From Okamejei kenojei (taxonomy: Eukaryota), in the NCBI GenBank assembly GCA_035221665.1, contig CM069145.1, positions 48,298,001-48,362,000 on the forward strand: DNA of 64,000 nucleotides, written 5' to 3'. The notes under the pieces are model-generated. The model was not told the DNA's origin and searched no databases. It saw only the letters and a list, made by a program, of their open reading frames with translations. Positions within the stretch are counted from its first letter, which is position 1; every line of letters begins with the position of its first letter. Of this stretch, positions 1 to 64,000 are shown in pieces. The translations under genes and the position numbers were made by a program.

Positions 1-1351
1 CCTGCCTTCTCCCCAAAACCTGTAACACCCGTACTAATCAAGAATCTATCTATCTTTGCCTTAAAAAAAATCCACTGATATTTCAGTCGATCTGAAGAAG
101 GGCCTCAATCTGAAACGTCACCTGCCTATTCCCTCCCCAGATGCTGACCTGCTGAGTTTCTCCAAGACTAGGTAAACAGTAAGGGAAGCCCTCTTGGTGT
201 TCTGGCAAATGGTGATCCCTCAAAAAGAGCGGAAAAAGCAATTGATCACGGCATTACCTCTTTGCAGTTTGTGGACTATGTTGCACAAAAGTAGCTGTCA
301 ATGTTTGCAACCTAGTAGTCACCAGACCAGATTAAAGTACTTTATTGATTATTGATTGGAAGTTCCCATGGTGTGAATGATTCTAGGAAAATGCAGCCCT
401 TTTGATTCTCTTTGTCCATATGTAGTTGGAAATTCTCTGGAATGCTTTGTAGATAATGCAGCCAATACAATAAAAATGAAGGTGTGCAGGTGTGTTCCCT
501 GAAGTAAAACTAGCGGACAACACTCGTTAGGTTTAACCGAAGGGTCAATATTGATTAATTCCCTTCCAAATGCTTTAACATTTTCTTTATTAGTACAAAT
601 TTTAAAGAACTAAAAATAAACGTGCCACTCTGCTAAAGGCCAGATACCATTTTGAGAAGTGTTTTAACCTTTACACACTTTTGAAAATCCTCCATAGGAT
701 AAAAGCCAAAGATTAAAATGTAGTGACAATATTGTTGATTGAAGCTTAGGTTAAGGTTTGAGGTATGGTTAAAAGAAAAACCGCAATTATGGACATTTTG
801 CAGGCTGCAGTTATTTTTCAGACATTACAGATTGTGCAAAGGCTCAGGGTTAATAAATAATAAATCACCCAATAAATGGTGTAATTTATCATTGAAGAGC
901 AGCAGTTAGACCTACCTGTGTAGGAAGGATCTGCAGATGCTGGTATACACCAAAGATAGACACACAATGCTGAGTAACTCAGCAGGTCAGGCAGGAAAGG
1001 AATAGGGGACGTTTCTGGTGGAGACCCATCTTCAAACTGAGAGTCAGGTGAGAGGAAAACTAGAGGTATGAAAAGGTACGGAACAAATCAGAGCCGGCAC
1101 CAATGACAAAAGAAAGGGGAGCGCACAATGGTCCATTGTTGTCTGTGGTATAGGTGATAATGAAGGGATACAAACAGTGAAACTAGCAGGACAACTAGGG
1201 TGGGGGGAGGGACAGAGAGAAAAAGAATGCAAGGGCGTCTTGAAATTAGAGATATCAACAATCTCTACAACCACTGGGTTGTAAGCTGCTCAAACTGAAA
1301 ATGCCCACATGATAACATTGTGATCTCCATCTTTCCCCCTTTATCTGTCTC

Positions 1352-1353
<2 letters not shown>

Positions 1354-1386
<33 letters not shown>
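1354..1386 (+). repeat. (CT)n microsatellite
   Basis: Seen directly in the sequence. Confidence 0.93.
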
Positions 1387-1389
<3 letters not shown>

Positions 1390-2149
1390 TCTCTGTTTAA
1401 GATGTTTCTCGAAATATAACACTTTGATCAAACATTTTGCACAGCTGTGCAGATGTCCCCTTTTGTGTAAAACATGTACTTTGGTAAACATTTCAGTGCA
1501 AGTTTAATGCGGATGTGAGTTGTTGGTATTGCATAGTTGTTGGTACTGCATACACAGCGGAGGTTAACTTTCAGTTGCTTTCTGCAGCTGGTGTGGACCT
1601 TGCAGTCAGGTTTTATTGTGTAGGAAGGAACTGCAGATGCTGGTTTAAACCGATGATGGGCACAAAAAGCTGGAGCAACTCAGCGGGGCAGGCAGCACCT
1701 CGGGAGAGAAGCAACGGGTGAAGCTTCGGGTCGAGACCCTTCTCCTTCGCCCCCATACCTTCTCCAGAGGCGCTGCCTGTCCCGCTGAGTTACTGCAGCT
1801 TTTTTGTGTCTAACTCTGGTTTCGTTCATTAGTTTGAGTCCGTCCCTCTTTAGGCAATTCCAATCTTTTTTTTTTGTGTGAGTTCATCAAAACAATGACT
1901 TCTTTCTTTTTGAACCTGTTTTAAATTATCACTCTGCAAACAAACAAAAAAAACCGGCAGTTTCTTTTTTCGTTGCTCTTTGTTATTTGTTTTTGTGTTT
2001 GGGTGCTGTTGGTGGGTTTCCTTCCATGACCCCACCCCTCACCCCCTCCCCTGGAAGCTGCATGCATGAATTAATGAGTTTTCTTTTCCTCCCCCTCTGC
2101 CTGTCTGATTATCAACTGCCCCTTGAATGGTAACTTGTAAACACACCAG

Positions 2150-2243
2150 CCTCCGCTCCTTCAGTTCGGATAGGTCCTACTCATTGAACAGGAGTCCGTA
2201 TGCCCGGGACAGCATCATGATCGAAGAGCTGACGAGGGAGCCG
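2150..2243 (+). CDS. ANK3: ANK3 exon, linker upstream of ZU5A (LRSFSSDRSYSLNRSPYARDSIMIEELTREP)
   Basis: Acceptor cag|c at 2148-2149, donor gtaagt at 2244, 94 nt, phase 2 to 0. The peptide matches the ankyrin-G SLRSFSSDRSYTLNRSSYARDSMMIEEL segment. Not in the ORF track. Confidence 0.92.
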
Positions 2244-3745
2244 GTAAGTGGAGCTTTGCATCCCAGTCACTTGTGCCGTGTTTGATATGATCGCTTGCTT
2301 TAGACATCATTGTCCAAGGATGTGTGCAGATGCTGGTTTAAGCCGAACATCGATATGTAGAAGCTGGAGTAACTCAGCGGGTCAGGCAGCAAAGGATAGA
2401 CTTAAAATTCTAACTCTGAGGGAGAGGCAGCATCTCCAGATAGAAGGAATGGTTTTGGGTCTTTTTCAGACTGAGGGGGGGGGGGGGGGATATGGAGATA
2501 AGAAAGGGTGAGGTGTGAAAATGAGACATCAAAGGAGATGTGGTTTAAGGAACGTGTATAATAGATCGTTGTTGTTAAAGAAGGAACTGCAGATGCTGGA
2601 GAATTGAGGGTTACACAAAAGGCTGGAGAAACTCAGCGGGTGCAGCAGCATCTAAGGAGCGAAGGAGATAGGCGACGTTTCGGGTCGAGACCCTTCTTCA
2701 GACTGGGATAATAGATCATTGTTAGCTTGGAGAAGGTGACAACGAACGATGTAATCAGGGGGACAAGTCAGATGGTCGGAGAACTAGGAACGGGGAGGGA
2801 TGGAGAAGGGGAAAGCAAGGGTGACTTGAAGTTAGAGAAGTCAAAATTCATACTGCTGGGGTGTAAGCTGCACAAACATTACGAGTCGAGACCCTTCTTC
2901 AGTGTTGACCCAAAACGCCACCTATTCCTTGTCTCCAGCGAAGCTGTCTGACCCGCTGAGTTACTCCAGCTTTGTGTCTGCCTTTGTTGTCCAATGAGCA
3001 CACTGTTCTTGCTCTCAGTGTGCTGCGTAACTCCAGACCGCTTTGGAACTTTGAGTCCAGCTGTCGTCAGCTAAAGTTGCCAGAGTTAAAAGAGAAGGGA
3101 TTACATGTGTAGGAAGGAGCTGCAGATGCTGGCTTAAACACGTAATGCTGGAGTAATTCAGCGGATCAAGCAGCAATTCTGGAGAAAAGGAAGAGGTGAC
3201 GTTTCGGGTCGAGACCCTTCCTCAGACAGTCATTCTCCGAAATGTCATTCATTCCTTCTCTCCAGAGTTTCGGGTTCAGTTTATTGCTACGTGAAGCGAG
3301 GAACAGTGAAAAACTTTTGTTGCTGCCTGTCCCGTTGAATTACTCCACCATTTTGTGTCGATCTTCGGAATAAATTACGTTATCGCTCCGCCCGCGTGAA
3401 CCAACCTGATCTCCCGGTTGCCGGACACGTTAATTCTCCTTCCCATTCCTACACAGACCTTTCTGTCCTCGGTCTCCTCCATTGTCAGAGTGAGGCTAAA
3501 TGCAAATTGGAGGAACAGCATCTCATATTTTGCTTGGGCAACTTACTGCCCAGTGGTATGAATATTGATTTCTCTCACTTGAGGTAGCCCCGATATTCCC
3601 TCTCTCTCTCTCTCTCTCTCTCTATCCCTCCCCCACCCATGTCGCAGTAGCTTCTCGTTTTCACCATACAAACAGCTAACAATGGCCTGTTTCCTTTATC
3701 ATCGTAACTTTTCTGCATGTCTTTCATTATTCTTTATCTCTCCAC

Positions 3746-4155
3746 ATAGAAACATAAAAAATAGGTGCAGGAGTAGGCCATTCGGCCCTTCGAGCCTGCA
3801 CCACCATTCAATATGATCATGGCTGATCATCCAACTCAGTATCCTGTACCTGCCTTCTCTCCATACCCCCCTGATCCCTTTATCCACAAGGGCCACATCT
3901 AACTCCCTCTTAAATATAGCCAATGAACTGGCCTCAACTACCTTCTGTGGCAGAGAATTCCAGAGACTCACCACTCTCTGTGTGAAAAATGTTTTCCTCA
4001 TCTCAGTCCTAAAGGAATTCCCCCTTATCCTTAGACTGTGACCCCTTGTTCTGGACCTCCCCAACATCGGGAACAATCTTCCTGCATCCAGCCTGTCCAA
4101 CCCCTTAAGAATTTTGTACGTTTCTATAAGATCCCCCCTCAATCTTCTAAATTCG
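3746..4155 (-). mobile_element. CR1/HER1-like LINE 3' fragment inserted in a Penelope remnant
   Basis: ORF 3699..4181 (FRRLRGDLIETYKILKGLDRLDAG); nearly identical to the copies at 23470 and 62083. Confidence 0.88.
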
Positions 4156-4216
4156 TCTATCGACATTGTCTGTATCATCATCGTCTAGACCTTAGTTTCC
4201 CGTATTCCTAACCAGC

Positions 4217-4244
4217 CTGAAGAAGGGTCTCGACCCGAAACGTC
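4217..4244 (+). ncRNA. Minimal type-I hammerhead ribozyme-like core (PLE-associated)
   Basis: CUGAAGA-A-GGGU(CUCG)ACCC-GAAAC-GUC. Intact cores also at 2674-2701 (-) and 3198-3225 (-). Helix I pairing is weak, so activity is unproven. Confidence 0.55.
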
Positions 4245-7200
4245 ACGCATTCCTTCTCTCCAGCAATGCCGCCTGTTCCGCTGAGCTACTCCAGCATTTT
4301 GTGTCTATGAATGTTATTGACCTTCTGTTTGCGGTTTGATGGATGTTTAGCTTATGTTATTGCTTTGACTTAAACTGATGCGGCTTTCTCAACCGCCCTC
4401 ATAATGAGCAATTCCAGTGGTAGATGTTAAAGGCCCTAGTCTTTGCTTTAACGTGTGAATCCGCACGGGATGCAAGTTTCGGCAACTTTTCAGGTGTTGA
4501 AAACTTTAATCAGCCTTTCACAATCTCCCTGCTATTTTCTAAACAACAGTTTAATTAGGAAATAACGTTAATTAATTTCAAGATTTGCAATGGGTACCCA
4601 ATTGATCTTTGATGTATGATTAGGTTACTTCAAGAATGTTTGGAGGAATATTGAACGGACTTGTTCCTGTTAACATTCAACAAGAACAACTCTCTCTGTA
4701 AAAGTTGTGGTTTTTGGTCTCGACCCGAAACGTCGCCTATCTCCTTCGCTCCTTAGATGCTGCTGCACCCGCTGAGTTTCTCCAGCTTTTTGTGTTTTTT
4801 TTTTCTCGTTTTGCATTGTTGCAGTGAAGCCGGAGATGATGGTGGCTTGCATTAGAAGGAACTGCAGGTGCGGGTTTAAGCTGAAGATAGACACAAAATG
4901 CTGGATTAACTCTAGCGGGACAGGCAGCATCTCTGGAGAGAAGGAATGGGTGACGTTTCGGGGATAGAGACCCTTTAGTCTGAAGAAGGGTCTCGGCCCT
5001 AAACGTCACCCGTTCCTTCTCTCCAGAGATGCTGCCTGTCCCGCTAGAGTTACTCCAGCATTTTGTGTCTTTCGATGAAAGTCTTGTTATTCTTCAAAGA
5101 CAAGACGCTCGCTTCCCCTGCTTTGAGGAGAGATAAAGATAATTCCCTGCCTTCATTAACAATAAGCAATTTGTGAGAAAGGTGCAGAAGGACCCGTTCC
5201 TTGAGTTCACACGAAGGAGGTGGAACTTCCTCAACTGTCCTCCCCTCCCCACCCCCCCACCCTCTCCCCATTCATGTTGTTTTCCCTGTCAATTCCCTTA
5301 TTATTCCTTTGTGTCCTGTAGCACTCATTTTTAATAATCCTCAGCAAAGCCAAATAACGAAGCATAACATTTCTTGACCTTCCACAAACTTGGCTGAATA
5401 GAGTTAAATATAACGAGGGGATGAAGTGGTAGTAGTGAGTTGTCTGTCACTGCAGTCTTGGCCAGTTTTCCCAGCCTCAGCACTTACAGAGCTTGTTCAT
5501 TGTTGGTCTATATTGCTGCAAATTCCTCACTGCCCACCACTGACAGTTTCTCAAAGCAAGACAATAATATTAGTACTTGGATATCAGTACTTATTTAACT
5601 TAGTTTGGTTTAGAGATACAGTGTGGAATTAGGCCCTGTGGCCTGCCAGATCTGCACTGACCAGCGATCGCTGCACACTAATACTATCCCCCACACGCTA
5701 GGGCTAATGTTACATTTATAGACAATAGACAATAGGTGCAGGAGGAGGCCATTCGGCCCTTCGAGCCAGCGCCGCTATTCAATGTGATCATGGCTGATCA
5801 TTCACAATAAGTACCCCGTTCCTGCCTTCTCTCCATATCCCTTAACTCCACTATCCATTAGAGCTCTATCTAACTGCCAAGCCAATTAACCTACAAACCT
5901 GTACGTCTTTGGAGTGTGGGAGGAAACCGAAGATCTCGTGGGGAAAACCCACGCAGGTCACAGGGAGAACGTGCAGACTCCATACAGACAGCACCCATAG
6001 TCGGGATCGAACCTGTGTCTCTGGCGCTGTAGAGCAGCAACTCTACTGCTACACCACCGTGCTGGAACTAATGAGCTGTGCCGCCACTTAGTTTAGAGTT
6101 ACAGCATAGGAACAGGTCCTACAGCTCACTGAGTCAGTGTCGGCCATTGTTGAAACTAGTTCTATATTATCCCACTTTCTCATCCACGCCCTGCACACTG
6201 GCAGCAATTTACAGAGGCTGATTAACCCACAAACCCGCACGTCTTTGGGGTGTGGGAGGAAACCGACGCAGTCACAGGGAGAACATACAAGCTCCAGACA
6301 GACTGTACCCGAGGTCAAGACTGAACCCGGGCCCCTGGCGCTGTGAGGCAGCAGCTCTGCACTTGTTGCTAGGTAACCTGAGGTGGTGAGGAATCGATCA
6401 CCGTGTGTGGAGCTGACTTTATGTGGCGCTTGCAGCAAGAAAGTGTGCAGCAAATTCCCTTCCTTGAAGTTCATAAGTGATAGGAGCAGAATTAGGCACG
6501 ATGGCCCATCAAGTCTACTCCGCCCTTCAGACATAGCTGATCTATCTTTCCCTTTCAACCCCATTCCCCTGCCTTCTCCCCCATAACCCCTGAAGGACCC
6601 ATTAGGTGCCAGGATAAATATTCCAGCTCTTTGAATTCTGATTTTCAATGTTTCACGTTGGAGTTTGAACTTGCACCATCTGAGTTATCAGTTCTATTGT
6701 GAATCTCTGCTGTGCTTTGTTTTCACCAGGAATCAACTTGTTAAAATACGGGTTGAGTTCAAATTATCAGAAATCTTAATACGGACTAAATGTTGGTTCC
6801 TAGTTTGACCTGACCTACACAGTTGTAAACATTCAATGATGTGGGGATGAGGGGTGATCTTATTGAGGCATATAAAATCATGAGAGAAATAGATCGGGTA
6901 GATGCACAGAGTCTGTTGCCCAGAGTAGGTTGAATTGAGGACCAGAGGACATAGGTTTATTGTGAAGGGGAAAAGATTTAATAGGAATCTGAGGGGTAAC
7001 TTTTTCACACAAATGGTGGTGGTTGTATGGAGCGAGCTGCTAGAGGAAGTAGTTGAGGCAGGGACTCTGCCTACGTGTAAGAAACAGTTAGGCAGGTACA
7101 TGGACAGGTTTGGAGGAATATGGGGCAAACGCAGGCAGGTGGCACTAGTGTAGCTGGGACATGTTGGCCGGTGTGGGCAAGTTGGGCCAAAGGGCCCTGT

Positions 7201-7984
7201 TTCCACACTGTATCACGCTACGACTGTATTTCCAACCTAGTTTAAGAATACACCTCCCATTCCCTCCTTCATGCCCATTCTCACTCACTATGGGCAAACC
7301 TAAGGGATATGGGGATAAAGCAGGAACGGGGTACTGATTCTGGATGATCAACCATGATCATATTGAATGGCGATGCTGGCTTGAAGGGCAGAATAGCCTA
7401 CTCCTGCGCCTATTTTCTATGGTTCAAACTTTGAAGGAGGCATTACAGAAAGTTGACAGGTCCACTGACGACTGGGCAGACGTGCCTGAGGAGTTGGAAG
7501 TTGATTATGTAAAGTGCTGGAGTGCTTCATAATAATGTAATACCTAGCTAATATTCATATCTGACATACAGGTGTCAGAGGAGAAAGGGAGAAGGCAGGA
7601 GAATGGGGTTAGGAAGGAGAGATACATCAGCCATGATTGAATGGCAGCGTAGACTTGATGGGCCGAATGGCCTATTTCTGCTCCTATCACTTATGGTACA
7701 CTCTGAGCATAATGTTTCTGACGACTTCAAGTAAATCAGGCAGCGTGGGAGAATTTAAACTCCAAATCCTTGGTACAAAGAATTTCTGGACATTGAATAG
7801 TTTTAATCCTGAATTTGAATTCTTTTCACAATAGATTAAATGCAGTACCTTGTGATTAGTTTTATTTGAACGACTGGGAGGGGAAGGATTTAATTTTGTT
7901 TTCTGTTTCCTCATTATCATTGTATTTGTTTGCTTTTCTACCTGCGAATCCAGGGTGACTAAAAGGGGGAGGGGGGGCAGAAAT

Positions 7985-8556
7985 TAAAGATAGACACAAA
8001 ATGCTGGAGTAACTTAAAGGGGTCAGATAGCCTCGTTTTGGGTCAGGGTCCTACTTCAGACTGAAATTGGTGGGGGGACAGGAGGCGATAAAGGACCTCA
8101 GCAGGGAGGTTCCCTGATAGGCCACTTTTTGGCAAGAGAAGGTGTGATCTCAAGAGGAATCCGTTATTGCGAACTGTCAAACTGGTTAAACTACTAGGGT
8201 GGAGGAAGGGGGACAAGAGGGGAGGGTGGGGAGGGGAGTGTGAGGTGAAGTTACTTAAAATTTAAAAAGTTAACATTGATATCGCTGGGTTGTAAGCTGC
8301 CCAAGCAAAATGTGAGGTGCTGTTCCTCCAATTCACATGTGTCCTCACACTGCCAATGGAGGAGGCCCAGGACAGAAAGGTCAGAATGGGAATGGGAAGA
8401 GGAGTTAAAATGGTTGGCAACTGGGAGATCCCTTAGGCCTTGGCTGACCCAGCGTGAGTGTTCACTGAAACGGTCGCTGAGTGTTTCCTTGGTCTCGCCG
8501 ATGTACAAGAGCCCACATCGGGAACGGCATATGCAGTCAGAGGAAGTGCACGTGAA
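7985..8556 (-). mobile_element. Penelope-like element 3' remnant
   Basis: ORF 8251..8565 (CxxCGLLYIGETK...RFSEH...PVANHFNS...LQPSDIN), the GIY-YIG YIG motif. Confidence 0.85.
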
Positions 8557-8576
8557 AAAAAACAAGTGTTTACTTA

Positions 8577-8885
8577 AGGGGCTGTCCCACTGTACGAGCT
8601 AATTCAAGAGTTCTCCCGAGTTTCCCCTAATTCGAAATCGGAGAATTACGGTAATAGCCGCTCGTAAGTACTCGGGGCTCTCGTGGACATTTTTCAACAC
8701 GTTGAAAAGTCTTCACGAGCTTACCGCGTTTTTTCCTGAGTACCCGCCGTTAGCGTAACGAGCTGCTAACAGACGTCCCAAGCTCCGACGTACATGCAAC
8801 GTACATTCTACGTGCTTACCACGAGTTTGATTTTTTTTAAACTCGGGAGAGCTCTTGAATTAGCTCGTACAGTGGGACAGCCCCT
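8577..8885. mobile_element. PIF/Harbinger-like MITE
   Basis: ~47-bp TIRs (aggggctgtcccactgtacgagctaattcaagag...) with one mismatch; TTA target-site duplication at 8574-8576 and 8886-8888. Confidence 0.9.
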
Positions 8886-10903
8886 TTACACACATTCAGC
8901 TATCTGTAATGAATTTCTATCCAAGAGGAAACTGCCCAGTTTGAAGAAGGGTCTCTACCCGAAATGTCGCCCATTTCTTCCCTCCAGAGATGCTGCCTGT
9001 CCTGCTGAGTTACTCCAGCATTTTGTGTGTGCCCAGTTTAATTCATGCATTGGCATGCAGTGTCCCTTGGTGATGGCAGGGTTGATTGTGCAAGGCTATT
9101 ATATAGATAAGCAATCACCAGCCAATGGACTTGTGGACGCTATCTATGGAAACAAATTGCTTGACCCTTCTAAGTCAGAGGGAACAAAGTCCGACAAAAA
9201 ACTGAAATGCAGGAGTCAGAGGGGCAACCACGCTTAAAGACGTAATACCAGTGGTAAACTGTGCCCTGTCTATATTGTAATTACATGTGTTTTTCTATAA
9301 ATTAACTACTCGAAGAAAAACGGTGAACCTTGCAGCTCCAATCTCGGGCAAACCTTGCAAAAGAGAGGCGACAATGGAGGCTGTACGGGTCCACCACCGA
9401 TTTTTGTTTTTTTCCGGCACCCTTGGTTCCAGGGCCTTTTCAGTTTATCGTTTTTGCCGGAACCAACAGAGGCCATGGCCGCCAAGAGGAGTCCAATGGT
9501 ACTGGAACAGTCTGCCTTGGCAGCTGAAGGGGCCGAGATACCCAGGCCCGCAAAGTCGGACTTGGATGTCGGCTACGGGACCGGATCTGCCAGCGCGGCT
9601 CCGGCCGGGCCAGAGATCTAGAGCCGGCTACAGCCACAAAAGGCAAATTGAACCTGCCGATTGGCCACGGGAATCCCAATGAGGTTGAGGTCGGCCGCCT
9701 TACCCGTCCTAGGCGCCGCATTTTCGGGGGGGGGGGGGGGCTACTGGGGGAGGGATTTCACTTGCGCTCTCGTGATTTTGTTCGAATCACAGCAGTTGCT
9801 GTAAAAATTGTTGGTGGGCCTGTATTAATACAACGGAGGCTCCATTATTTAAAGAGAACTTCTGCGTCACCTATTCTTGTCTTAATTCTTGTCGACTCCC
9901 GAATTCCTGAGAGTATCTTCTGAGGTTAAAGGGCATCTCTGATTTTCCTCCCGGTTCATCAGGGTTTCCAACCAGAGCTTGCGCATCCCATGGGTGGGCC
10001 AATAGTGTGCAACTCCCTGAAGGTAAGCAATTATTTTCTGCCAGCTTGCTGCTTCAAATCAGGAGGTTAAAGTTAACTTGTGTGTCATGCTAGCGTTTTA
10101 ACCCATTTCCCCCCCTAAATATTTTAGTTTCCAGATGGCGATGTTCAGATGGTACAGTTTTGTAGTGCCAGGTTCATAGAAACCTAGAAAATAGGTGCAG
10201 GAGTAGGGCCATTCGGCCCTTCGAGCCAGCACCACCATTCAATATGATCATGGCTGACCATCCAAAGTCAGTACCCAGTTCCTGCTTTCTCCCCATGTCC
10301 CTTGATTTTCATAGGTCATGGGAGCAGAAATAGGCCATTCGGCCCACCGAGCTTACTCTGCCATTCAATCATGGTTGATCTATCTTTCCCTCTCAACCCC
10401 ATTCTCCTCCCTTCTCCCCATAACCCTTGACACAAAGGAAGCCAGTCATGTTTTTGTTGACATTCGTTAGTTACCCAAGCCCTTTAATCTGCCTTCTCTC
10501 TGAACAGTTTGTTTTCATTTTTCACTTCCCCGTTTTCATCCGCATTCCTTTTAAAAGCTATTTTGGATTTATTTTCATTGCCATGGTTTCCAGTGGGAGA
10601 ACGAACATGGCCTCTGTACTTTTACTTTGAAACTCTAAACGTTGGTTGACAAGCTTAACATTGTTCCTAACACACTACTGAGTGAATACCACTTTTTCAT
10701 TCTGAAAACCTCTCCTAATTTTGTGTACCTCTTATTAGATTGTTCTGAATTATTCACTCCACCTCCAGCTATCTGCTTCCTAGCCTGATGACGTTTTTCA
10801 GTGTGAACATTTACTTTTAGTTCAGTTTAGTTTACAGATACAGCGTGGAAACAGGCCCTCCGGCCCACTAACTCTGCACTGACTAGCGATCCCTGCACAC
10901 TAA

Positions 10904-11332
10904 TGCCCTTGTCCCACTTAGGAAACCTGAACGGAAACCTCTGGAGACTTTGCACCCCACCCAAGATTTCCGTGCGGTTCCCGGAGGTGGTTGCCGGAGG
11001 TTGCAGGTAGTGGAAGGTAAGACCTCCCTGGTGGAATAAAACTGGGTGAAAAAAAAAGTCTTGCCTTCCACTACCTGCAACCTCTGGCAACCACCTTCAA
11101 CTAGCATCGCAACTGGCTTCGACTAAAAAAATGACCGATTTTTAAAACGGCAACCTATTTTTAGTCGCGGCCGGTTTTGAATTTTTTTGAAATAATCGCC
11201 GGAGCATAGAAGAAGCGGAAACCACTTTCGACCATTAGGGGGACTGACAAAAACCTCCGGGAACCTCACGGAAACCTAGGGGCGCAAAGTCTCCACAGGT
11301 TTCCGTTTAGGTTTCCTAAGTGAAACAGGGGC
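10904..11332. mobile_element. PIF/Harbinger-like MITE nested in a V-SINE
   Basis: ~54-bp imperfect TIRs (tgcccttgtcccacttaggaaacct...); flanks TAA and TTA. The host SINE consensus cacac-taa-cactatcc is split at this point. Confidence 0.85.
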
Positions 11333-11777
11333 ATTACACTATCCCACAAAGACACGAGACAATTTTACATTTACACCGAGCCAGTTCACCTGCAAACCTG
11401 TAAGTCTTTGGAGTGTGGGAGGAAACTGGAGCACCCGGAGACAACCCACGCAGGTCACCCAGAGAATGTGCAAACTCCGTACAGACAGCACCCGTAGTCA
11501 GGATCGAAACCGGGTCACTGGTGCTGGAAGGCAGCAACTCTACCCCTGCACCATCGTGCTGCCCTTTACTGAATGCATGATTTAATTAGTGGAGGCAATT
11601 GACCTTGGAATTGTTTGGAAATGTGTGGCCCTTGCTTGCATGTCGATTTTAAGATGGCTGTACATTTTCATCTTACAATTTTTAAAACTAATTTATTTTT
11701 ATCTCAATCGGGTAAAGAGCTTCACAACTTCGACCTGGCGATAATGAAGGAACAGAAATGTATTTCCAAGTCAGGAT

Positions 11778-12085
11778 AGTTTAGTTTAGAGATACAGCGC
11801 GAAAACAGGCCCACCAGCCCATCAAGTCCGCACCGACCAGCGATCCCCGCACATTAACGCTATTCTACACACACTAGGAACAACTTCTACACATACACCA
11901 AGCCAAGTAATCTACAAACCTGTACGTCTTTGGAGTGTGGGAAACCAAAGGATCACGGAGAAACCCACGTGGTCACGAGGAGAATGTACAAACTCCGTAC
12001 GGACAGCACCCGTAGTCGGGATTGAACCTGGGTCTCTGGCGCAGTGAGCGCTGTAAGGCAGCAACTCTGCCACTGTGTGCCAACA
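11778..12085 (-). mobile_element. tRNA-derived V-SINE (HE1-like); representative - strand copy (others at ~5600, 6090, 10820, 13525, 29520, 30750, 55050, 56005)
   Basis: Reverse complement of the same consensus (ttagtttagagatacagcg...cagcaactct). Boundaries approximate. Confidence 0.82.
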
Positions 12086-13337
12086 TCGTGGTCTGTTTCC
12101 TGTACGACCAAGTGACCATTCTTCAGAAGTACTTCATTAACTGTGAAGTGCTTCTGGATTTCCTGAAAAGGGACATTTAAAGAAGTTATTTAAAGTTACG
12201 TTCATTTTTGGTCAATCACTCCAAAATGCAATCTCCTGAAACCATTTTCAGTCCGGTTCATCTTTAAATGTACGATAAATCTGGTGTTTAACATTTAACA
12301 TTAAGCGTTGGTTTAACATTTCTTTTGTTTGAAAAGTGTCACTTAAATATTTCAAATATTTATCTCCCTTTGGAAACCCATTAGGTTTTCAATGAATTAA
12401 TCCCCCTTTGCACTCTTTGTTTATTCTTGGCATACTTAACGAATGTTTGTTGTTCTTCAAGTTTCCAGCTATGTTGTTAATGGTATCCTTATGTCGCCTC
12501 TAGTTTTATTATTTTCTTTGTCCTATCGTTAAAAATCTTTCCTCTTTCCTGAATGAGTTTGTTTGATCCAAATTCAAATACTGGTGGGCACAAGATGCTG
12601 GAGTAACTCAGCGGGTCAGGCAGCATCTCTGGAGAGAAGATTTTGGTTCGAGATCCTTCTTCATGAATAAACCCCCCTTGTGTTTTATATTAGAATTATT
12701 CCTCTTTTCTACTATCATCCCCATTTACACACCCTATGCACACCGTCTCTGCCTTAAAATCTCATGGATGAAAGCATAATGTTTTGGGTGTCTTTTAGTT
12801 TTCATGATCCTATCACAATCTTGAAGATCATAAATTCTCAATGCCTTGATACTCCGTCACTTTCCTTCATTCATTAGAATAACGCACTTTAACACATTCT
12901 CATCAGACTGCGTTAGAAACAGGTCCATCATAACTCAAGTAAATTTTAATTCAGACGCAGATTATATTCCTCACGAGCTCCAATCTTTGTGAGCTGTGTT
13001 GAAGACTTGGTCCTTGCAACTTCCAAAGAATGCTACAAGTCTCCGTGATCATTTGGAGACGTACAGCATGGAAACTGGCCCTTTCGCCCAACTTCTCCAT
13101 GCTAACCAAAATGCTCCGTCTTCATTTGTCCCCCCCTGCCCCCATTTGGCCTATAAACACCGCCCAAAGATGCTGTCTGTCCTGCTGAGTTACTCCAGCA
13201 TTTTGTGTCTATCTTCGAGCGCCTGTTCCTCTTGAGTTCCTCGGTCTCTGGAATATTGGATGGAGGGAAATCCCACTGTTTTTTATTGTGGGTTATTGTG
13301 ACTCTGTTTATTTCCTCTCTCCGCCTTCTTCCTGTAG

Positions 13338-13444
13338 CACCTTGCGGTTTCTCGGGAGTACGACAGTGACTCTTTGAAAAGATTCAGCTGGACGGCAGAT
13401 ACACTGGACAACGTCAACCTCATCTCCAGCCCCATCCATTCGGG
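13338..13444 (+). CDS. ANK3: ANK3 exon (HLAVSREYDSDSLKRFSWTADTLDNVNLISSPIHSG)
   Basis: Pyrimidine tract plus tag acceptor, gtaagt donor at 13445, 107 nt, phase 0 to 2. Matches ankyrin DTLDNVNLVSSPIHSG. Confidence 0.95.
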
Positions 13445-15532
13445 GTAAGTTGCAGTTTGCGTAATCCGGAATGATTTGTGAAATGTCATACAGGCAATAT
13501 CCTTGCTGAATCTGCAGAGGTTGAGTTTAGTTTTGTTCGGAGATGCAGCGTGGAAGCAGGCCCTTCGGCCCACCGAGTCCGCGCCGACCAGCGATCACCT
13601 GTGTGTTGGCTCCATCCAACGCACCAGGGACAATTTATAGAAGCCAATTAACCTACAAACCCGCATGTCTTTGGAATGTGGGAGAAAACCGGAGCACCTG
13701 GAGGAAACCCACGTGGTCACATGGAAATTTTCAAACTATCTACGGACAGCGGCCATAGTCAGGATTGAACCCGGGTCTCTGGGGCTGTGAGACAGCTCTA
13801 TCGCTGTGCCAATGTGCCGCCCTTCCAGTGAGGGAGCTTTAATGGACGTTTAGGTGCTTAGGTTACACAAAGCAAGTGCTTTCTTCCTATCTATTCGATG
13901 TATTTCAAAAGTTGAATCCCCTCCACTGCTGGTTTCTTAAGATTCGGTGTGGTGGTTGCATGTTTAACAAAAAAGGGAAGAGAAGTCTTGTATTCAGTTA
14001 AAATGTAGAAACAAGGAACTGCAGGTGAAGAAGGGTTTCTACAGACTGAGTCTGGGGAGAGGGAGACACAGAGATAAGGAAGTGTAAGGTGTGAAACTGA
14101 GACAAAGGGGTTGGTGTTGCAGAACTCTCGTCTGAGGGAGGAGGAGAACTTCTTTAAAGTAGACATACCCTGAGGAGGTTTCGCACTGTTTACAGGAAAG
14201 TCTAGCTCCTTATAGCTCCTAGAGGTGCATGGTATTTGCGATTAATTTATTTTAATGTATTATGGTCAAGGAGCCTTCAAATTCCGGTACTGTGGACTGG
14301 CTTACATTAACGCACTGTGATCCATGTAACATGAGCATAGTTAAAAGTAAGTAATAAAAACATAGCAACTGAAGATGACATTGAGTGAACAATCCCATCC
14401 CTTGCAAACAAGGCACTTTAAGAAGCGAGGGAGGATTTGTCTGTAAGTTTGTACAATTTTATTTTAAAACTTAACAAAAGACAAATCCAGCATCTGCAGT
14501 CCTTTCTTACACAAAAGACAAATCCTTTCATATTGCAAATCAAAGCAGCATTCATGATAAAATACAATGCCTCACAGGGCTAAGTTCCAGGTCCAGTAAT
14601 TTTTATAGAGCACAGTGAATTATTTTCAGGCTTCCACCAGAGGAATATTCCAGTCTTAAAAAAAAAACTAGAAAGTGCCTGGCCCCATGGAGTACTTTGA
14701 CAAGGGTTTGGCATCCGAACAATTCAAAGTTTGATAGACTGCATTCCAGCAGGGATTTCTTTGGCTGTTTGCTGAGCTTGGTATGTGCCCTTGCCACATG
14801 GTGCAGTGAAAACGCAAAGATTAATTTCACCTAATCCCAGATGATCGCAGAATAATCCAAATTTAAAATATTTTGCATAAAACTTCCTGTTTATCGTTTT
14901 GGATATTTGCGATTGGAACAATATTGTATATTTGGGAAGTTCTCTGACATCCCAGTAGATGGTAAAGAGCACTTAATTGGGGTTTTTGAAGAAAAAGGGG
15001 AAAAAAAAACTGTAGATGTATAGCAGGTCAGGCAGTTTCTTTTGAAAGAGAAAAACAGATCATTTCAGACTGACGAATTTACAGCAAAACGGACAATTTG
15101 AAGCGAAGATGGAGTAGATGAAACTGATAAAAGCATTTTACAGTTACGTTTATTGTTGCATGTACTGAGGTACAGTGAAAAGCTTTTGTTGCGTGCTATC
15201 CAGTCAACAGTAAGGCAATGCATGATGACAATCGAGCAAACATGTTTTAAGTTGCAGAGAAAGGGAAGGATGTATTCCCTTTACCTTCTAATTTCCAGGC
15301 TGTCTATGTTTGTCCAGGTTGTCTCCCAGCCAGGCTGATGCCTCCAGTCAAGTGAGATGCTCAATATGCAATATTCAAGCACTTTACAAACTTAAGAGTT
15401 AGGAACAAGAAAATGCCGTTTGGTCAGTTCAAGTCAAGAGAGTTTATTGTCATGTGTCCCAGATAGGACAATGAAATTCTTGCTTGCTGCAGCATGACAG
15501 GATATTGTAGTCATAAATACAGATCAGATCAG

Positions 15533-15689
15533 NNNNNNNNNNNNNNNNNNNNNNNNNNNNNNNNNNNNNNNNNNNNNNNNNNNNNNNNNNNNNNNNNNNN
15601 NNNNNNNNNNNNNNNNNNNNNNNNNNNNNNNNNNNNNNNNNNNNNNNNNNNNNNNNNNNNNNNNNNNNNNNNNNNNNNNNNNNNNNNNN
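15533..15689. other. Assembly gap (157 N)
   Basis: Run of n characters. Confidence 1.
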
Positions 15690-16849
15690 AATATCATGAG
15701 GCCATATCATGAGTGTTTACTTTTTGTAGTTTAGAGATACAACGCTAAAACGGGCCCTTCGGCCCACCGAGTCCGCACCGACAAGCGATTTCCCCCACAT
15801 TAACACTATCCTACACTCAAGATAGTTTTTGTATTCATACCAAACCCATAACCTACAAACCTGTCTGTCTTTGGAGTGTGGGAGGAATCCAAAAGTTCTT
15901 GGGGAAAACCCAGGGCAGGAGGGCCTGTTCTTGTGCTGTACTGTCCTATGTTCTGTGTTGCATGCACCTCCTGCCCGACGGTAGCAGCAAGAAGAGGGCA
16001 CGGCCCGGACAGGTGGGGATCCTTGACTTGGTGTGGAGGGGGTAGAGCCTCCAGCAGATGGACTGGACCGATTGTCCGTTTGACGGGGCAGGGTGGCGGT
16101 CAGCAGGGTCCACGGAGAGGATGGTGCTGTGGAGGCCTGTGGGTAGTGGAACACAGAGATGATCCAGGCTAACCATCCTCGCACCTGCACCAGTCCTCCA
16201 CAGGATGTGTAGAGAACGCTTCCACTCGTGAGAGAGTCCAGGAACAAGAAAAAAAGGACGTTCCTTTCGAAGCTGGGGAGGGAATTTATTTAGCCAGAGG
16301 GTGGTGAATATGCCCATTTCCGCAGAAAGCAGTGGAGCCCAAGTCGTTGGGAATTTTTTAAGCGAAGATTGATACGTTCTTGATTTGTAAGGCCTTCAAA
16401 GGGGGGGTGGGGGGGGGGGGGGCGGAGAATGGGGTTGAGAGGGGAAAATAGATCAACCATGATTGAATGGTGGAACAGACTCAATGGGCCGAGTGGCCTA
16501 AGTCTGCTCCTGCATCTTATGATCGTTGGATCTTTTGCATCTGTGGGATAATATATCGCAACGCCTTACCCTTGGAAAGGATCGCTGTGCCATTGCATTA
16601 CTGCCGAGCCATTGAAAAGTCTATCTGATTAGTTCCGCCCCCTTGCTGTTTTACCGCAAACCTCCAAATGTTTCCCACTATTGAATGTTGACAACACTGA
16701 AGCTGCAAATGGATGGCTGGGACAATCGTGGGTGCTTTCCCCGGTAGCTGCTGATAATTTTCCGACGTGTTCGTGAACGGTGGGTGAACAGCCGCTGGCT
16801 GGCTTCCCTGATCCCGAAGCGACTCGCTCATTCTTGTTTTTTTTTTTTT

Positions 16850-16852
<3 letters not shown>

Positions 16853-16887
<35 letters not shown>
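16853..16887 (+). repeat. (CT)n microsatellite forming the polypyrimidine tract of the ZU5A exon
   Basis: An uninterrupted ct run ending 7 nt before the exon start. Confidence 0.95.
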
Positions 16888-16889
<2 letters not shown>

Positions 16890-16894
16890 TGCAG

Positions 16895-17119
16895 TTTCCT
16901 CGTCAGCTTCATGGTGGACGCCCGCGGCGGCTCGATGCGCGGCAGCCGGCACAACGGCATGCGCATCGTCATCCCGCCCCGCAAGTGCACGGCGCCCACG
17001 CGCATCACCTGCCGCCTGGTGAAGAGGCACAAGCTGGCAAGCCCGCCGCCCATGGTGGAAGGGGAAGGGCTGGCCAGTCGACTGGTTGAAGTTGGGCCGT
17101 CCGGTGCCCAGTTCTTGGG
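16895..17119 (+). CDS. ANK3: ANK3 ZU5A exon containing the spectrin-binding DAR motif ([21 protein letters not shown]...GAQFLG)
   Basis: (CT)n tract plus cag acceptor, gtaagt donor at 17120, 225 nt, phase 2 to 2. ORF 16911..17123. Confidence 0.97.
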
Positions 17120-17642
17120 GTAAGTTTGCCGCTCTGCTCTCGGTGATCCATTCCACACTGCTCACCTTCTACACTTTATTTTGGGTCGTGGATTAACGCT
17201 GCCGGTCACAGCTAGTTGTGTGCGAGCTCTTTGGTTTTTGGAGGCTGGGGAGGGAGGGGACATTGGAAGCTGACTTTTAACAATTTGTGTGCTGTTTCTT
17301 TGTGAGAGCCATCTCCTCAAAAATCAGTCAGTGAGCAGGATAAATGTGGAAGGATGAATGATGGCCAATTTGAAAGACCATAATATTCCATTGGTGGAAA
17401 GTAAAATTGGACATGTTTGTCTGTTCAACTGCAAACGCCCAATTTTAAGGTTCCTCTCTGAACAACTGCCACATGGTTCCAACTATTTTGCAGTACCTGG
17501 TAACTTTTTTGCTCATTCTGTTTAGAATAAGTTTTGCAAATGCTCCATTCAAATCTTAGATACTGTTCGGAATGACAGTCTCTTCATTGTTTTTTTTCTC
17601 CACTTTTTGTTTCCCTTTACTGCTGCATGGATGTTTTTTCAG

Positions 17643-17741
17643 TAAACTTCACCTTCCTACCAACCCTCCCCCTCTCAACGAGGGTGAGAGCTTGGTTAGC
17701 CGAATCCTGCAGCTTGGTCCTCGTGGAACAAATTTTATTGG
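17643..17741 (+). CDS. ANK3: ANK3 99-nt cassette exon, an internal duplicate of the ZU5A segment (KLHLPTNPPPLNEGESLVSRILQLGPRGTNFIG)
   Basis: ttttttcag acceptor, gtaggc donor at 17742, symmetric phase 2 to 2, no stop codon. Aligns without gaps to the last 33 codons of the previous exon. An equivalent cassette is known in ANK2/ANK3. Confidence 0.88.
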
Positions 17742-19608
17742 GTAGGCTGTTTATTAAAAAGATACAAACTGTCACAGCAGATTTTTTTTTTTTTCTCTCT
17801 CTTCATTTTCTTTGGTATTTATTTTGAGTCATTCCCCATGTTTTTCTGTTTTCTTTTTTGGAAAAAAAAAAAAAAAACCCACCACACACAACTTTCAGTT
17901 TTGTCGCTGAGAGAAAATCATACTGGCTTGATCTATTGAAGCACTGTTGTTTTAAGCTTGGCGCTTACAGGCATGTTTCTAATTCACTGCAAGCATTCTG
18001 CCTCCATAACTGCTTTACGTCATCCGTCGGGAATCTATCAGCTGCATCAACTGCATTCAGTGATAAGTGACCGCTCTTTACATCCAATATTGGGTATAGA
18101 GAAGGTATCAGCGGAAATAGATGCGACTTTGTGTCAGATGGTAACAAGAAGTTAAATCGACTGAAGTCCGTAAAAATCGGACAATGGTTCATTTACTTGC
18201 CAACCTTTCTGCCGGCCCGGCAAAATGCCTTCCATGTTAACAAAATAATTTGTTAGACGTGCATGGGCCACACTTGCAAAATAATGGGAAAAGTCCACTA
18301 TAATTTTTTTTTTTTTTTTTTTCAGACATTCTTAAAAATAGCAAAATTGGTATTTTAACCTGTCTATCCTCAAAACGTTGCAGAAGAATATCTGCTCAAA
18401 AAATTTGGTGTTTAGTAAGGAGCTAGTCAGATACATCATGGTATTGCTAGCGTTTCTGCTTGGTAAAGTTCAGGTGAAAAACGTGTCCCTCGATTACCAA
18501 TGGTTCGGTACGTTCTCTATATCCATGTGTTCATTCTGGTTGGCTTGCACCTCACGTAGGAAATTATCAATCTGACGATATGTACTTTCAGTGAACAGTG
18601 TAAGTTTTTGGTGCCGCGTAAGGCTGTATGTCCAAGGTGGGGCACCAAAGTGTGTGTTGTATCTCCATTGCATCCTTCAGTGATCACGCGCGCATTATCG
18701 GCATATTTGTAAGCAAAAAAAAAAAAAAACGGGTTTACTGTGTGCGTGCCCAGCGTTGAATATTATGAAGTGGAATGTTAGAAATGTAAGAAGCACGAGA
18801 ACCATTTCTTCATTTCCAAAATTCTGGCCAACAGAGAGAAAGAGAGAGTGAGAAAGAGAAAGGTCTGGGGTGTGTTACAAAATGCAAGAGTCGCTATTTT
18901 ACTGTTTTTTGTCGAGTGTTTTGGTATAAAGTAACGATATTTTCAACAGACGGAAACCTTAATTAAAAGGGTTTGGGGGGGGGTGGGAATCCTACAAAGG
19001 GCTACAAAGTTCCATTCTCAAGCTCAATTCTTTAGTATTTAAGTTGCTAATTATAGAGATTGAATGTGTAAATCGCACAGCCACCTTCAACCACCACCAA
19101 CTTTCTCCTCGCTTTGGAGATGGTTGTGAGGATGTAATCTTCGATTTGATTAATTTAACAGAGCCTGTATAAATGACTGATAAAACAAACTGTCTCATGC
19201 TTTCATGAGGGCCATGTCGATATAATATCCTAATGTATTTTTCGAGTTTAAATCGTGTTTACAACCTTTTTGACTATGGGTTGTGAAATCTTCACGGAGT
19301 AAGACCTTTTCTCCCAGAAACATTAAATGGCCATGAATTGTACTGGAAAAAAAAACTCAATTTATAAATTTACTGCAGAGGTATGAAAACACATAGCAAA
19401 AAATGAACGAGCTTTATCTTGAGTGTAGCAATGGTTTCTTCAATCGGAGGATAAAAATGATCCAAGTTTGGGTAGGGGCAGTGTAAAGGGTTAAAAAACC
19501 CCATCTCAATCGTGTTGTAATGGGGAATTCAAATAGCTGTTGGAAGAGTTAAGGACATGCCTCGGGGTGCCAAAGAGTGATCATGCAATCAATGTTTCTC
19601 CTTTCCAG

Positions 19609-19763
19609 CCCTGTGATTGTGGAGATACCCCACTTTGGTTCAATGCGAGACAAAGAACGGGAGCTTATCGTACTCCGGAGTGAGAATGGGGAGGTCTGGA
19701 AGGAGCACCAGTACGACTACCAAGACCAGGAGCTCAGTGATATACTAAACGGTATGGATGAAG
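19609..19763 (+). CDS. ANK3: ANK3 ZU5A exon ([27 protein letters not shown]...LNGMDE)
   Basis: ctttccag acceptor, gtgagc donor at 19764, 155 nt, phase 2 to 1. Lies within ORF 19577..19912. Confidence 0.96.
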
Positions 19764-20004
19764 GTGAGCATCCACTTCCCAGCAGCCATTTTGGTTTCTG
19801 CTTGACGAAACTACTGTTTTTGACCCATTCCGATCGTTATCGTGCCAAGTGCCTGGAGACCTCTATTTATATTGGTCACAGTTTTGAAGAGCTCCGAAAA
19901 GAAAAAAAATAGAGAAATTCCATTTGAAAAAAGTTTGAACGTTAAGGAATATATTGACACTGTTCTCTTTTCTTTTCTAATGTACAGTGACATAGCACCG
20001 TTAG

Positions 20005-20975
20005 CAATAATAACATTTCTGCAGCTCTGTAGGGCTTTGGTTTGGTCACATTTGGAGTATTGCGTGCACTTCTGGTCGGCCCATGACAAGAAAGATGTGG
20101 AGGCTCTGGAGAGGATGCAGAGGTGGTTTCCCAGAATGTTGCCCGTTTCAGCTACAGGGAGCGGTTTGGATGAACTTGGATTATTTTCTCTGCAACATCG
20201 GTGGTTGAGGGAGACTTGGTGGAAGTATATTAAATGATTAGAGGCATAGATAGGGTAGACAGTCAGAATATTTTTCCCAGGGTGCAAATGTCCAACACTG
20301 TAACCGTAAGGTGAGAGGGGGAAGGTTCAATGGAGATGTGCGGGGCAAGTTTTTTATTTTTACACAGGGAGTGATGGGGGCCTGGCCAGGGGTGGTGGTG
20401 GAGGCAGTAATGTAATGCTGAGGCTTCATAAGATGCTGGTCAGGCCACATTTGGAATATTGTGAGCAGTTTTGGGCCATATATCTGAGGAAGGATGTGCT
20501 GGCATTGGAGAGAGAGTCCAGAGGAGGTTTAGGAGAATGAGCCCAGTTAATGTATGAGGAGCGTTTGAATTCTCTGGGCCTGTACTCGCTGGAGTTTGAG
20601 AAGGGATGTCATTGAAACCTGCCAATTAGCGACATGCCTGGATAGAGTGGATGTGGAGAGGATGTTTCCAGTTGTGCGAGAGTCTCGGACCAGAGGGCAC
20701 AGCGTCAGAATAAAAAGGCGTACCTTTAGAAAGTAGATGAGGAGGAATATCTTTAGCCAGAGGGTGGCAAATCTATGGAATTCATTGCCTCGGACACCAG
20801 TGCTGCCCCAGTCATTGGATATTTTTAAGACTGAGATTGATAGGTTCTGGATTAGTAAGAGGGTCAAAGGTTGTGCGGAGAAGGCAGGAGAATGAAAAAT
20901 AGATCAGCCATGATCGAATGGCGGAGTGGACTCGATGGGCCTCAAAGGCCTAATTCTGATCCTACGCCTTATGAT
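20005..20975 (+). mobile_element. Two tandem degenerate CR1 LINE 3' fragments
   Basis: LEYCVHFW...LERMQR...LGLFSL motifs occur twice (about 20010 and 20425), ending in a CR1 3' UTR. Boundaries approximate. Confidence 0.8.
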
Positions 20976-21917
20976 TTGTGGCCATGACAGTGCTCCCTGA
21001 TTAGTAACGCAACTCCTGTACCTCTGGTGCCACCCTCTCGATCTCGTATGAAGCACAGAAAGGCCGGAACACTGAGCTGCCAGTCGTGTCTCTTGCAGTT
21101 ATGTTTTTCGCAATGGCCACAACATCAGTCGCAAGCACCATTCAAACCACTTTAATTTTATCTGCTTTCTCCGCAATAACCCTTGCAGTGAGATAAACAC
21201 TTATCAGCCCATTGCCATTACCATCTTCCTTCATCTGTCCCTGACAGTCCTTTCTTTTGAGACCAGTTGGTCCTAACCTGTACCTTCCTATCACTCTGAC
21301 CAATTTCTGCCAAGCTATCCTGTTTCCACAAGTTATAGGAGTAGAATTAGGCCATTCGGCCCATCGTGTCCATTCCGCCATTCAATCATGGCTGATCTCT
21401 GCCTCCTAATCCCATTTTTCTGCCTTCTCCCCATAACTCTTGACACCTGTTCTAATGAAGAATTTGTCTATCTCTGCCTTAAAAATATCCACTGACTTGG
21501 CCTCCACAGCCCTCTGTGGCAATGAGTTCCACAGATTAACTACCCTCTGACTAAAGAAGTTCCTCCTCGCCTCCTTTCTGAGGCTATGACATCTGGTCCT
21601 AGACTCTCACTAGTGGAGACATCCTTTCCACATCCACTCTCTCTGTGACTTTCATTATTCTGTAAGTTTCAATGGAATCCCTCCCCCCTCAACCAGCGAG
21701 TAGAGGCCCACTGCTGTCATCATATGCCAACCCACTCATTCCTGGAATCATTCTTGTAAACCTCCTCTGTTCCCACCAACAGCCCACTCCCCTGGGACCA
21801 CACCATAGCAGCAAACATCCTAAAATGTTTGATCCACCAACTTTAATATTTTTACAATGCCTGCACTGAACTGGGAGCAGTTTTAGCCAAACAGCCTGAC
21901 ACACACTAAAAGTCTGT

Positions 21918-22465
21918 GATAGACATAAAATGCTGGAGTAACTCAGTAGGACAGGCAGCATTTCTGGATAGAAGGAATGGGTGACATTTTGGGTTGAGAC
22001 CCTTCTTTAGACTGAGAGTCAGGGGAGAGGGAGATGTGGAAAGGTAAGGTGTGAAAACAAGAGATCAAAGGGGACAAAGTTCAAGGAAAATGTAGCATAG
22101 ATCATTGTTAGCTAGGGGAAGGTGACAACAGGGTGTTCAAAGATACAATTTAATCAGGAGGACAGCCAACCTAGTCAGAGAACTAGGATGGGGGAGGAAT
22201 GGAAAGAGAGGGAAAGCAAATGTTAATTGAAGTTACGGAAGTCAATATAACATCAGCGAAATATGAGGTGCTGTTTCTCCAATTTGCGTTGGGCCTCACT
22301 CTGACTATGGTGGGGGCTCAGGACAGAAAGGTCAGTGTGGGAATGGGAGGGGGAGTTAATGTGTTTTAGCAACCAGAAGATCAGGTAGGTCTAGGCGGAC
22401 TGAGCGGAGGCGTTCAAAGAAACAACCGCCGAACCTGCACTTGGTCTCGCCGATATAGAGGATCT
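21918..22465 (-). mobile_element. Penelope-like element 3' remnant
   Basis: The minus strand reads ctctatatcggcgagaccaag (LYIGETK), followed by the same 3' UTR and terminal repeat as the other copies. Confidence 0.78.
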
Positions 22466-22842
22466 GCGTCATTCCCATTAAAATTGTTTTCCTTGTGCCT
22501 TAAACGGGCAGAAGTAACGCCCATGGGATCTTGCACTTGGATTAACACCAAAGGGGGATTGTTGACGCAAGTGTGGTTGGTGGCATTTGCACCTTTCAGC
22601 AATTTACACAGCAATGAGTCATTTCTGTGGTTACACTTTTGGTCCATTTACTTAAGTGAAGCACAGGAAGCATTTACTGACGAATGCCAAATGTTTGGTT
22701 AGGGAAGGGGAGTTTGCCAAGAAATGTGTTGCAAAAAGTAGAGATTTGAGAGGAAGAGTGACGCAGCTACAGTAAGTAGGAGAAGGGGGAAAAAACACAC
22801 TCCAAATGAGATGACTGCAGCAAACAGAGAGCTATGAACTCC

Positions 22843-23147
22843 GCACGGTGACTCAGCGGTGGAGTTGCTGCCTTACAGCACCAGAGAACTGGGTTCGATC
22901 CTGCCTATGGGCTCTGCCTGTATCGAGTTGGTACGTTCTCCCTATGAACTGCATGGGTTTTCTCCGGGAGCTCAGGTTTCCTCCAACACGTGGAGGAAAG
23001 CAATTTTTTTAGGCTAATTGGCTTGGTAAAATTGTAAGTTGTCCCTAGTGTGTGTAGGATAGTGCTAGTGTGCAGGGATTGCTGGTCAGCACGGACTCGA
23101 TGGGCCGAATAGCAGGTTTCCGCGCTGTGTCTCTAAATTAAACGAAA
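22843..23147 (+). mobile_element. tRNA-derived V-SINE (HE1-like); representative + strand copy (others at ~24888, 25800, 28560, 31282, 31870, 36770)
   Basis: A-box (ggtgactcagcggtgg), B-box (ggttcgatcc), V-domain-like core (gtacgttctccc...gggttttctccggg), CR1-shared tail ending ctaaa repeats. Confidence 0.82.
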
Positions 23148-23199
23148 CACAGCTGCCCAGACAAGTGGGAATCACTCGCCATTGACCACACGTATGAGG

Positions 23200-23892
23200 C
23201 ATTGAATATAAGAGTCGAGAAGTCATGTCGCAGTTTTATAGGACTTGGGTCAGGCCGCATTTGCAGTATCGTGTGCAGTTCTGGCAACTCCACTGCAGAA
23301 AGGATGTGCAGGCTTTGGGGAGGGTGCAGAAGAGGTTTACCAAAATGCTTCCTTATTAGCTAGAAGGAGGGAATTGGACACACGTGGATCATTTTCTCTG
23401 GAACATCAGAGCTTGAAAAAAGACATGATAGAGGGACATAAAATTATTGCAGGCACAGAAAGTAAAGTGGCTTGTACTCGCTGGAATTTAGAAGATTGAG
23501 GGGTGATCTCATAGAGACTTACAAAATTCTTAAGGGTTTGGACAGGCTAGATGCAGGAAGATTGTTCCCGATGTTGGGGAAGTCCAGGACAAGGGGTCAC
23601 AGTTTAAGGATAAGGGGGAAGACTTTTAGGACCGAGATGAGAAAATCGTTTTTCACACAGAGAGTGGTGAATCTGTGGAATTCTCTGCCACAGAAGGTAG
23701 TTGAGGCCAGTTCGTTGGCCATATTTAAGAGGGAGTTGGATGTGGCCCTTGTGGCTGAAGGGATCAGGGGGTATGGAGAGAAGGCAGGTACAGGATACTG
23801 AGTTGGATGATCAGCCATGATCATATTGAATGGCGGTGCAGGCTCGAAGGGCCGAATGGCCTGCTCCTGCACCTAATTTCTATGTCTATGTC
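23200..23892 (+). mobile_element. CR1 LINE 3' fragments (young copy from ~23470 nested in an older copy)
   Basis: ORF 23472..23801 plus 3' tail; older degenerate ORF2 sequence upstream and resuming at ~23895. Confidence 0.85.
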
Positions 23893-26800
23893 TAGAATCT
23901 TTCTCCAAAGATGGAAATGTCAAAAACTGGAGGACATGGCTTTAAGATGAGGGACTAAGTTTACAGGAGATATGTGGGGCAAGTTTTTTTTTTTTTTTAC
24001 AGAGAGTAGTGAGTGACTTTCTGAACAGAATGCCTTTTCTGTACAATTCCATGTGTAGGAAGGAACTGCAGATTATACATTTCAACCAAAGATAAGACAC
24101 AGAATTCTGGAGCAATTCAGCGGGTCAGGCAGCATCTCTGGAGAAATGTAATGGGTGACATTTTGGGTTGAAACCCTTCTTCAGACTGAGAGTCGGGGGA
24201 GAGGGGAAACAAGAGGTACAGAATAAATCAGAGCTGGCCCCGGTGACTTAAACATGGTGGAGGCCACAGTGGTCCATTTTATTGGCTGTGGAGGTTCCAT
24301 ATAAATACAAGTTGTTCTCAGTACTGATGGAAGTGATCATTGTATAAATGTGCTATGCCATCAATTTTGACTGTCTGCACTGTCATGTTGTCTTTGACAA
24401 CCCTCCTACTGAGGGTGAGCAAGAATTGACCTAAACTGGAGATAGTTAACAGGAGTCAAATCTTTGGAAATACAGATGACACCAGACGGGGTGATGGCAA
24501 CAGCATTGTAATGCTCATGGAAATACAGAATAAACAGGAATGCAAGTATGTGTAAGAAAGAAGAGCAGAGATGCAGCATTAAACCGAAGACAGGCACAAA
24601 AACTGGAGTAACTCAGTGGGTACCGGCAGCATCTCTGGAGAGAAGGAATGGTTGACATTTCGGGTCGAGCCACTTCTTCAGAAAAAGGGTCTCGACCCAA
24701 AACAACACCCGTTCCTTCACTCTAGGAATGCAAGTATGTAGGGTTGCCAATAGATAACAAATTGCTGGAATTGGACATCGTTACTGTAAAAATAATAATA
24801 TTAGCAGCAGGAATATGCGGCACACTGCTGAGTCAGAAAACAGGAAGAAATCAGTGCATGAGAGTGCAGTAAAATATTTGATTTTGGGGCGGCGCATTGG
24901 CGCAGCGGTAGAGTCGCTGCTTTACCGCGCCATGGACCCAGGTTAGATCCTGACTACGGGTGCTATCTATACATGGCTCGTACGTTCTCCCCGTGACCGG
25001 CGTGGGTTTTCTCCGGGTGCTCCGGTTTCCTCCCACACTCCAAAGATGTACAGGTTTATAGGATAATTGGCTTTGGTAAAATTGTAAATTGGCCCGGTTT
25101 GTGTCCTCCTCGCTCGTCGGCGCGGACCCGGTGAGCCGAAGGGCCCTGTTTCCGTGCTGTACCTCGAAACTAAACTGAGCCAAAGTTAAAGTAGGAGGAT
25201 GGTCAGAGAGTATATGACGGTGCTGTCGGTAAAATCTGATGAGATAGCGAATGCACAAAACAATTCTGTCCATCAGTACTTGTATTTATAATTTTAAAAA
25301 AGCAAAGTTATAGAAACATTCGTCTGGTCTGGCAAAGAATCAGAGTTAATGTTTTTTCTCTCCAAGGATGCTGAATAACCTGCTGAATATTTCCGGCACG
25401 TTCTGTTTTTGTTTCAGGTTTCCAACGTCAAGAGTTATTTTTAGTGTCAGTTTTTTTTTTAATGCTATTATTTGTTTTCATACCAAGTCTTTCATAAGAT
25501 ACCCTGCAGTGCTCTACTGAAGTATTTTTGGACAAAAAAATTGGCACAAAGGGAATATTTAGGTTTTTAATTCCACTTTGAGTCCCAGGAATATGATCTT
25601 ACCTTCCAAAAATATATTGGACTGCTAATTCATCTTAAGGAGGGTGGAAGTCTGAAAAGTTGTTTTTAAAGAGTGGCCACAAGGTGACTGGAGAGTGGAT
25701 AGGCTTGTGGATAACAAGCCAAGCTTAAAGTTTTGACAGTTATGGTATCAGTCGCCAGCGTATAAATGATCAGATTTAACCATGTTCAAGAGGCCAGGAG
25801 CGGCACAGTGGCTCAGCGATAGAGTTGCCGCCCTACAGCGCCAACTCTATCGCCAGGGTTCAATCCTGACCACGGGTGCTGTCTGTACGAGGCTGGTACA
25901 TTCTCCCCGTGACTGTGTGGGTTTCCTCCGGGTGCTCCGGTTTCCTCGCACATTCCAAAGACGTGCAGGTTTGTAGGTTAATTGGCTTTAGTAAAAATTG
26001 TCCTTCGCCCCCAGTAGGATAGTGCTGGTGTATGGGGTGACTACTGGTCGGAGCGGACTTGGTGGGGGGGGGGGGGGGGGGGGGCCTTTTCTGCGCTGTA
26101 TCTGTAACGTCTAAAGTAAAGCAGGAGCTTGGTCACGAGGAACAAAGGAGAGGGAAACTAGAGATATGAAAAGGTACAAAGAACAGATGAATAAAAGGCT
26201 ATGGAAAAGAACAAATCAAAGACAGCACCGATGATCAAGGAAAGGTGAAGCCCACAGTGATCATTAGTGGCTGAGGAAAAGGTGATAACGAGGGGATATG
26301 AACTGTGAAACCAAGCAGGATGACAATGAAACTAGTAGGACGACTAAGGTGGGGGAGGGATGGAGAGAGAGGGGGTGGAAGGGTACTCGAAATTAGAGAA
26401 ATCAATATTCATACCACTTGGTTGTAAGCTGGAATAAGCAGGACTTTCCCTCTTCCCTGACTCTGTCTGAAGAAGGGTCTCGACCCCAAATGTCACCTAT
26501 TCCTTTTCTCCAGAGATCCTGCCTGATCCACTGAGTTACTCCCAGCATTTCTATGACTATCTAACGAAGATTGATATTCTTCCCTTCAGAACATTAGGAA
26601 CTAGATCGGTTGAAATGTCAATCTGATGGTTTCCCAGTCGCCACTATTGATGTTACAAATTTATTCCAGATTCATCTGATTGCTAACCTACGTTCAGACA
26701 TGTCTGAGATCAATTGTCCAGACCTAGTTTATGGCTCTAACTCGTGGCCTGATGATGTATTGTAATTTTCACCAGTTTAAAAAAAAAAAAAAATTTTAAA

Positions 26801-26917
26801 TGATGAATGAAAAATATTCAGTCTGACACCTTTGCGGAAGGCAATGATGAAAGATGGCATTTATCGAAGGCAAAAAGCGCTCTCAAAAATAGCCGTCTCG
26901 GGTGTGTTCTCATTTAG

Positions 26918-27129
26918 AGCTTGACAGCCCCGAAGAGCTGGAGAAGAAGCGCATCTGCCGTGTTGTCACCAAGGACTTTCCCCAGTACTTTGCAGTTGTG
27001 TCTCGGATCAAGCAAGAGAGTAACCAAATGGGGCCGGAAGGAGGGATGTTGAGCAGCACCACCATTCCAAGCGTGCAAGCATCTTTCCCGGATGGTGCCT
27101 TGACCAAAAGAATCCGAGTGGGGCTACAG
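26918..27129 (+). CDS. ANK3: ANK3 ZU5A/ZU5B exon ([29 protein letters not shown]...IRVGLQ)
   Basis: tttag acceptor, gtaagt donor at 27130, 212 nt, phase 1 to 0. Confidence 0.96.
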
Positions 27130-30115
27130 GTAAGTGGCCGTTTAATTTTTAAGAAAGAACTGCAGATGTTGGTAAAATCGAAGGTAGACCATAACATGCT
27201 AAAGAAACTCAGCGGGTGAGGCAGCATCTACGGAGAGAAGGAATTGGCGATCTATCAGTCTGAAGAAGGGTCTCGACCCGAAACTTCACCAATTCCTTCT
27301 CTCCATAGATGCTGCCTCACCCGCTGAGTTTCTCCAGCATTTTGTGTCTACCTTGGGAGTTTAACTTGCTTTGCCAAATGTTGGAATGGTGGAAGCACTG
27401 GTTGGAGTCTTGGAACAAGAAACTAGAACGTCTACACCATGCGAATATCAATATCAATCAATTCAATTATTTTTAAATTAGCATTCATTTTGTTCACAAA
27501 ATATCTTGGCTACACAAAGGTAACTTTGACAGAAAAAGCATGGAGGAGATTTAAATTATGAAGGGTTTTAATTGGATCCAAGGGAAAAGCTTTATCATAG
27601 GATCATAAGTGATAGGAGTAAGAATTAGGCCATTCAAGTCTACTCCGCCATTCAATCATGGCTGGTCTATCTCTCCCTCCTAACCCCATTTTCCTGCTTT
27701 CTCCCCTTGACCCCTGACCCCCATTCTAATCAAGAATCTATCTCTGCCTTAAATATATCCACTGAATTTGCCTCCACAGCCTTCTGTGGCAAATAATTCC
27801 ACAGATTCACTACCCTCTGACAAAAGAAATTCATCCTCCTCCTGCTTCCTAAAAAACAGGTGCAAGATCAGCCAGGAGAAAAGGGTATTTAATTAAAGAC
27901 ATCCTTTAATTCTGAGGCTTTGACCTCTAGTCCTAGACTCTCCCACTAGTGAAAAGATCCTCTCCACATTCACACCATCCAAGCCTTTTGCTATTCTGTA
28001 CGAGACCGGGTCTAGCCTCGGCAACTGCATCGTCGAACACTTGGGCTCAGTCCGCCGAGGCCTGCGGAATGTCCCGTGTTGCTAACCATTTTAACAAACC
28101 AATAACTTGACCACTCCCTCCCCAATGGCACACCAACATGTCTTTGACATCACAATCCATGGACCATATACCAAAGTAGAGACACATTGTGTGACTGCCT
28201 TTTCATCTTTATTATAGCATGGTTTTCTGTATTCATAATTTCTGAAGAATGGTTTAGATATTATTGTCACATGTACAATGAAAAGCTTTGTTCTGCATTC
28301 TATTCAATCAGATCAGATAATATACTATATATAAATACCATCAAGTCGATCTCAAGTACAATAGATGGAGCAAAGGGGGAAGCTACAGAGTGCAGAATGT
28401 AGTTCTCAGCATTGCAGCGCATGAGTTCCACAGACAAAGTCCAATGTCTGCAATGAGGTAGAGGTGATTCAGACAGTACCCAGGTGGAAGCCTGATAACA
28501 GAGGGGAGGAAACTGTTCCTGGGTCTGGTGGTGTGTGCATTCCAGCTTTGTTATCTTCAGGGCAGCAATGGGAGCGCAGTGGTAGAGTTGCTGCCTTGCA
28601 GCGCCAGAGGCCCGGTTTCGATCCTGACTACCGGTGATTGCCTCTACAGAGTTTGTAGTGACCTGCGTGGGTTTTTTCCAAGCTCTTCGGTTTCCTCCTG
28701 CACTCCACAGGTGTACTGGTTTGCAGGTTAATTGGCTTGGTATAAATGTAAATTGTCCCTTGTGTGTTAGTGTGCGGGGATCGCTGGTCAGCGTGGACCC
28801 GGTAGGCCGAAAGGCCTGTCTCCGCGCTGTATCTCTAAACTAAACTAAATTTCGTCCCGACAGCAGCGGGGAGAAGAAGGAATGACCGGGGTTGGACAAG
28901 TATTTGAAACTGGCCAAAATAATGAATGGCATTTGAGTTATACCTTAATTTCACGATGTAAATCAATCTGTCAATAGTGTAGCCTCCCTGGTGCACACAA
29001 CTGCTGAAAGATGATGCATTTTGTGAAAGTGCTTGCTGGTCCATTTAGATTCTTTCCCATAATGAGCTCATCGTTCCGACTCCTCCAGACACGCACAAAT
29101 GTTCCTGATGGATTTGCCAACTTTCCTTGGAATTATAACTTTTTGGAGTGGTGTCATATTCCCGCTTGACAGGAATTTTGCATAGCTAAAGGTTAATAGG
29201 TCATGAAGTGCAAAGCCCACAACTTCCCATTGATCGCAAAAAGCTTCCTGGTTTACACAGTAGTTCATTCAGTTGCGAATTATTTTACATCTCATCTCTG
29301 TTTGTGCGACAGGATAAAATCATTAGTCTCATAAAACCCCAGAGGAAATCTTCCCTTGGAGGAAGTCCCAGCAAGGGATAGATTGTCTCACTGACCAGCC
29401 ATTCTTCTTGAGGCTGTCTGCTATTTTAAATTAAGGACTTTTGAGTTAATACTTATAGTTTACTTCTGGGAGGTCCTTTTTACAGATTGTTCAGGAGGGT
29501 TCAGGTTTTGTAAGCCGAGTCCAGGTTTAGCGCTACAGTGTGCAAACAGGCCCTCAGTGAGTCGGCACCGATCAGCGATCCCCACACACCAACACTATCA
29601 AGCACATACGAGGGACAATTTATAATTTTACCAAGCCAATTAACCTTCAAACCTAAATGCCTTTGGAGTGTCGGAGCTCCCGGAGAAAAAACTACGCAAG
29701 TCACGAGGAGAACGTACAATCTCCGTACAGACAGCGCCTGTAGTCGGGTTCAAACTCGGGAGAGAGAGAGAGAGTTGTGAATCTGTGGAATTCTCTGCCA
29801 CAGAAGGCAGTGGAAGCCAATTCACTGGATGTCTTCAAGAGAGTGTTCGATATAGCTCTTCGGGCTAACGGAATCAAGGGATAGGGGGAGAAAGCAGGAA
29901 CGGGGTACTGATTTTGGATTATCTGCCGTGGTCATATTGAATGGCAGTGCTAGCTCGAAGGGCCGAATGGCCTACTCCTGCTCCTATTTTCTATGTCTCT
30001 GGCGCTGTAAGGCAGCAAACCTACCGCAGCGTCATCGCGCCGCCCACGTTGCTTGCGGTGACGCACCCAGTATATATTTATCTCATTTAAACTTTGTTTT
30101 GTGCTTGTTCCGCAG

Positions 30116-30317
30116 GCCCAGCCAGTCCTGGATGAACTTGTGAGAAAGATCCTTGGGAACAGAGCCACGTTTAGTCCCATTGTAACTGTGGAGCCTCGAA
30201 GAAGGAAATTCCACAAACCCATCACCATGACTATCCCAGTGCCATCTGCATCAGGAGATGTGGCAAACGGAAGTCGAGGAGATGCTCCAAGCCTCCGGCT
30301 GCTGTGTAGTATAACAG
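30116..30317 (+). CDS. ANK3: ANK3 ZU5B exon ([37 protein letters not shown]...LLCSIT)
   Basis: cgcag acceptor, gtaggt donor at 30318, 202 nt, phase 0 to 1. Confidence 0.96.
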
Positions 30318-32510
30318 GTAGGTTTGACCTGATCCTGTTCCCCTTAACAAAATTCATTGACATACAGTGATATTGTGAGCATGAAATGGTTGCTCAAATC
30401 AAATCTTCAGTCAGAGGGCGGTGGATCTGTGGAATTCTTTGCCACAGAAGTCTGTGGCGGCCAAGTCGGTGGATATATTTAAGGCAGAGATAGATAGATT
30501 CTTGATTAGTGCGTGTGTCAGAGGTTATGGGGAGAAGGCAGGAGAATGGGGTTAGGAGGAAGAGTTAGATCAGTCATGATTGATTGGCAGAGTAGACTTG
30601 ATGGGCCGAATGGCCTAAGTCTACCCCTATCTCCAGTGATCTTATCAAACTGCATAGTGTCCTTATCCTGGGTGAGAATATTACCAGCAGGGCTAGCCAG
30701 CATTTATTGCCCATCCTGAATTGTATTGTGTTTAGATTAGAGATACAGCCAACCAGCAGTCCCCGCACGTTAACACTACCCTACACACACTAGGGATAAT
30801 TTACATTTATACCAAGCCAATTAACCTACAAACCTGAACGTATTTGGAGTGTGGGGGGAAACCGAAGATCTCGGAGAAAACCCATGCGGTCGCGGGGAGA
30901 ACGTGCAAACTCCGTTCAGACGGCACCCGTAGATGGGATGGAACCCGGGTCTCTGGCGCTGTGCGGCAGCATTTCCACCGCTGCGCCACCCAGTGCTTTG
31001 GAACGTTGATGCAAGGCAGCAAGTAGAATCGCCGTGTATGTCGCGATTAATCTATTCCCATGGCGTCGGTAAGTGGAGAGTTTTCAGATTTAGAGCCAGT
31101 GGTGATTAAAGAATGGGCGACATGTTCCTTTAACAGGATGTTATGGCTTGGACTTAGATGGTAGTGTTCTGGTACTTCTCATAGAGCCAAAGGGGACAAA
31201 ACAGGCCCTTTGTCCAATGCTGACCAAGGTGCCCCATCTAAGCCGGTCTTTGGCCCATATTTCTGCACAAGAAACACAAAGGGCGGCACAGTACCGCAGT
31301 GGTAGTGTTTGTGCCTTCCTGTGCCTGAGACCCACGTTCGATCCTGACTAAGGGTGCTGTCTGCATGGAGTTTGTACATTCTCCTTGTGACCGCGCGGGT
31401 TTCCTCCGGGTGCTCTGTTTTCCTCCCATACTCCAAAGACGTGCAAGTTTGTAAGTTAATTGACTTCCGTAAAATTGTTAGGGTATGGGATAGAACTAGT
31501 GTACGGGATGTTTGTTGGTTGGCGCAGACTCCATGGGCCAAAGGGCCTGTTTCCACACTGTATCTCTAAACTAAACTATGCCACCTGCTGCTGTTCAGGT
31601 GGCGCAGGCTGTGAGTTTAGGAGGCGCTCTTGTTGAAGCTTTGCTGCAAGTTATTGCATTGGAGATACTGCAAGTGTTGCATTCTGCAGCCATTGTATCT
31701 CTAGTTCTGGGAAGGGATATTCTTGTGAGATGAAGAACTTAGTTGCAGTCCAAGGGTGGTCTGCTGCATTCTGGTGATAGATCGTGATGATAGATAGTCT
31801 GGATTTTCTATAGGTTGGGGTTTGGACGTAAAAGTTTAATCCACCAGGTAAACCCGGCCTTCCATATGCAGCACCATAGCGCACTGGTAGAGTTGCTGCC
31901 TTACAGCACCAGAGACCCAGGGTTTGATCCTGCCTACGGATGCTGTCTGCACAGGGTTTGTACGTTCTCCACGTGACCTGCCTGGGTTTTCTCCAGATGC
32001 TCCGCTTTCCTCCCTCATTCGAAAGACGTACAGGTTTGTAGGTTAATTGGCTTGATAAAACTGTAAATTGTCCCTAGTGTTCGTGTGCGAAGGGCTGAAA
32101 GGCCTGTTTCTGCGCTGTATCTCCGAACTGAACTAAACCGCCAATTGCATAAGTTTCAAATGTGGAATATATTGGGATTTTAGATGTTGATGAATGTTAC
32201 TATTCCTGTATAGTCACTTCGACAGATATCCTGAATCCCTTTTAGTCACAGAGTGTTGGAGTAACTTGGGTCAGGCAGCATCTCTGGGGAAAAAAAGGAT
32301 GGGTGACGTTTTGGGTGGGGTCTGAAGAAGGGCTCGGACCCGAATCTTCACCCTTCCTTTTTGTCCAGAGATGTTGCCTGAACCGCTGAGTTAGTACAGC
32401 ACTTTGTGTCCACCTTTGGTATATACCAGCATCTGGAGTTCCTTTCTAGACAATCCTGAATCCCCTTGTTCACTGGACATGACATCTTCCGCTTTCTTTC
32501 TCATTGCTAG

Positions 32511-32607
32511 GAGGCACATCACCTGCACAGTGGGAAGACATCACCGGAACAACACCATTAACCTTTGTCAACGAAGGCGTTTCTTTCACAACAAATGTCT
32601 CCGCCAG
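32511..32607 (+). CDS. ANK3: ANK3 ZU5B exon ([33 protein letters not shown])
   Basis: gctag acceptor, gtacag donor at 32608, 97 nt, phase 1 to 2. The ORF track shows a different frame here. Confidence 0.95.
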
Positions 32608-33396
32608 GTACAGTTCAACATTTTCTTTATACAGCAAATGTGTTCGATAAGGTATCCACACTTTTTTTGACCTTGCAGCACTGCAGTGAGTAAATCACAA
32701 TTACTTGCTATTGACAGGCAGCTAATGAAAAAAGATTGTATACTTTTTGTATGATTGTATACGAACCATAATGGAATTTGCTACTTTTCGATCATTTCTA
32801 TGGACCATTCTGGGGAACAGCACTCGAGAATTGTAGGTGCAAAAAGGCAAAGAAGAATGTTAACTAGTCCTGCAGAGAGATGGTGCGGGGGAGAGAGAAG
32901 AACTTTGCCTTCCATCACAGTGAGGAGGAGATTCACTGTGATGGATATTTTTGTGTTGTTTGTGTGTTTTTTTTATGAATTGCTCTGTTTCTATGGCTTG
33001 TAGAAACAGAATTACGTTCGAGCCTCTCTGAGGTTCAAATGACAAGTAATAAAATCTATCTACTTACTGTATTTGTACTTCCAATATATATAAAAATAAT
33101 GTGATAATCGTAATGAATTGATCAAAGATTCCAAAAGTACCGTGGGGAAAGTCACTCGTATTGGACTCTTCCTTTGCAAGTATTTAACCAGAGAGGCTAT
33201 TTTGTCGATTTTGGATGTTGATAATTGTTAGAGTTGAAAGAAGTGTTTAAAGAAACAATGGCCAGTAAAATATTCATATGGCCCGACTTTGTGAGTAATT
33301 TGTGATCTCCAGTTCTAAATTGTCTTGCACGTGTACATGACTGCCTTCAATGCTCAAAAGATCTCATTGACCTCGTGTGTGTCATTTCCTGCACAG

Positions 33397-33625
33397 GTTT
33401 TGGCTTGTCGATTGTCTTCAGGTGGCAGAAACGGTTAGCTTAGCCACTCAGCTCTACAGGGAATTAATCTGTGTCCCCTACATGGCCAAATTTGTTGTAT
33501 TTGCCAAAATGCATGACCCGGTGGAAGCCCGTCTGCGTTGCTTCTGTATGACCGACGACAAAGTTGACAAGACATTAGAGCAGCAGGAGAACTTCACGGA
33601 AGTGGCTCGGAGCAAAGACATTGAG
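33397..33625 (+). CDS. ANK3: ANK3 ZU5B/UPA exon ([13 protein letters not shown]...[29 protein letters not shown])
   Basis: cacag acceptor, gtacac donor at 33626, 229 nt, phase 2 to 0. Confidence 0.96.
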
Positions 33626-34461
33626 GTACACTTTCAAGCAATTGGTGTGGCTTCTATTGAGTGTCAGCTCGCTACAGGCCACAAGGGCAATTTTATGATG
33701 GTGATGAAAGCACAGATCCAAGCCCGACTCGTCCATGCCAACCAAGGTGGTTGTCTATACTATGCCTGCATTGGGCTCATGTCCCACTGTTCCTTTCCTA
33801 TATAATTGCTTTTTGTTCTCCAGTATCTCCCCTATCTTGGGAGAAAGGCTATCTCTTTCGATCCTACCTAATCCGTCGTAATTTTATAAACCGTCAGCCT
33901 CTTGGGCTCCAGTGAGACCAATCCCGGCCTATCCCACTTCTCCTGGTACCCAAACCCCTCCATTCCAGGCAACATCCTGAGGATTCTATTCTGCCCTCTT
34001 TCTCACATGACCACACCCTTTCTATGGTATGAACATGTTTCACATTTTATTAGTTTGGTTTTAATAGCTTTGATTTTATTGTCAATACCAGATGTGAAAG
34101 TTTATACACAAGTAAAACCTTTTGCTAGGGCGATAGAGTCACACAGCAAGGAAACGGGCCTTCTAGCCCAACGTGTCCTTGTCAACCAGTTTCCATCAGA
34201 TAGGGAAAATCAAAAACAGGAGATGCTTTTTTGAAATGGAGACCAAGGAGAAGAGCAGAAGAGAACAACTTGTTTTTCAAAGCGTATGGACCATTAATCT
34301 GCACTGCTAGAGAGATATTTGGAGCTCTCAAGGCCACGAGTGATTATTTTTATTAGTGAGAACATTCAGTAGTGTTGAGACATCAGCCATGATTTAATGA
34401 AAGTGTGCAACAGACATGATTGAATAACTGTCTTTCAACTGATTCCTGAATGGAAGTCTCA

Positions 34462-34689
34462 AGGGCCTGTCCCACTTGCCGATTTTTTGCGGCGGCTGCC
34501 GGCATCGTTGACTGGCGTATCAGGTCACCGAAAAATACGCGGCGTGATGACGTATGACACGCGGTTTTTTTTTTCAAGTGTCGCAACTTTTTTTTTGTCG
34601 CCGCTGGATTTTGAAATATTCAAAATCTTTTGGCGCCACTGATATGACGCCGGCAGTCGCTGAAAAAATAGCCAAGTGGGACAGGCCCT
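34462..34689. mobile_element. PIF/Harbinger-like MITE
   Basis: TIRs agggcctgtcccacttg / caagtgggacaggccct; flanks TCA and TGA (TNA, imperfect TSD). Confidence 0.8.
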
Positions 34690-35439
34690 TGACTTTCTGT
34701 AATGCTGGCCCCATTGAGAGCACTGGAGAGTTTAGACTTCAGTCCAGAAGGCAGCCGGTGACGCCTCAGCATGGTGGCCTAATAGGGGAAAGTAAACCCT
34801 TTCTTGCTTCCCATTCAGTCTGTTGCTCTTCAACGGCTGATCCCATTTCCCCCTAAACATATCCAGGACTGCTCCTGGCACCCGAGCCATGAATATCAGC
34901 GTACAATCTATAGAAATGCTGGAATGGGTGGAACCTACAATGGGTGTCTGGGCAGGCTCCCTCATAAAGTTAAGTAATTAAAAGTAGGCTTTGAGAAATT
35001 CTCTATTGGCTTGGCTGTTTTTATGAAACACAGGTTTAAAGGGATTTAAATTTTGTTGTTAAGAGCCATACAAGCACAGAAACAGGCACTTCTGCCCAAT
35101 TAGTACATGCTAACCAAAATGCCCATCTAAGCCCTTTGCACTGTGGGTGACCCGGTCAATAAGGTCATAAGTGATAGGAGCAGAATTAGGCCATTCTGCC
35201 CATCAAGTCTACTCCACCATTCAATCATGGCTGATCTCTCTCCCTCCAAACCCCATTCTCCTGCCTTCTCCCCATAATTGCTAACACCCGCACTAGGAAA
35301 GTTAAAATATCCCACTGATACTACCCTAATACTATTACAGGACAGTAAACCATTAACTGCCTTTACATCAATACATCAAGATGACTAACTATTCTTTGGT
35401 CAATGTGTTCATTTGTAACCTTGCAATGATAACCAACAG

Positions 35440-35565
35440 GTACTAGAAGGTAAACCCATCTTCGTGGATTGCTATGGAAACTTGGCTCCTCTAGCCAAAG
35501 CAGGCCAGCAGCTTGTATTCAACTTTTATGCTTTCAAAGAAAATAGATTGCCCTTTGGTGTGAAG
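35440..35565 (+). CDS. ANK3: ANK3 UPA exon ([42 protein letters not shown])
   Basis: aacag acceptor with a weak pyrimidine tract, gtaaga donor at 35566, 126 nt, phase 0 to 0. Confidence 0.94.
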
Positions 35566-38505
35566 GTAAGACGATGATGGCGTCAATTTTGCATTGATTT
35601 GTGCATCACATTTGCATTCCATGACACTTCAGAGAAACGTAGTCGGGCAACCGAGAGAGATCTCAGAATGGAAGGAAAGAACTAGAATAACTGGCCGAGC
35701 GTTTGATCAAGAACTTGTTGAGTTGGCTCAGTAGAGAGAAGTCTTGTCTAAATCCCCAATGTCCTGGATTCAAGTATCAACACAAAACAAGGCCTCTGAT
35801 TTAGATGGACATAATTTTGCGGTTCGAAGTGAGTGCAGGATCGCCCAGCTTATTTCGAATGGACTGGTAAACCAAGATCAAATTTTCCTCACCAACTGGA
35901 CAGTTTTCAAAGAAAAGGAAGGATATCTCCCAATTTCCAACAAACACCTGTCCATCAACCAATTTGGGTGTCAACAAGTCCATCTGTCCCATTGCTTTGA
36001 TTGCCGGGCCTTTACCACTAGATTTGGTGGTAGGACCTGCCCTGGAAGCAAGGGATGGGAAGCAGGTGGTCAGATGTACCAAAATCCAACTCTGGTTTGT
36101 TTCTATCTCAAAGAATTGAGCACAAATCTGGCCCATTGTAATGACTCCAATTTGATCATAGAGACACATCATATCGCCTGGAAACCGACCTTTTGGCCCA
36201 CTGAGTCCACACTGACCACCATGCACCTATTTCGACTAATTCAGTTTTTAAAAAAATGAATCGGCATATTCCCATCAACTCCTCCAATACCTCACCAATC
36301 ATATGCATGTGGCAACCTATGGTGGCCGACCATAACTATAACTAACCAGACTGCATGCCTTTGGGATGTGGGAGGAAATCGGTCCACCTGCAGCAAGCGA
36401 TCATGAGGAAAACGTGCAAACTTCACGCCAACAGCGCTGGAGGTCAGGATTAAACTCGTGTCGCTTGAGTTATGTGACAGCAGCTCTTCAAGCGGCACCA
36501 CAAAGCTGCCTCTGCCAATGTCACAGTTGTGAAGAAGTATCTTAAAGGAGGAAAGAAAGCGGGAGAGTGTTAGGGTTGGTAATACAAAGTTTAGAACCTC
36601 GAAGTTGAAGGCACGGCATAACGAGAGGAGAAGGGGTCCAACGAATGAGGACTACTAGTCAATTCACTTATTAGACTCTGATGTTCAGAGATAAGTATGA
36701 TGATTCTTAAATGCCAGTCCCCTATCCTCAGTTGAATGTAACAGTTATTGTATTTTTAAAAAATAGCAGGAGGTGGCGCAATGGTAGAGTTGCTGCCTTG
36801 CAGCACTTACAGTGCCAGAGACCCGGGTTGGACCCCAACTACGGGTGTTGTCTGTGTTTGTTCGTTCTCCCCGTGACTGGGTGGGGTTTTCTCCAGGAAG
36901 TTTGGTTTCCTCCCACACTCCAAATGCGAACGGGTTTGTAGGTTAATTGGCTTGGTATAAATGTAATTTGTCCCTAGTGTGTGTAGGACAGTGTTAATGT
37001 GCGGGGACCACAGGTCGTCGCAGACTCGGTGGGCCAAAGAGCCTGTTTGTTTCAGCACCGTATCTCGAAACTAAACCAATTTATATGCAGCAGCTAAATA
37101 GAAAACCCTTTTCCAATTGTACATTTGCACCTGACGTGTGGTACTTTGAGCCGATGAATCAATAGTCCTTAATGATAACCTCAATTTATCTTCAGTTATG
37201 GTGACCAATCCGATGCACATCACATTTATTACCCTAAGAATAGAAGAGTTGAATATCATATGAGAAATCAGCAAAGCAATAAAAATAGTGCTGATCATAC
37301 AGCAGAGGTAAAAGAGAGGAGAACCTTCATTTTTAATAAGGTGTTTGTGTCCTCAAAAGTGTTCTATATGGCTAATTAAATCTGCCTGGTCTGGTTAAAT
37401 TTTCAGCCTTGTGTTGAGAGGCAGCAGTGTCCCGTAATGTGATGATCCAGCTAATTTGTGATGGAAGAATGCCCACATTCTTTGAAAAGTAGCACTGGAT
37501 CATTGAAGGAAAACATGAGGCTTCAATTTAACATTTTATCAAAATGGCATTGCCACACTGAAGAGTCAAGAGTGTTTTATTATCGTATGTCCCAGACAGA
37601 GCAATGACATTCTTACTTGCAACAGCACAACAGATTATGTAAACATATCGCTCAGCTTTGCTGAGATCCTGGATTGCACGGGATGGGGCTTGTAGCAATG
37701 AAGCAAAGCGATATAACTCTGCTTTAGGCACTCAGTATCACCGTCATTAGCAATGCACTGGAATAAAAGTCGGGCTCACTTCCATTTTCCCATCGGCGGG
37801 CATCGATTTTAATTTCAAATGATTACGCAAAGTGCTGGAGTAACTCACCGGGTTTGGCAGCATCTCTGAAGAAGATGGATGGATGAAGTTTTCAGTTGGG
37901 ACACTCTGAAGAAATGCCCCGACCCAAGACATCATCTATCCTTGTTCTCCAGTGATGCTGCCTGATCTGCTGAGTTACTCCAGCGCTTTGTGTCTTGTTT
38001 TGTAAACCAGCACCTGGAGTCCCTTGTATCCTTCATTGCAAATGAGCTCCCTTGAATGCACCGGAGTGCTGTTCATCCAATTCCCATAAAACTATCCTTT
38101 CTGCTATTCTGCGTTATGCTGCTACGTACTGATGGCTTTTGTACCAGTGGATAAACCCCACTAGAATTGTTCTATTCTGGGAACAATAGAAACTGTTCAT
38201 CCCGATTACACATGGAACTCGTGCAGCCAACAGTACGGCCTTGCTGAAATGAAAGGCTAAAGACCAACCTGCTCACACCACCCAAACCCAATATAACGCC
38301 TGCTTCTGAATGATTTCCTGAAGTGCTTCTAAATGTTTTTAAACCATCTGAATGCGTGTTGCTGCCGATGCCATCGTGTGGTAGACACATACTTGGCACA
38401 CAAAAGCAAATGGGAAAGATTGGCAACTGCTTGGAATGTGGCTGTCCAGGCCAGAGAGGTCAACAGTGTTACCAGTTGTAAATTTAAAGCGGTTCTTGTT
38501 TCTAG

Positions 38506-38628
38506 GTCAGAGACAACAGCCAGGAACCCTGTGGTCGTCTCTCATTCCTCAAGGAACCAAAAACTTCCAAAGGATTACCACAAGCAGCTATCTGTAATCT
38601 GAACATAACTCTGCCGGCCCATAAAAAA
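38506..38628 (+). CDS. ANK3: ANK3 UPA exon ([41 protein letters not shown])
   Basis: tttctag acceptor, gtatgt donor at 38629, 123 nt, phase 0 to 0. Confidence 0.95.
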
Positions 38629-39067
38629 GTATGTGGAAAGATTAATAAACCGGTCTTCTGTTGGGGGAACCTAGATAAATGACCTAATTACCTACGGTTT
38701 TTTTTTTTGGAAAATACAAACACTAATTTCATTAAACGGACTGCGTTATTTTTACAAGTAATCATTAAAACATATTTTCTAGATTCTAGCATTGTTTTTT
38801 TACGGAGTTTTTTGTCCTGCTGGTAATTTGGAGGCAAAAGTTCCTGCAGTGTTTTCCATCATTTGTTGTGGATTTTTATGTTTGGTAAATGTGGAAATTG
38901 AGTTTAATTTCTGTTTTTGGTTTTGCTGGCTTTGGACTTCTTTTGATCTTGTGCTAATTGGCTTGCCTCTTGTACTCCCACTGAGTCCTTTTCATATCCT
39001 GACGTTTCTTTTCCCTGCTGTCTATTATAATACTCCTTGTCTCGACAATGCTCCTTGGGAACATAAG

Positions 39068-39094
39068 GAAGCCGAATCAGATCCAGACGAAGAG
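39068..39094 (+). CDS. ANK3: ANK3 27-nt microexon (EAESDPDEE)
   Basis: aag acceptor after an ~80-nt AG-free, pyrimidine-rich zone containing TGC motifs; gtaaag donor at 39095. Matches mammalian ETESDQDDE at the same position. Confidence 0.87.
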
Positions 39095-40453
39095 GTAAAG
39101 GAAAAATCTGATTATGTCTAAACTAGTTGATGACTATTAAGTTATTGCAGTGGACAATTTTTTTTTTTTTTTTTTGCAATTGGATCTTTTAACGATAATA
39201 GTTCACCTGATGTTTCTCGGGTTTAATTAACTTCACCAAACTTCCAAGGCCAAGTGCAATAGAACATAATGCATTTCTCAATTTGTACCAATTCTCGATG
39301 CAACTGGGAAATAAAGGTTTTGTAATTTTTTTTTGATCCTATTTAATTTTGCTGAGGGTTGAAGATAGTTGTTAGGATTTCTGAAATAGTTCAGTGGAGT
39401 CTTTATGTCCATCTGTGTGCTTTTGGACGTCTGGTACAATGCTTTATTACGTAATTGTGTTGTTAGCAGGGGAAGAAAGCCTTTAATTTGTATTGCTGAA
39501 AACTGGGTCAACTGCCATAGCTCAATAAATGCATCACAATGTGTCTGCTTGTGGTCGCAATATACATTCTGTGTATCTTATGCTGGAATAGGTCACTCTG
39601 CATCAGCCAAAATATCAATTGCCCCCTGCAATTTAATCAGCTTTGTATCCACCTCGTCCCCCCCACCACCCCACCAGCATTGTACACCAGAATGTTTATT
39701 GTAACCACATACTAAAAGCCACCAATTATAAAGTGCCTGAAATTTCCAAATTATAACGCACACTTGTACTAAAAATGTATTCATTTAGTAATCTGATTCC
39801 TGTGTACTTGTAGCTAAACGTTTTCACTTGTGTCGTATGTTGCGTGTTTGTGTTTACAACTTCCGTTCTTGCTGTCTTGTCCATACCGACCTCTCGTGAA
39901 TCCCAACGATGCAGTAGGGGAGCCCTTATCGATAGGACATAGGTTCACTTTCTAGTGAGTTGCTGGCATGTCAACTTGATTGCCTTCATTCGTTGGACTG
40001 TTAGATGCAGGAAGCAGGAGCAACCCCTTCCCGCTAACCTTTTAGCTGAGTTTGGCATCGTGAACTCCATGGTCTGTACCCTCTGCTCCTCCCAGCAGAG
40101 GGAGGAGGAATCGAGATAACGTCATAATGGTGACATTACTAAAGCCGGAAACAATAATTGAAAACAACTTGTAGCTTCCTTTTTAAAACATCCAGGATGG
40201 TGAGTGCAGTGTTTCTCTGCATTTCTATAACATGCATTTTTTTTAAAAAATAACATGTGCATTGAAAAATGGGAGAGGGTGAATCGACTTCTCGATCGAG
40301 ATCTTAAGCAGCATCGTGTTGGCTTGGTGGGGTGTGAATGTGCAAATACACTTTCGGATAAATTAATTAAAAACTTAAACGTAATACTCAGATGAAAAAA
40401 ACTTCAGTTTGCATGGAAAAAAAACAAATGTTAACAAACCTTTTTCCTTCCAG

Positions 40454-40538
40454 GTCGAGAGAACTTCTGATCGACGCCAATCTTTTGCATCTATGGCTTT
40501 ACGAAAGCGCTACAGCTATCTGGCAGAACCTGGAATGA
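40454..40538 (+). CDS. ANK3: ANK3 exon preceding the giant exon (VERTSDRRQSFASMALRKRYSYLAEPGM)
   Basis: ttccag acceptor, gtgagt donor at 40539, 85 nt, phase 0 to 1. The DRRQSFASxALRKRYSY motif is ANK3-specific. Confidence 0.95.
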
Positions 40539-41399
40539 GTGAGTCCACTCTCCATTAATCTCCCCGGACAATGTTTGTCTTCCTTGAGATTTATAAATTT
40601 AAAAATAAAATAAATTCCTACAACGTTTTACCATTGTTACCTGTTCAGGCACACAGCTGGAAAGCAAGAACTGGCTTTAATTTGCAAATCCGCTCCAGTT
40701 ACTTTTTATCATTTTGTTTATTTTCATTGCACACTTTTTAAAAATCAAAATGAGATATATATATATATATATATTTCATGTTGATTGTCATCCATTCTTA
40801 TATGATAGTTTCTCAATTCAGCTCCTTGAAAGTTGGAAAGGCAGCAAGAATTTCATTGTCCTATCTGGGACACATGACAATAAACTCTCTTGAAATTGTC
40901 CAGGTTGGGCAGGTGTTTAATAAAAGAATATTAAAATAACTGGTTTCGGCTAGCTATGACAAATTTAATGTGACTGTTCATTTTAAGATATCATCATGAA
41001 AGCAGTCAATAGGAAAATTGAAACAAAATAATACATTTTCAAAGCACCTTTCATGAATTTGGCACGTCTCGATGTGTTTTCTAACCATGTAATTACTTGG
41101 TCTAATCACTGTTGCGTTTTAGGGACTTGACCAGCTAACTGGATCCTTGTATTTGGCGACAGCATTGCACATAAATTAGAATATGATGTGTAGGAAGGAA
41201 CTGCAGATGCTGGTTTACACCGAAAATAGACACAAAATGCTTGGGTAACTCAGCGGCTCAGGCAGCATCTCCGGAGAAAAGGAATAGGTGCCATTTCAGG
41301 TCAAAACCCTTCTTCAGGCCGAGAGTCGGGGGAGAGGGAAATGAGAGATACGGAAAGGTACATAGAAAAAATGAACGAAAGGCACACAAAAAAAACAAG

Positions 41400-44385
41400 T
41401 CAATGGACAATAGGTGCAGGAGTAGGCCATTCGGCCCTTTGAGCCAGTACCGCCATTCAATGTGATCATCCCCAATCAGTACCCCGTTCCTGCCTTTTCT
41501 CCGTATCCCCTGACTCCACTATCTTTAAGAGCCCTATCTCACTCTCTCTTGAAAGTATCCAGAGAACCAGCCTCCATCACCGTCTGAGCCAGAGAATTCC
41601 ACTCTCTGTGAGGAAGAAGTATTTCCTTGTTTCCGTTCTAAATGGCTTATCCCTTATTCTTAAACTGTGGCCCCTAGTTCTGTACTCCCTCAAGACATGT
41701 TTCCTGCCTCTAGCGTGTCCAAACCCTTAATCTTATATGTTTCAATAAAATCCCCTCTCATCCTTCTAAACTCCAGAGTATACAAGCTCCATTCTCTCAG
41801 CATATGACAGTCCCGCCATCCTGGGAATTAATCTTGTAAACCTACGCTGCACTCCCTCAATAGCAAGAATGTCCTTTCTCAAATTAGGGGACCAAAACTT
41901 CACACAATACTCCAGGTGTGGTCTCACTAGGGTCCTGTACAACTACAGAAGGACCTCTTTGCTCCTGTACTCAACTCCTCTTGTTATAAAGGCTAACATG
42001 CCATTCACTTTCTTCACTGCTTGCTGTACCTGCATGCTTACTTTCATTGACTGATGAACAAGGACCCCCCCCCAGATCCTGTTGTACTTCCCCTTTTTCC
42101 AACTTGACACCATTTACATAGTAATCTGCCTTCTTGTTTTAGCTACCAAAGTGGATAACCTCAGGTTTATCCTCATTAAACTGCATCTGCCATGCATCTG
42201 CCCACTCTCCCAACCTGTCCAAGTCACCCTGCATTCTCATAGCATCGTCCTCACAGTTCACACTGCCACCCAGCTGTGTGTCATCTGCAAATTTGCTAAT
42301 GTTACTTTGAATCCCTTCATCTAAATCATTGATGTATATTGTCAATAGCTGTAGTCCCAGCACCGAGCCTTGCGATACCACACTAGTCACTGCCTGCCGT
42401 TCTGATCTGTTAATTCCTACTCTTTTGTTTCCTGTTCTCCAACCAATTTTCTATCCATGTCAGCACTCTACTCCCAATACCATGTGCCCTAATTTTGCCC
42501 ACAAGTCTCCCATGTGGGACCTTATCAATTGCTTTCTGAAAGTCCAGGTACACTACATCCACTAGCTCTCCCATGTCCATTTTCCTAGGAAGATTAGTCC
42601 ATGATTTCCCCTTCGTAAATCCATGCTGACTCGGACCGATCCTGTTACTGCTATCCAAATGTGCGGTTATTTCATCTTTTATAATTGACTCCAGCATCCC
42701 CACCACCAATGTCAGGCTAACTGATCTATAATTCCCTGTTTTCTCTCTCCCGCCTTTCTTAAAAGGTGGGATAACATTAGCTACCCTCCAATACACAGGA
42801 AGTGATCCTGAATCTATTGAACATTGGAAAATTATCACCAATGCATTCACAATTTCTAGAGCCATTTCCCTAAGTACCCTGGGATGCAGACCATCAGGCC
42901 CTGGGGATTTATCAGCCTTCAGTCCCATCAGTCTAACCGACACTATTTCCTGCCTAATGTGGATTTCCTTCAGTTCCTCCATTACCTCAGATCCTCTGGC
43001 CGCTAGTATATCAGAAAGATTGTTTGTGTCCTCCTTAGTGAATACAGATCCATAGTACCTGTTCAACTCATCTGCCATTTCCTTGTTCCCCATAATAAAT
43101 TCGCCTTTTTCAGTCTTCAAGGGTCCAACTTTGGACTTAACTATTTTTTTCCTCTTCACATACCTAAAGAAGCTTTTACTATCCTTCTTGGCTAGCTTAC
43201 CTCATCTTTTCTCCCCGTATTGCCTTTTTAGTTATCTTCTGTTGCTCTTTAACAATTATCCAATCCTCTTGCTTCCTGCTCATCTTTGCTGCGTTGCACT
43301 TCTCTTTTATTTTTATACGGTCCCTGACATCCCTTGTCAGCTATGGTCGCCCCTTACTCCCCTTGGAATCTTTCTTCCTCTTTGGCATGTACTAATCCTG
43401 CACCTTCTGTATTATTCCCAGAAATACCTGCCATTGTTGTTCCATTGTCATCCCTGCTAGGGTATCTTTCCAGTCAACTTTGGCCAGCTCCTCCCTCATG
43501 GCTCCATAGTCCCCTTTATTCAACTGTAACACTGACACCTCCGATTTACCCTTCTCCCTCTCCAATTGTAGATTAAACTTGACCATATTATGGTCACTAC
43601 CTCCTAATGGCTCCTTAACCTCAAGTTCCTTTATCAAATCCGGTTCATTACGTAACACTAAATCCAGAATTGCCTTCTCCCTGGTAAGCTCCAATACAAG
43701 CTGCTCTAAGAATCCATCACAGAGGCACACCACAAACCCCCTTTCTTGGGATCCAGTGCCTGTGCTTCCACAACTCAAAAAAAAAAAAAAAAATCCCTTA
43801 AATAGAATCCCAAATCACAATTTTAGCTCCTGATTCAACTTGCACCCTATATCCAGACTACTGTTTGGGGGCCTGTAGATAAGTTCCATTATGGTCTTTT
43901 TACCCGTACAATTCCTTAGTTCTATCCATACTGACTCCACATCTCCTGTTTCAATGTTACCTCTCGCAAGGGACTGAATTTCATTCCTCACTAACAGAGC
44001 TACCCCACACCCTCTGCCCACCTGGCTGTCTTTTCGATGGGTATACCCTTGAATATTCCGTTCCCAGCCCTGGCCCTCGTGCAGCCATGTCTCTGTAATT
44101 CCCACAACATCATACTTGCCAATTTCTAACTGAGCCTCAAGCTCGTCCACTTTATTTCTTATACTTTGCGCTTTCATATATAACACTTTGACCTCCGTAT
44201 TCACCTCCCCTCTTGCACCGCTCGCAATTGGCCCTGACCTTACTCCGTTGTCCCCTCTTGAAATTTCCTTCCCATTAATTTGAGAGTCATTTGGAACTTT
44301 TCCCGTACTCCCTTCTTTATACTCCATCTTTATACTCCCAATTTGTCAATCCCCCCCCCACTATTTAGTTTAAACCCACACGTGT
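41400..44385 (-). mobile_element. Degenerate CR1-clade LINE (end of ORF1, APE endonuclease and RT of ORF2), nested in a Penelope-derived repeat
   Basis: Fragments GITETWL (APE), PLGGSDHNMV, KSPGPDGLHPRVL, YLDFQKAIDKVPH, QGSVLG...SKFADDT (RT); multiple frameshifts; CR1 3' tail at ~41405. Boundaries approximate. Confidence 0.92.
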
Positions 44386-45538
44386 TTAAAAGTCAAAGCC
44401 AGCAGCGATGATCAAGGAATGGAGGAGCCCACTATGGTTCATCGTTGGCTTTGAAGAAGGTGATGACCAGAAATGTTACCTATCCCTTTTCTCCAGAGAT
44501 GCTAACTGACGCGCTGAGTTAGTCCAGCTTTTTGTGTCTAATTGGAATATGATGTTGACCAATTAATTAACAGTGACCTTTGATTTAAGAATTAAAGTAT
44601 GTTAGGATGATCTCGCTTACTCTGTTTCAAACTAATCACTCGCATCAATTTGATGGGGTGGCAAGAGTTGGTTTAAATCTTAAATGAAGGGCATTACAAT
44701 GAATGGCGGTGCTGGCTCGAAGGGCCGAATGGCCTCCTCCTGCACCTATTTTCTATGTAACTCTTGATATAACTCACTGGCTGCTGCCTTGGTCCATTGG
44801 CTTTGGGTTTTGTTTCAAAATTGAAATGTAACTTAGCGCCAACACTTCTTAATTCGGAGAGAGAGGAAGCGAGAGGCGGTGGACGACATAGTCTGGTCAT
44901 TTTCAAACTGGTTGTGAGGCTGTAATTTGAGAGGACTTTTAAATCGCGCTGTTGCACATGGAAGTCTTGACGACAGTCAGTGTTGGCGCTGTGTCATGTT
45001 GACTCACGACAGATGAATTTGTTGGCACCACTTCTGTTGCCGCAGAGTTTCCACATCAAGTGACATCTACTGAATATTATTGTGGGTTTAAGACTAATTG
45101 ATTCCTCTAATTCTTTTACCATACACATCAATTGATATTAGAGATATGTTTGAATAGTAATAACAGTGTATAAGTTGAAATCGTTTTCCAAATTCTCCCC
45201 CTGGTGGCATGCATAGCAGAACTGGTAGATTTTGCTATTACACCAGTCGTATGGTGAAAAATACATCTAAAACTCTCGTTTGTGTTTCACACCATTTGTT
45301 TCATGTTTGTGTTTTGTTTGTCTTTTCGACCCCATTTTTTGTCTTTTGATTTAATTTTTCAGCATCGTTTCATTTGCCGCTTTGATTGCTTTGCAGTTCG
45401 TCAGCTGTCACACAAGTGAAGAGACGCGAATGAAAATATTTGTTTTGAAGCAAGCTGGTCAATAATCACTGTTCTCACTGAATTTAACCTGCATCTTTTT
45501 AAACAATTTGTACTGTCTTCTGACTGTTTAACCAGGTT

Positions 45539-45671
45539 TACTGACTCATTTCTCTTTTCTCTGGTCTCCCCATTCCCTTAATTTGTCCTGTTGAATTTTT
45601 TTTTAATTTTGGATTTTATTTTTGGATTTTTTTTCTTTTTTACATTTGGATTTCATTTTGGAATTTTTAAG
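45539..45671 (+). promoter_or_regulatory. Distant branch point and extended AG-exclusion zone of the giant-exon acceptor
   Basis: TACTGAC at 45539-45545; no AG between 45536 and 45669; U-rich tract with four TTTGGA units; AAG acceptor. Confidence 0.6.
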
Positions 45672-48600
45672 AAATCATTGAGCGAAGTACAGGAACCACC
45701 AGGACTGTTCCCGCACCATACTCGTACAAGCCAGTCTTTTCAACAAGGCCCTTCCAGTCGTGGGCTACAGCCCCCATTTCAGTAGCTGGACAAGCAAAAT
45801 CTGGGATCACCTCTCTTTCAAGTTCGACGTCCAACACGCCTACCGCCTCCCCGCTAAAGTCAATTTGGTCTGTTTCTTCCGCTTCACCCATCAGATCAAC
45901 CTTAGGAGCTTCCACGACTTCCTCAGTAAGATCCATGAGTGATTTAGCATCTCCAATTAGATCATTTAAGTCCACATCTTCACCTATAAAAACTGTGGTG
46001 ACGCAGACTCAGTACTCTGTTAAATCTTCCTCTGCTTTGATTTCTTCACCAGTGAAAGCGTCAGTAATGCCTGAATCTTCTGTAAAAGGACTAACCTCGT
46101 CATTGTTTTCCTCACGGCTGTCGCCAGCATCGACGGCAGGCTCGCTGCTGGAGAGATCGTCCATCACCATGACCCCACCAGCCTCCCCCAAGGCCACCAT
46201 GAATATGTACTCCTCCACCTTGCCGTTCAAGTCCATAATCACCACGGCGCCCACGGTTCTGTCCTCCCCTTTGAAATCAATGTCGACGTCGGGGTCGTCT
46301 CTCGTTAAATCTGTTGTGGACGCAACCCAAGGATTGGCGCCCGCGTCCTTTTCTCCATCTAAGCTGGTCCCTTCGACGAACGGACAGGTCTCTGCGAACG
46401 GGTTGGCGTCGCCGATAAAGTATCCCTCGGCGGCGGCTTTCTTCAACAGCCAAGCGTCTGCTTCGTCTCCCGAAAAGGCCCCGGCCGCCATTCTGGCCAA
46501 CAACTGCGCCCTGGCCGTGCAGAGCGCAGCGGAGAAGGCCCACGCAACCAGCAGCGGAGTCACGTTCGCTCCGCTGAAATCCTTTGCCTCGCCAGCCCCC
46601 TCCACTTTCCAGACAATCAGATTGCCCTCCGCCGGCTCCTTGTACTCCTCACGGCCGTCATCCGTGACCACATCTGTGACCTCGCCGACTATCACCGTCC
46701 CTGTGTACTCTGTTGTCAATGTGTTATCTGAACCGCAGCTGAAGAGACTCTCTGAGACCACATCATTAACCAAGTCAGCCGCTGCATTGTTATCTCCCAT
46801 AAAATCCTTGACGACGGAGTCTCGAACACAAGCACAGTCTCACTTTACCAAGACTATGTCCCCGTTGAAGACCTCCCTGTTCCTTGCACCTTCCGCACTG
46901 AAGCTGTCATCTGCCTCCTCTCTGTCTTCGAGCCAGGAAATTTTGAAGGACGTGGCTGAGATGAAGGAGGACTTGATGAAGATGACGGCCATCCTGCAAA
47001 CAGACTCGGCAAGCGACAAGGCCTTCCAGTCGGAAGCCTCTGCAAAAGGAGGGAAGAGTGAGGATGACAGCGAGGAGCCGTTCAAGCTTGTGGAGAAGGT
47101 GAAGGAAGACCTGGTGAAAGTCAGCGAGATCCTTCAGAAGGATGGGCTGACGGAGAATAAGAATGGCGTTAAAGTAGCTCAGAAGAATGGGGAGCTTTCG
47201 GGTGAAGGCGAATGGGTTATGTTCGACTGTGATGACATTGAGGAGGCAAAGCAGAAGGCGAGCGAGCACTTTGGCACTTTTGTCCCAATGAAAGTGAAGC
47301 ACGGCGGAGAGAAGGACTTCAGTTTGGCAAGAGTCGTTGACTATTTGACGAACGATCTTGGAATTGACACACTGGGAAAGATGAGCGATAGTAAATATCG
47401 CCAAGCTGATATCAAAAAGGAAGGGGACGACAAGATGTTCTCCAAGAGGGCTCATAAGCCAACAATGCCTTTGCCAGAACATAAACTGAAGATGCCGCCA
47501 CCTTCCATGCGGTCATCCGCTTCAGAAAAAGAACTGAGCAAGCTTGCCGACGCCTTGATGGCAACAGAAGCTATTCTGGAGTCACCCGATGATTTTTCTC
47601 AACACGATCAGGACAAGAGTCCTCTGTCAGACAGTGGGTTTGAGACCAGGAGTGAAAAGACACCTTCTGCCCCGCAAAGTGCAGAGAGCACTGGGCCCAA
47701 GCCTCTCTTCCAAGATGTCCCCATACCTCCAGTCATTACAGAAACTCGTACGGAGGTAGTCCGTGTTATCAGAAGCTACGAGCCGTCGTTAGAGGAAATG
47801 CAGGAGTCTAAAGTCGAAGGGTTGGCTCCATTGCAAAATGTCGACATGTTCTCCGAAGGGGAGGATAAACCGATTGGGTCCATCAAAGACAAGATGAAAG
47901 CCTTCCAGATTAAAATGAAATCTGAGGACGAGGACAGTAAGTGCCTGAAGAGCAAAGAAGTGCGCGTTAAGGAAGAGACTCAGATCACGACCACCACGAG
48001 GATGGTTTACCACTCGCCTCCCTGCATGGAAAGCAAAACAAGTGAAAGGATAGAAGAAACCATGTCCGTTCGCGACATTATGAAGGCTTTTCAATCGGGT
48101 CGCGACCCATCCAAAGAATTGGCCGGCCTGTTTGAGCACAAGTCGACGTCGGTCTCTCCAGAGTGCAGCAAGGCTGGGGAAGCAATGTCGTGTTATCGTG
48201 ACAAAGACTCCAACTGCAAACCAAAGGTGGAACGGACGTTTGAGTTTCACATTGAAAAGGGGAATAAAGTGGACCCTACCGAGGTCATTATAAGGGAGAC
48301 GAAAAAGCACCCGGAGAGGGAACTGTTTGTTTATCAGAGAGATTTCCTGGGGGAGAGCGAGGCCAAAGTGTTACCCGAGAGGTTTGATGCTAGTCAGGAT
48401 GAGCAGGCTCAGCGGGATGACGAGGAGCTGACGGCCGAAGAGTCTCTTCCATCCTGCATGGAGTCGTCGAGAGTGAACACGCCCGTGTCGCAGGACGACG
48501 AGAGCCGGCCCAGCTCGGCGCAGCTCATCTCCGACGACTCGTACAAGGCGCTGAAGCTGCTCACACAGCAGTCTGTCGAGTACCACGACGACGAGTACTT

Positions 48601-51600
48601 AGAGCTAAGGGGCGAATCGTACCGGTTCGCGGAGAAGATGCTGCTCTCCGAGAAAATGGACGTCTCTCACTCCGACACCGAGGAGTCGGTCACCGAGGCG
48701 CCTCAGGCCTTCTGCCTGGGCTCGCAGGCGATCGGCCATTACCAGAGGCTGGCCGAGGCTTCGCCGGAGAAGGAGCTCGCCAGGCTGCACAGAATGATAC
48801 CGGGCAGCGCCGAGCACGACGGACGCTTCGAGAAGGTGGCGGTGCTGCACTACCCTTCCGAACCCGGCAGCCCGAAGCACGCCGTGTGGATGCGCTTCAG
48901 CGAGGACAGGCCGGAGGGCGGCAGGGAAAAGCTCACCTACGAGGACCGGGTGGACCGGACGGTGAAAGAGGCGGAGGAGAAGCTGACCGAGGTGTCCCAG
49001 TTCTTCCGGGACAAGACGGAGAAACTGAACGACGAGCTGCAGTCGCCTGAGAAGAAGCCGCGCAAGCGGGAGGGGGCGCAAAGCCCCCACTCGGGGTACA
49101 GCTCCCCCAGCAGCAGCCCGGAGAAGCTGAGACAGGCCGAGGTGTCGGGCGCTGACGAGTGGCTCCAGGAGAGGCAGGGCGAGCAGTACCTGCGCCGGTA
49201 CTCCGTCCGAGGCTCCGAGGAGAGGAGGGCGGCCATGGACTCTGCCCAGAGGACTCACGCGGCCCTCGCGGATGAGCCGAGGCACCCGACGAAACATGGC
49301 GAAGATCCGTCGCAGCCGCCGTTTCACCTGAAGCAAGCCGCCAAACACGAAACGCCGTGCGCCAAACCAGAGGCGGCCGCGAACCAGAAAACCCGCGAGT
49401 CGTCGTCTTCGCCGCGATGCTCCTACCCTCAGGACCAGCAGGCCGACGGCAGGTTGAGGAAAATGGCGGCTCCTTGCTCTGCCGCCCAGCTGGACGATGA
49501 GGAGAGGCCAAGCTTTGTGGAAAGAAACCTGGCGGAAGGGCCGCTGAACGGGTCTGTGAAAAGGCAGCATGAGAGCAAGTTGCCCACCTACCAGTTCTCC
49601 TTGAAGGAAATCAACCAGAAGAAGCTGGAGTATGCGGCAGAAGGGGCCATTTCGACGGCAAAGGAAGTGCACACCAGTAAATTCAAGGACTTGAGAGGTC
49701 TCGGAGGTCTCGGCATTGGGACGGAGCCTGTGTCGTCCACCGCGGTGCTTCAGAAGGCGGTGGACGTCGCGCCCAATGCCGGTGTTTCTCAGTTTGTGGC
49801 CCCTGTCCCGAAGCAGCTGGTGTTTGGGGCAAAAGGCACGGCTCGGATTTCTGAAATTAACCCGCCGTCGAAGAAAGAGCCCGAATCGCACGCCAGGTCG
49901 GACAAGGAGAGGAAGGTGTACAGAACCTGGGAAAATTGTGGGAATTCAAACCGTAAGTCACACAAGGACAAGCTGACGCACGTTCTTGTCCACGACAACC
50001 TGAAAGAGGGCGAGGCAGCTCAAGCTGAGGGGCAGACGAGGGAGAAGGTTGACCCCGTTTTGGAGAAGGAGCACCTTCCAAGCAATGGCCATCCGGCGAA
50101 GAAGGTTCAAGGGGCCCCGGTGAGCTCTCCGTCCAGGAAGGCTGGTTGCCCGGAGCGAGCTCCGGGGGGTGGCGAGAGATCTGGTGAGCAGACGCGAGCA
50201 AAGAGCGTGAGGAAAGAGAATCCCATCGCAGATTCCAGTCCGAGTTCCAGAAGAGAGGCCAAAACCAATGTCAAAGGTGCAAGACTGCAACGGTGGTCAG
50301 GTGAAATTGCGCAAGACTGATGCGGTAGCTAATCTGCCCAACGCGACGCTTGGCAGGACCAAAAAGGGTCAGCAGGTTTATCAAGTATCGGAGACCACTG
50401 TCCAGACCAAAGGCTCCAGGGACAGTCGGTCTAACAGGCTTGGGGAGAGCGTGGACCCAGGCAGCTACCGGGATGAGCTGGAAACCTCCCCCATCAAATC
50501 TCCCGACTCTCTGGAGTTTAGCCCCGTGAAGGATTCTTCGCTGAGTGAGTTCTTTGATCAGAGCCCGGTCGAGTGTTTGGAGAAAGCAGCGCCCTTGGCG
50601 AGCATTGAAGGATTTAAGGAGATAAAGTCCTTGCCCGTGTACGTCAACGTTGTTCAAATGGGGAAACACTGCGAGAAAGAATCTTCAGGCCCGCACCAAG
50701 TCAACGTTAAACGGATAATCAGTCAGGAAAGTAGGACTGTGCAGGAGACACGGGGCACCTTTTACACGGTTCGCCAGCATAAGCCATCGCCTTCCCCTCA
50801 GGGCAGCCCAGAGGATGACACCTTGGAACAGGTATCGCTGATGGAGAGTTCTGGTAAAAGCCCCGTTACACCCGAAACGCCCAGTTCTGAGGAAGTCAGC
50901 TACGAACTATCTTCCCAGGTGCCAACCATGCACGGAAAACCAAGTCCCATCCCTGAGGTGTCGGAGGAGGAGGAGGAAGAGCTGGTCAGGGTGGGCTCTG
51001 TTAAAGATGTGAGCGGCTTCACGAGACCCTTGAGGCCGAGTGAATTGGAGGGGAATGATAAGCGGCAGAAGGAAAATCGTGTGGCCTACATCGAGTTTCC
51101 CCCGCCCCCTCCTATCAACACCTTGGACACGGAGGTTCCCAGCGTCAGGAAAAAGGAATACTGTGCCAAGGCCAAGGATGGGCTGGACATGATCGAGCTG
51201 AACTTGCAGGAGATGCACGATAAGCATTTCATGGCCGAGCCCGTCATCCGAGTCCAGCCGCCGTCCCCCATCCCTCCCGGGGCCAACGACAGCGACTCCA
51301 GCAGCGACGAGTCCATCTTCCAGCCGGCCCCGCTGAAAAAGTACACGTTCAAACTCCAGGACGATTCCGCTCGCCCGGCCGGCCCGCCCAGGCCCAAAGC
51401 CACAGAGCAGCGCGGCAAAGACAACGATCCCCAGGACGGCGACGAGGACTTTGCCCTGGACGGCACTTCCGACGAGGACGAGCTTCCCGACGGCAACAAC
51501 GACCAGTCGGTCACCGAGTGCTCCATAGCAACGACTGCCGAGTTCTCCCACGATACCGACGCCACCGAGGTCGACTCCCTCGACGGATACGACCTGCAGG

Positions 51601-53472
51601 ATGAAGACGATGGCCTGACTGAAATGGACTCCAAATCCTTGAATCAGGGGCTAGAAACCAAGATGGATGTTTGGGTCACGGAAGGGATATTGAAGCAGGG
51701 GGATCGTTGCTATAGCCAGGGTAAACTTGCAGTAATTGAGGAAGAAGGAAAGGTAGGCGCTGAAGAAGAAACACCCTTGCAGTCTAAAGCTCAGACGTCT
51801 GAAAAGACAGGCGAAGGGAAAACTGATGGTAAACCAGGACCTGAGATCTTCACTTTGGAAGGCAGGCATCCTGAAAGAACCCGGTTTAATGATACGTATT
51901 TTAGTTACAAACTAGAGGAAGAATTGGCAACCCAGTTTAAAACTGTTGCCACCAAGGGCCTTGACTTTGATCCATGGTCTAACGGCCGAGGGGACGATGA
52001 AGTCTTTGAAGCTAGGTTGAGAGAGGATGAGCAAAAAGCCTATGGCTTAGCGGTAGAGGACAGGTCCCAGGCGACAACACCAGATACGACCCCAGCCAGA
52101 ACCCCGACAGATGAGAGCACTCCAACTAGTGAGCCTAACCCCTTCCCATTTCATGAAGGGAAGATGTTTGAGATGACTCGCAGTGGTGCAATTGACATGA
52201 GCAAGAGGGATTTTGTTGAAGAAAGGCTCCAATTTTTCCAAATTGGTGAGCATACCGCTGAAGGGAAGTCAGGGGACAAGGGGGAGAGGGGTAAAAGCGC
52301 ACTTGTAGTCATGGCACTGCCTCAGTCAGGGGAAAGCGCAGCTGAGGCATCACTCGAGGCACCGCAGGGTGGTCACGAGAAGGTCCAGGCTAACGGAGAT
52401 GGCCTGGAGTCGGTATCCAGCGGCAACACAGCGGACAGACCCTCAACCGCCACGGCTGCAAAAGTTGATCCGAAGTCACGCACGCCAATTAAAATGGGAA
52501 TCTCTGCCTCGACCATGACGTTGAAGAAAGATACGGGTGCAACTGAGATGGTTGAAGTTAAAGCTGATACTGTGCTGTTAGATTATCAGATGACGGAGCA
52601 TACAGTGCTAGAAGTAGCTGCAGTTGAGACTAGACCAACGAGTCAGGAATGTATTATAGAAAACTTCAGATCTGATTTGCCCGTAAACTATAATAAAGAC
52701 AAGTTTGATGCCCCAACCCCAGGTACTGACTGCACTCAGGGTGTGAGTCAGTCTGAAGCCAAGGCGACCATTGAACCAGCTGTCCAAACCGAAGAGAAAA
52801 ATCTCGGTTCATTGACATCCCCAAGGGCCGATGTAGTGAGGCCAGTCAAGCTGGCTGCTGAGCCAGCAAGAAAGCCCAAATCGAGACTTCCGGTAAAAAC
52901 AAACACTGCCCCCTTGCCAATTTCTCACACAGAACAGAAAACGACAACCTGCAAGATGAAGCAGGTTAGGAAGAGCGAGTTAAAGCCAAAAGCAGATCCT
53001 CCCAAACAATTTGACACCAAGTCTAGAATCCCTATGAAAAATAGTGACAAAACTAATTTGCCCTCGCTGACAGTATCCCAGCCCAGTTTAGAGCAGGGAC
53101 AGGTAGCGAAAGTAAAGTCGAAGCAATGTCATTCCAGATTGCCAGTTAAGGTAAGAGCCAGCACTACCACTAATGTATCGAGAGAGAGAGCAGGCAAGGG
53201 ACAACCGAGTGAGGGTTGTAAACATTCATTTGGATATTTTAAAGGGAATAGCAGTGAGGCAGTAACACTTGCGGATCGACGCGCCAACGAAGAGAAAAGG
53301 GGTCAGACAGAGATCTCTGATGAAGACGGCGCGCGGAGAAATGCATCTCTCTCGGAAGCCGGCGTACCTCCCACTGCATCGAGGTCTCCTAGAGATATGA
53401 GACCAGAGGCAGCACCTTTAAAATTAAAGGTTGAAAAGGTCTACAGTGAGACAAGGAGCAGTAAAAGGACTG
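45672..53472 (+). CDS. ANK3: ANK3 giant exon (480-kDa ankyrin-G serine-rich and tail domain), with an apparent +1 frameshift near 50209-50228
   Basis: Acceptor ttttaag|aa giving KIIERSTG. ORFs 45935..50320 and 50268..53543 match ankyrin-G throughout ([55 protein letters not shown]). Donor actg|gtgggg at RSSKRTG. The 7801-nt length is not a multiple of 3. Confidence 0.93.
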
Positions 53473-54123
53473 GTGGGGAGGAAAGCAGTCAGGTTTCTGG
53501 GCCTCGAGGGGCTCGCATCGCGGAGATCAAGCCTAGTTTGTAAAACTTTCGACTTGTTGATCTTTAGTGCATGACTATCTGTGATTGCCTGTGGCGTGAC
53601 TTATCCTTAGCTGCCGTGTCGTCATTGTCATTGTTTGTGTCGTCTCGTATTCCCCCTCCCCACCCCCCCCCCCCCATCCCCACCCACCCCCGTTCTCTCC
53701 AGTGTCATCCCGGTAGTTTTCTCTTAGTAAAGCATGCCGGCCAGTGTGAAGCAGAGAGCTGTAGGCCGCGTCCTCTCTGTAGTGCCACAATTCTCTAAGT
53801 CAGACAAATATCAGTGTGGCACTTCCACGAGAACCTTCATAAAACTTGTAAACGGTACTTGTATACCTCCAGTTACACAACATTCTTGGGTGTTTTCAGC
53901 ATGTTCAAATTCATATTTGTTACTACACTATGATTTTACATTTTTTTCTACATTCAGCTGAATTTGGAACTTATTAACGATCGCGGTAGGATTTACACTT
54001 GTGCAGACCACTAGGGCGTGTGTTTATTTCATTTATATGGGCACGAGTAGATTACTGACCTCAATTTGGATGTTAGGTACGTTACTTGTAATGTTGGCCT
54101 AATTCGTTGTTTAAAAACTGCAG

Positions 54124-54198
54124 GCCCTCAGAGCCCATGCGAACGGACCGATATAAGGACAGCCATAGTAGCAGATCATCTGGGACTGAGCTGGACAG
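54124..54198 (+). CDS. ANK3: ANK3 death-domain exon 1 (GPQSPCERTDIRTAIVADHLGLSWT)
   Basis: ctgcag acceptor, gtaaga donor at 54199, 75 nt, phase 1 to 1. Confidence 0.96.
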
Positions 54199-57100
54199 GT
54201 AAGATGTGCTGGTTATCTTCTGATTTCCCCCCACACAAAGACAGGAAACCTCGAATGAATTGTCACATCCAAACCCATGTTTGAAATCATTATACAGACA
54301 CAAAAAGCTGGAGTAACTCAGCAGGCCGGGCAGCATCTCTGGAGATGGACACAAAAAGCTGGAGTAACTCAGCGGGCCGGGCAGCATCTCTGGAGTAAAG
54401 GAATAGGTGAAGTTTCCGGTCGAGACCCTTCTTCAGACTGAGAGTGGGGAGAGGGAAACAAGAGATATGAAAAGGCTTTCTGCTGAGTGCTCTAGATACC
54501 GGTTACACCCTAGGGACGTGCTGGTGGATAAGATAATTGGTCACCATCGTGGAACTGCGCCAGTGCAGACTTGATCGGCTAAATAACGATGCTCCACAGT
54601 TTCATAGCATTAGACAGTGTGGATGCAGGCCCTGTTGCCCAACTCATCCACGTTAACCAAGATGCCTATCTGGGTAAATCCCATCTGCCTGCAATGGGCC
54701 CTCTTAATCTTTCCTGTCCATGTTTCTGGCCAAATTGCCCTTTAAATACTGATTGTATCCTCTCTACTATCTCCCCTGTCAGCTGACAGCCAAGTACTTT
54801 GCACATTCTGTATGGAAAAAACTCAGATCCCCTTTAAATCTTTTCCCCCTCACCTTGAACCTATGCGCTCTAGTTTTAGACACCCAGGCGCCGGGATAAA
54901 GACTTGGAACATCTTCCCTTCTCAATGACACTTCCGTGCCAGAAGGAAACTATGAGAATGGTTGCAAAGTTCATCTTCCAATCAACCTTTACAATTTCAA
55001 ATGTAACCAGTGTGAACTGTTTAAAGGATATTTTAACAGTTTTGCAGATTAGTTTAGTCTAGTTTAGAGATACAGTGCTGAAACAGGCCCTTTGGCCCAC
55101 CGGGTCCGCACCAACCAGCGATCACCCCATACACTAATACTGTCCTGCACACTCGGGACAATTTACAATTTTAATCAAAGCCAATTAACCTACGAATCGG
55201 CATGTCTTTGGAGTGTGGGAGGAAACCAGAGCACCCAGGGAAAACCCACGCGGTCACGGGGAGAGCGTACAAACTCCGTACAGACTGTACCCGCAGGCGT
55301 GATCGAACCAGGATCTCTGGCGCTGTAAGGTAGTAACTCTACTGCTGCGCCACCGTGCCACCCTTAGCGTCATTAAACTTGGCAAATGTTAATTGCCTTT
55401 TCGACCATTGTCATTTATCCAGAGCAGTAAGCTGATTGTCAATGTAGCCCAGATATTGAAATGTGCGTTTCTCCGACCGGGAGCGGTGGGAAAGGCCACC
55501 TCCAGGCCTTGCTTCAGCCAGGAACGCTGACCTGCATGCCATCTGCTGGCAGTTTATCGGTACCACAGGGCAGGCAAGCACTGCCAACAACAAACAGGCT
55601 TCTCTCCCATTTTGAGCAATATTAATCAACAGCTAAATGACTAATGCCTATTTGGTGAATAAGTGACTCCTGGCGAACAGTGAACTATTCTACATTTTCC
55701 TTGATCCACATCCCGTTTGATGTCTCGTTTTCAAGCCTTACACTTCCTTATCTCTGTCTCTTCCTCTCCCCTGACATTCAGTGTGAAGAAGGGTCTCGAC
55801 CCGAAACGTCGCCCATTCCTTCTCTACCTGTCCCGCTGAGTTATTCCAGCATTTTGTGTCCATCTTCAAAGAAAACAATATGTTCAGTTATGAAATTTAT
55901 CGAGTTGTTAAGAGTTATTACGTTTTTAGTTAGTACACTTGATTGCAGTGTGTTTGTTGCTGAAAGCATGGGGGGGGTTTAATTAGTTCTACTAATTAGT
56001 GTGTTTAGTTTAGCTTAGAGATAAAATGCATCAGGCCCGTAGGCCCACCGAGTCTGGGCTGACCAGTGATTCCAGCACATCGCACTATCCTGCACACACT
56101 AGGCACAATTTACAATTTTACCTAAGCCGATTAGCCTACAAACCTGTACATCTTTGGAGTTTGGGAGGAAACCGGAGTACCCAGAGAAAGTCCACGCAGG
56201 TCACGGTGAGAACGTACAAACTCCACACAGGCAGCGTCCCGTAGTCAGGATCGAACCCGGGTCTCTGGTGCTGAGGCAGCTCCTCTACCAATGTGCCACC
56301 CCATGAAAGTTCGCATTTTTCTCTTCCAATTTTAATATGACAAAAGCTAATGGGTGAAATGATGGAGCTTTTGAATATTATGAATATGTTTGATACCCAA
56401 GGAGACTTAAAATAGAAATGTTCCCGAGGTGGATGAGTCCAAGAATAGAACTCATAGAATAAGATATTCTCGAGCATATAACAAGAAATTTGTAAATTGA
56501 CTCTGTGGCAAGAAGATGGAATACAGTGGCACAGAGTTAAGGAGAACTGCATCGATACCTTTTTGGGGGAATCTGATATAGTATATAAGAAGAGAAGAAA
56601 TAGTCTTTTTTAAAGGATGAATTTGGAAAAAAGTATGAGAATGCTCGTGCAGAATAACAACTCGCATAGACCATTTGGGTCGGTGATTTGCTAGTGTGAA
56701 TTCTGCAGACGATGGGAAGTTTGTCAATGTACAGAAGCACAAAGCCCTGATGTTACTGTGTAAACCCCCAAACTCACATTGTGGCATTTCAGGTTACAGA
56801 AATTCGCCCTCACAAAATCAACTCATCACTGTCAAAAAAAAATTTGATATCCAGAATAAAAATTTGCTCTGTAGGAATTTACGTGCGAAGGAGAAATGAA
56901 CACAAAATTTATACAGAGAATTCGACTAGTGTACTAAGGACAATAATTGCAGGCTGTGAGAAGGCACTTAAGAGATTTCCTTTGGAAACTGACAAGGCAA
57001 CATCTTCGGTGGATACTTATACATTCATTCTTTAATCAATGTGACATTCACTTCTAGTTAATTTAAAAAAATAAACCTTCCTTTCCTGAAATGAATGATT

Positions 57101-57697
57101 AAATACTTTATTGTCACTTGTGACAAGTCACAGTGAAATTATTTGTTTTGCATAACCAAGGTATGCAAAGAGTCGCCACATAAAGAGCATCGACAAAGTT
57201 CCAAAGTACCCCACACCAGGTCCTCCTTTGTTCTCCCCTCCCCCTCCCTTACGGCGGTCCCCCCAGGTGCTCGGGTTTCCTCCCACACTCCGAAGACGTA
57301 CAGATTTGTAGGTTAATTTATTGGCTTCAGTGAAAATTGTAAATTGTCCCTGATGTGTCGGGTAGTGCTGGTGTACCGGGGTGATCGCTGGTCGTCGCTG
57401 ACTCGGTGGGCCAGAGCACCAATTTCCGCGCTGTATTTCTAAAGTTTAAAAGTGAATCTCCAACAGGAGTGCTGTAATGGGTTGTGCTGTTTAACCAGCA
57501 CAGGCAGGACATTAAAATGAGAGGAATAAGCCTTGCAATGAGAGAGATTGTACTTTTTATGTGTGTCTGCATTTAATAAGAGCAGGATTTACATTGCCGC
57601 CTTGCATGAACTCAACATTTGGCTTGTAGACAATAGCTGTGTCGCAACAAGGGAAATTAGAAAATAATGTTTTGTTTTGCATCTATTTTTCTTCCAG

Positions 57698-57829
57698 AAC
57701 TGGCAAGGGAATTGAACTTCTCTGTTGATGATATCAATCAGATTCGGGTTGAAAATCCAAACTCCTTAACTACTCAGAGCTTCATACTGTTAAAGAAATG
57801 GATTGTGCGAGATGGAAAAAGTGCGACAA
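57698..57829 (+). CDS. ANK3: ANK3 death-domain exon 2 ([44 protein letters not shown])
   Basis: cttccag acceptor, gtgagt donor at 57830, 132 nt, phase 1 to 1. Not in the ORF track. Confidence 0.96.
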
Positions 57830-58127
57830 GTGAGTTAAAAGGATGACGTGCTGGGCTGGAACTTGTTGGAATTGTGCTGGCATTTTTCTGCATAACTGTC
57901 GCCACGTTTGGGATGCCTGCACGGATTCCAAAGTCTCATACTTGCTGGCCATTCTGCGCTGGCAACGTCCCAACTGCACGAGGAAGTTGGAGCAGAGCAC
58001 AGATTTGCAGCAATTCCCAGTACTTACACTGGGGGCTCTGCTGAGCTTGTGCCAGGTTAATTGAGACACGATGAACTGCAAAAGCTGGGATCTTGCGCAA
58101 ATAGCAATCTTCAGGAGGAACTTGGTC

Positions 58128-58592
58128 ATAGAGTCGTACAGTGTGGAAACAGGCCCTTCGGCCCAACTTGCCCACACCGGCCAACACGTCCCAGCTGCAC
58201 TAGACCCACCTGCCTGCGTTTGACCCATATCCCTCCAAACTTGTCCTATCCATGTACCTGCCTAACTGTTTCTGAAATGTTGGGATGTTCCCTGCCTCAA
58301 CTACCTCCTCTGGCAACTCGTTCTATACACCCACCACCCTTTGTGTGAAAAAGTTATCCTTCAGATTCCTATTAAATCTTTTCTCCTTCACCTTAAACCT
58401 ATGTCCTCTGATCCCCGATTCCCCTACTCTGGGCAAGAGACTCTGTGCATCTACCCGATGTTTACCCCTCATGATTTTATGCACCTCTGTAAGATCACCC
58501 CTCATCCTCCTGTGCTCCAAGGAATAGAGTCCCAGCCTAGTCAACCTCCCCCTACAGCTCAGACCCTCATATCCTGGCAACATCCTCGTAAA
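58128..58592 (-). mobile_element. CR1 LINE 3' fragment (second subfamily, also present at ~6845-7225 on +)
   Basis: ORF 58323..58718 (RLGLYSLEHRRMRGDL...FFTQRVV); tail gggccgaagggcctgtttccacactg. Confidence 0.83.
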
Positions 58593-58745
58593 GTAAATGT
58601 GCAGTCTGGCCAAAGTAAAGGAAATGGATATTTGTCCGCCACCTTCACTGTGATCCCACCACCAGTCACATCTTCCCGAACCCATCCCTTTCCACTTTCT
58701 GAAGAAACCACTCCACAACTCCTTGGTTTGTTCAACACTTTCCCC

Positions 58746-59495
58746 TGTAAATTGCTCGTTCTAAACTTCCCCAGTCTAGTTTCAGTCAAAAAACGGTGAA
58801 TCAAGCACTTGCGCAACTTATCTTTATTTTGACAAAACACAATTACAGTTTAACCACTGTACCTAACCCACCGCGGGTTCGATCCTTGTATCTGCATGAT
58901 CAAGCCCTCTAGGCCTCGCTCAAACAGAGACACTCCAGAAGGTCATGCAGTCCTAAGCGCTGTCCCAGAAGATCAGTGCAGCACCTCGTGGTAGCTGGCT
59001 TTTATCGGTCCCCAGACCTCGAGGGGCCGAACCTCAGGGAGTGGTCTCTTTACAATCCAATTACAATCGATTAACCCCATACATAACAGATGTTTCCCTA
59101 ACCCATTAATACAGTGGCTAATACATTGTATTCAAACAGTGTTTCTCGGAGGAAGCGAACCTTGCAACATTTACCCTGATCTGCAAGAAAACCAGACAAG
59201 GCTCAATACCTCATCCAATCAACATTCAGTAACATAAAGCTTTGCAACATTTTTTACAAGGTGTATGTCTGGTTTGCAGTCATCCAATCCATTCTATGCA
59301 TTTTGCACCTAGTTGACAGGGTCTGCAGAAGTTCCCAATCCCTTCCTGCAGCTTGGATCTGGGCTCTAGACAGACACCACTTTACAGCTTGTTCCAGTTC
59401 CACAGAGAGCACTTTCAAATTGAGCAAATATCCCAGCAGCCCTGAAGCCTTTACCCAGTTTTAAACTAGCCTCTCCAATCTGGCCAGGATTAACA
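58746..59495 (-). repeat. 3' LTR of the ERV-like element (750 bp)
   Basis: On the minus strand it begins TGTTAAT directly after the purine tract AAAAAGGAAGGAA and ends ATTTACA (imperfect terminal inverted repeat). TATA-like GATAAAA at 59006-59000 and AATAAA at 58828-58823. The partner LTR is not in the window. Confidence 0.75.
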
Positions 59496-61608
59496 TTCCT
59501 TCCTTTTTATCATATATGATAACCCATCATTTATGATAACCAATTAGTTCAATAATCAGCTAGCCAGATATACATAAGTGTGTCCATTACAATTTCTATC
59601 TATCAGCAACAAAAGGTGATGTTTCTTCCCAGAATCATTTTAAGCTTCCCGAGTTTTCATGGGCGTAGCTCCACAATTTCCGTCTGATGAGTATTCACCT
59701 CCCGAGTTTTTGTGGGCGGGAAATCCCTCTATCCGTGTTGTTGCCCATTCTTCCATCCCTTTCCATAGTCGAACCTATAACATAAAATTCCTGACAAACT
59801 TGGTACAAAGCAAGTTACCGTCATGCACCCATGCTTTCCCATACATTCACTTTAATTCTGCCATACATATTCCTGTTAACCTATTATATTCTACTCTATC
59901 ACTGTATTCCTATTGCTATTCTATTCCATAATATACTCTTTGCTATCCTAAGATCAACACTAATCTGTTCTCTCCATATTCACACAATGTTATAATATGT
60001 ATATCTGATGATGGGTTTCCACATAAATTTCAGCTGGGTTCAGTCCAGATTTCCCTTCAGGTGTGACTAATTTAAAGAAAACCATGAGAAATGTTTCAAT
60101 TCAACCAAATTCTGTCTCGGCCTTCAATTTACTCTTTTAAAATTTCAGCGTCCATCTCATCCTTCTTATTCCGCAGCATTGTGGCCGATAACACAATTCC
60201 ATTCCTGTGGCATTCCCAGCTGTTCAAATTTAATCAATCAATTTCCATATGTTGTCAATTCCATCACAAATCCAATTAAGAATGTCAATTCCAGGAACAA
60301 TTTCTTTCCACCTTGATAATAGAAGTCGCTGTACCATCAAGGGTTAAACAATTTAGATCCATCGGTTAAAGATGCATCGGCTTTTCTATTCCTTCACCCA
60401 TTCAAGTTTCTCCTTCTAATTCACTAGGTCTCCTCCAGTACTTCTTACTAGGTTGGCTCTGTTCTCAGTTTAGGGGTTCTCGCTTATACTAGTTCTTAAC
60501 TACTGCTGAGTAATTTCTAGTCCGGTCTCTTAAAAGGTTCCCCCTTTGACCATTTCCTCACAGTTCCTCTTTTGACCATTTCCAATTATAACTCCAATTT
60601 CAATTCCAACTCCAATTCCAACTCTCATATTCTCTGAATAATTTCCATGTTAACAGATCTTCCCAAGTTCCATCCTTCCTGATGTCCTCTGAATAATCCT
60701 TCCCATCTTTGGCTGCCTGTCTCGGGATGAGATAATAACAATATCAATTAATAATCAAACTCCAAACATTCCCAAGCCAAATTCCACAAGTCCATTTCAA
60801 ATCTCAAAATTTAAAGTCGTTACCATTCAATTTCGAGACCGAATCCAAAATGTCCTAAATTTATTTCTAATAATCATAATTTAGACGCAAATTAGGTATT
60901 TTTACCCCGAACCACAGAGGAATGATTTTTAATTCAGTTCTTTAAAGAGGTGCTTGTCCCAATAGTCGTTATAGGTTGTCGGTGTTGTTTCTTTAAGGAA
61001 GATTAGATAGTGTCCTTTACTTTCCTTCCTTTTCTTCAAGAACTAGATGATGTTAAAGTTGGGCACTAGGGTAGGGTTTCTTCTTCTTCTCTGGTTTCAA
61101 GGGAGTAGGGATACTGAGAAGCTCTGTCTGGTGGCCTTCCCAAATTAGTCTTAAAGGGGCAGGAGAGTATCATTTCCTCCTGCTAGTTGATTCTTGTTTC
61201 TGGGGAGCTACATTACCTTTGCTGTCTTCTGCCCGTTCTCAAGGGGTCCGTGCATTCTATACCCCACTCCCCAGATAGTATGTTGTCGATTATACTGTCC
61301 TGCAGGCACAAACTCAGTAACAAGGTTAGTAAATAACTTCTTTCCCCACTCCTGCACCTCTTGCACAATAAGTCTGTTTCTTCTCTCCCTAGTGCCATTT
61401 CCATTCCTTAGTTACTATTCCTTCTCACGCCAGCTACTATGTTTCTTACTTCTTCCTTTCAGTGAGGGTTTCTCGAGAATTAGATTCTTTGTCTCTTCCT
61501 AGAGTCTGGAAGGGGTGATGTTCTTTCTGGTTTGTAATGCAGTTTCTCAGGCCATGTGAGGACGCATTTAAATTTAATAGGTGGTATTAACTGACTGGCA
61601 GGTTAGGG

Positions 61609-63589
61609 CTAACGAAATGGGTTGGATTGCCAAAATGTCCCTGCCCCCTTGATCTCCTTGCCAGCGCCCTCGTCCTCTACTCTCGGGGTCCCAAGAGTCC
61701 CAGTAACCTCTCGGAATCCATCGGTTTCTGAAACCCCGTGGCCCTCTTCTTTGCCCCCTTCTCGATAGTACTCCCTCACAGGACACGACCGACTCCAATG
61801 TCCCAATTCCCCACAGTTGTAGCACTGATCGGGTCGGACCGCTCTATAACCTCTCCAGCCAAACTGAGGAAAAGTCAGTCCCCGGAATGGGAGATCTATC
61901 CAGGCTTTGAGGTCTTCCTCCTCCTTATCCTCTTCCGTCCTTATTTCTCTTTTTTGAACATTTAATATAGGTCTCTGAGCTGCCATTGAGCCAGGCTGCC
62001 TTAAAGTCTGAACGTCTGTGGTCCGAAGGACATTTACAACTAATGCCGGACTCAACCCCAAAAGTGGAGTGGGCATCTCCCTGCAATAGAGGGAGTACAG
62101 AGAAGGTTCACCAGACTGATTCCTGGGATGGCAGGACTTCCATATGAAGAAAGACTGGATAGACTCGGCTTGTACTCGCTGGAATTTAGGAGATTGAGGG
62201 GGGATCTTACAGAGACTTACAAAATTCTTAAGGGGTTGGATAGGCTAGATGCAGGAAGATTGTTCCCAATGTTGGGGAAGTCCAGAACAAGGGGTCACAG
62301 TTTAAGGATAAGGGGGAGGTCTTTTAGGACCGAGATGAGAAGATCATTTTTCACACAGAGGGTGGTGAGTCTGTGGAATTCTCTGCCACAGAAGGTAGTT
62401 GAGGCCAGTTCATTGGCTAGATTTAAGAGGGAGTTAGATGTGGCCCTTGTGGCTAAAGGGATCAGGGGGTATGGAGAGAAGGCAGGTACAGGATACTGAG
62501 TTGGATGATCAGCCATGATCATATTGAATGGCGGTGCAGGCTCGAAGAGCCGAATGGCTTACTCCTGCACCTATTTTCTATGATTCTATACAAACAAACT
62601 GTCTACGGGGAATCTGTTCTAAACCCCCTTCATCAGGGAATTGCTCCGACATAGTAATACTGTCAATCAATCCCTCTGTATCCTCCCGCTATCTCACCCT
62701 CAGAAAAGCTGTTTGTTCGGTCTCTATACCTCAGGAAGGATTCCTTCATTTTCCCAGTGCTAGATTTTCGAATCTATTATAGCACCCATGTCGATGGAAC
62801 CTTCCTTCTAGCTCCTTGATTCCCCTACTATCCTCCACTGATGGAGCAAGCAGAGGAGCTGGAGGATCCTTCCCCGATTTCTCCACTTCAGGTTTGAATT
62901 TAGTGGGAAGAGCCGAAGATAACGCTGACTCCTCCCATGTGCCCTGCTCACAAGCTGCACATGGTGTCTTCGGACTGAAAACATGGGAATGCTGTGGCTC
63001 TACTCTGAAAAATTCTGACCATCCTGGCATATAGTGAGCCTCTCTCCCTTTGAGGTCCACAGATACTGCTGCACTCTTACCAAATTTAATTTTTGTCAGC
63101 TCCTCCCCGTTAAGAGCCATCTCAGTAGTTTCCCTTTTCGAATGGTAGTCTCTCCTGCTCCTGCTCCTGCTGTTGGCTTACTAGTTCTTCCTGACCCTGT
63201 TCTGGAATGTCCCGAGAAGGAACAGTTGGTTCCCTGTTCCCCTCTAATTCCCAATTTACATGCTGCATTCTTAGGGTGGCCAGCAAAACGATCTCTTTAT
63301 TTATTTTCCTTCTAGTAAAGAACATTCTCCATATTTCAATTAACTCATTTCCTTCTTCACTATTTCCATATTTTTTGCCAATCATTTCTATGTAGTTTAC
63401 CCCTATTACAGATTTTAGTCTACCCAGGGGCCAAAGTTCGTTTCTCAAAACTACATTTAATTCCCCAGATAATCCTCTTAGTCTGTCCGCTTCATGTGGA
63501 AGCTTCTCGCAAATTATCCTTATCGGGCTCCCTGATCTATTTGATCGGTCCTTCTCTGAGACATTCCCCTTTCTTTGAACAATGGTCAC
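61609..63589 (-). pseudogene. Disrupted retroviral gag (MA-like N-terminus to NC zinc knuckle), interrupted by a CR1 insertion
   Basis: ORF pieces 63122..63589, 62746..63120 and 61609..62076; a single CX2CX4HX4C knuckle; stops and frameshifts between the pieces. Confidence 0.75.
62083..62588 (+). mobile_element. 5'-truncated CR1/HER1-like LINE 3' end inserted into the ERV gag
   Basis: ORF2 C-terminus YEERLDRLGLYSLEFRRLRGDL...FFTQRVVSLWNSLP and 3' tail gccgaatggcttactcctgcacctattttctatg. Confidence 0.9.
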
Positions 63590-64000
63590 AATACAAAATC
63601 CAAAATAAAATTTCCAGACACTAACACCTATTCAAACTCACTCCTTCCTCTCAGACTGCAAGGTCAATGGAGTCTCTCCCACACAATGGATAATCGTCTC
63701 TCAGATTCACACTTACTCGCAATCGTTCCCTTTCGACCTTTACTCAATCACTCACTCAACCGCTCCGATTCAATTATTCAAACGCCTCGCTCGTATTCAA
63801 TCTCTCCCAACTCTCATCAGTTAAATCACAATCACTTCATTCAACTTTCAAACAAAGGAACTCTGGTTTCTCAATCCAAATCCAACTCTCAATCAGTCTC
63901 TTCCACGCAGCAGTCTCTCTCTCGATCGATTTTAACTTCACACAGACAGACAAATCCAAACCACGCTAATAATACTATAATTAGAAATGAAAATATTCCC

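Follow-up and report, generated by a model that had tools for sequence, protein, structure and literature searches.

An apparent frameshift in the giant exon of skate ANK3 is most likely a one-base consensus insertion in the genome assembly

The closest described counterpart of the locus analysed here is the giant exon of mammalian ANK3 (exon 37), a 7.8-kb exon that gives rise to the 480-kDa form of ankyrin-G and, from its first ~2700 nt, to the 270-kDa form (PMC5422562). The tail of the 480-kDa form binds EB proteins via SxIP motifs (PMC6839619). As described in PMC6765234, death occurs around day 21 in mice without giant ankyrin-G, and people whose frameshift affects the 480-kDa form alone are described as surviving with impairment (PMC6765234, PMC8426245, PMC9356056). 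A second relevant body of work concerns errors in long-read assemblies. For bacterial assemblies, homopolymer-length error is reported as the commonest residual long-read error (PMC8812927), and in published cases (PMC8812927, PMC12007338) a one-base change in a run splits an intact gene, as it appears to do in the skate studied here; those cases concern small genomes, however, and the skate run is short, with 2 to 3 bases. Our literature search recovered no paper that combines ankyrin-G, skate, and giant exon.

In the skate Okamejei kenojei, the corresponding exon is found in a 64,000-nucleotide stretch of contig CM069145.1 (assembly GCA_035221665.1, positions 48,298,001 to 48,362,000 of the forward strand), which is termed the window hereafter and whose first letter is position 1 (Table 1). 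Like its mammalian counterpart, it is a single exon of ~7.8 kb located between the spectrin-binding and the death-domain exons, with a Ser/Thr-rich start and SxIP motifs in its tail (PMC5422562 and PMC6839619 for the mammalian features), and identity between the mammalian and skate giant exons amounts to 51-59%. The giant-exon tail contains four strict SxIP matches (50226, 50943, 51264, and 53022), all downstream of the apparent frameshift, which are candidate EB-binding motifs, whereas 10 motifs were mutated in the mammalian protein (PMC6839619). When the initial 400 residues of the downstream open frame are used as the query, 120 proteins are listed, 118 of which are named ankyrin-3 while the other two are unnamed or hypothetical, and the best among those listed come from three skates (90-93% identity). 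The gene is already annotated in three skates. In tblastn searches, ankyrin-3 from the little skate Leucoraja erinacea (P0001), the thorny skate Amblyraja radiata (P0002), and Rhinoraja longicauda (P0003) matches, in order, 12-13 upstream exons, both halves of the giant exon in frames 2 and 3 (90-95% identity), and 2 downstream exons of the window, the flanking exons being in the same order in all three. Both halves are 95% identical to the little-skate protein (the upstream frame to residues 1497-3019 and the downstream frame to residues 3015-3691), 94-95% identical to the thorny-skate protein, and 90% identical to that of Rhinoraja.

Table 1. Features of the ANK3 giant-exon region in window coordinates.
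Feature	Position	Strand	Description
ANK3 (ankyrin-G) giant exon	45672..53472	+	7801 nt as assembled, phase 1-1; AG/GT ends; matched in tblastn by ankyrin-3 from sharks, rays, coelacanth, and mammals
Upstream open frame	45671..50320	+	1549 aa; Ser/Thr-rich start; true reading to ~50224, then out-of-frame tail to TGA
Proposed exitron	50120..50231	+	GTGAGC...CGCAG, 112 nt; unsupported, ordinary coding sequence
TGA	50208..50210	+	In downstream frame; left bound of the shift
Downstream open frame	50211..53543	+	1110 aa; opened by TGA 50208-50210
CCC run	50222..50224	+	One C beyond any compared public run, giving the frameshift; likely consensus insertion
TGA	50318..50320	+	Premature stop reached when the assembly is read as written
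Internal in-frame donor	52246..52247	+	Used in gene models P0001-P0004, P0007, P0009, P0010, P0013, and human P0097; joined to exon at 54124
Next ANK3 exon	54124..54197	+	Leads on to death-domain exons; tblastn

The locus is present in single copy. In the 2.76-Gb assembly (1141 contigs), the 301 bases around the frameshift match one place only, so that this genome-wide comparison yields no second copy or haplotig carrying another allele, and the ANK2 paralogue is located elsewhere, on C1. Given that both halves share 94-95% identity with ankyrin-3 of little skate and thorny skate and that the locus is single-copy, the split of the exon is no chance pattern. It is also confined to one spot, as the sole frame switch that the three skate proteins reveal by tblastn within any ANK3 match of the window lies at 50223-50242, with none in the other ANK3 exons of the window.

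Two further aspects of exon structure were observed. Three different in-frame donors (52246-52247, 53473-53474, and 53536-53537), all of which are GT in the window, are used by gene models of relatives to end the giant exon; the first of them, which occurs in models from skates, rays, sharks, and human (isoform X21), would yield an intermediate giant isoform ~400 residues shorter than the full form. In addition, a 36-codon ANK3 exon at 17635-17742, in the spectrin-binding region, is matched by the Rhinoraja protein P0003 only (94% identity) and not by P0001 or P0002, and is likely an alternative exon as judged from sequence.

The original prediction, made from the sequence alone, described the giant exon as split into two ORFs in different frames, and all of its coordinates hold. 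With splice borders at 45670-45671 (AG) and 53473-53474 (GT), the exon length as assembled is 1 mod 3, and alternative exon ends at 52245 and 53535 likewise give lengths of 1 mod 3. When one base is skipped at 50222, the giant exon comprises 7800 nt and 2599 codons with 0 stops, in agreement with the proposed removal of a C at 50222-50224, and the stop codon at which translation of the unrepaired sequence had been said to end is present. The downstream frame is opened by the TGA that had been proposed as its boundary and reads the expected 11 residues from 50226; in the human ankyrin-3 row P0097, SHIPVRVADER is found at the matching place. We scored every one-base skip within 50100-50320 against nine orthologues, and among the 112 skips that are stop-free the summed score, obtained without use of reads, peaks for a skip at 50221-50225. 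The shift had been placed at about 50209-50228 and is thereby confined to five positions; a location elsewhere in 50208-50320 is rejected on the same score.

Protein comparisons across the junction agree with this placement. In each of the 17 rows from cartilaginous fishes (14 named species plus one without a name), upstream-frame residues lead unbroken into a motif S-x-I-P-[VI]-R, and no X occurs close to the junction. The motif is present in 107 of the 120 listed protein rows; the 13 rows in which it is missed all belong to bony vertebrates, one of them being a one-residue variant. These database orthologues are gene models selected for length, among which broken ones would be absent from the listing, and therefore they show the normal state of the gene rather than an absence of broken alleles. 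The three skate proteins, cluster representatives that use the donor at 52246, differ from the assembly in passing the shift site in one frame, and P0001 and P0002 moreover have two extra residues (SP) just before SQIP.

In the segment 50216-50228 itself, in-frame changes in length have occurred repeatedly: Leucoraja, Amblyraja, and most sharks possess the two additional residues (SP) before SQIP, and the shorter form is found in Rhinoraja, in Mustelus, and in the four public sequence runs described below. The two extra residues of P0001 and P0002 hinted at a chimaera of two alleles 6 nt apart, but the longer allele occurs in 0 of the 4 runs; such a chimaera would equally be an assembly artefact.

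Independent sequence data are decisive for the extra base. The region 49300-51300 was compared with four runs, chosen from the 20 holding the stretch among 24 listed, which represent four samples, four studies, and two organism labels: X1, X4, and X7 belong to organism A (samples S1, S2, and S4; studies P1-P3) and X10 to organism B (study P4). Each run yields one contig of 8.5-8.9 kb, with a depth of 16-30, that spans all 2001 bases. In all four the base at 50222 is missing, CC being found instead of CCC, and this is the sole difference from the window that is common to all of them; the remaining indels, one of 3 nt in X1 and two of 3 nt and 9 nt in X10, are in frame. The numbers of differing letters in the 2001 bases are 9 (X1), 12 (X4), 31 (X7), and 41 (X10), and since the runs differ from the window and from each other, they look like different animals across two organism labels. 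The unbroken frame that the assembly lacks is thus present in 4 of 4 public runs across 49300-51300, and no stop occurs in the assembled remainder of the exon. The lesion is a one-base change in a mononucleotide run that independent public runs lack, and the runs contain one base fewer exactly where the favoured reading of the original prediction, a consensus indel, had put it. In short, four runs lack the extra base, and its removal restores an open exon that fits orthologues best.

Because four other public sequence sets are without the extra C, an assembly error is likely. We consider, with a probability of roughly 95%, that the extra C at 50222-50224 is a consensus error lengthening a CC run and that this skate has a normal, unbroken giant exon of 7800 nt. 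The consensus step would have lengthened the CC run by one base, an event that probably originated in base calling, consensus, or polishing and not in the animal.

Two other observations were made in the same region. Organism A is uneven over 49300-51300, as X7, with its 31 differences, has many changes in common with organism B, which may reflect a high level of polymorphism, structured populations, or a species label that is loosely applied. At 49406-49412, X1 has a 3-nt in-frame deletion and X10 another at a neighbouring place, indicating a small length polymorphism.

Two mechanisms by which a real frameshift could be tolerated were considered. One of them, raised in the original prediction, is the splicing out of a 112-nt exitron. 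The donor GTGAGC at 50120 is good, CGCAG is present at 50227-50231, and the join is stop-free, yet against 9 of 9 orthologues this join scores below the one-base skip (795 versus 1007 for P0001), and the rescue is superfluous once the extra base is gone, as it is in 4 of 4 runs. The poor pyrimidine tract already recognised in that prediction is borne out by a pyrimidine share of 0.30 before the exitron AG, versus 0.65 and 0.50 at the two true flanking acceptors, so that a 3' splice signal is not apparent; likewise, the concern that conserved residues would be deleted proves justified, with 32-36 of the 36 exitron residues kept in 17 of 17 cartilaginous-fish rows. The site is bridged by as many as 133 GT-AG pairs that are 60-400 nt long and restore the frame, 16 of which have GTRA and YAG, and hence one such pair is expected by chance. 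The four run contigs contain no splice joints, but they are DNA or probably DNA and therefore say nothing on splicing; among the listed runs that hold the stretch, none is recorded as RNA. The only match for exitron and ANK3 in our literature search was the review PMC8758631. For the four sampled animals, rescue by an exitron is excluded; for the assembled animal, we regard it as highly improbable.

The other mechanism is a bypass of the real frameshift by programmed +1 ribosomal frameshifting at CCC-A. Slippage of this kind at CCC codons occurs in bacteria, and the geometry would be suitable, as a +1 shift is needed and 50222-50224 forms a CCC codon in the upstream frame. Recoding sites are, however, conserved between relatives, whereas here close relatives and likely conspecifics are without the base and have a single frame. 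Recoding is refuted for the four sampled animals and is, overall, even less probable than the exitron; the chance that either of the two operates is negligible.

If the split is due to a consensus error, similar lesions might be expected elsewhere in this assembly, and they seem to be unevenly distributed. A search for plakins gave 95 matches in eight open frames of 698-5048 aa, the matches of each frame being unsplit, and the ANK2 giant exon is covered by one frame of 1958 aa, with no second frame of at least 150 aa in 15 kb. Across these plakin exons and ANK2 no break is evident in ~17,500 codons, the ends of which were not compared with orthologues, and hence the assembly is not uniformly poor, a finding that speaks against such errors. 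Two of the frames, plectin/epiplakin-like and encoding 5048 aa (C2:365500-379600) and 2544 aa (C549:33700-40900), contain near-regular repeats with a spacing of ~985 nt and ~1230 nt.

The protocadherin cluster (C11, 46.4-48.2 Mb, L006-L045) presents a different picture, with 34 of 81 first-domain matches lying in frames shorter than 790 aa. Of these 34, the 20 best-scoring matches among those without a stop in the first domain were subjected to frameshift-aware alignment with 20 intact exons as references, a sampling that is biased against stops because exons with a first-domain stop were left out. The alignments contain 29 +1, 15 -1, 3 +2, and 4 -2 shifts, together with 8 aligned stops and 5 stops within insertions. 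A single lesion without a stop characterises eight of the 20 exons and is +1 in seven of these eight, so that lone +1 breaks occur in 7 of the 20 selected exons (L006, L009, L010, L011, L013, L019, and L021). Among the 20 one-base insertions in the eight exons that have a paralogue with at least 85% identity, 16 lengthen a run (chance 0.43, p = 0.0009), and L014, 99% identical to L040, nevertheless has five one-base indels and 0 stops. Real pseudogenes and natural slippage can account for part of these counts, and we take the lesion pattern as supportive of a consensus error in ANK3 and not as more than that. L018, with a 173-nt insertion, and L024, with an 80-nt deletion, both also containing stops, look like real pseudogenes. 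Because many of the breaks are lone +1 shifts without a stop, a count of protocadherin pseudogenes based on this assembly is likely inflated.

A real frameshift allele had been named as another alternative to a consensus indel. A fixed or common allele is excluded for the sampled animals, and what is left of that proposal is a loss-of-function allele that is private or rare, is carried by the sequenced animal in the heterozygous state, and came to be chosen for the primary haplotype. Such an allele is compatible with the run data, as the runs are other animals represented by contigs only; these contigs keep one allele, so that a heterozygous allele could hide even in a source sample, and no run is known to derive from the assembled animal, for which reason a small share of the probability stays with this reading. 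Human frameshifts limited to the 480-kDa isoform are reported to cause disease when homozygous (PMC8426245, PMC6765234), from which it follows that carriers are viable; the part of the exon used by the 270-kDa form is limited to the first ~2700 nt, upstream of the shift (PMC5422562); and the shift site tolerates indels, two skates having two extra residues there. The extra C is, however, absent from the contigs of 4 of 4 sampled animals, and its +1, run-extending shape matches lesions elsewhere in the assembly. By a rough estimate, an error somewhere in a 7.8-kb exon would be much more probable than an animal that carries a null allele there. The lethality of mice without giant ankyrin-G (PMC6765234) would, by analogy, imply purifying selection and is counted for an artefact as well. 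We therefore judge a private allele to be very unlikely, though distinctly less so than the exitron or recoding.

If the extra C were real, translation would stop at 50318-50320 and all four strict SxIP motifs would be lost, while the 190-kDa and 270-kDa-type isoforms would remain unaffected. The 480-kDa message would then be a likely target of nonsense-mediated decay. The window would in that case hold a natural equivalent, in a cartilaginous fish, of the human frameshift alleles in the giant exon (Iqbal et al., 2013, as cited in PMC8426245 and PMC6765234), knocking out 480-kDa ankyrin-G only; those human alleles, however, are described as confirmed alleles of patients, whereas the skate base is without read support in 4 of 4 runs. 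A fixed loss of 480-kDa ankyrin-G in a jawed vertebrate, had it been real, would have been a major surprise, given the early death of mice lacking it (PMC6765234).

For users of this genome the case is a caution, as the assembly would annotate giant ankyrin-G as truncated. One-base insertions seem to be scattered through coding exons of the assembly, and other frameshift or pseudogene calls from it, for example those in the protocadherin cluster, consequently need read support. The giant-exon frameshift itself is likely an artefact without biological novelty, and the gene is likely an intact, ordinary skate ANK3. By analogy with mammals, the repaired exon would be spliced into an ankyrin-G of ~480 kDa that organises the initial segments of axons as well as nodes of Ranvier.
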